Of a stretch of 36,043 nt of DNA, positions 1 to 36,043 are shown piece by piece. How positions within the stretch are numbered: position 1 is the first letter of the stretch; each line of letters starts with the position of its first letter. The DNA lies in the NCBI RefSeq assembly GCF_006345805.1, contig NW_021826234.1, positions 1 through 36,043 on the forward strand, read 5' to 3'. Under the pieces are notes generated by a model. That model saw nothing but the letters and a program-made list of their open reading frames with translations, was not told the DNA's origin and ran no database searches. Origin of the DNA: Octopus sinensis. Taxonomy: Eukaryota. Both the position numbers and the translations under genes were made by a program.

Positions 1-189
1 GAAAGGCTTGAGCAAATTACCAGGTTAAATAAATTTTAAAATTATTGATTACAGATTTGGAAAAACAAATTAAAATAAATAATAATAAATCAAAAATTAT
101 AGATATATATTAATGAATCGTTTATGAGAATATAAAATTTTTTTCTAGTATGGGGTTTATTTTATTAAAAATCATCTTATTTGATAGGG

Positions 190-272
190 ATGACGAAAAT
201 ATTTCCCCAAAAGCAAGTTTTCCCCAAAAAGGTTTTCCGCTAGTTGATTTTTCCCAATTCGAGGTCGCCCTG
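190..272. mobile_element. Terminus of a Tc1/mariner-pogo-type DNA transposon (other end not found in window)
   Basis: Reverse complement reads TA|CAGGGCGACCTCGAATTGGG, the same TA|CAG architecture as the two complete pogo elements here. Subterminal TTCCCCAAAA repeats. No partner TIR seen. Confidence 0.5.
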
Positions 273-439
273 TATTAAAAATACTCAAATAAACATTTCA
301 GATTGAAAAAATATACAAAATAGAATACTAAAAATAACAAAATTAAAATTATTTAATTTTGAAAATACCAGTTGTGTATCGAGTATTCAATAATGAAACA
401 CGATAATAATACTCGAATTACAAAATAAATCAAAAATAA

Positions 440-1075
440 TTTTTTTAAAAGAAAATTATCAAAAAAGAACATTATCTTCAAATGTATCAGCGGCCGATTT
501 CCAAAACAAGCATTCCATGTGCCAAAGTTCGTCTGCATTGCTCAAACAGCACCACACGCGCCTACAAACAACATTTCCTAACAAATCTACATAAACAACT
601 CCCTTAATATCTACCCCTTGAATCTTCAAAACTCCAATCAACAATTTATCACCTTTTTACTAAACACAATACCCCAATCTAAGCAGGTAATTTACTATCA
701 AATAAGCCTCGAATGTCTCATACGACATTTTGAGAATATTTTCATAACTATAGAAGTAATATCACCAATCAATCACGTTATTAAATGCAATATTAAATCA
801 ATTGCCTCTGATTAGATAAATTAGAGACCACTGAGCTAGAGTTTGAACACGTGTCTTTATATATGACATTTTGGAGTAAACTTAATATCATATTCGGGTC
901 AAACTTATGAATTCTTGCATGAAAATAATGTAGGGAAATCTCTGAGTTGATATCAAATTCAAAAACTCTTTTCCAGTCGAATTCGACATCTTTATCACGT
1001 GGGAACTTCAAATCGTTCAAAATGAGCGCCGATGAAGCCAAACTAGCCGGTGTTTGCTTTAATAAGTTCTAAACA
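440..1075 (-). pseudogene. Degenerate multi-exon coding region, product unidentified
   Basis: Open stretches (793-1041, 459-644) with candidate 24-29 nt GT-AG introns and in-frame stops. One spliced segment (EAIDLILHLITYENILKMSYETFEAYLIVNYLLRLGYCV) weakly recalls the Sen54 N-terminal motif YxVYxxLxRLGYxV. Confidence 0.3.
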
Positions 1076-1457
1076 TGGAGTTTATATAAAAATATTTGAT
1101 TAAACTTGATTTTAAGTGATTAAAGTGGTTTGATTGAGTTATTTCGAGCCAAGACGTATAAAAGGGCAATTTAGACCACGTAGTGAATTCGATCAAACTT
1201 TAGACCAGGCATTCTCAAGCTTTTTTTGTTCATCGCCGCCTTAGATATTTTCTCGCCCCCTTGTCCATATACAATTTTAAAAATTTTTGTGCATTGTCCC
1301 TTAATTGGTTGTTTTTTGTATATAACATAAAAATCAAAATATAAAACAATAAATCAATTGTAAAAATTGAATTTTATTAAAAATTATTAGTGAGACCCTT
1401 GAATTTCGGCAATTTTATTTGAAACGATATGCGCACCCACAACTACATATAAATAAA

Positions 1458-2950
1458 TGTCACCGGTTGTGAATGATACCAGGCTGAGAACGATCGCGCA
1501 AAATCGATTTTGCCTCAAGTGCCGTAACACCGGTAGTTAACGGCAGCGAGCGACAAATTTAAATACGAGTCATAAGTTTTCAAACCTACTAACTCTAATT
1601 TCTGCCCTTTGGACAAAAAAACAAACGTGTCGTTTCGTTTGAGGTACTCTTAAGATACATTTTCCAATCAAAAAAGTATGCTTTTCTGTTACTAAAAATC
1701 TTCACTATAATTTGTCATTCTGTAAGCAAGTCTTCTAGTCTCCTTAGAAATCCCCAACATATTTAGTGATTAGAGACCATCTTTTCTGATATTTGAGACT
1801 CCAGGTCACAATGGGGGGAACTAAATGACTGACAACTCAGAGATCAGAAAGCCAAGATATTAAGAAAAATTTATTTAAGAAAAAAAGTGTTAATTAGTTT
1901 AGCATTTTTTCTTCCGCCGCATCCGAGTACTGGACAGCCTTTGTCCTTGTACTACTGACGGTAAACCATTTCCAAGCCATATAATTCTCTAAGTCATCTT
2001 TTTCATCCATGTTGGGTGAATCCAAATCTGCGAATAGGAGATTAAGTTCCTCTTCGCTATAGTGTATGTTTGCAGACTGATCGGAATTTTCTCCAAACAT
2101 AATTCTGAACGGTGCAAACGACGTAGTGGAATGCACTGTTGAGTTATATGAACTGGTATCTGGTCTATAATCGAAATCCATTTATAATCGAGGTTTTCAG
2201 ACAAACAGGTAGAGGACAACATATATTTCAAGGATTGGTTAGTCTTTCCACCTGCCCCTGATATAGGCTCTTATGGCTTAATTGCAGGTCTGGTGTTCAT
2301 AAGCTTTCTCGCCTGACATTGACAGCATGATTTGAGAACTGACATAACCTCATTCCGACAGACCCATAGACAGTATCTTTAAGGAGAAAAAGCAGCTTGT
2401 CTCGACCTGGATGTCGATTTTTAAATGGAGATTTTCAATAAAAAGTGTCTTTTCTTCTACTTCCTCGAGAGCGAAGGTACGTAGTAAGATTCCCGAAGTT
2501 TTGAAGTAAAGAATGTCATTTTTAGAGTCCGACAATCTAAATAATGATGCCGTTCTCCTAAAATTTGACTCATTCTGATTCTGAATCACTTCATTTGGCA
2601 TTTACCATCCCTAAGAAATGCTATAATTTCCGACTTTTTCTGTAGGGTCAATAAAACGAATTTCATAACAAAAAATTATGTAACGTGTTCGGAAAATTTC
2701 GATTTTCATATGAGGTCAGCCATTCTAAAAAATTAAAATTTTCTTTCTTTTTTAAACTAAAAAATCTAAAGTAATGATTTTTGTGATTATATTAATTTAA
2801 TTTTTTGATAATCTATATTTTTGAGGTTTCGTTTTAGCGTAGCAACGGTACGGCGTTTCGGCGAAATCGATATTGCGTATCAACGGCGTTAACGGCAAAA
2901 TCGATTTTGCGCGATCGTTCTCAGCCTGCAATCACTCTCAACCGGTGACA
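1458..2950 (-). mobile_element. Ginger-like DNA transposon (Gypsy-type integrase flanked by TIRs), defective
   Basis: About 57-bp TIRs starting TGTCACCGGTTG and ending CAACCGGTGACA. 5-bp TSD ATAAA (1453-1457, 2951-2955). Internal integrase remnants. Confidence 0.85.
1894..2723 (-). pseudogene. Integrase/transposase pseudogene of the Ginger-like element
   Basis: Across frameshifts: H2C2 zinc motif (ENLH..RHPGRDKL..KSCCQCQ), QGQVER-x-NQSLKYML and SYNSTVHSTTSFAPFRIMFG. Most of the DDE core is deleted. Probable 45-nt GT-AG intron at 2640-2684. Confidence 0.8.
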
Positions 2951-3614
2951 ATAAATGTTAAATAACCATAAGGTACTGGCTTTGTGAATAACGATTTGAT
3001 CGTTTTCTTATTCTAAAAATTATATTTTAAAGTTTGAAAATATTCAATCGGCTTTGACATTTATCCGGATGCTTACGTTTTAAATGATCCTGTAATCGTG
3101 ATGGCTTCATTTGAGAAAGAACATTGACAAATAAGACAATAAGGCTGTTTTGTATCTTCACTACTTTGAAATATTCGTTTTGATAATGACGATTTTCCTT
3201 ATTTGAGCGAGAAAACATTTTAGATGTAAAAACAGCGTGCTATTTTGAATATAAAATTTAAAGATAAACACTATAGAAGAAATATTAATAAATCTGAAAC
3301 ATTAAATTAACCTGTATAAATACTTGTATTATATTTAATTCGAATATTTTATTAAATATATTATCGCCCCCTTTGACCTAATTATCGCCCCTGGGGGGAC
3401 GATTCGCCCCGGTTGAGAACACATGCTTTAGACTATTCTTTCGTGATATAAATGCTGAAATTTCTTTAAGTATAGCTTTAGTATAATAACCTTGTTATAT
3501 ATATTGTCGACGCATCACTTTTGAGTACAGGAACATAACAGGAAAATGCAGGTGGCCCCACTTCCAACAAACTGGGTTATCTCAATAATTTATTAATTAA
3601 ATATATAATCAATA

Positions 3615-4527
3615 CAGTAAAACCTCTGGTGCTCGCCACATATTTTTCAAAAAATTAAAAATTCTAGTAAATTTTGATGAATATTTTATTGCTCGCCATT
3701 TTCTAAATCTCGCCATTAATTTTTAAAAATATTTTTTTGTTGGTTAAACTATTTTTTATATAAAATATTTCAACCAGGCTAAATTCAACATGCGTAAATG
3801 CACAAGATTGTCTTTTAATGAAAAACGTCGCATTATTGCGTACTGAGGAGAACAAAAGCCTCACGATGGACCGTATAGCTTATATTTTTTCTTTTGTTTT
3901 GAAGAAAAAAATATCTCGAAGGGCTGTGAACGATTTAAGGCTTGGAAAAGAGAAAATAATGTCTACTGATCCTATTTTCTCCAATAAGAAGAGATTATCT
4001 AACTTAACTTATTCTGTTATTGACACCGAACTATTAACTTGGATGGAATACATTGAGCTTAGAGGGGGGTTTCTGGACGATAATTCAATTTTGTTGAAAG
4101 CAAAGAACATTGCTAATATTTATGGCATCTAAGGCATCTAAAAAAACGAAAAATTCTTTTAGTTGTGGATCGATGCCCATCCCATAAACTTTACGCTGAT
4201 TTAGAGTCAATTGAAATTCTTTACCTACCTTCGAAGACTACAACAATTCTACAACCAATGGATCAAGGAATCATTAGATCCTTCAAAGGACCTTTTAACA
4301 AACTTAAATTTGAGTCTATGTTAGAAAAAATTGAAAATGGAGAAAATCCACTGGAAGCTCATAAAAAATTAACCTTAAAAGACGGTCTTCTTTTTAGATA
4401 TTTTGCCTGGAAAAAAGTAACGACCAAAACAATTACAAATTGTTTCGGACATTCAAAATGGATCGAATGTTGATTTTCGCCATTTTTTCTTCGGTCCCAA
4501 AAATGGCGAGCATCAGAGATTTTACTG
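3615..4527 (+). mobile_element. pogo/Tigger element, internally deleted
   Basis: 24-bp TIRs CAGTAAAACCTCTGGTGCTCGCCA (22/24 match), TA on both sides (3613-14, 4528-29). CENP-B-like HTH remnant (3790-4132) and DDE_1 C-terminal part (LYLPSKTTTILQPMDQGIIRSFK, 4165-4473). Confidence 0.9.
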
Positions 4528-5266
4528 TAGTATTTTTTTTAATATCTACTTATCAATTTTAGACATTCTACTATTATAAAGACTTTCAACAATTTTTTCC
4601 CGGCAAATGATGACACTACTACCAATCAATGAAATCAATTTCAATTCCAAATGCCAAAAAACAAATTTAAATACCTAATAAAGTCTTTCATGTTCATTTA
4701 AAGAAAATTTTCAGAAAAAATTCCAATATTTATCCCCTCGATGCCACCTTTCTATAACTCAGGGAAATGTTCTAGTCCGTTTTTATATACTGTCGGATCA
4801 AGAGCCGCCTTTTATTAATACGGACATAAGTTTGTTGAATGAATATTGATTCAATTCATGAGGTTTTAAATCTACATTGGCTTATGTCTTGTTTTTTGAC
4901 ATAGGAAATAATGAGTCAAAAAAATTTTGAGTAATTCGAACACTTTAATAATTTTTAAGATAATCTTTTTAGATAATTTGTAGCACGATTTAAAACACTA
5001 TTTTTTTGGGAAGATCAGTAAATTTATTTTCGGTATTAGAGACCTCCTTAAACTTGTTGTATTCATTAAATAATTCCTGAAGGTTGATTTGTGGCTGAAT
5101 TTTCAAATTTTGCTTTTGTTCATCTTTTTCTTTTTTAATTTCAAGTTTTATCATTTTTACCTAATAAATTTAATATTTAATTATACTTCGTTGATTAGTT
5201 CGGACAAATCATTGTGTTTTGACGACAATTTTGAAAATGTATTTTTACTACTTTCTTCTAATTGAA

Positions 5267-7012
5267 TTATTCTGTTCTAAATTGTAATTTAATAATTAAT
5301 AACTTCAAATTTTTCCATTTCCTTACTGGGGGGTTTATTTTTTTCTTCTGGAGATTTTGGGGATTTTTGTTTGATTGATTCGTAGTGATTAAAGTTTTTT
5401 TGGCTTCCAAAAACTAAAGTTTCGCAAAACGTTCATACTTTATTTCTACTTTCCATTGCTTGCTTTATCCATAATAGCTCCATTGAGTCGTTTGAGTTTT
5501 GACTATTATTTGTTACTAAAATCAGAATTTATGAATACTTTGATTATATTTTAATTTGAAAGTTTCCAAAAATATATCTCCATGATTATCATCAGATGGA
5601 GATAAAAATGAATTGATTGCATTAATAAACAGTCTTAATTTATTTTTGATTTATTATTCTTAATTATTTGATTATTCTCAATCTGTTCAGTTTTTTCGTT
5701 TTCCTTTATTAATTCATCTTCTGTTTGAGTTGAGATTTCAGCGTGAAGTACAGTATTTGATGTTTTATCTTAATAATAAAATGGTATGGTGTGTGTCTGT
5801 CTGTCTGTCTGTGTGTCTGTCTGTCTGTCTGTGCACACCACATTCAAATTGTTACAAACCAGATCAAATTGTCAAAACCTTCCCTTTTGTAGTTATTCGA
5901 TAATGAGGCACAATAAAAGGTTGATATCCTCTAAGAACCTTCCTGTCAAAAAATTTAATAAGAAAGAATATCCTCGACGATGAGGTCCCCCAAAACCTTC
6001 AAGTCAAAAAATAAAAACAAATTATTTTCTGCGTTTTTTTTAAAATGAACAATAAGAAAGTCCTCGACTCACATGGTGTGGTCCCCCAAAACCTTCGAGC
6101 TCTTAATAATAAAATGGTATGGTGTTAAATTCCTTAGATCCATCTGGAATGCCGAATCATCTATTGAAATTAAAAATAGGTGTACCGGTTGTGTTACTCC
6201 GCAATCTTGCGCCACCTAAATTATGCAATGGTACAAGGTTGGTTATCAAGAATTTGATGGCTAACGTAATAGAAGCGACAATATTAACAGGTAATTACAG
6301 AGGTGAGGATGTTTATATCCCACGAATACCTCTGATTTCGGAAGAATTACCTTTTAGATTTAAGAGACTACAATTTCCGCTGAAGATAAGTTTTGCTATG
6401 ACAATAAACAAGGCCCAGGGACAGTCTTTAAAGGTAGTAGGCTTATTTTTAGAGAACGAGTGCTTTTCACATGGCCAGCTGTATGTGGGGTGCTCAAGGG
6501 TAGGTAGAAGAGAAAATTTATTTATATTTGCCAAGGATGGACGGACTGCAAACATCGTTTATCCACAGGCCTTAGAATAAGGTTATATCAAAGCAGGTCG
6601 CATTTATATATCTACATAAATTTATACTTATTTAAGGAAACTGCGAGCGTAGCGAGCAGGGCCTCCGCAGGAGCTAGCTCGCAGTGAGCGAAGCGAACTG
6701 CTGAGCTAGTTTGATATAACTGCCGTTTCTTCAAAATTAACATTTTCTGTCTTTTTAGAATTAACAATTTGATTAATTGGTTCTTGTGAATTTAAAATTA
6801 TTTTTGGAGTTGATAAGCAATTTTGGCCCCATTGGATCATGTAATTTGAATTTCCTTCTATTTCGTAAAATAATTCTTCATATTTTTTTCTTAACTTTTT
6901 AAATCTATTTCTCACCAAAAAAGATTTTAAAGTTCCCTGTCAAGTTTTACGTTATGGAAAATACATGTATTTGGTCATTTAAAATGTTGTTGTTTTTAAA
7001 ATCTTTTATCAT
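5267..7012 (-). CDS. IQCC: IQ domain-containing protein C orthologue, interrupted by Helitron A
   Basis: N-terminus [33 protein letters not shown] and C-terminus [23 protein letters not shown] match the two conserved IQCC blocks as recalled. Introns 6937-6964 (28 nt) and 5414-5438 (25 nt). The frame is restored across the empty Helitron site. One unexplained frameshift near 5640-5660. Start and stop positions approximate. Confidence 0.75.
5790..5833 (+). repeat. (GTCT)n microsatellite near Helitron 5' end (second copy about 33050-33095)
   Basis: Direct reading. Confidence 0.9.
6119..6580 (+). pseudogene. Helitron Rep/Hel PIF1-type helicase C-terminal fragment
   Basis: [29 protein letters not shown] and [13 protein letters not shown] motifs. 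N-terminal helicase motifs and Rep domain absent. Confidence 0.9.
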
Positions 7013-7379
7013 CACAGTGAGTTTAACATTTCCTTGACGACATAAAATATTTTCTGATGATTTTTTCTTAAAATATTTTTTTTTTCTTAAAAAAATATTT
7101 CTTATATTTTTATTAAAAGTTGTTTGGCTATTTAATTACAAACTTTTTAGTATTTTAGCTCTAAATTTTTGGAAATACAAAAAGAAACCCAATCAAATGC
7201 AGTAACTTTAAAAAATATTAATTTCTCGAAAATTCAAAACCCATATGTTTTCTATAATAAAAATTGAAATGTTTGTGTACCATTTAGAACTTTACTGATT
7301 AACTGACAGACTTTAAAAAGTAAAGGAAAACGATGAAACCTTTTGTAACAACAAAAACATAATTCTTCATTTATTCAAG

Positions 7380-7495
7380 GCAGAGGTTGTTGCTTTGCTC
7401 TTTAAAGAACTTCGGATCAACATATGCATGTGAAACTGTTTTCAGCAAACTTACGAAAATACAAACTAAGTGTTGAAATTGATTAATGAACACTT
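7380..7495 (+). pseudogene. hAT transposase C-terminal dimerisation-domain remnant
   Basis: FGSTYACETVFSKLTKIQTK followed by a degenerate RNRL-x-EHL with two TGA stops. Confidence 0.7.
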
Positions 7496-7575
7496 TATTC
7501 AACTTTTATGGATATTTTCTTCTAAATTTATTCATTGTTATAACATATAATGTGAAAGACCTAAAAGACCTAAAA

Positions 7576-8187
7576 ATGCTGTACACCCAATTCGCCTACG
7601 TCCTCATATCCGTGGGCCTCTTCATCACGGGGGTCTGTCTCTATTGGGCATTCTGGGGACACTCAAAGGCAGCCGAGTGATCCTCCTCGTCTATTCCTTA
7701 TTGCTGTTTGTCATTTTAATGTTTGTGGTCATCTCCACTATCCTCCTGGCCGTCTACGAGACCGAGGTGGTGGCTCAAATCAAACACTTTCTCCAAAATA
7801 GTCTCCAAGAACGCTACACGGGGGACTCCTCTCACATTTCACCAAGGCCTGGGACTTTTTGCAGTCCAATTTGAAATGTTGTGGAGTAATGAACTACACT
7901 GACTTTAACCAAACCACCAGCTGGACTGTCCGGTACTCCCCTCTTGCCATTTTGCCTGCCAGTTGTTGTTCCACGGAGGACAAGACCCTCCTGACTGAAT
8001 GCACGGAAAACCACAATTTGTATGTGTCGAATGCTAATGTGGGGTGTCTGGGGAGGGGTTGGTGAATTTGGTTAAACAATATGGAGGGGTCACTCTTGCC
8101 ACAATCATTGCCATTTGTTGTGGACTCCTCCTCATGATGCTCTCCGCCTCCTATCTAACCATTCAAGCATATTCACAAGATAAATAA
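7576..8187 (+). pseudogene. Tetraspanin, 5'-truncated, three frameshifts
   Basis: TM2-TM3 hydrophobic segments, large extracellular loop with CCG, PASCC and GC motifs, TM4, TAA at 8185-8187. TM1 missing. No intron recognised. Confidence 0.85.
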
Positions 8188-8238
8188 CATTTACTAATTC
8201 TAATCAATATTATTCTCACTATATTCTAGTGAGTTACG

Positions 8239-9062
8239 GATGGTACAGAGATCCCTACTTTTGTATTTGAAGGGGCTGTCGGAATGTTCTGTCTTCATGG
8301 AATTTACACAAACAACCCAAAGTTCTACCGAGGACTCCTAATGCCTTGTTTGAGCAAAATACTGGAGCCAGAGACCAGTCATAAAGTGGCCATTCGATTA
8401 GCCTCCACAGGACTATTACATTCGAGCACTCCCAAGGACACGCTTGTACTCAATATTCACACAATCACCAGAAATTGTCACTGTGGGGTACCCAATTTGA
8501 CAGTCCTCTCGGATTGGCTGCAGGATTTGACAAAAACGGGGAGGCAATCGACGGGCTTCTCAACTGGGGGTTTTCCTTGTGGAAGTTGGGAGTGTGACCC
8601 CCCTCCCTCAACGCGGCAACCCCAAACCAAGGATATTTCGACTCCCCAAGTCCGAGTCCGTCATAAAAACGGTAAAAATAACGAGTCACTCAGATACGGA
8701 CTCCCCAACGACGGTGCTCAAGCTTTGGCCGATCGACTACAATCACACCACCCAAACAGTGCCATCCTGTGTTTACCGTAGAGAAGGGATATGTCGGAGT
8801 CAACGTCTGCAAAAACAACGAAATGCCCTCCTCACTTCAGTCTGACTTGATAACCTGTCTCCGTCAATTTGTGGACAGGGTGGACTATATCGTCTTCAAT
8901 ATATCATGTTCTAATGTGACTGATTCCTCCACTTCTGAGGACTTGATGACTGTCTTGCAGGCGGTGTACTGTCACCTGAGTAGTCCATAGGTGGTCAAAG
9001 AACGTGACTCCTTGGTGGAGGACAGGGTGGTCCCTATTTGGCTCAAGATATCCCCAGACTTG
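8239..9062 (+). pseudogene. DHODH: Class 2 (mitochondrial) dihydroorotate dehydrogenase, 3'-truncated, with four micro-introns
   Basis: Spliced translation gives [63 protein letters not shown] and WLKISPDL. Introns 8446-8471, 8672-8693, 8759-8781, 8964-8990. 1-bp frameshifts near 8570 and 8665. Homology stops abruptly at about 9062. Confidence 0.9.
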
Positions 9063-9099
9063 TTCTTTAATACAATATTTTCACCGGTTTGCAACTGAA

Positions 9100-9139
9100 C
9101 TGTTTATTGCCCCGAGTTAAAAAGGTTGAGAACCGTGTG
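9100..9139. mobile_element. Degenerate hAT-like terminal inverted repeat (right end)
   Basis: GCCCCGAGTTAAAAAGGTTGAGAACCGTG; reverse complement resembles CAGNGGTTCTCAACC and the 3425 terminus. No TSD found. Confidence 0.5.
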
Positions 9140-9164
9140 TTTTAATTAATGAAAACTTTATTTC

Positions 9165-11400
9165 ACAGCATTTTATTCGCCATTACGGTCAGCATGAGTT
9201 GCAGTTTATTGATCTGTAATGAATCCATACCAAATGTTTAACAAGTTCTTTTTGTTCCCGGTAAGGATAATGACACAGTTTCTTTAGAAAAACAAATTAT
9301 GAAATGAAGACTGTCCCTAAAAAATCTGTTGTAAACCTACTATGAGAATATTGAAATATACATTGTTGGCTGGAAGATATTGTGAAAGAGACAATAGAGT
9401 GAATTATTCAAAATACTTAATAATTAGCTTATGACTAAGTTTTGGTGAACAAAATAACATTTTATTGTCAAAATATGATCGTTACAGCGTTAGAGAACTG
9501 AATTCATCTTTAAATGCGTTTAAATTGATGTAGTAAAGATTTTTGCAAAATACAAATTTTTAATAAACATAAATATTGGATCAAAAATCGATTTCTATAT
9601 TAAAACATTAAACAAATATTAATGTTTCTATTGTAGCAAAATATTTTTAAACACGTTGGTGAAAATAAATTTTTGCTTGCAAAAATAAGTACATGTATTA
9701 AATATGCAGACGTTGGATGCATTCGGTAAACAGTGAACTTTTGGTAGAAACAGTTTTTCATTGGCAGCAAAATTAAGTTACCGACAAATAGGGATAATTT
9801 TAATTTAGACAAAGATACTTCAATAATCTTTCAAAAAACTATCTTTATTGTCGTCAAATAAATATTTTTGATCTCATTTAAATGTTATACAAATTATTTC
9901 AAATACAAATAAAAAGCAACATCTGCCGCCATCCTTTATCAAGCAATATTCTCTGTAAAAATATATAATTATAATGATTATAATGATTAAGGTCAAATGA
10001 GATACTATCCTTTTCATTAATTTTCTTTTCCGAAAGACGTGTAAAAATAAATACAAATTCAAACAAAGAGGTCCTTGGAAGCAACGACTGCAACAACGAC
10101 TACACAGAGATAACGTAGCACAAACACCGAAGAAGCATATGATGGGTTAATTCACTTACAATGGAATTAAACCAAAAGATATATTGTTAGCAAGACATGA
10201 CAGAAGTGTTAAACATATCAATCGTGCCATATATAAACGCAGTTCCTGAAGAAAAACAGTGTCCTAATAGGAATCAAATGAATTTAATGTCTTTCTTTTT
10301 GTCAAATAAATATTTTTTTTAATTTCATTTAACTGTTATAATGTTATAAGGAAAAATTTCAACAACGAATAAAATGAAACATTGTGGCAATTCACCATCA
10401 AGGAATATACTCAGTACGAATTAAATCCACAAATCGAAAATCAAAACTCCTTTAGAACAAATGTGCGTGTGAATACAGTAATGGTGACACTGACTTGCAG
10501 CAGCAAAAGAACACATTTTGTAGGAATTTCTCTGTATATATTTTTTGCGCGTTGTAAATTTAAATTCAAAATATCTCTTAAAAAATAAATAATTAAAAAA
10601 AGGGATACGAGTTTACTCTCCGAGAATTACAAATTTAAAAAAATTGGAGAAATTATAAAACCGGTTTTTTTGAACTCATTGTATATGTTATTCTTTTGCT
10701 GATCGCAAAATTTCTCGAAAGATACTTCGTTGAAATAAAAAAAAGACAAGAAACGAATACACCAATTGTGCCTTATCTTACGCTATCCTGCGTAAAGCTC
10801 CAGAAACTATTTCTGAAAAGTACCACACAATCAATTTTAGTATTGTTTTCAATTAAATTTAAATTCAAATTATTTGACAATATATTACTTTATTTGTACT
10901 TAGAACAGATAAGCCAAAAAATAAATACTGGGAATCAAACAATACAACTGTTTTATTTTATGAAATGAAAATTCGGCATAGAATAAAGTATAGCAAACAT
11001 TAATTAATAATCATTAAGTAATGTTGATTCAAAAAAATAGAAAAATAAATTAAAAAATGTCTGAAAAATAAAATTATACATAACATTTAGAATCGATTTG
11101 ACGATTGGAATTTAAAAAATTAGGTCATCAAAAAAAGTCATCAAAGTGAATAAAATAATATATTATTAAATCATAAACTAAGGAATAATACATATCACAA
11201 TATTGTAAAAACAAACTCATAACCAACAATTTTTTTTAATTCATGGAAGGTTCTGAGCAAATATCAATATGCATAAAGTCCTTGAATAGAAATAATAATA
11301 ATTATGAATAAAAAATTAATATTTGCAGCAAAATAAGAACAACAAAAGAACGTGCGACTCGTCATAATTAATTAAAAGTGTGAATTTATAAATTTTTAGG
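9165..11400 (-). other. Probable exons of an unidentified, possibly decayed multi-pass membrane protein gene or genes
   Basis: Hydrophobic open segments (SSVFVLRYLCVVVVAVVASKDLFV; KCVLLLLQVSVTITVF; FLDGELPQCFILFVVEIFP) and a degenerate internal repeat (about 9850-9930 vs 10300-10395). No consistent model built. Confidence 0.25.
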
Positions 11401-13995
11401 TTTACCATTTAATAAATTAAACGATAATAATATAATTTAAATTTCTTAAATCCATGTATAAGAATCATGATAGTTTGAACAAAAATTTAATATTATTTCT
11501 AGGCACATGACTGTGAAAAGTCGCATTAAGTGGGGAAATAGTGATTGTTGCCAAAGCAAAATTCGGGAGGAGGCCCGTGGCATATGATTTCTGATTGGTG
11601 AGAATTAAAATCAGAAGTTTTCTACAGAAAAATCTTGCCAATATTAAGAGCGTAGTGGGGTCAACTGTTGAGGTTTATAAATGAACTGTCATTTAGTTGT
11701 GTGCTCAGATTAAAAATATCCAATTGATTCTAAGCAATCCAAAGAAATCTACGAGGAAAGTAGCAGGAAAAAGTCAACAAAGACCTTTGCGGGCTTAACA
11801 GGAGACGGCTCAAAGAGGAGATATGAAAGTTGGCAAGTAATAGTCTGTACTCTTTCATCAAGAAAAGAAAGTACCCAGACAAATGGTCTTACATGAGGAT
11901 CAAGTTCAGAAAAAAAAAGTGTTAAACACTTCACATACATCACTTGCCAAATCTAAATCGTGAAATTTTGACAGGAATGGTTTTATGTCGAAGAAAACCC
12001 ACATGGCTACAGATTATGTTGTTTGGAAATATAATATCTAAACCTGCTTAGACATAAAACTAAGGATGCTAAAGGAAATGCAAAAAACTTTAACAAAAAC
12101 GAATCTACAAGAATCAGTTTTTTTGTGCTATGCTACTGCCCGAGAGAACCACTGCGAAAGCAAGTTAAGCAAATTCTCTTCGAATATAACCACCTAAAAC
12201 GATTTGACAATATCTCTAATACATAAATGAAGGAAAAAAGATATACTGTTAAAATTATTAACACATAGCTCACATTTTTAAAATATCAGTTGAATTTTCT
12301 GAATTCTTTAAAAGAACTAAAATAGGAAAAACAATAAAAATTGATCAAATGAATCATATAATTAGTTATTAACTCACAAAAAATTATATTTTATTCTTTT
12401 TGAAAAAAATAGCTCATTAAAAACATGAAAAAACAGTTTTTTAATGATTTTCAGGAATTCAATTTAAATTAGATGACCCAAATAAAAGAATATAATTTTG
12501 AAATTTGAGATTTTATTGTGATTTTCAGTTTTTAATAATCTACCTGAGTCTTTCAACCAGTTTGATATTTTTTTGACTTCTAATTCTAACTACATAAGAT
12601 TTTTTAAGAAAATAATTTTGGCTAAAGTTTCGTTTTTTCTTTTTAAGATTTTCAGGAATCCAATTCAAATTAGATGACCCGAATTTCCAAAATTCGAAAT
12701 TTCATAACGATTTTCAGTTTTTGATAATTTATTAGGCCCTTTCTACAAGTTCGATATTTTTTAAAACAAAAATTTTGTTTGAAGTTTCGTAGTTTTCTTT
12801 TAACTTTTTTGAGATATAAACTTTAGAGGCACTTAATAAATCTATTTCCCATTCTTAGGACCTACAAAGCTATACAATCTTTGTTATTACCTGATAAATC
12901 CATATTTTAGATTTATAATTTTAAACTGAAATAAGAGTGGGATTCCTTTTCGTATGATGTGATCGAGTCGTAAAGATTGATAAAGATATATTCAAGTCTA
13001 TTTAACTTTTGGATTGCTAATCTTTCACGAGTTGGATTTAATTGGTCTGGTTTTATTGCAAAAGAAACAACTTTCCAGCTAGAATCAAATCTCGTCAACG
13101 TTCCCTGGCCGTAGACCGATGAGTCCTTTTGGTATGATACAGTTGAAAAATGGAATCTTTTTATCCTTAATCAACTAATTTAGCGTGGATTTATCTGTTC
13201 CACCAAGTCAGTTGGATCTCGAAACGCCCAGGAGGAACCTAATACCCACATCAAAAGAACCTCTACCCATGGGAGATCCTCGTACCAGGACGATATACTT
13301 TCATAGAACCAAACCATCCCAGACAAAATTCCCAAGTCCATAAAAATGCTGCAAACCGATTAGCCGCCAGATACGGTTTTGTGTGGACTCGTAGGAAGAT
13401 TACCAAACAAGGATGAGGTCGCTTTCAAAGTGCAACATAATCACAGATTAATTAGTTCCATTATAACGTGTCTTGGTGACATAATAAATAAAATAAAAAT
13501 TCCTTTTAGCCATTTAATTAGCAAAAAGAGTTGAATTGTATTTATTAGAGGATTTACAGAGAAGATGGGAGGAAGATTCGTGGAGTCTCCCCTTTTTGAA
13601 TATAAAAGTGCAATCTACATTATTATTTTATTAAATATAAAATAATATTTCCGACATAAAAGATATTGATAAAATTCTCTGAAGTTTAGGGATTGAGCAA
13701 CCTACTTCCCATCATCGATGTCGAGTTTAATTTGTAAATCTCAATTTTTTATTTAATAAATGTGATAGGATTTTTTAATTATCAACTTATTAAAGAATTT
13801 TATTTTTTAAATAAAATCTAGAAATTAAACAGTTTAATGAATAAATCTAAAAATTACTCTCTGAAAAATATCAAAACCTTCTCATTTGAAGTGGTACAAT
13901 TGGTTCTTCTGCATTTCCAATAAAATTATATAATTCAGAAAAAGAATTTAAAAACTTTACTTTTTGAAGAAATTTAGAACTTTAATAAAAATAAA

Positions 13996-14520
13996 TTAAC
14001 AAAAAACCTTATAAATAATTTTAAACACGAATAGAAGAATCTTGTTATTATTTTTGGATAGATTATATATAAAGTAACTATTTTCTTTTTTATCCTGGTC
14101 ATAAAAAAATACAAATAACATTCTCTCTATTTTTAAATGAGCCTGTTGTAACCAATAAAACGGAGGAGGAAGATGTGCTGATGTGTTAGGGTATTGACAA
14201 TAAACAATAATCATTTTTAAAATTTTCTCTAAAGCCTTGGAAATATAAAAAAGATGAAAAACCGGGAAATAAGAAAATAGAAACATAATATTCAAAAATT
14301 GCTATCCCCATCGCATAAAAGTAATCTCCATTTGTAAAAAGAAACGATTCGTTCGAAAAATCATACACTTTTGCAACATTGGCACATATAAATTCTAAAT
14401 AATGAAACATGCACAGTTGTATGAGAAATATTCCAAATAGTATATGCTTTGACCAAAATAGTACAAAAAAGAGCCCAATGGACAAAACTAATCCCAAAAT
14501 CGTTGAGTTTTTATAGTCTA
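13996..14520 (-). pseudogene. ICMT: Isoprenylcysteine carboxyl methyltransferase-like, N-terminal half only
   Basis: LCMFHYLEF..ESFL..YFYAMGIAIFEY..LFP matches the ICMT N-terminal transmembrane region as recalled. Frameshift near 14235. The catalytic RHPxY region was not found downstream. Confidence 0.55.
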
Positions 14521-14973
14521 CAAAAATTGAATTAAAAATGAAACGTTTTTATTTCAGAATAATTATTTTGAGGTCCATTTTTTAGGATAAAATAACCGAA
14601 ATTGTGTCAAAGAAAATTAAAAATGCCAAATAAGCATTCTTGAGGTAAAAAATAAGTATAATTGAAGAGCCTAATAAAAAAGAAATCAATGAGAATATTA
14701 ATGAAGTATTGTGGAAATCGTTCTAATTTTTTATTATAAATAAAAAAACGTTAAAAATCATTTCTGGTCAGTCCACAAGAAGTGATAATCTGGTATTTAG
14801 AATTTATTTATCAAACACGATTTCATTTTAATTTGAAATAAATTTTAATAATATTATAGTATTGAATAATTTATTACCAACATAAAACTAATCAACGTAG
14901 AGCCCTATAGATTTCTACAACCAGTATATAGAATATTTAATTTATAAATTGGAATAAAAGATTTATTTATTAG

Positions 14974-15600
14974 GAATCTGTAGTTCGTTATGTGCAACTT
15001 CTTTCTGATAGTGTCGATGTTTTCTCTTTTCAAAAGAGTGTTAATGATCATCTTATCTTACGAGCAGGGGAATCCCTTATTTGGACATTTACTCTGCTAG
15101 AAAGTGTTGGATCGAATGAGCCCAAAGTAGAGGAATTACGGAATCGACTAATCGACCTCATCAACAAATCTCTGATTCCCCTCAACGCATATTCCACGTG
15201 TTATAATAAATATATCAACCTCGCCAACTCGGACATTGTGGCAATGATCGAGTTTCATTAACCGTGCTTACTAGTTCAAGGAAATACGACCAGGAACAAA
15301 AGACCGCCGTGGAAATACGGAACACTATCGAAGCCTTGATAAGTTACCGAGCACAGATTGAGAAGGAAATGCCCAACTCGATCATTATTGCGTGCTACTA
15401 CATAAATACGGAAAATCTCAGTGTGTTTAGTTTATAAGACACTGACGAGAGCTGGTGAGTCATGTGGTCGAAGAATGTGTAGGGACTCTGTCCACCACGG
15501 GACATTTCACCAACTTTATTTTCTCAATAGATCTATGTAGTTGGGAAAAGCCAGATTGCTAGATAAAGTGCGGAGTGGCCACTACGTTCCCATCGAGTTA
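14974..15600 (+). pseudogene. DNAH1: Internal fragment of an axonemal dynein heavy chain (DNAH1-like stem)
   Basis: LLESVGSNEPKVEELR..LIPLNAY..KYINLANSDI, a 23-nt intron at 15252-15274, then EMPNSIIIACYYINTENL. Degenerates with stops after about 15430. Confidence 0.75.
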
Positions 15601-16192
15601 TCTTCCTTGTTATGTGGCCTGTTGGGTAACAAAGAAAAGTACAGAAGAGGGGAAATAATCCTGTGGTAAATAAGAGTGATTAAGTTAATGCGTTTGCTCT
15701 CAGTCAATTTTCTTCCTTTTCGAGCCAGCGCTTGGCTCTGCGGTCATTCTCAGTTTGATGGGCACACTCGGCAAAGCTTACTCCGTTGTTCCGTTTATAA
15801 ACCAATCCATTAGGGATTCTTCCGGCCGGACCATTTCAAACTTATGTTTTGCACATATATTCTCCAATGTTCTCCAGATAACCACTCTAAACTATATTAA
15901 CTCGTCATTCGTTTTTGAGAATTGGTTGTTTAACACTTTTTAATTAGTCTAAACTATTAACATTTGATTCATCGCTAATTTCATTATTTGGATTTTCTCA
16001 CACTTTCTATTGCTTAGTTAAGACCTCTCACACTTTATTTTTTATGTAAATGGCTTTAAAAGGAATAATCTGAGATGTAATTTTTTTAATGCTTACATTA
16101 TCTGGAAATTCATCATGTGTATTTTTTGAGTTTATTCCTATAATCTGTTTATATATTAAAATTTTCGGTTTTGCGAATTGGTTTGTTTATCG

Positions 16193-16240
16193 CAGGGGTG
16201 GCCAACCTTTTTCACCGGCAAGCTACTTTTCATATTGCGA
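16193..16240 (+). mobile_element. Solo hAT left terminus
   Basis: CAGGGGTGGCCAACC, a typical hAT TIR. No partner TIR or TSD found. Confidence 0.55.
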
Positions 16241-16305
16241 TTTTTTGGCGATCGACTTATATATTTTATCGCTGCTTTCTTGCACTGTTTTTTGATTGAG
16301 GGAAA

Positions 16306-17690
16306 CTATAAAAAGTAATCAAATTTGGGGATCACCAACCAACATTGATTTGCTAGATAAATGGTCCCTTTATCCAAATGTTGATCAGTTCGAGATTGAT
16401 AGAAGACTCGTGATTGATCTAACATATAAATCAATTTATTTTGTTGAATACATGAATAGATAGGCTGGAAGGGAATAAAATTCATTGGATATTCATATGA
16501 ATTATACGCGTTTCTGCGTGTGGAATTTGTTGTATCTTCAGATTCACCTTTAAAATACGTTTCTATCATTGATACAGTGTGATTGTAGTTATTCGCCATG
16601 TATAGAGGCATGTATGTATCTCTTAATTACACTAATTGATTATTTTAAATTCAATAGTGTCAAACGAGAGTATTTCGACGATGTAGTTCGTGCTACAGTT
16701 ATCGATATATAAATTCCATTTAACCTCGAACATTCGTCATCCAGTCAAGTAGCCTTTGGTGATTTCAGTGAGCTAGTAATCCTGAAGTAACTGTCATGAA
16801 TACATCACGACAATATTTTTTCAGTACTCATTTCAATACTGTTGAATATTCCGTTTACTTCGATGAATCTTGTGGAGATTATTCCTTTGACTTTTGTTTA
16901 GGTCTGGTCAAAAAGAGGAATATGAGTCTAAAAATGTGATTTGATAAATATGGTTCTAAAGTCATCAAGTGTTGCCCCGACTTTTCTCTTTCTCCGGAAA
17001 AGTGGGATTTTTGTGAGCTTTATAAAACCGAAGTCGTCGGAAAAAAAAGTGTTAGCCATCATATTTGTGCTAATTTCTAATTAAAATTTAGTAACTCTGA
17101 AAATTCAGACTGATATTGTATAAGATAGACTGATATTATATTCTTTATGAAGTTCGTATGACTCCGTTCTAAACGATTTCAACTGCAAACGTAACGTTAT
17201 AGTCTAGATCTATATATTCCGTTTTGAAAAAACCAAGAATTATTATTTGTAATCCGAAATATTAAAAAATACTCATGTCCAAAACCTTAAGTAAATTTTG
17301 TTTTTTCTCCTTCATTTTCTAATGCTTGCATGCAAGGAAATGTCTATATTTTTTCAAGAATTTTATTGAGATGGAGAAAACTTTTTAGTGAAATTTTTAT
17401 ATTATTGAGATTAGTTCAATTTTTATTTCGATACAAAGTTCTGTTTATTGCTATGTTATCTCCTTGTCAATTACAATAGAATTTAACATTGTTTGTCAAC
17501 ATGATCCAAAATATTATTTGATGAGGTTTCTTGTCTGAGTTGGTAGAATTTGCAGCTGTTCGGATATTCCCACATCAAGTTGTAAAAAGTATGTTCAGTA
17601 ATAAGTTTTTTAAAATTAATATCTTCTTTGAGGCAACTACACCGTTGACCCGTCATGTCTCGACATCTTTCCGCGTCGTATTTCATTAAA
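16306..17690 (-). other. Possible exons of an unidentified host gene (including a Cys-rich segment at 17483-17686)
   Basis: ORFs of 101 and 67 aa with protein-like composition. No family recognised. Confidence 0.2.
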
Positions 17691-18309
17691 GAAGCTTATT
17701 CATTTAACAAGTCAACTGATACTCGCAGTTTATTTTCTTTAGCGATAAGAAAATTGTTTCCCTGACATTTTATCACAAAAATTATCGATTTTCATACCAA
17801 ACAGATGTTTGGGATGTCTCAATTTTAATACACGATTTATTGAATTTGGCGAATTCGCCATTTTATGTCAATACAGTGGAAGTTGTGACTGTTGCTTGAC
17901 TATAAAATCCATTTTTAATAACAATTAAGCCTATTGAATATTACTAACGACAATGTCAAATTCTGTCATAAACAAATACTAAGTATTGGATAAACATATT
18001 TCGATTGGGGTTTAAAATGTTTATTTTAAAGCCGGTGTAAAATAAAAGAAATGAAAGAGAATTGGGATTTTAACATTCTGATGGAATACCATGACAGAAA
18101 ATTGCTTCTTTTGTAATAATTATGTCACATCCCTTGGTTAGTGGGAACTACCTAGTCAGACACTTTATTCTCACTATGTCATACCTTGCCTTAAATCAAA
18201 AGTCTACGACTCAAAGGAAGATTAACAAAAATTCTTAAATAATCTTTTCTATTTGTCAATTTTAATTACAAAGTAATTTTCGTTCGATTAGTAAATTGAT
18301 TAATTGATA

Positions 18310-19868
18310 CAGTCGGACCTCGGTTTGAGCCACTTGGTGGCTCATAAACCGAGGTTGTATCATAAACCGAGGTTCGCTAATAATCCTAATTAACAGTACT
18401 TTAAGTAAAAAATAGTTCACAAGAAACAGATAGAAACAGTTCATAAGTTATACTTTTTTGAAAAATGCGTAATCTTTTCTCCAAAACGATTTTTATCCCG
18501 TAAATTAATCATTATTTTTTCCTTAGCGTGCGTAGAAATCATTTAATAATTCTGGAGAAAGTTTGCATATATTTTCCTCCATATTATTAATAAGAGTCAG
18601 TGGATCTATGATGTCTGTTGATTCAGGACCATTATAAAAATTTATTTCGCTTTCAAGCAATCTTCGACAAAGACTTCGTTCACCATTTCTGTCATGTCCG
18701 TATAAATCTTCGAATTGATATTTATTGTTTCCTCCCATCTACACTCAAAAATTTTTTTCCAACAATTTTGAATTTGATTTGAAGTTACATTGGCCCAGGC
18801 TTCAGAAATTAGTTGCATCACATTCCGTAAATTGAAACTTTTGATTGCTTCCAAAAAATTGCTTCTATTTTCACAAATGCATACGAATTCGATAAGTAAA
18901 TTACTGTAATTTGTCTTCAGTGCTTTAATTATGCCCATATCCAATGGCTGAACTAACGATGTAGTGTTTTTAGGTAAATATAAAAATTCAATGTTTGAAT
19001 AATCGGATAGTCTATGAGAACTAGCATTATCCAACAACATTAATATTTTTCGGTTTTCAGAAAGCATTCTGGTATTTAATTTAAAAACCCAGCTTTTAAA
19101 AATTTCAGTTGTCATCCACGAATTTTTAGAAGAAGAGTACATGACGTTAAAAACATCAGGATTGAATTGTTTTAAGCACCGAGGGTTTCGATATTTGCCG
19201 ATAATTAAAGGCTCCAGTTTCTCTCCAAGATAACTGCAGCATAGAAGCAGGCTAATGACCATCGCGACTGAAGCGACCATCGACCCAATTTTCTTAATGG
19301 TCGGTCCAGATAAGGGAACTTTTTCAAGTCGCAATTCGTGAAAAATTTCGAAAACTTTAAGATCGAGATTTTTAAGCTTTTCAGAATTACTAGTTTACTC
19401 GGATAAATCAGAATAAATAGTTCCATTGTCAAGAAAAGGGAAATCTTTTTTTTATACGTGAAATTGTAGCCCTGCTAACTTTGAAAATTTCCGCAATTCT
19501 GCGCTCTGAAAGCTGGTTCCGTTTAATATATTGGGCTATTTCGAGTTTTTTTTCGTGATCAATTTTCATTTTAGGCATCTAGAAAACATAGAACAGTGGA
19601 AAATACTTCAACAAAGATAACAACGTGACAAGGAAAAAATTCTTTAAAATAAACGATAAAATATATAAAATAAAAATAATTATATTACAAAATATTTAGT
19701 TTATAGCAATTTTTAGATGGCTCATAACGAGGTCTATTTTTAATTGATTTTTACAAACCCCTTAGGAAAAAGCAAGCAGTTTCAAAAAATGTGGCTCAAA
19801 AATAGAGTTTGTATCATAAACCGAGTATGGATCATACCCGAGGTCTGGCTCATAACGAGGTCCGACTG
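18310..19868 (-). mobile_element. pogo/Tigger element with defective transposase
   Basis: TIRs CAGTCGGACCTCGG/TT..TGAGCC with TA at 18308-09 and 19869-70. Palindromic subterminal repeats (GGCTCATAAACCGAG). HTH remnant from ATG 19578. DDE_1 ORF 18642-19334 (NSWMTTEIF, LLDNASSH, VQPLDMGIIK) lacks the first catalytic Asp region. Confidence 0.92.
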
Positions 19869-20019
19869 TACAACTTTATTTCAATTCTGACATGAAATTT
19901 AAATGATTAAATCTAGGAGTGGAAGAATTTAAAAAAATTTTACTTTTGCACAAATTATGACAAATAATAATTGTCTATGAATCAGAGGTTGGAATAAAAA
20001 GGGAAATTATTCGGTGATG

Positions 20020-20530
20020 AGTCAAATTCATGGTTACTCACAATTATCGACGTTTATTCTAAGTATGCCTACACAGAGAATTTGCGAAATAAAAGTGGGA
20101 AAGAAGTTGCGGAACAACTTAAATCAATCAAACGATTACGAGAAGCTTATCTAAAATGATGTCGGAATCTTCAGAAAAATGTTGGACAAAGCATATTAAA
20201 GAGGCAGTATATTTCTACAATTTAACCAAACATTCTTCTACAGGTTAAATTGTCACATTTTCAAACTTTTTAGGTGATACTCCATTTCATAGATACCGCG
20301 GTATTAAAGGATCTAACCCATTAATTATTTATGATGATGTCTTTGAAGAAGAAACTGTTTCTAAACTTGGAAAAAACATTACTGAGGAAGGTGAGACTGG
20401 AGAACAAAGAAATCCATTAATTATGCATGTTGATGTTTGTGAAGAAGAAACTGAGAGCGAAATTATTGAAGAAAGTGATACTGCAAAAGAAGGAAACCAT
20501 TATATAAAAGGTCATTTTCTCATTATTTTA
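20020..20530 (+). pseudogene. Second Ginger-like/rve integrase remnant with micro-intron
   Basis: WLLTIIDVYSKYAY..LRNKSGKEVAEQL and WTKHIKEAVYFYNLTKHSSTG|DTPF with a 30-nt intron (20244-20273). Acidic tail. Central core deleted. No TIRs found. Confidence 0.7.
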
Positions 20531-20795
20531 TAGATCGCTACTATTTGGAATTAAAGAATATTTGAAATCTTATCCTCCTAAGAACTTGAAAGAAATTTCA
20601 GATATTATTTATGCTGGTCAAATTTCTTAAGAAAATATATCCAATTCTTCTCGAGTAAACAGTAAATTTGTTGAAAGTACATCCGAAAAAATTGAAACAT
20701 TAAAAACAATATGTCTATGGTAAATAATTTTCCTGTAATCCGTTTAGTGGTGACAACCTCGCTGGCCCATATGTTACTAAAATAAATTTTGGTAA

Positions 20796-23700
20796 TTTTT
20801 TTTTTTCAATGTAATTAAATGTGATAAAGTTAGTTAGAGGACTTCCCCGCTTCGTAGATGGAGAAACAGTTACCTCGTACGATGGCAAGGGAAATCCTCT
20901 GAAGGAGCCAGCCCGTCTCGCGTGTGTCATTTCTCTTCAGAGAGATCAGACGTCCGAGCTTATAGAGGAAAGTCAAAGACTTTTCCCCAATGACCCCTGA
21001 AGTCTCGACAGCAACAGGGGCGAATAGATATCGCTCCGAGAGTTCTCTATATTTCGCAATCTTAAGCTTTTCTGTTCTAAGGGACACCGAACCGGCTGAG
21101 ACGGCTGACAAGGGAAGATTAGGTTCAGAGAAAGTATCTGAACATGTCGCGTCCCAAATCAGCGACTTGCCGAACTCAAAGGAGAAGATGGATAGACCGT
21201 CAGGTCTTTTTCCGTCTCCCCTAGCAAGCCCGGCCGGTTCTAGGATTGATGAAATTCCGGCAGCGATGAAACCCCTCAAGACGACGTCATTTAAGGCTGT
21301 GTGGCGTGGTGCCCGCCCAGCACTGCGTCTGCAGGAAAGAGAGTGTAGTCCGTGCTGGTCGATCATGGCCCCACAGCGGCACTTGTGAATTTCACAGATC
21401 TTCAAACCGAGACGCAGAGAAATAGCGACTCTGAGACAGTCGCCGTCTAGTAGTGTCCCGATGTTCGGTAGGGGAAGGGCGTCAAGCCAGGCCCCACTGC
21501 CCGGACTGCAGCCCGCACGAAGACAGGCCAGCCTGTGCTGATCGAAACTCTGAAGCAAGACAGAGGAGAGAGTGTCACAAGTGATCGAATCCCACTGACC
21601 CTGGACGGATGGGTCGGCAGGTCTTTTGGTATACGCAGAATCCCAAAGGTCCAGAGCGGCCACGTGATCAACTGACACTTTTCGTTCGGGAAGGTTTCTG
21701 AGAACGATGTCAGTGAGGGCACGGGATGATGCCAGGGACGAGAGGAAGGCAGGAAGAGCCAGATAAACGGGCGAACGAAGGCCAATCCCCCCGAGATTAA
21801 CAGGCAGGGAAGATTGAAGCCACCCCAGAGCGTCGAAATGGATGTTGCACAGATACTCGGCTCCAGACTTCAAGATAGAATCGATATCGGATAACAGATT
21901 AGGCATGCGAAAACAAGGAGAACTCCTTAGGGTGTACAAAAGCCTCGGAGTAGAGAAATAGTTACGCAGAAGAAAGAAACCCGACGTGGGCATCAATGAG
22001 GAAAAGCCGTTCGATCATGTTTGACAGATTGCTTGCCTTGGCGATGAGCGTTTGTGAGAGGGCCTCGTGACCAATTGGCGAACCAAGGATTACAAGGTCC
22101 TTTGTTTCTGATACCCGCGCGCCTTTTAGAATAGGTTCCAGGGCGTCCAGAGTTTCGGCAAAAAAATCGGAAGGAATATTCAGATTTAGGACTTCGGACT
22201 TGCTTGAGTTTATCTCCAGACCGATGGATGAAAGGGCCGGGATAATGCTCCGCAGGTCGTCTAAGACAGAGCGGGGAGGTCCACAAATCGTCGCGTCGTC
22301 CAAGTACCACATATTTACCGGAGAGCGGACAGAATGAGCGACGGAGTTGACACACATAGCAAATAGGAAACGCCCCAGGGGATCTCCCTGTTGCACTCCG
22401 GTCGATGAGACGATAAAGGAATCGCCAAACAGGAGGAGGCTGGGTTGTGAGTACGAAAGGTGGACCAGAGGATAAGCGGAGGGGGCGAGAGAAAGGCAGG
22501 TCTCGAGCAAATGATCCCGTCTCACTGTGTTAAACGCATTTGATATGTCCAGTTTAACTAAAAGATATTCCAATGAAGAATCCATAAGTTCTCTTACGGC
22601 ATAGGCAGCCGATTCACACCCTCCACTGACGCCGACGCCCAATTGGACTGGCAAAAATTTCGGGACCAACTCGGGGATCACAACGTGGCAAACGAGCTTT
22701 CCGGCCAATTTGCGGAAAACATTACCCACGGCGATCGGCCTGACCCCGTTATCTTTTTTACCCAAAGCAGTGAGATTAGCCGAGAAGAAAATCGCCCGGG
22801 CAAAATCCGGTAAATTCCCACCGATAAGACGGTTACAGAGATTGGTGATAGATTCCAAGAGGAGACGGCCTGCCTCAGCAGTAAGAGGTGAAGTCAAGTC
22901 TTTAATGTGTCCGGGCTTCAGCCCATCTATACCCCCACTGCTGCTTGGGGAAAAACTTTTCAGTGCCTTCTCAACCTGTGAAGCGGTAACCAGCAGTTGC
23001 GGAAGGGCGGTCGTATCGATAGCGGGTTCGGTGCGGGAGTTTACTGGAAGACTGGGGTGCTTGGATCTCAAATTAGCCGAAACGGAAGGAGATGGGGACA
23101 AAAGCCGGTTAGAGGAGGCAACAAGTCTGACAGCTCCACGGACATCGCCATCCAACAGCTTGCTGTTCACCTTACGACGGAGGTAAATGCAATCGGAGGA
23201 AGTTTTAATGTTAACCACAAAGGGCGACACATTTGTGAGAGTCAGAGTGGAGGGAATCGAACTGGGAGGGAAACAGAGAAGTACAATGATCGAATAGGGC
23301 GAGTTGCTGTTTAATAATCGATGCGGGATAAAGTTTTTTAGACTCGCTGTCGGGCCGGGAGGGTTGGATCCCAATACCGAAAACAGCAAAACCAAAAAGG
23401 AGTAACCAGTCAGACTGGTCATTAGATGACAAAGCGCGGTTTATAGCTGTGGACAAAGAGAGAGCAGCTTGAATCCTCGCTGCCTTCGGTATCCGTGCCG
23501 GAATTTGGCGGTTACGGCGAGAAGAATAGATGAATCTTAAAGCATCTTCGGCTGACGGAGATGGACTTTCAGCAGGGATTTCCGGCGGACTGTTGGCCGG
23601 GACCGGCCTGCAAGAACGACAAACAGGGCATTTCCAGATTATGAGAGAAGCTAAAACGCGCCTGGAAAGTCGAACACACGAAAGGTGGAAGAAACTGTTG

Positions 23701-24020
23701 CAGCCAGAACAGTATCTACCTTTCTTCCGATCGTTGCTAGTTTTGCACGAAGAGCAAATAGCCATCGTAGGAAAGAAATAGAAAAGAAAGATGGAAAGGT
23801 ATAAAAAAGAAATAGAAAAGAAAGATGAACAGAAAGAAATGAAATAAAGAAATGAAGAGATAGAAGGACAAATAAAATGAAAGAAAAGAAATGATAGATG
23901 GAGAGATAAAATGAAAGAAAAAGATAAGATAGGTTGACAAAAATACTGACTATTTGAGTTGTTTATGACCAATGAGGATTGTTAATATTCTGACCAACAA
24001 GGACCAACAACGACCACGTT
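20796..24020 (-). mobile_element. CRE-like non-LTR retrotransposon (RT + restriction-like endonuclease), near full length
   Basis: Poly(A) tail (T11 at 20796-20806), about 50% GC, pyrimidine-rich 5' leader. 5' end approximate. No TSD found. Confidence 0.85.
20830..23765 (-). pseudogene. Single ORF of the CRE-like element: PHD finger - RT - CCHC - RLE, two frameshifts
   Basis: C4HC3 PHD (CSSC..CSGC..HLSC..WKCPVC). RT motifs GVRPIAVG, KLDISNAFN, QQGDPLG, WYLDD. CRCG..H..SC, RH, KRPDG..WDAT endonuclease. Frameshifts near 23250 and 21980. Confidence 0.88.
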
Positions 24021-25464
24021 AAAAATGAAAGTATTTCCATAAAAAAATATAATTTAAAAACTTGTATTAATAAATATTTTTATTTTAAAATATTTTAAAT
24101 TTTTGTTTTGGTGTAAATGTCAGCTACTTTAGAAAGGATAATTACTATAGAAACGAATAGATAGGCAGTTTCCGCGCAATATCGCGGGCGAAATGCGTTG
24201 AAAAAGCCAGCTAGATTCACGTCTCTCGTGACTCTTCTTCGAGATCATCAAACCGATCTCCGAAATTTATATTCTGTTTAAACTTTCAATTTTCATCATA
24301 AAAATAAGTATTAATTTAAATAATAAAAATAAATATTTGATGTGCTTTTGATACTGGTTTTTTCAATTTTCCAATTACTAATTCTTACTTCTTTGGTTTT
24401 TTTTTATTTGGACTTTTATTAATATTATTTTATGAATTGATGATTTAATATATTTTTATTTTTAAACAAGTTTTTTTATTTTAACAGAAATTTGTCTTTT
24501 GAAGTAAATTCAAGATATTTTTCCAAATTTTATTAGTTTAAGATTCCTAAAATCATAGGGGTGGACAATAAGCTATTAATTCATAATGTATTTATTCATT
24601 AAATCAGAGAGTAAACTAACCTATTTGTTATTTATTCTGACTTTATTAATAAGCCTGATATCAAGAAACAAACCGGCATTTTAGACGACTCCTAGAGATC
24701 TATACAAAACGCTAATTAAAAAAATTCACAAATCAACTATTTTATTTGCTTATTATGTACTAAAAATTCCAAATAACCTAACAATTATACGTCTTTAAAA
24801 ATTTTTATTGATGGAAATCTAAAAATTATGTTTTATTAATTGATGATTTAAAACTTTTTGCTGTGGAGTAGGAAACGTGAAAAATGTAGAATGTGAATAT
24901 TTACTTTAGACTAGCTGGATTAGAGAATCATTTTGAGAAATCAGCAAAAAATTTTTATTTATTAAGGTATAGTGTTCCATTAGAGGATGGACTAAATAGC
25001 CATCGTTATTTGGAAGTTTTAGAAGGCGGATGCAGTAAATAATTTAAATTGGATTTACTTCAATATAATCTACTAATTTAAGTTTTTTTAGAATCTTCTA
25101 AAACATTTAGATTTTAGGGGGGGAGGATGAATACATATGATGTGCTTGCCATCGACTTATCATTATATAAGTTCACAAATTTTCTTATTTGCGATATCTT
25201 ATAAATAGTATTAAGTTAGCCAATTTTTGTTTAATTTATAAATAATTGTGATTTATTTACGGACTTGATATTAGTGTCCAGTGATTGGTCCAAAATGCTC
25301 GAGAGGTGAAATATTTGTACATCCAGGATTAAAAAATATTGTTTTCATCACGCCTCGAAATATACGTGCAAAGTAATATATATTAACAAAAAACAGTTTA
25401 ATAAATATATCAATTTAATGTCTAACCAATGAGTTATTTACAATAAAATATGACCTAAATTATA

Positions 25465-26300
25465 ATGGTGACACTTGTCCTATTTTTTGTTTGCTTTGTG
25501 ATACAACAAGACTGTGATTTGACAGGAGGGTAATTGAAGAATTGCTTATTTTAAAAGATTTCTTAATTTATACAACTGTATTTTCAATCGAGTAAATGCC
25601 TCGGGAGATTCAACATTTATTTACATTAAGAGAAATGTTACATTTCCTAATGGAGAAATATTCTCCCATCTAGAAAATTTGAAAAACTTGTAATCAATAT
25701 TTTATTAATACTAGTAAGTGTGTTGGAGACTCGCTAAAGAAAATACTAAACAACTCATTTGATGGGTTGGATAAATTATACTATATGTATATTTAAATAT
25801 TTCGAATTATTAGAAATCTGTATGACTGTGATAATCTTCGTTACGTAAATGTAGATAGTTTTGCACGTCTATCCGCATTATCACAACTGTACAAATCTTA
25901 TTCTAACATTAAAGTCACATGCCATCAAAAACAATCTTTCAGTCGCCAAAAATCAGTCGTCCTGTCAGGCTTTAGTATTTTAAATTACTGACTGTGTAGT
26001 TTTTATAAAGACCAGAAAATGTGCATGTTCACAAACGGGTCCCAACCCACACTGTATACTTTGTTATTCTCATATAAGAATTACGACAGTGATTAATGTA
26101 ACAAATATCTTATTAGCCGACAACAGTGTGGAAATAAAATTAGATCAAAATCAAAAGACAACACTAACTATGAAAGAAGAATTTGGTGTGTTTTTATACT
26201 CACATTAGATTGCAACTTCTATGACCACCCGATCCCAAATAATATGATCTGCACAAGTGAATTTAACAGAAAAAATATTCTAACGGTATTCATTAACTAA
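25465..26300 (+). CDS. Secreted leucine-rich repeat protein, 8 exons, apparently intact (absent from ORF track)
   Basis: Seven GT-AG introns: 25530-25557, 25690-25714, 25787-25813, 25889-25914, 25975-25999, 26054-26078, 26186-26208. Removing them gives one open frame: signal peptide MVTLVLFFVCFVIQQ, LRRs FSHLENLKNFKCVGDSLKKILNNSFDGLDKLYYINLYDCDNLRYVNVDSFARLSALSQLHM, and TAA at 26298-26300. Confidence 0.85.
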
Positions 26301-26627
26301 CCTAATTATTTATTCTGATATTTCTTGTTTCCGCTTTTCTTTATTGTTACATGCACTAGTCAGAATTAAAGGCAAACTTGCACAAGTGATGCAATTGCTA
26401 TTAACTTCATTTAAGTAGTATTGTTTAAACACAATTTTGGAAAGGGTCACCGGCGACCAATCCGAGTACCGGTATCCTGCCAAAAGACTATGGCCGCAAG
26501 GATAGATGAGTGTTGCCGTTGACCTGACCATTAGCCTTTTGATTACTTTCCTGGCAATCATCTAATTTTGTTTTTGTCTTTCACTCAAAATTCGAATATC
26601 ACTTATTAACTAACCTAATTATTTATT
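26292..26627. other. 290-bp insert bracketed by a perfect 23-bp direct repeat
   Basis: ATTAACTAACCTAATTATTTATT at 26292-26314 and 26605-26627. Confidence 0.75.
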
Positions 26628-27069
26628 TTAATATTGTCAAAAATTCATGATCTCTAAATGTTGTTGGTTTTTGTGGTTAGACGGCAATGACTGTGATTCT
26701 ACTTAGCACTTTGAATTTCTTTGATTATTTTTAGATCCGAAGCTTGCAGTTTCACAAAACCCATTTTGCACGCTTAAAAAAAATAATTAAAAATATTAAC
26801 TATTAATATTTTAATTAATTAAAAAATGCATTTTCAATCAATTATTTATAGAATTTGCTATCTCTAGTGTCCATTCAACGGCGTGTCCATTCTATGGACG
26901 TTCTCATTATATAATAAGTTTTATTTTTTTATTATTAATAATTTTTTCCAATGAAAAGTTTGTTGCATTTTAAGCATTGACCTCGCAGCCTTGGAATGTG
27001 ACATTTAATATTGTTTTTATAATTGTTTAATTTCTATAATTGTATAGTTGATCACAATCCCACATTACT

Positions 27070-27271
27070 TAATAATAATAAATATGATAATCCGGGACAT
27101 TCCGAGACACATTATTTTAGGACAAGTATCCATTATCGTTGACCAGATTGGGTCGAGTTCCGCTAGAGCCATGCATCGAGTAATCACCATGTGAATCGGA
27201 GCCCCGAGACGGAATAGAACCAAGAACCTCTCAGTGTGATACTAACGCGGTAACCAATCCACTATAGGAGT
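27070..27271 (-). mobile_element. tRNA-derived SINE (tRNA-Val(CAC)-like head)
   Basis: Minus strand CTCCTATAGTGGATTGGTTACCGCGTTAGTATCACACTGAGAGGTTCTTGGTTCTATTCCG: A-box and B-box-like motifs at tRNA spacing, TCACAC at the anticodon position, unrelated body, (TTA)n tail. Confidence 0.65.
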
Positions 27272-27499
27272 AAAAATCGAATGAAATGCCTAAGCAGAAG
27301 TATTATGAAAAAGCGTTTGCGGTGTTTAATTTTGTACAAAAAATAATTTTAAGTGTCTCGTTAAAAATATCTTATTTAAAGTGTTCGGATCCCACAGTGT
27401 TTTTATTTCTGGACATTTTTATATAACATTCCTTCCCGTAGTAACGAGACCAACTATTTCAAGTTTATATACATGGACTACCAAATAGAAACTTAAACC

Positions 27500-27850
27500 A
27501 CAATAATTATTGTCTAAACTTAACCAAATCGAAAACAAGTGTTCAGAAGTGCTTATTTCTGCTGAAACCGATTAGAAACAGCTTTGGTATTGATAACAGT
27601 TAGTATTGGCAGTAATACAGTTAAAGACAGGATACGGGATGTCGAGGAGTTGTCTAAAATCGTCTCTGACTATGATCTCCAGTGGAAATTAAGGAACACG
27701 AACACATTTTTGAAACAATAATCAAGAATTTTGGAAAGCAGTGGCCTCTAGAAGGCCAAAAAACGCTTCAAAGAGTCAAACGAAATTATTGACGCACTGA
27801 AGGAGTAAATTGTTTCCAATTTGTCTAACATCGAAACCATTTGTCCATAA
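27500..27850 (+). pseudogene. Decayed coiled-coil-like coding fragment, unidentified
   Basis: LLSKLNQIENKCSEVLISAETD* and KDRIRDVEELSKIVSDYDLQWKLRN with in-frame stops and a candidate 22-nt intron. Confidence 0.3.
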
Positions 27851-28129
27851 TTGGATAGTGATAATAAGTCGGTTAATTTGAAATTTTTGCTAATTTACTT
27901 ACCCAACAAAATCAAACCATTTAATCAGACTATTAAAAGTCCAAAAAGGAAACATCAGCTAAAGAGATTGAGTAAACTATCACAGCAGAGAGAGGAAACG
28001 ACTGTTATTAAAATTATCATAAAAATCCTGCAGAAACCTTATTTCAATTTTATTTTTAAAGTAAAGTAACCAATCGTAAACCCATTTATAAAAATAAAAT
28101 TCTCAATTTATAATGTACGAATTATGGAG

Positions 28130-28420
28130 ATTTTTCTGTAATTTCCTTCGAAGATCTCTCCAGTTGTTTCAGATTTTATTATGATTTATCCGGATGCTAG
28201 AATTTCCACCACTTCGTAGATGTTTACGTCGATGTGTTCGTTCAAATTCCTTTTTTTGGTGTGTATATTGGAATCCACAAAGACTTGTCGTAGTACTTTA
28301 ATTTCAACTTCATATACATCAACATCGTTAGCCAATTTTCTTCTCTTAACCATTTTTTCCGCTGCCTTGTCGGACCATTGTATCGCCACACAACGATCTT
28401 CGTCTCTGACTTTAACGATT
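28130..28420 (-). pseudogene. Third Ginger-like integrase remnant (C-terminal region)
   Basis: VAIQWSDKAAEKMVK resembles KAVQYSDAAEEKMLN in the 1458-2950 element. Confidence 0.45.
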
Positions 28421-29397
28421 TAAATCGTTTTAATTTAAATCGTCTGGCGGTCTTCCGAAAATTTCTTTTCGATTGAGAACAAAATTATTAAGACTACTTG
28501 GAATAGGATTAAAAAATAAATATGTCGAATAAAAAATAAATGAAATTAATAAAAATAAAAATGAAATTAATAAAAATAAATGGTAGAATAGACAAACTGT
28601 TTCCCCAAAAAATATTATAAAATTAAAGTCTTTGTATCTTAATAGTTTTATGCAAAGATTAAAGATCTTTTATTTAAATTTATTATTACACATTTCGTAT
28701 AAAAATTTTGGTTATTACTGAATCTAAAATTTCTGTCATTTTGAAGCTTGAATCATTAATGTAATTATTAGTGACTATATCGGGATTTTAAATTAAAGAA
28801 AATAAATTTAAAATCCAATTCTTAAAAAAGCTTTTTCGAAATTCTCAAATATGTTTGAATAATATCAAATGCAATTTTTTCATAGTCAAGATTTCAATAA
28901 TTTACAAATCAGCATCTTCGCAACGTTTGAGATAAATAAGTATTTTCGTTTCTCTTTAAATTTTTTGGATAGTTATTTCTCCTTTCCCAGTCATATATTC
29001 AACAATTTTTTTAGGAAATCTAACATATTCAATGAAGTGGTGATCGTTGGTAAACTTTTTGAAAAAATATCAATGAAATATTCTCTTTGAGTGTTTTATT
29101 GCACTTGCGGCAGTTTTTCACGATAATATTCAAACCACTATTGTTCTATTTACTTTCTGTAGTTCTTTTTTTTATACTATCAGAAGTAATAATCATTCAA
29201 TTTTATTTTAAGAATTTTTTTACAGAAAAATTACCAATGTTATATTTGATAAAAAGTTTATTCAACTTAGTCTTAATTGGAAAATTTTTTTTAATATTTG
29301 ATTTTAATAAAAATATGTATTTGTCCAAAAAAATTAATTGTTAGTTATATAGAATTTTTCCTAAGACTAGGAGTGAATAATTATTTAAGACATGGCT

Positions 29398-30649
29398 CTA
29401 TCTAATATTCAGTGATTTTTTATTTGTGATATCAAGGGCGATTGTCCTTGGCCGCATTCATTTCCATTAACATCGTCAAAATCTAAAGTCCACACAAACA
29501 TCCCTGCTAGTCCATTATCTTTCACATATTTTGCCTACAAGGTAAAGCAAAATTTATTTCTCTTTTCTTTAATACTTCTGATACTTTCATATCACAACCA
29601 ATGATAGTCCTTAACTCCATGAGAAGCTTTTTGCTTATCGTCCCAAACTTCATTATAACCTTGATTAGAATACTAAAAATTTTTTTAGATAAAAAGTATC
29701 TTTATATATGCTAGAATTCCCGATTCTTTTGTTATTGGTCCTTCGCTAGGTCCCCCAACGATTTATCTCCAATTTTTGGATTTTTTGATTTAGTTTTGAA
29801 TCCTTGTCCGTAGGTTGGTAACCCGATGAGTAGTTTTGACTTTGGAGCACCGTGCTTAGACCAATATCTGACTACATAATCCTGTAAATTTAGAGTTTAT
29901 TTAATCTGAGTACCGTGTTGAAAGTATCAGCATCGTTTATTCCATATAATCCTGTATGATGGCCAACAGTGTTCGAAAATTGACCGTAAAAATCATAAGT
30001 CATTAAGTTGATGTAATCAAGGTATCTAATTGTCAAAATGTAAATATTTAACCTAGAAATTTCTTTTATTTCATATGAAACCTGAATTGTCGAAACTCCT
30101 GCTGAAACAGCTGCTGTCAACAAATATCTTTTTGAGCCTTTTTGAAATTCTGTGCTCATAGTTTTCAAAAGTCGACTGTACGCTTGTTTTTGATTGTGAG
30201 GAAATTCCCAATCAATGTCAAATCCGTCAAAATTGTATTTCTTTAAAAAGTCTTTTGTATTTTTAGCAAATGTTTTTGCATTAGAGTCGCTTCTTGATAC
30301 AATCGTAAATTCATTGAGCAGTGTGTTCCACCCTCCGACAGAAAGCAGGATTTTCAAACGAGGATTCAAACGTTTAAGAGAAGTGATTCTATGAAAATCG
30401 TTATATTGACCTAATATAGATGTAAAAAATTACCTCCAGGCAAGTCAGACCAATTGTCATTTGAAATAATAGAAAGATTATTTACATCAATGGTGCAGAA
30501 TGCATATATTATATGCGTACAGAGGTTTGCTAAATGGCTGTCATCAAATTCAAACCCCCCTGGCCTGTATTTCGCCCAATTTGTATAATAGCAGAATAAT
30601 ACTGTAATAATTATTCATTTTTTATACTACCTTTAGATTCCACTGACAT
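29398..30649 (-). pseudogene. GH18 chitinase with intact 5' half and damaged 3' half
   Basis: CYYTNWAKYR, CTHIIYAF, LLSVGGW, catalytic DGFDIDWEFP, INLMTYD, WTLDFDD. Introns 30602-30630, 30411-30433, 30026-30052, 29882-29913. Frameshift at 29752-29756, TGA at 29592-29594, two expected introns lacking GT. No signal peptide or chitin-binding domain seen. Confidence 0.9.
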
Positions 30650-31004
30650 AAAAAATGTGTTAAGTCAATTTTTAGGATTTGAACATAAATAAAAAAATCG
30701 ACTTTTTTAACTAACAAAAACACCAATTAATTAGAAAATATTTAGTAATCAACCACATAATGAATATAAAATTATCCTAATGGAACTAGAAGTCTTTGAT
30801 TTAAGGCTGCCGAAATATAAAAGATTTACAGACTAGCAAATTAGCGTTCATTTTTTACTGGCCATGAAAATCCTTCGGAAAAGTCCGAGTAAAAGTGAGA
30901 ATTGTTATCAAAAAGCCGTGGTACACTAGTTTAAATTTAAGCTTGCTTATGTGAAGATTTTTATCGCATAAGGATATTTCTAAAATATCGATTTATACAT
31001 ATAA

Positions 31005-32390
31005 TTTATTTATTTACCCCCGGCCCCTTCAGTTGAAGGAAACGGGTGGCTAACAAGAACGAAATTGTCAATGTCGGACGCTCCCAAAGATCCCCGATCG
31101 CGATCCGGCGTTTTGAGGAAGCAGAAGATGTGCCTGGACACGTGAAAAGGTCACTGAGAGAGTGAGAATGCGTGGATTTAGCAAGGCTTATTCTTCGACG
31201 ATAATTGCGTAGCCATGTATAATGGCCACAACGGAAACGGGCCAAGTTCATTCGGGCTTCTCTCGAGAGGGAGGATTTTTTGTTGTTTATTGGTGGCGGA
31301 AAGCGTCCCAGAAGCTTGTTTATTCCAAGACATCTGATTGCCTTCGTAGCTACCGAGTCGTGAATTCTCTTCTGGTTATTGTCCGGAGGAAATGGTTTAA
31401 GCATGCGGATTTTGTCCGCGAGAGTCGGAATTATTTTCCTGTTATTAGAGGAGTGCCAGAGAAAGTAGGCGGGGTGATTTGGCGTTCGGAATTTTTCAAG
31501 AAATTGTAGCCCGAGCATTTCAAAATGGTCTCTGATAGGAAGGATTTTCGATTCCCAATGTAAGTGGTCAGTATATGTCGTTTTTAGACAGCCCGTAATA
31601 ATTCGTAATGCTGAATTTTGAGTTCTCTGAAGTGGAGTTTTTCAAGGTTTGCATTAGATAAGCAGGAGCCCCAAACAGGGACAGCGTAGTTCATAGTTGT
31701 CCTGATAAACTGCTTGTATACAGTTACTAGACTCTCCTTATCCTGCCCAAATGACGTCCCCGCAATAGCTCGAAGCACATTGAGTTTTTTCTGGGATTTT
31801 TTACAGATGTATGAAACATGTTTCTTTGAGGAGGATTATGATTATTAAACCCATCCGGAATGAATTGTGTCAGTCTTGAGAGATGGGTGGAAGTAGAATG
31901 CAAAAAACGAAAGCCGTGTTGAGATTCAGCAAATGGGAGGAAAGGTTTTATGATGCTCAGTACTACCCGTTCTGTTATTTTTGAAACCACTGAAATCAAA
32001 AAGATAGGTCGAAAAGAAGAAAGGTCAGAGGTATCTCGATTTGGTTTTGGAATAGGAATGATGGTAGATTTTTTCCAAAGAATAGGAACCAAACCATGGT
32101 TGATCGAGTATTCGATTAAATTAGTCAGAGCCAGAAAGCCATTTGGACCCAGATTTTTTAAATGGTGGATGTCAAGACCATCCGGACCTCTGCGTTAGAA
32201 TTCCACGAGTTAACAACAAGCTGCTTGGTAAGTGATTCTGGGATGTTAATAAAGTGTCTAGAATTGACATTGGAATTATAATCAGATTTTCTTATGAAAC
32301 GGAGATCCTTTGGGGTAGGAAGGTGACTGTTTTTGACGAATTAAGGTGTTACCTGCATATAAGATCCAACTAAATTGTAAATCTTGCAAA
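31005..32390 (-). mobile_element. Jockey/I-like LINE remnant, 5'-truncated and internally deleted
   Basis: GPDGL, WKKSTIIPIPKP, SFRPI, QHGFR, YKQFIR..NYAVPVW and LARFRCGH motifs in broken frames. (TAAA)n tail at about 31005-31017. YADD core missing. Confidence 0.85.
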
Positions 32391-32519
32391 TAAAAAAAAC
32401 ATAAAGTCGTTTTGCATTATCAGCAATGTGCAAGACAAAAAAACTTGAAAAATTTTAAAATTAAAATAGTTAGTTATGAGCAATTTTTTGGTGGTTCACA
32501 TCCTCAATCTTCGGCGAAT

Positions 32520-32815
32520 AAAAAAGACAAAAAAATACGAATTTATTCTGAAAAATATTTGAACTATGGATTTACATAGAATGGAGATTGTGCATTGCCA
32601 CTACCAAGGTATATTGTATGCAGTAAAATTCTTTCAAATGATGGGATGGTGCCGTCTAAGATGAAAAGGCATTTAGCCACTATGCACTTTTCTTTAAGAG
32701 ATAAAAAATCATCATATTTCAAGAACATGTTAAAATCCCAGGAGACTCAAAGTGCCACATTCGTTAAAACACTTCACGTTTCTCAAAGAGCTTTAGAAGC
32801 TAGTTACCTCGTTGC
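32520..32815 (+). pseudogene. hAT (Buster-type) transposase N-terminal BED fragment
   Basis: YSEKYLNYGF..LPRYIVCSKILSNDGMVPSKMKRHLATMH..ALEASYLVA. Confidence 0.8.
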
Positions 32816-33052
32816 CGATATTTTTTAATTGATTGTATTGCAATTAATACAGCTCCCAATTCCGCGATTATATGTCAAATTATTGATAACGTCATTCGCA
32901 AACTCAATGTTGATAGGAAAAATTTTTATTTACTTATTTCTGATGCTGCTTCATATATGGTTTCTTCTGGAAAAGTATTAAAGCAATTATATTCAAATCT
33001 ATTTCATGTCACTTGTGTGGCGCATTTCTTAATAATAAAATGGTATGGTGTG

Positions 33053-33091
<39 letters not shown>

Positions 33092-33129
33092 GTGTGCACA
33101 CCAACTTCAAATTGGCAAAGTAAAGATAA

Positions 33130-33600
33130 ATTCCCCCCAAAAAAAATTTTCTGCATTTTGGTTAAAATGAACAACTACGATGTCCTCGACTTACATGATG
33201 AGGTCCTTAAAACCTTCCCCCCAAAAAAAATTAAAAAAAAAATTTTCTGCATTTTGGTTAAAATGAACAACTACGATGTCCTCGACTTACATGATGAGGT
33301 CCTTAAAACCTTCCCCCCAAAAAAAATTAAAAAAAAATTTTCTGCATTTTGGTTAAAATGAACAACTACGATGTCCTCGACTTACATGATGAGGTCCTTA
33401 AAACCTTCCCCCCAAAAAAAATTAAAAAAAAATTTTCTGCATTTTGGTTAAAATGAACAACTACGATGTCCTCGACTTACATGATGAGGTCCTTAAAACC
33501 TTTCCGCCAAAAAATCAAAAAATTATTTTCTGCATTTGATTAAAATGAACAACGTTAATGTCCTCGACATTCATGATGAGGTCCATTAAAACCTTCGAGG
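33130..33600 (+). repeat. About 95-bp minisatellite, about 5 units, inside Helitron B
   Basis: Unit core GGTTAAAATGAACAACTACGATGTCCTCGACTTACATGATGAGGTCCTTAAAACC at about 33160, 33256, 33351, 33446, plus a diverged fifth unit. Diverged units also in Helitron A (about 5950-6100). Confidence 0.92.
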
Positions 33601-33952
33601 CAAAAATCTCACGTATTAAGAATATCCTTGATGAAAACGACAGCGAGAATATTAACAATGATGAACTCCCAATTATTCGCGATAAAGAAATTCAATTCAT
33701 TTTATGATTTTCTCTTTAAAATTAAATGCATATATCATTATTGACCATGAATCAAAATTAAAGCTATTATCATATTTGACTTTGACAGAATGTGCAATTA
33801 CAGATTGCACGACCTTGAATAGAGTGTGCAATTAACAGATTTTGAAAAACACTTTGATAGTTGAAACCACATTAGCACAATCATTAACACAATTTACCAC
33901 CAATTGACAGCGCAATCAGAAGAATTTGCGTAAAAATATTAACTATTTAGTT

Positions 33953-34180
33953 AAGTTTTTCGTAAAGATAGAATTTATTTTCGGTATGCCTCTTTTCCTA
34001 AACTTTTTTATTATTCAAAAATAATTTTTTCAATAGATAACCGAAGGAGGGAAGACGACCTTAAGAAAAGAAGTTTTTCGTAAAGATAGAATTTATTTTC
34101 TGTATGCCTCTTTTTTCCTAATATTTTTTATTATTCAAAAATAATTTTTTAAATAGATAACCGAAGGAGGAAAAACGAAG
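33953..34180 (+). repeat. About 118-bp tandem duplication inside Helitron B
   Basis: AAGTTTTTCGTAAAGATAGAATTTATTTTC...GATAACCGAAGGAGG at 33953 and 34071. Confidence 0.85.
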
Positions 34181-34260
34181 CTGAAGAAAAAACGGTCAGC
34201 TTAAGGTAATTAATTAAATCTTTTTTGTGTGTCGCTTTTTTGGCTGCTGCTACTCTGCCT

Positions 34261-34320
34261 GCCGCATTTCCGCTTGCCCCATCTCCGGCTGCCCCATTTC
34301 CGCCTGCCCCATTTCCGCCA
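34261..34320 (+). repeat. GC-rich 15-bp x4 repeat (GCCCCATTTCCGCCT)
   Basis: Direct reading. Confidence 0.85.
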
Positions 34321-34574
34321 GTGGTTTGTCTAATCAAGGTCACTAAGCTAAATCTCCGGACTATAAAGGCTTTTAAGCATTATCTTAATTGGCTGTTAAA
34401 AAAATTAGACAGGTTGTTGCCGTGGCGGCAGAGATTTTTTTTGTTTATACTATTTTACAAATTTTTAAAGTTTTTTTTTTGTTTTTTTTATTTTTTTGTT
34501 TTTAAATTATTTATTTTATATTTGTTTTTTTTATTTTTTTTGTTATTTTCTAAAAATTCAACCGGATTGAATTT

Positions 34575-35030
34575 TTAAACTCCTTAGATCCCTCTGGAAT
34601 GCGGAATCATCTTTTAAAGTTAAAGATAGGCGTTCCAGTGGTTTTATTACGAAATCTTGCGCCACCTAAATTATGCAACGGAACGAGGTTAGTTATCAAA
34701 AATTTGATGGCTAACGTAATAGAGGCGACGATATTAACAGGTAAGTATAGAGGTGAGGATGTTTATATTTCACGAATTCCGATAATTACTGATGAATTAC
34801 CATTTAGATTTAAAAGGCTGCAATTTCCTTTGAAGATGAGTTTTGCAATGACAATAAACAAGGCCCAGGGACAGTCATTAAAGGTAGTTGGGTTATTTTT
34901 AGAGAGTGAGTGCTTTTCACATGGACAGCTGTATGTGGGATGCTCGAGGGTAGGCAGAAGAGAAAATTTATTCATATATGCCAAGGAAGGACGGACGACA
35001 AACATCGTTTATCAACAGGCGATAGAATAG
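34575..35030 (+). pseudogene. Helitron PIF1-type helicase C-terminal fragment (second copy)
   Basis: 130/143 aa identical to the 6119-6580 fragment by manual alignment. Confidence 0.9.
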
Positions 35031-35186
35031 GGTTACATTAAACCAGGTAGTCTTATACATCTACATAAATTTATAGTTGTTTGATGAAACAGGCCCTCCG
35101 CAGGAGCTAGGTCGCGGTGAGCGAAGCGAGCTGCCGAGCTAGTATTACATAATTGTGCCTTCAGAATTAAATCACATTATCTAGAG

Positions 35187-36043
35187 CAGTGGTTCCCAAC
35201 CTTAAGGTGCTCGCGGAACCCTTTTGGGCTAATTTATTTTTTGCGGAACCCCTCCAATTCAATTATTATAATTTCACTTAAAACATAATAGTAATAACCA
35301 AAAACAATTTTAATGTGAACATTGAGGTAATTTTTTATCATAGCATAGTTGTGTAACGTTAGGAGTTATTGTTGACAACTGTATCCTCATATCAGCGGAA
35401 GCATTAAGTTTATTTCTATATTTTGTTTTGGTGGATGTATATATTGAAAACCCAGACTCGCATAAGTAAGTCGTTGGAAAAGGTAATAGTTTACGTATAG
35501 CCTTTTCTGAGATATCTGGATATTTTGAAATGTATCCCCTCCAAAAATTAAAAAGGGATTCATTTTTATATAACTGATATGACGCTGATTCTGATGTCAA
35601 ATCAATAAGATGTTCATATTCAATTGATGTTAGATTTGCTGGTATTACTTTAACTTTGAATGGGTTTTGAACCCAATCGTCATCAAATTTACCCGAAAAA
35701 TATTTCGCAATGTTATCGTCCAAAATAATCAAATGATCTTTGATGTCCTGAAGAACTGTATTGTCCAATGATGATTTTGATTCTTCGAGAAACTCTTGTA
35801 AAACGGCAAAGCATGCAATATTATTATCTACAGATGATCGCCAAAATTCGGTTTTCCGTTTTAAGGTCATTACTTTTTTATTCAAAATAAAAACTGTCTG
35901 ATATTTTCCTTGTAGTGATAATGTAAATTTATTCAGTTTTTCATAAATTGAAACCAAATATGCAAGTCTCTGTAACCAAATATTGTTTTCCAAATTTTTG
36001 TAAATTGAAAAATTTGACCAAATATTGTTTTCCAACTAACTCA
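35187..36043 (-). mobile_element. 3' end of a hAT (Buster/ZBED5-like) element; transposase C-terminus open at 35310-36035, runs off window
   Basis: TIR CAGTGGTTCCCAACC at 35187 after target-like ATCTAGAG. WLQRLAYLVSIYEKLN, LLPFPTTYLCESGFS, KTKYRNKL, QCSH-stop. Confidence 0.88.

Follow-up and report, generated by a model that had tools for sequence, protein, structure and literature searches.

A partial tetraspanin–DHODH duplicate between hAT sequences in an Octopus sinensis assembly, with a probable origin in gap filling

How does a GC-rich block carrying parts of two genes come to lie between the remains of a DNA transposon? The question is raised by a stretch of 36,043 nucleotides from the Octopus sinensis assembly (contig NW_021826234.1), here called the window. 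It consists mostly of transposon remains: Helitron-like derivatives, pogo DDE pieces, a non-LTR element and, besides the hAT sequence considered below, a second hAT (35187-36043, minus strand). A sequence-only reading had described a GC-rich tetraspanin–DHODH block, truncated at both ends and lying between hAT transposase remains and a hAT-like end, and had proposed that a hAT element captured it. The block itself is there: GC content is 0.45-0.50 over 7501-9000 as against 0.25-0.34 on either side (window background ~30%), and its pieces match PF00335 and PF01180. It stands out because live genes in this genome have 42-50% GC, while dead sequence drifts toward ~30%. An Rfam scan of the window gave no matches, and an exact look-up of 11 window ORFs in the protein collection found none recorded. 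The two Helitron-like derivatives (5768-6710 and 33027-35145) are short and 86% identical; both begin with TC..., contain a (GTCT)n microsatellite and tandem repeats of 95 bp, code for a Pif1 helicase C-terminus and close with a GC-rich hairpin and CTAG. These 95-bp repeats are expanded in the copy at 33027-35145, whose end lies ~40 bp from a hAT terminus.

The block and its parental locus

We compared the block with its closest relatives, starting from the tetraspanin. An 81-residue piece covering EC2 (7820-8062) was used as phmmer query against 1.84 billion representative proteins and gave a single match of 100% identity, over 74 aligned residues, to the 265-aa protein XP_029655869.1 (P0001, 'tetraspanin-1-like [Octopus sinensis]'; cluster mate XP_029655029.1, 268 aa). 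This protein is encoded on contig VCDQ01013043.1 of the Octopus sinensis assembly GCA_006345805.1, hereafter L001. There, a complete, intronless tetraspanin gene of 265 codons including TM1 is followed by a 48-bp spacer and by DHODH, in the same gene order as in the window. The intact parental pair, which the sequence-only reading had advised locating, is thereby identified: Window positions 7565-9063 correspond to L001 10173-11671, with the same introns and a counterpart spacer, at 97.2-97.4% identity (97.35%, or 97.15% by MAFFT). From this alignment the block spans 7565/7567-9063, ~1.5 kb, and it reads throughout on the plus strand. The DHODH of L001 yields a full-length frame on removal of six GT-AG introns of 26, 22, 23, 27, 25 and 26 nt; the position of the sixth, close to the 3' end, was set by eye. 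As a side observation, the record calls no gene at this apparently intact DHODH (L001 10847-12130, 48 bp downstream of the tetraspanin), probably because gene predictors reject introns of 22-27 nt.

The tetraspanin fragment occupies 7567-8187 and rests on PF00335 matches of its pieces, phmmer and the alignment to L001. Aligned to the full-length parental protein, it starts at about residue 58, past TM1, and continues to the end: TM2, TM3, EC2 with its CCG motif and TM4 are represented, TM1 is not, and the Pfam matches accordingly begin at profile position 64. The stop codon TAA stands at 8185-8187. The frame is broken by +2 (7638), -1 (7836) and +2 (8055), and a further change of -6 (8174) is in frame. 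With TM1 missing and three frameshifts present, the fragment is a pseudogene derived from the tetraspanin family and no member protein of it. An intergenic spacer of 52 bp follows (8188-8239), which differs from the 48 bp of the parent by -2 and +6.

The second fragment is a class 2 DHODH pseudogene (8240-9063), identified by PF01180 matches of its pieces, by matches to DHODH structures in the PDB, namely rat and human class-2 DHODH (E 5e-10), by tblastn and by alignment to L001. It runs from ATG 8240 to ...KISPDL at 9063 and comprises ~237 of ~378 residues before it is cut inside exon 5; the C-terminal half was absent when the entire window was searched by tblastn. A complete class 2 DHODH catalytic domain is therefore not what the window holds, and it is the L001 parent that appears complete. 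The frame is broken by -1 (8258), -1 (8576) and +1 (8665). Within this range lie four GT-AG introns: intron 1 (8446-8471, 26 nt), which is identical in the parent and whose splicing restores the frame; intron 2 (8672-8693, 22 nt), placed by parent comparison; intron 3 (8759-8781, 23 nt), with one substitution relative to the parent; and intron 4 (8964-8990, 27 nt), which holds an in-frame TAG. We regard the four introns as real because the DHODH frame of the parental locus runs without interruption once they are taken out. The truncation claimed for both ends of the block is thus borne out. Likewise, the earlier argument for a DNA-level copy as opposed to a retrocopy stands: The window copy keeps the spacer and all four introns within its range, it covers two genes, and no poly(A) is found at 9063. 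We also considered that the gene pair had been split in place by transposon insertions, and rejected this: The window contains neither the DHODH C-terminal half nor a TM1 exon, and the intact parent lies elsewhere.

The pair has been copied more than once. Contig VCDQ01004506.1 (L002) carries a third copy of the two-gene unit (9902-11181 and 11190-11400), which is older (91% identical) and combines an intact tetraspanin paralogue with a DHODH that has lost ~1.06 kb by internal deletion. This unit is not bounded by hAT ends, and its limits differ from those of the window block; a 5' fragment from a non-LTR element, with a PHD-like zinc finger, follows it directly. Taken together, the tetraspanin–DHODH unit has undergone at least three duplications (L001, L002 and the window), each with limits of its own.

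Relative to L001, the window copy shows 21 substitutions (10 synonymous, 10 non-synonymous and 1 intronic). Polarised from the parent, they lean toward AT: 10 are GC>AT and 2 are AT>GC. In addition, there are nine indels, in order +2 TC, -1 T, +2 GG, -6, -2, +6, -1 T, -1 T and +1 A, and six of them disrupt the frame. The AT bias would be expected if it is the window copy that decays, under mutation that favours AT. The ratio of indels to substitutions, 9:21, is high, and some of the indels could be assembly errors. From the reading frames alone, the frameshifts had seemed attributable to homopolymer assembly errors at G runs; we discarded this explanation since the parent alignment puts the lesions elsewhere and several of them are 2 or 6 bp in size. 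The block is a young, decaying, non-functional DNA-level partial duplicate of a gene pair of the same genome, and the fragment has no plausible function.

The hAT flanks and the two junctions

Immediately upstream of the block lies the C-terminal tail of a decayed hAT transposase ORF (7380-7557, plus strand), supported by a shuffle-tested alignment and, for 7411-7470, by tblastn. Its core motif, FGSTYACETVFSKLTKIQTK at 7411-7470, is followed by stops and a frameshift. The tail aligns with the hAT tails at window 35310-36035 and L002 20146-20807, with scores of 49 and 42 that none of 2000 shuffles reached. It had been described as a remnant of a hAT dimerisation domain, and the alignment to two hAT tails of the same genome is compatible with this assignment, although the remnant itself gives no Pfam match at E<=1. 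One of the two comparison tails has a weak match to PF05699 below the threshold (E 0.0037, 17.5 bits versus a cut-off of 21.4). No recognisable hAT was found in the sequence upstream of 7380, and a search of three contigs, L001, L002 and L003 (VCDQ01013059.1), for the hAT family of the remnant returned only a related TIR, in L002.

Downstream, the block is succeeded by 74 bp of hAT 3' subterminal region and terminus (9064-9137, plus strand), recognised from the L002 hAT end and the window end at 35187. The right TIR occupies 9120-9137 and reads CACGGTTCTCAACCTTTT on the minus strand. It has a 16-nt exact core in common with the L002 hAT end at 20146, CAGTGGTTCTCAACCTTTTT, and resembles the other hAT end of the window at 35187, CAGTGGTTCCCAACCTT. 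The hAT-like right terminus suspected earlier is therefore present, with a degenerate tip that reads CACGG instead of CAGTGG; the 8 bp beyond it are TGTTTTAA. Across the three hAT ends (window 35187-35330, L002 20146-20215 and window 9064-9137) the common TIR is CAGTGGTTC[C/T]CAACC. At 9082-9095 there is also an inverted TIR-like subterminal motif, CACCGGTTTGCAAC, as at other hAT ends of the genome; one or two subterminal motifs of these ends, GCGGAACCC or CGCGGACCCC, repeat the TIR core in inverted form, so that the ends could fold into hairpins. We dismissed the idea that 9082-9137 (56 bp) is an independent mini-MITE: It has no TSD, and other hAT ends also carry such inverted copies.

A left TIR, the absence of which the sequence-only reading had already conceded, was sought across the window with three patterns and up to 3 mismatches, and none was usable; no TSD was found either. 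The left hAT end may lie outside the window or may have been destroyed. The spacing of the flanks is informative nevertheless. In two other hATs, TYxCE motif and terminus are 285 and 300 nt apart; here the interval amounts to 147+74 = 221 nt when the block is subtracted. Judged by these other hAT families, the two flanks are apparently continuous and ~65-80 bp of hAT sequence appear to have been lost. We infer that both flanks belong to one hAT copy. Since internal hAT sequence stands on both sides in the expected order and orientation, it would be the block that was inserted into the hAT and not the reverse.

The left junction is marked by a 9-bp tandem, GACCTAAAA twice (7558-7575, plus strand), where the parent has a single copy (L001 10175-10183). 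Such a tandem had been noted before, and it is the sole site of this kind in the window, against 0.01 expected by chance. One correction is needed: The second copy (7567-7575) is neither transposon nor junction filler but encodes the parental tetraspanin codons D-L-K, followed by M, and only the first copy is extra. The parental sequence at this point is ...CTGGAA GACCTAAAA ATG..., that of the window ...GTGAAA GACCTAAAA GACCTAAAA ATG..., and parent homology starts two bases (AA) ahead of the second copy. Because the unit is preceded by AA and itself ends in AA, we read its duplication as a probable re-priming stutter during copying. An ORF spanning this junction had no match in the protein collection. 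At the right junction, parent homology ends after ...GACTTGT (9063).

Whose genome: a probable dicyemid source

The introns described above are extremely short, and they are not the only ones of this kind in the window: In a GH18 chitinase gene (29420-30570, minus strand), the GT-AG introns measure 23, 27 and 32 nt. Among animals, introns this short have been reported only for myxobolid myxozoans and Dicyema japonicum (PMC13644364). The latter lives in the renal sac of Octopus sinensis and has a genome of 67.5 Mb with 36.7% GC and 49% repeats (PMC6736024). Moreover, the tetraspanin has no cephalopod orthologue among its matches, the best of which, past its own paralogue, are at most 31% identical. 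From the ultra-short introns (22-32 nt) and the lack of cephalopod orthologues, the window and the contigs L001-L003 are probably DNA of a dicyemid parasite inside the octopus assembly. That they come from one and the same genome is supported by transposon copies that the window shares with these three contigs at 95-98% identity: A pogo copy is common to the window and L002 (95%), and a non-LTR copy is common to the window and L003 (97.7%).

Several observations were made alongside. The chitinase is an old, AT-rich pseudogene (33% GC) with a frameshift at a G5 run and an in-frame TGA at a conserved position, and its 5' splice site has apparently been lost. The non-LTR family (window 20830-23972, minus strand; L003 9454-11443; L002 17284-19437) has 50-52% GC and an N-terminal PHD-like zinc finger; copies 97.7% identical on different contigs indicate recent activity. 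Related reverse transcriptases are annotated in records of O. sinensis and Acanthosepion pharaonis.

If the assignment is correct, genes annotated on these contigs as Octopus sinensis (e.g. XP_029655869.1 and XP_029655029.1) may be mislabelled, and the contigs would constitute a usable source of dicyemid genome sequence. This point of provenance may matter more than the block itself, which is one more dead duplicate of the Pack-TIR type.

Origin of the block and comparison with known systems

We propose that gap filling in an old hAT, independent of transposition, gave rise to the block, which would be a single-copy Pack-TIR (Pack-hAT); for this chain as a whole we estimate a probability of about 0.6. 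The process would be initiated by a double-strand break in a resident hAT copy that was dead or dying, at a point downstream of the transposase ORF and short of the 3' TIR. Repair would then have copied ~1.5 kb from the tetraspanin–DHODH pair as an ectopic template, with entry and exit by very short microhomology and the loss of ~65-80 bp of hAT sequence. Re-priming at the left junction would have produced the extra GACCTAAAA copy, and AT-biased substitutions and frame-breaking indels would have followed as the copy decayed. Of the capture proposed in the sequence-only reading, one part is upheld, namely a DNA-level copy bracketed by internal hAT sequence; the further notion that a hAT took up the segment and carried it lacks the hallmarks of mobilisation: There is no left TIR, no TSD was found, and a second copy with the same junctions was found neither in L001-L003 nor, via the junction ORF, in the protein collection. 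Gap filling also fits better than capture and mobilisation because the apparent hAT loss is small and the breakpoints are internal.

Mobilisation nevertheless deserves to be weighed. A non-autonomous hAT could have taken the two-gene fragment and then transposed, its left end having been lost or lying outside the window and the block being one of several copies. A block between internal hAT sequence and a hAT TIR is compatible with such a history, as is the repeated duplication of the unit. However, neither left TIR nor TSD is found in the window, the L002 copy has no hAT ends and other limits, junction-sharing copies are missing from the contigs and the protein collection searched, the tip of the right TIR is degenerate, and multicopy Pack-TIRs are a minority in animals (PMC8277862). 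We therefore judge this course of events unlikely. An extension of it, in which a still-mobile dicyemid Pack-hAT family repeatedly disperses whole or near-whole gene units and L001, L002 and the window are its products, strikes us as decidedly improbable; if it existed, such a family would open a way for new genes to arise in a genome that is otherwise noted for its reduction. A different objection is that the hAT link is incidental: The fragment would have been inserted by end joining or ectopic repair, and the flanks would stem from two unrelated hAT copies. The window is pieced together from nested transposon fragments, and no family consensus joins the two hAT pieces. Furthermore, disabling lesions are proportionally more numerous in the hAT tail than in the block, so that the tail had probably died before the block came in. 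Against this view, the order, orientation and spacing of the flanks are those of a single hAT 3' region, and two independent fragments in register would be a coincidence, so that we hold this explanation to be possible but doubtful.

The remaining explanations concern where the block came from and whether it is real. Reads of the genuine tetraspanin–DHODH locus could have been misjoined into a repeat region, a concern that is nourished by the position of both junctions in repetitive DNA. Yet the window copy differs from the parent by 21 substitutions and indels such as +2, +2, -6, -2 and +6, which are atypical of read errors, and the two flanks are in register and come from one kind of element; given the divergence from the parent, a chimeric assembly is very unlikely. 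An equally slim chance is left to foreign DNA, that is, to horizontal transfer or contamination from another organism with a compact genome, be it a virus, a ciliate or another parasite. The strong GC contrast with the flanks and the tiny introns would suit such a source, as would the GC content of only 33% in the chitinase, the other gene of the window. The latter value is, however, accounted for by the decay of this pseudogene; the chitinase itself has introns just as short, the contigs with the parental unit share transposon families with the window at the identities given above, and L001 shows the same contrast of GC-rich genes in AT-rich transposon DNA. Finally, the Helitron-like element whose 3' end (hairpin and CTAG) lies at 6710 might be held responsible, since Helitrons are known to capture genes and this terminus is only 855 bp upstream of the block. 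However, the block is then downstream of the terminus and outside the element, and the second Helitron copy (33027-35145) contains no such block, which makes Helitron capture extremely unlikely.

Gap filling in a resident hAT, the reading we prefer, can be set beside several known systems. At Ac/Ds and P elements, filler DNA and abortive gap repair arise when template switching inserts ectopic sequence, and short junction duplications and stutters are left behind; PMC8277862 likewise cites such cases. The window resembles these cases in the ectopic sequence within a transposon and in the short junction duplication; the classical cases, in contrast, follow excision and involve large internal deletions near the termini, whereas the hAT of the window keeps most of its 3' region. 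Turmoil-1 of C. elegans is likewise an animal DNA transposon that carries protein-coding host fragments, but its fragments lie within terminal repeats and it forms a multicopy family (PMC2572040). Plant Pack-MULE and Pack-TYPE elements (Pack-CACTA etc.) share with the window DNA-level host gene fragments that keep their introns between transposon termini; unlike what is seen in the window, they are defined by a pair of TIRs with a TSD, many are multicopy or mobile, and fragments from several source loci are frequently combined in them (PMC8903248, PMC6379663).

The closest comparison is offered by the 370 Pack-TIRs described in 100 animal genomes (Tan et al. 2021, Nat Commun; PMC8277862). In this survey, single-copy Pack-TIRs are attributed mainly to gap filling that does not depend on transposition and takes place where resident TIR elements are broken internally, with a small gap that has a median of 4.6% of the element, breakpoints biased to the interior and a median microhomology of 2 bp (PMC8277862). 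The window agrees with them in that a non-transposon fragment with its parent elsewhere lies inside a TIR transposon and is single-copy as far as searched, and also in its internal breakpoints, little transposon loss and ~2 bp of microhomology at the left junction. It departs from them in showing one TIR and no TSD, and in a fragment that spans parts of two genes with introns and spacer, which is explained by the extreme compactness of the genome. The lineage of the window, probably dicyemid, may lie outside the species surveyed. Capture of the Pack-TIR type is already known, and as such the event is a fairly ordinary one. What the locus would add is an ultra-compact animal genome to those in which gene fragments are copied during repair at DNA transposons; in such a genome, even a short patch can carry parts of two genes.

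Follow-up and report, generated by a model that had tools for sequence, protein, structure and literature searches.

Two of the described systems that resemble the stretch of DNA considered here, a contig of 36,043 nucleotides from the Octopus sinensis assembly that was analysed over its whole length (the window), may be named first. In parasite contamination of host assemblies, parasite contigs lie among the unplaced scaffolds and their genes are labelled as those of the host; the present case is of this kind and is in no way unusual for it, and our literature search found no paper reporting dicyemid contamination of this particular assembly. Two-speed architecture, on the other hand, has been described for filamentous plant pathogens, and we know of no description of a fine-grained form of it in an animal parasite. 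Here we consider it very likely that the GC-rich gene fragments of the window arose by ordinary DNA-level duplication of a parasite's own GC-rich genes into AT-rich repeats, on a dicyemid contig co-assembled with the octopus host. The features on which this reading is based are collected in Table 1.

Table 1. Features of the window, with positions, strand and the observation behind each.
Feature	Position	Strand	Basis or remark
Left AT-rich flank, belonging to an extensive segment that is duplicated	6860..7334	.	alignment to C12471
Left junction filler: 10 nt without assigned origin plus AAGACCTAA, a 9-nt tandem duplicate of the bases with which the donor sequence begins	7546..7564	.	sequence read directly; compared with donor and empty site
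Inserted GC-rich island, DNA-level copy of part of the tetraspanin-DHODH locus	7565..9063	+	collinear with C9480; missing from the C12471 flank copy
Tetraspanin, 5'-truncated	7576..8187	+	Pfam PF00335, 1.7e-37, on donor ORF
DHODH exons 1-5, four micro-introns kept	8240..9063	+	PF01180 positions 5-172 matched
Right AT-rich flank, same duplicated segment as left	9064..14852	.	92-96% identity with C12471 and C12462
Internal fragment of DNAH1 (axonemal dynein heavy chain 1); a 23-nt intron (15252-15274) separates its two exons	14974..15418	+	phmmer against PDB
Rest of the 41-44% GC block, origin unassigned	15419..15900	.	partly common to C12462
Non-LTR retrotransposon (LINE), young family, GC-rich	20830..23981	-	listed ORFs; object of composition comparison
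GH18 chitinase-like gene copy, AT-rich, five introns of 23-32 nt	29409..30618	-	Pfam PF00704, 2.2e-61

Among animals, introns as short as those of the window are known only in dicyemids and myxobolids (PMC13644364), and Dicyema japonicum, whose genome has 36.7% GC and 49% repeats, lives in O. sinensis (PMC6736024). That the window is a contig of a dicyemid-type parasite, co-assembled with its host, is supported by three observations. First, all of its introns measure 22–32 nt (seven of 22–27 nt in DHODH, as counted in the donor gene, one of 23 nt in DNAH1 and five of 23–32 nt in chitinase), and every identifiable cellular gene on the contig has micro-introns. Second, copies of its repeats all lie on high-numbered unplaced contigs, with none of the scored matches on a chromosome-size contig. 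Third, the closest named relative of the chitinase is D. japonicum CLP1 (A8CF43; 50% identity, E 5e-107), other taxa reaching at most 41%. The guess in the initial annotation that the DNA is dicyemid is thereby supported, although the annotation did not recognise the contig as a passenger in an assembly of octopus. A reading in which the window is octopus nuclear DNA with integrated parasite DNA could appeal to its place in the O. sinensis assembly and to genes annotated as octopus proteins, the tetraspanin of contig C9480, for instance, carrying the name 'tetraspanin-1-like [Octopus sinensis]'. Such parasite-to-host transfer has, however, a probability close to nil, given the location of the scored repeat matches and the micro-introns of the identifiable cellular genes, and given that the octopus has a separate DHODH with kb-scale introns, on the chromosome-size contig C18. 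The public assembly thus holds long dicyemid contigs, some above 1 Mb (C1794), and dicyemid genes have been propagated from it as octopus proteins ('tetraspanin-1-like' and 'chitotriosidase-1-like' [Octopus sinensis] among them), which may mislead cephalopod comparisons. At the same time, these long-read contigs offer immediate material for work on the repeat-rich dicyemid genome, including its micro-introns. RefSeq models treat some of these micro-introns as coding (partial read-through).

The compositional contrast within the window is real. GC content is 39–50% over 7501–9000 and 40–44% over 15001–15900, against 20–31% in the surroundings, and the tetraspanin/DHODH island has 47.2% GC between 1-kb flanks of 27.5% and 26.8%. 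GC3 agrees with this profile (62% for tetraspanin, 55% for DHODH, 44% for the DNAH1 piece, which has 40% GC overall, and 30% for chitinase). Introns follow their genes, with 48.8% GC in exons and 43.9% in introns of DHODH, and 34.9% and 19.9%, respectively, in chitinase with its five introns (Fisher p 9e-5 for DHODH versus chitinase intron bases). The individual DHODH introns, at 8446–8471, 8672–8693, 8759–8781 and 8964–8990, have 38%, 36%, 52% and 48% GC; the last two are those from which an intron contrast was first drawn, and this part of the claim stands. The other part, which concerned AT-rich introns of an LRR gene, does not, since neither Pfam searches of the ORFs nor motif scans recovered such a gene in the window. 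The spacer between tetraspanin and DHODH (52 bp) has 27% GC despite its two GC-rich neighbours. It had also been suggested that only the GC-rich class occurs as cut internal fragments; both GC-rich gene pieces are indeed truncated and internal, but GC-richness extends to the LINE (49.5%), copies of which share 95–99% identity and are located on unplaced contigs only.

A search for a native DHODH, proposed initially, leads to contig C9480, which carries an intact tetraspanin (a complete 265-aa ORF) and a complete DHODH with seven introns (PF01180 positions 5–290). Profile and sequence searches of the assembly identify this as the sole intact tetraspanin-DHODH locus. It is collinear with the island through four introns and the 52-bp spacer, and the two are 98.66% identical (20 substitutions in 1493 bp, plus indels including one of 6 bp). 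The tetraspanin gene is intronless; its copy begins at codon M62 of the donor ORF and lacks TM1. The DHODH copy ends exactly at the exon 5/intron 5 boundary of the donor gene, as structured in C9480, and has a P to S change in the SCPN motif and changes at conserved positions. The coincidence of the right breakpoint with a splice donor may be due to chance or may point to another mechanism. Contig C12604, which overlaps positions 1–23.5 kb of the window in reverse orientation, has an unbroken 202-aa tetraspanin ORF, while the window version contains indels of +2, −1 and +2 bp; since these frame-breaking indels of 1–2 bp are absent from both C12604 and the donor, they are probably unpolished long-read errors. 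With its introns kept, its two genes copied together with their spacer and no poly-A, the copy was not RNA-mediated, and a retrocopy or processed pseudogene was rejected on the retention of the four introns listed above.

The existence of this donor bears directly on the proposal that the GC-rich class was imported from a second, GC-richer micro-intron genome. One octopus can host several dicyemid species, and different contigs carry copies of the locus (98.7% and 90% identity) that could in principle belong to different species, with C9480 representing the GC-richer one. The 90% copy, on contig C8697, is however a decayed paralog and not an ortholog, its DHODH being internally deleted, and C9480 is the natural native source as the sole intact locus. 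C9480 is moreover a mosaic of repeats (21–33% GC) and genes (43–52% GC) like the window's own contigs, and conserved genes lie in blocks of 44–54% GC (actin-family, Pkinase and Sec6 genes on C9480, LRR+PDZ on C8697). The island has neither of two marks of horizontal transfer, a missing native source and an atypical composition. With an intact source at 98.7% identity and conserved genes at the same GC content, import between co-infecting dicyemids is unneeded and, in our judgement, very improbable; this is the outcome that the initial annotation had itself named as refuting its proposal. We infer, and assume in what follows, that donor and copy come from one parasite species. On this reading, the attractive idea that genes passed from one parasite to another falls away, and the pattern is one of ordinary intragenomic duplication on a strong native heterogeneity.

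The junctions provide further insight into how the copy may have been inserted. A paralogous empty site on contig C12471 links approximately position 7545 of the window to 9064 via about 57 bp, with no island, and by comparison with it the target underwent a small deletion. The right junction (9063/9064) has 1 nt of microhomology; neither TIR nor TSD was found at the flanks of the island, and poly-A is likewise absent. Filler, a duplicated 9-mer and a target deletion, without TIR, TSD or poly-A, thus point to insertion of genomic DNA by end joining, which would be the enzymatic route as far as it can be read from sequence. The left junction departs from a simple insertion: compared with the C12471 copy, bases 7335–7545 have been rearranged, with an extra stretch of about 190 bp (7335–7524). 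Could the joins instead be artefacts, gene-locus reads having been mis-joined to AT-rich repeat reads, as a chimeric assembly was among the explanations first offered? The window is poorly polished, as an alignment of 1.5 kb with C12604 has 10 indel columns, and is redundant with that contig. C12604, however, has identical junctions and differs by 1 substitution in the 1494 bp of the island, the insert is separated from its only possible source by the 20 substitutions and the 6-bp indel, the junctions bear filler and a templated duplication, and the DNAH1 piece occurs in a diverged second copy of its segment at about 95% identity. These observations contradict a chimera, which we regard as improbable in the extreme.

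Capture by a Helitron, a Pack-type element or a similar transposon, with transposition rather than break repair as the route, is an unlikely explanation that has more to recommend it. Helitron helicase remnants lie at 6113–6580 and 34554–35030, numerous further TE pieces are scattered over the window, and the DNAH1 piece rides in a segment that occurs at three or more places. The tetraspanin/DHODH island, on the other hand, was found by assembly search at a single derived locus, lacks TIR, TSD and recognisable termini, and breaks up a segment of which the other copy has nothing inserted there. The repeated unit itself resembles a large segmental duplication, also bearing chitinase paralogs, and not a single element. 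No Pfam domains were found in ORFs of its right-hand part (9064–14852).

The DNAH1 fragment belongs to this repeated unit. It matches residues 714–813 of human DNAH1 (PDB 8j07_g6, E 3.7e-16); the three top PDB matches are all DNAH1 chains (E 3.7e-16 to 6.4e-14), with other dynein heavy chains at E of at least 0.1, and its identity as DNAH1 specifically, and not another dynein heavy chain, is confirmed at the level of sequence comparison. From 15167 onward the fragment recurs on contig C12462, at about 95% identity, within the second copy of the duplicated segment, and the remainder of the GC-rich block (15419–15900) gave no Pfam match. The chitinase-like copy has an in-frame TGA where CLP1 has a conserved Gly and is therefore probably a pseudogene. 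The AT-richness of this family, in exons as well as introns, is left unexplained by the duplication model.

According to the duplication model that we favour, the parasite genome would carry its conserved genes as GC-rich islands in AT-rich repeat DNA of 20–30% GC. The tetraspanin/DHODH island would be a recent ectopic duplicate in which 1.5 kb was copied from the C9480 source, now about 1.3% diverged, via genomic DNA, so that introns and intergenic spacer were retained. End joining would then have placed it in one copy of the large AT-rich duplicated segment, with filler and the duplicated 9-mer left behind and a small part of the target deleted. The DNAH1 piece would be an older capture of like kind, later duplicated with its segment and already less GC-rich, and the sharp GC steps would mark where young inserts, not yet changed from the composition of their source genes, meet the DNA around them. 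AT-ward decay with age is the suggested trend; the differences behind it number 9 versus 2, a comparison that is unpolarised (p = 0.065). The earlier idea of copying from a GC-rich gene-dense compartment into an AT-rich, repeat-rich one thus survives as regards the copying, for which donor, empty site and end-joining junctions have been found, but not as regards the compartment, as GC alternates between 20–30% and 44–54% every 1–10 kb on the same contigs (C9480, C8697, C12604 and the window).

Isochores or two-speed compartments, in which domains of uniform composition would extend over tens to hundreds of kb, were rejected on the same scale of alternation. More tentatively, and with the balance of probability against it, the genome may contain two native gene classes: conserved housekeeping genes (GC3 55–62%, introns of about 40% GC) and lineage-expanded, repeat-embedded families such as the chitinase-like one (GC3 about 30%, introns about 20%). 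If this were true, the genome would have a fine-grained two-speed architecture, and young gene-fragment inserts would serve as tracers of AT-ward drift in the repeat fraction. Should intact genes prove to be divided into AT-rich and GC-rich ones throughout the genome, this strongly reduced animal would become a useful system for work on mutation bias and gene conversion.

The locus can finally be set against known systems. Isochores and two-speed genomes share with it conserved genes of GC3 55–62%, a multi-copy chitinase-like family in repeats at about 30% and introns that follow gene class; the present contrast differs in its 1–10 kb alternation in place of large domains and in the 27% GC of the 52-bp spacer, and one AT-rich family was examined. 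As with processed pseudogenes, housekeeping genes have additional, non-functional copies at a distance from the parental locus, but here introns are kept, a pair of neighbouring genes has been copied along with its spacer, and there is no poly-A tail. Helitron or Pack-MULE capture likewise yields internal pieces of unrelated host genes in repeated AT-rich DNA, with the DNAH1 piece in several copies; in this case no element termini were found, and tetraspanin/DHODH is single-copy at a derived locus, interrupting the repeated unit. Ectopic gene-fragment duplication during DSB repair (filler DNA or templated insertion; non-allelic DNA-level duplicates) differs in that the pathway is here read from junction anatomy alone and the left junction has its extra rearranged stretch of about 190 bp. 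The island otherwise resembles it: it has no transposon hallmarks and is a genomic copy with introns and spacer, both genes truncated, set against a paralogous empty site and bordered by filler, a templated duplicate and microhomology of about 1 nt, with a small deletion in the target.

The base-composition steps described in the initial annotation are real. The GC-rich island, which carries a truncated tetraspanin and exons 1–5 of DHODH, reaches 47.2% GC, against 27.5% and 26.8% in the DNA on either side, and a second block at about 15000–15900 has 40–44% GC where its neighbours have 24% and 32%. The best reading of these data is a recent duplication, at the DNA level and within one genome, of gene fragments into AT-rich duplicated DNA. 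Pfam supports the tetraspanin, DHODH (DHO_dh) and the GH18 chitinase, and GC3 is 62%, 55% and 30% in these three, respectively. An Rfam scan of the window gave zero matches, which rules out rRNA as the GC-rich blocks. Two DHODH introns, at 8759 and 8964, lie exactly where they were first placed and are GC-rich as claimed (52% and 48%), and the other two have 38% and 36%; by base counts, the chitinase introns are lower in GC than those of DHODH (p 9e-5). Other parts of the earlier description have to be revised. The tetraspanin is intronless. Small indels break its reading frame in the window, but not on the overlapping contig C12604, which lacks them and has an unbroken 202-aa ORF. The LRR gene was not found: Pfam on ORFs of 9064–14973 and on LRR-like ORFs at 24–26 kb gave no hit, and six-frame motif scans of the window showed no LRR array. 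Nor is GC-richness confined to gene fragments, since a young LINE is GC-rich as well, with a GC3 of 53–55%.

Coordinates of features in the window, with composition and content where reported
Feature	Positions	Strand	Composition and content
(GTCT)n-type microsatellite	~5900-6100		
Helitron helicase remnant	6113-6580		
GC-rich island	7565-9063		
Truncated tetraspanin	7576-8187		
DHODH exons 1-5	8240-9063		
GC-richer patch	13180-13440		41-45% GC
ORFs of a multi-pass membrane-like protein	13996-14722	-	26% GC; no Pfam match
DNAH1 fragment, first ORF	14974-15251		
DNAH1 fragment, second ORF	15275-15418		
GC-richer patch	15419-15900		41-45% GC
Non-LTR retrotransposon (LINE)	20830-23981	-	49.5% GC; long open RT and C-terminal ORFs; PHD-like zinc-finger ORF upstream
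GH18 chitinase	29409-30618	-	exons 34.9% GC; five introns averaging 19.9% GC
(GTCT)n-type microsatellite	~33050-33150		
(GTCT)n-type microsatellite	~34500		
Helitron helicase remnant	34554-35030		

The assembly (G000; GCA_006345805.1 in the literature) comprises 2.72 Gb in 13,516 contigs of the East Asian common octopus, and the window is the entire 36,043-bp contig C2705. We conclude from repeat distribution, intron size and chitinase homology, together with a separate host DHODH and a dynein fragment, that it is DNA of a dicyemid-type parasite, assembled along with that of its host. First of all, for two queries, the LINE at 20830–23440 and the stretch 9100–13100, all scored repeat matches lie on unplaced high-numbered contigs and none on chromosome-size contigs, a distribution that contradicts integration of this DNA into the octopus genome. 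Second, the assembly contains another, different DHODH with exons across 30 kb of the chromosome-size contig C18, and this is the host gene. Third, every cellular gene modelled on the window and its sister contigs has introns of 22–32 nt, a size known among animals only from dicyemids and myxobolid myxozoans (PMC13644364). Fourth, the best named relative of the window chitinase outside the octopus annotation is 'chitinase-like protein 1' of Dicyema japonicum (50% identity, E 5e-107), with other taxa at 41% identity or less each; D. japonicum inhabits the renal sacs of O. sinensis and has a genome of 67.5 Mb with 36.7% GC and 49% repeats (PMC6736024). Finally, an axonemal dynein fragment in the window fits a ciliated dicyemid. 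The public O. sinensis assembly holds long dicyemid-type contigs (C9480, C12471, C12604, C8697, C1794 and others), some longer than 1 Mb, and genes on such contigs are named octopus proteins in NCBI and UniProt, such as 'tetraspanin-1-like', 'chitotriosidase-1-like' and 'chitinase-3-like protein 1' [Octopus sinensis].

Within the assembly, the 1.5-kb island turns up on four contigs: the window, C12604 (at the same locus), C9480 and C8697. The donor locus on C9480, a 120,016-bp contig, is intact, with a complete intronless tetraspanin ORF of 265 aa that has all four transmembrane segments (NCBI name 'tetraspanin-1-like [Octopus sinensis]') and, after a spacer of the 52-bp type, a DHODH that covers the full Pfam model (positions 5–290) and has seven GT-AG introns of 22–27 nt. 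The window copy begins at tetraspanin codon M62 and ends after DHODH exon 5; it retains the spacer and four introns, and was thus derived from genomic DNA, not mRNA, so that a retrocopy origin is ruled out. The host DHODH on C18, with its kb-scale introns, is likewise ruled out as the source. Copy and donor are 98.66% identical, with 20 substitutions in 1493 bp and a few indels, and some conserved DHODH residues have changed in the copy, as in SCPN to SCSN. The paralog on C8697 (C8697:508001-518000) is 90% identical and keeps an open tetraspanin ORF, but about 1 kb is missing from the interior of its DHODH, with a retrotransposon 5' end coming next; this version is an older, decayed duplicate, and the tetraspanin–DHODH locus has therefore been duplicated more than once. 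Exact-sequence look-ups in other assemblies with the donor tetraspanin, the truncated copy, the C8697 paralog and the chitinase of C12471 found none on record.

The island is flanked on both sides by AT-rich DNA of a large duplicated segment, of which C12471 and C12462 carry further copies at 92–96% identity. On C12471, the left flank (window 6860–7334 plus the 22-mer 7524–7545) is followed by about 57 bp and then by the right flank (from 9064), and the island is missing. At the left junction in the window, 10 unassigned bases precede a tandem copy of the donor's first nine bases (AAGACCTAA followed by AAGACCTAA...ATG); at the right junction, donor and target have one T in common. This anatomy matches end-joining repair of a break with capture of 'filler' DNA, a pathway that we infer from the junction sequences. 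On the left side, about 190 bp (7335–7524) are unlike the C12471 copy, which indicates that the event was more complex or that indels followed later. The right breakpoint, 9063/9064, falls exactly where DHODH intron 5 has its 5' splice site in the donor, which may be chance (estimated at a few per cent) or a mechanistic clue. A search around the island for TIR, target-site duplications and a poly-A tail found none; transposon-mediated capture, possible for the older DNAH1 piece, is thus without support for the tetraspanin/DHODH island.

A chimeric assembly, in which the GC steps would be misjoins, is contradicted by the junction structure, by the divergence of the insert from its sole possible source and by the presence of C12604. 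Positions 1–23560 of the window are the reverse complement of C12604:1-23585, so that the first ~23.5 kb match the start of that contig; over 1494 bp of the island, the two show one substitution and 10 indel columns, nearly all differences being indels of 1–2 bp. The window thus resembles an unpolished overlapping contig, and, since the differences are almost only small indels, the apparent frameshifts in its genes should not be taken for biology.

The initial annotation also proposed import from a GC-richer micro-intron genome. The composition of ordinary genes argues against this and agrees with the outcome that the annotation itself had named as refuting it, as typical parasite genes on C9480 and C8697 span the same GC range: on C9480, DNA of 37–52% GC contains an actin-family gene, a protein-kinase exon and a Sec6 homologue, on C8697 an LRR+PDZ gene lies in 47–54% GC DNA, and the coiled-coil gene that precedes the native tetraspanin has 45–47% GC. 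A GC of 45–50% is therefore not unusual for this genome, and the GC-rich class is the normal state of conserved genes in the dicyemid-type parasite. On the same contigs, gene blocks alternate with repeat DNA of 20–33% GC every 1–10 kb, and the GC content drops to 27% even in the 52 bp that separate tetraspanin from DHODH. Transfer between species, for which C9480 would have to come from another co-infecting species, is unlikely, since nothing points to it and C9480 has the same mosaic composition. In the C8697 region, the LRR+PDZ gene (LAP/Scribble-like) adjoins the paralog, and C8697:498001-504000, which consists of N in the profile (0% composition) and may be a gap, adjoins the GC-rich gene block.

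The DNAH1 assignment is confirmed: the spliced ORFs match human DNAH1 residues 714–813 (E 3.7e-16), and the remaining dynein heavy chains score far worse against the fragment. From 15167 onward the block is matched at ~95% identity in the copy of the segment on C12462, and the DNAH1 piece was therefore captured before the segment was duplicated. It has 40% GC and a GC3 of 44%, below the intact genes. A native parasite DNAH1 was not found; an HMMER search of 1.84 billion representatives gave only short fragments of 40–55% identity. The two GC-richer patches lie within the duplicated segment and may be older captured fragments; the one at 13180–13440 is partly deleted in the C12471 copy. The AT-rich membrane-like ORFs, in the segment common to C12471 and C12462, may represent another micro-intron gene.

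The chitinase is the odd one out, being AT-rich in exons and introns alike. At least three more members of its family lie on other small 'octopus' contigs, C12471 among them, and the long open exons indicate that the family was already AT-rich while functional. The window copy is probably a pseudogene: an in-frame TGA replaces the Gly of the D. japonicum sequence (WLGYE), a run of G contains a frameshift and two of the introns lack a GT donor. Intact parasite genes may fall into two compositional classes, judging from a sample of a handful of GC-rich conserved genes and this one AT-rich family. RefSeq models of the family (P0051–P0054) translate an in-frame 27-nt intron ('LNIYILTIR') that D. 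japonicum CLP1 (A8CF43) is without, and the model of the window gene omits two exons, avoiding the TGA and the frameshift; micro-introns are mis-annotated. Among the repeats, copies of the LINE are 95–99% identical on many parasite contigs, so that the family looks recently active. The microsatellites, which read 'CLSVCLSV' in translation, adjoin the truncated Helitron helicase remnants, themselves about 93% identical at the protein level.

We thus propose that gene fragments of the parasite were copied as DNA and inserted into the AT-rich duplicated segment, that the GC steps are the borders of these inserts, and that the inserts may then decay gradually toward the AT-rich background. Where copy and donor differ, the copy tends toward AT (9 versus 2, p = 0.065), and the GC of the older DNAH1 piece lies in between; both observations agree with such decay but are only suggestive. 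A literature search for dicyemid contamination of the O. sinensis assembly, base-composition classes in dicyemids and gene-fragment duplication in dicyemids found no paper. Duplicated gene fragments, heterogeneous base composition and parasite DNA contaminating host assemblies are all of known kinds.
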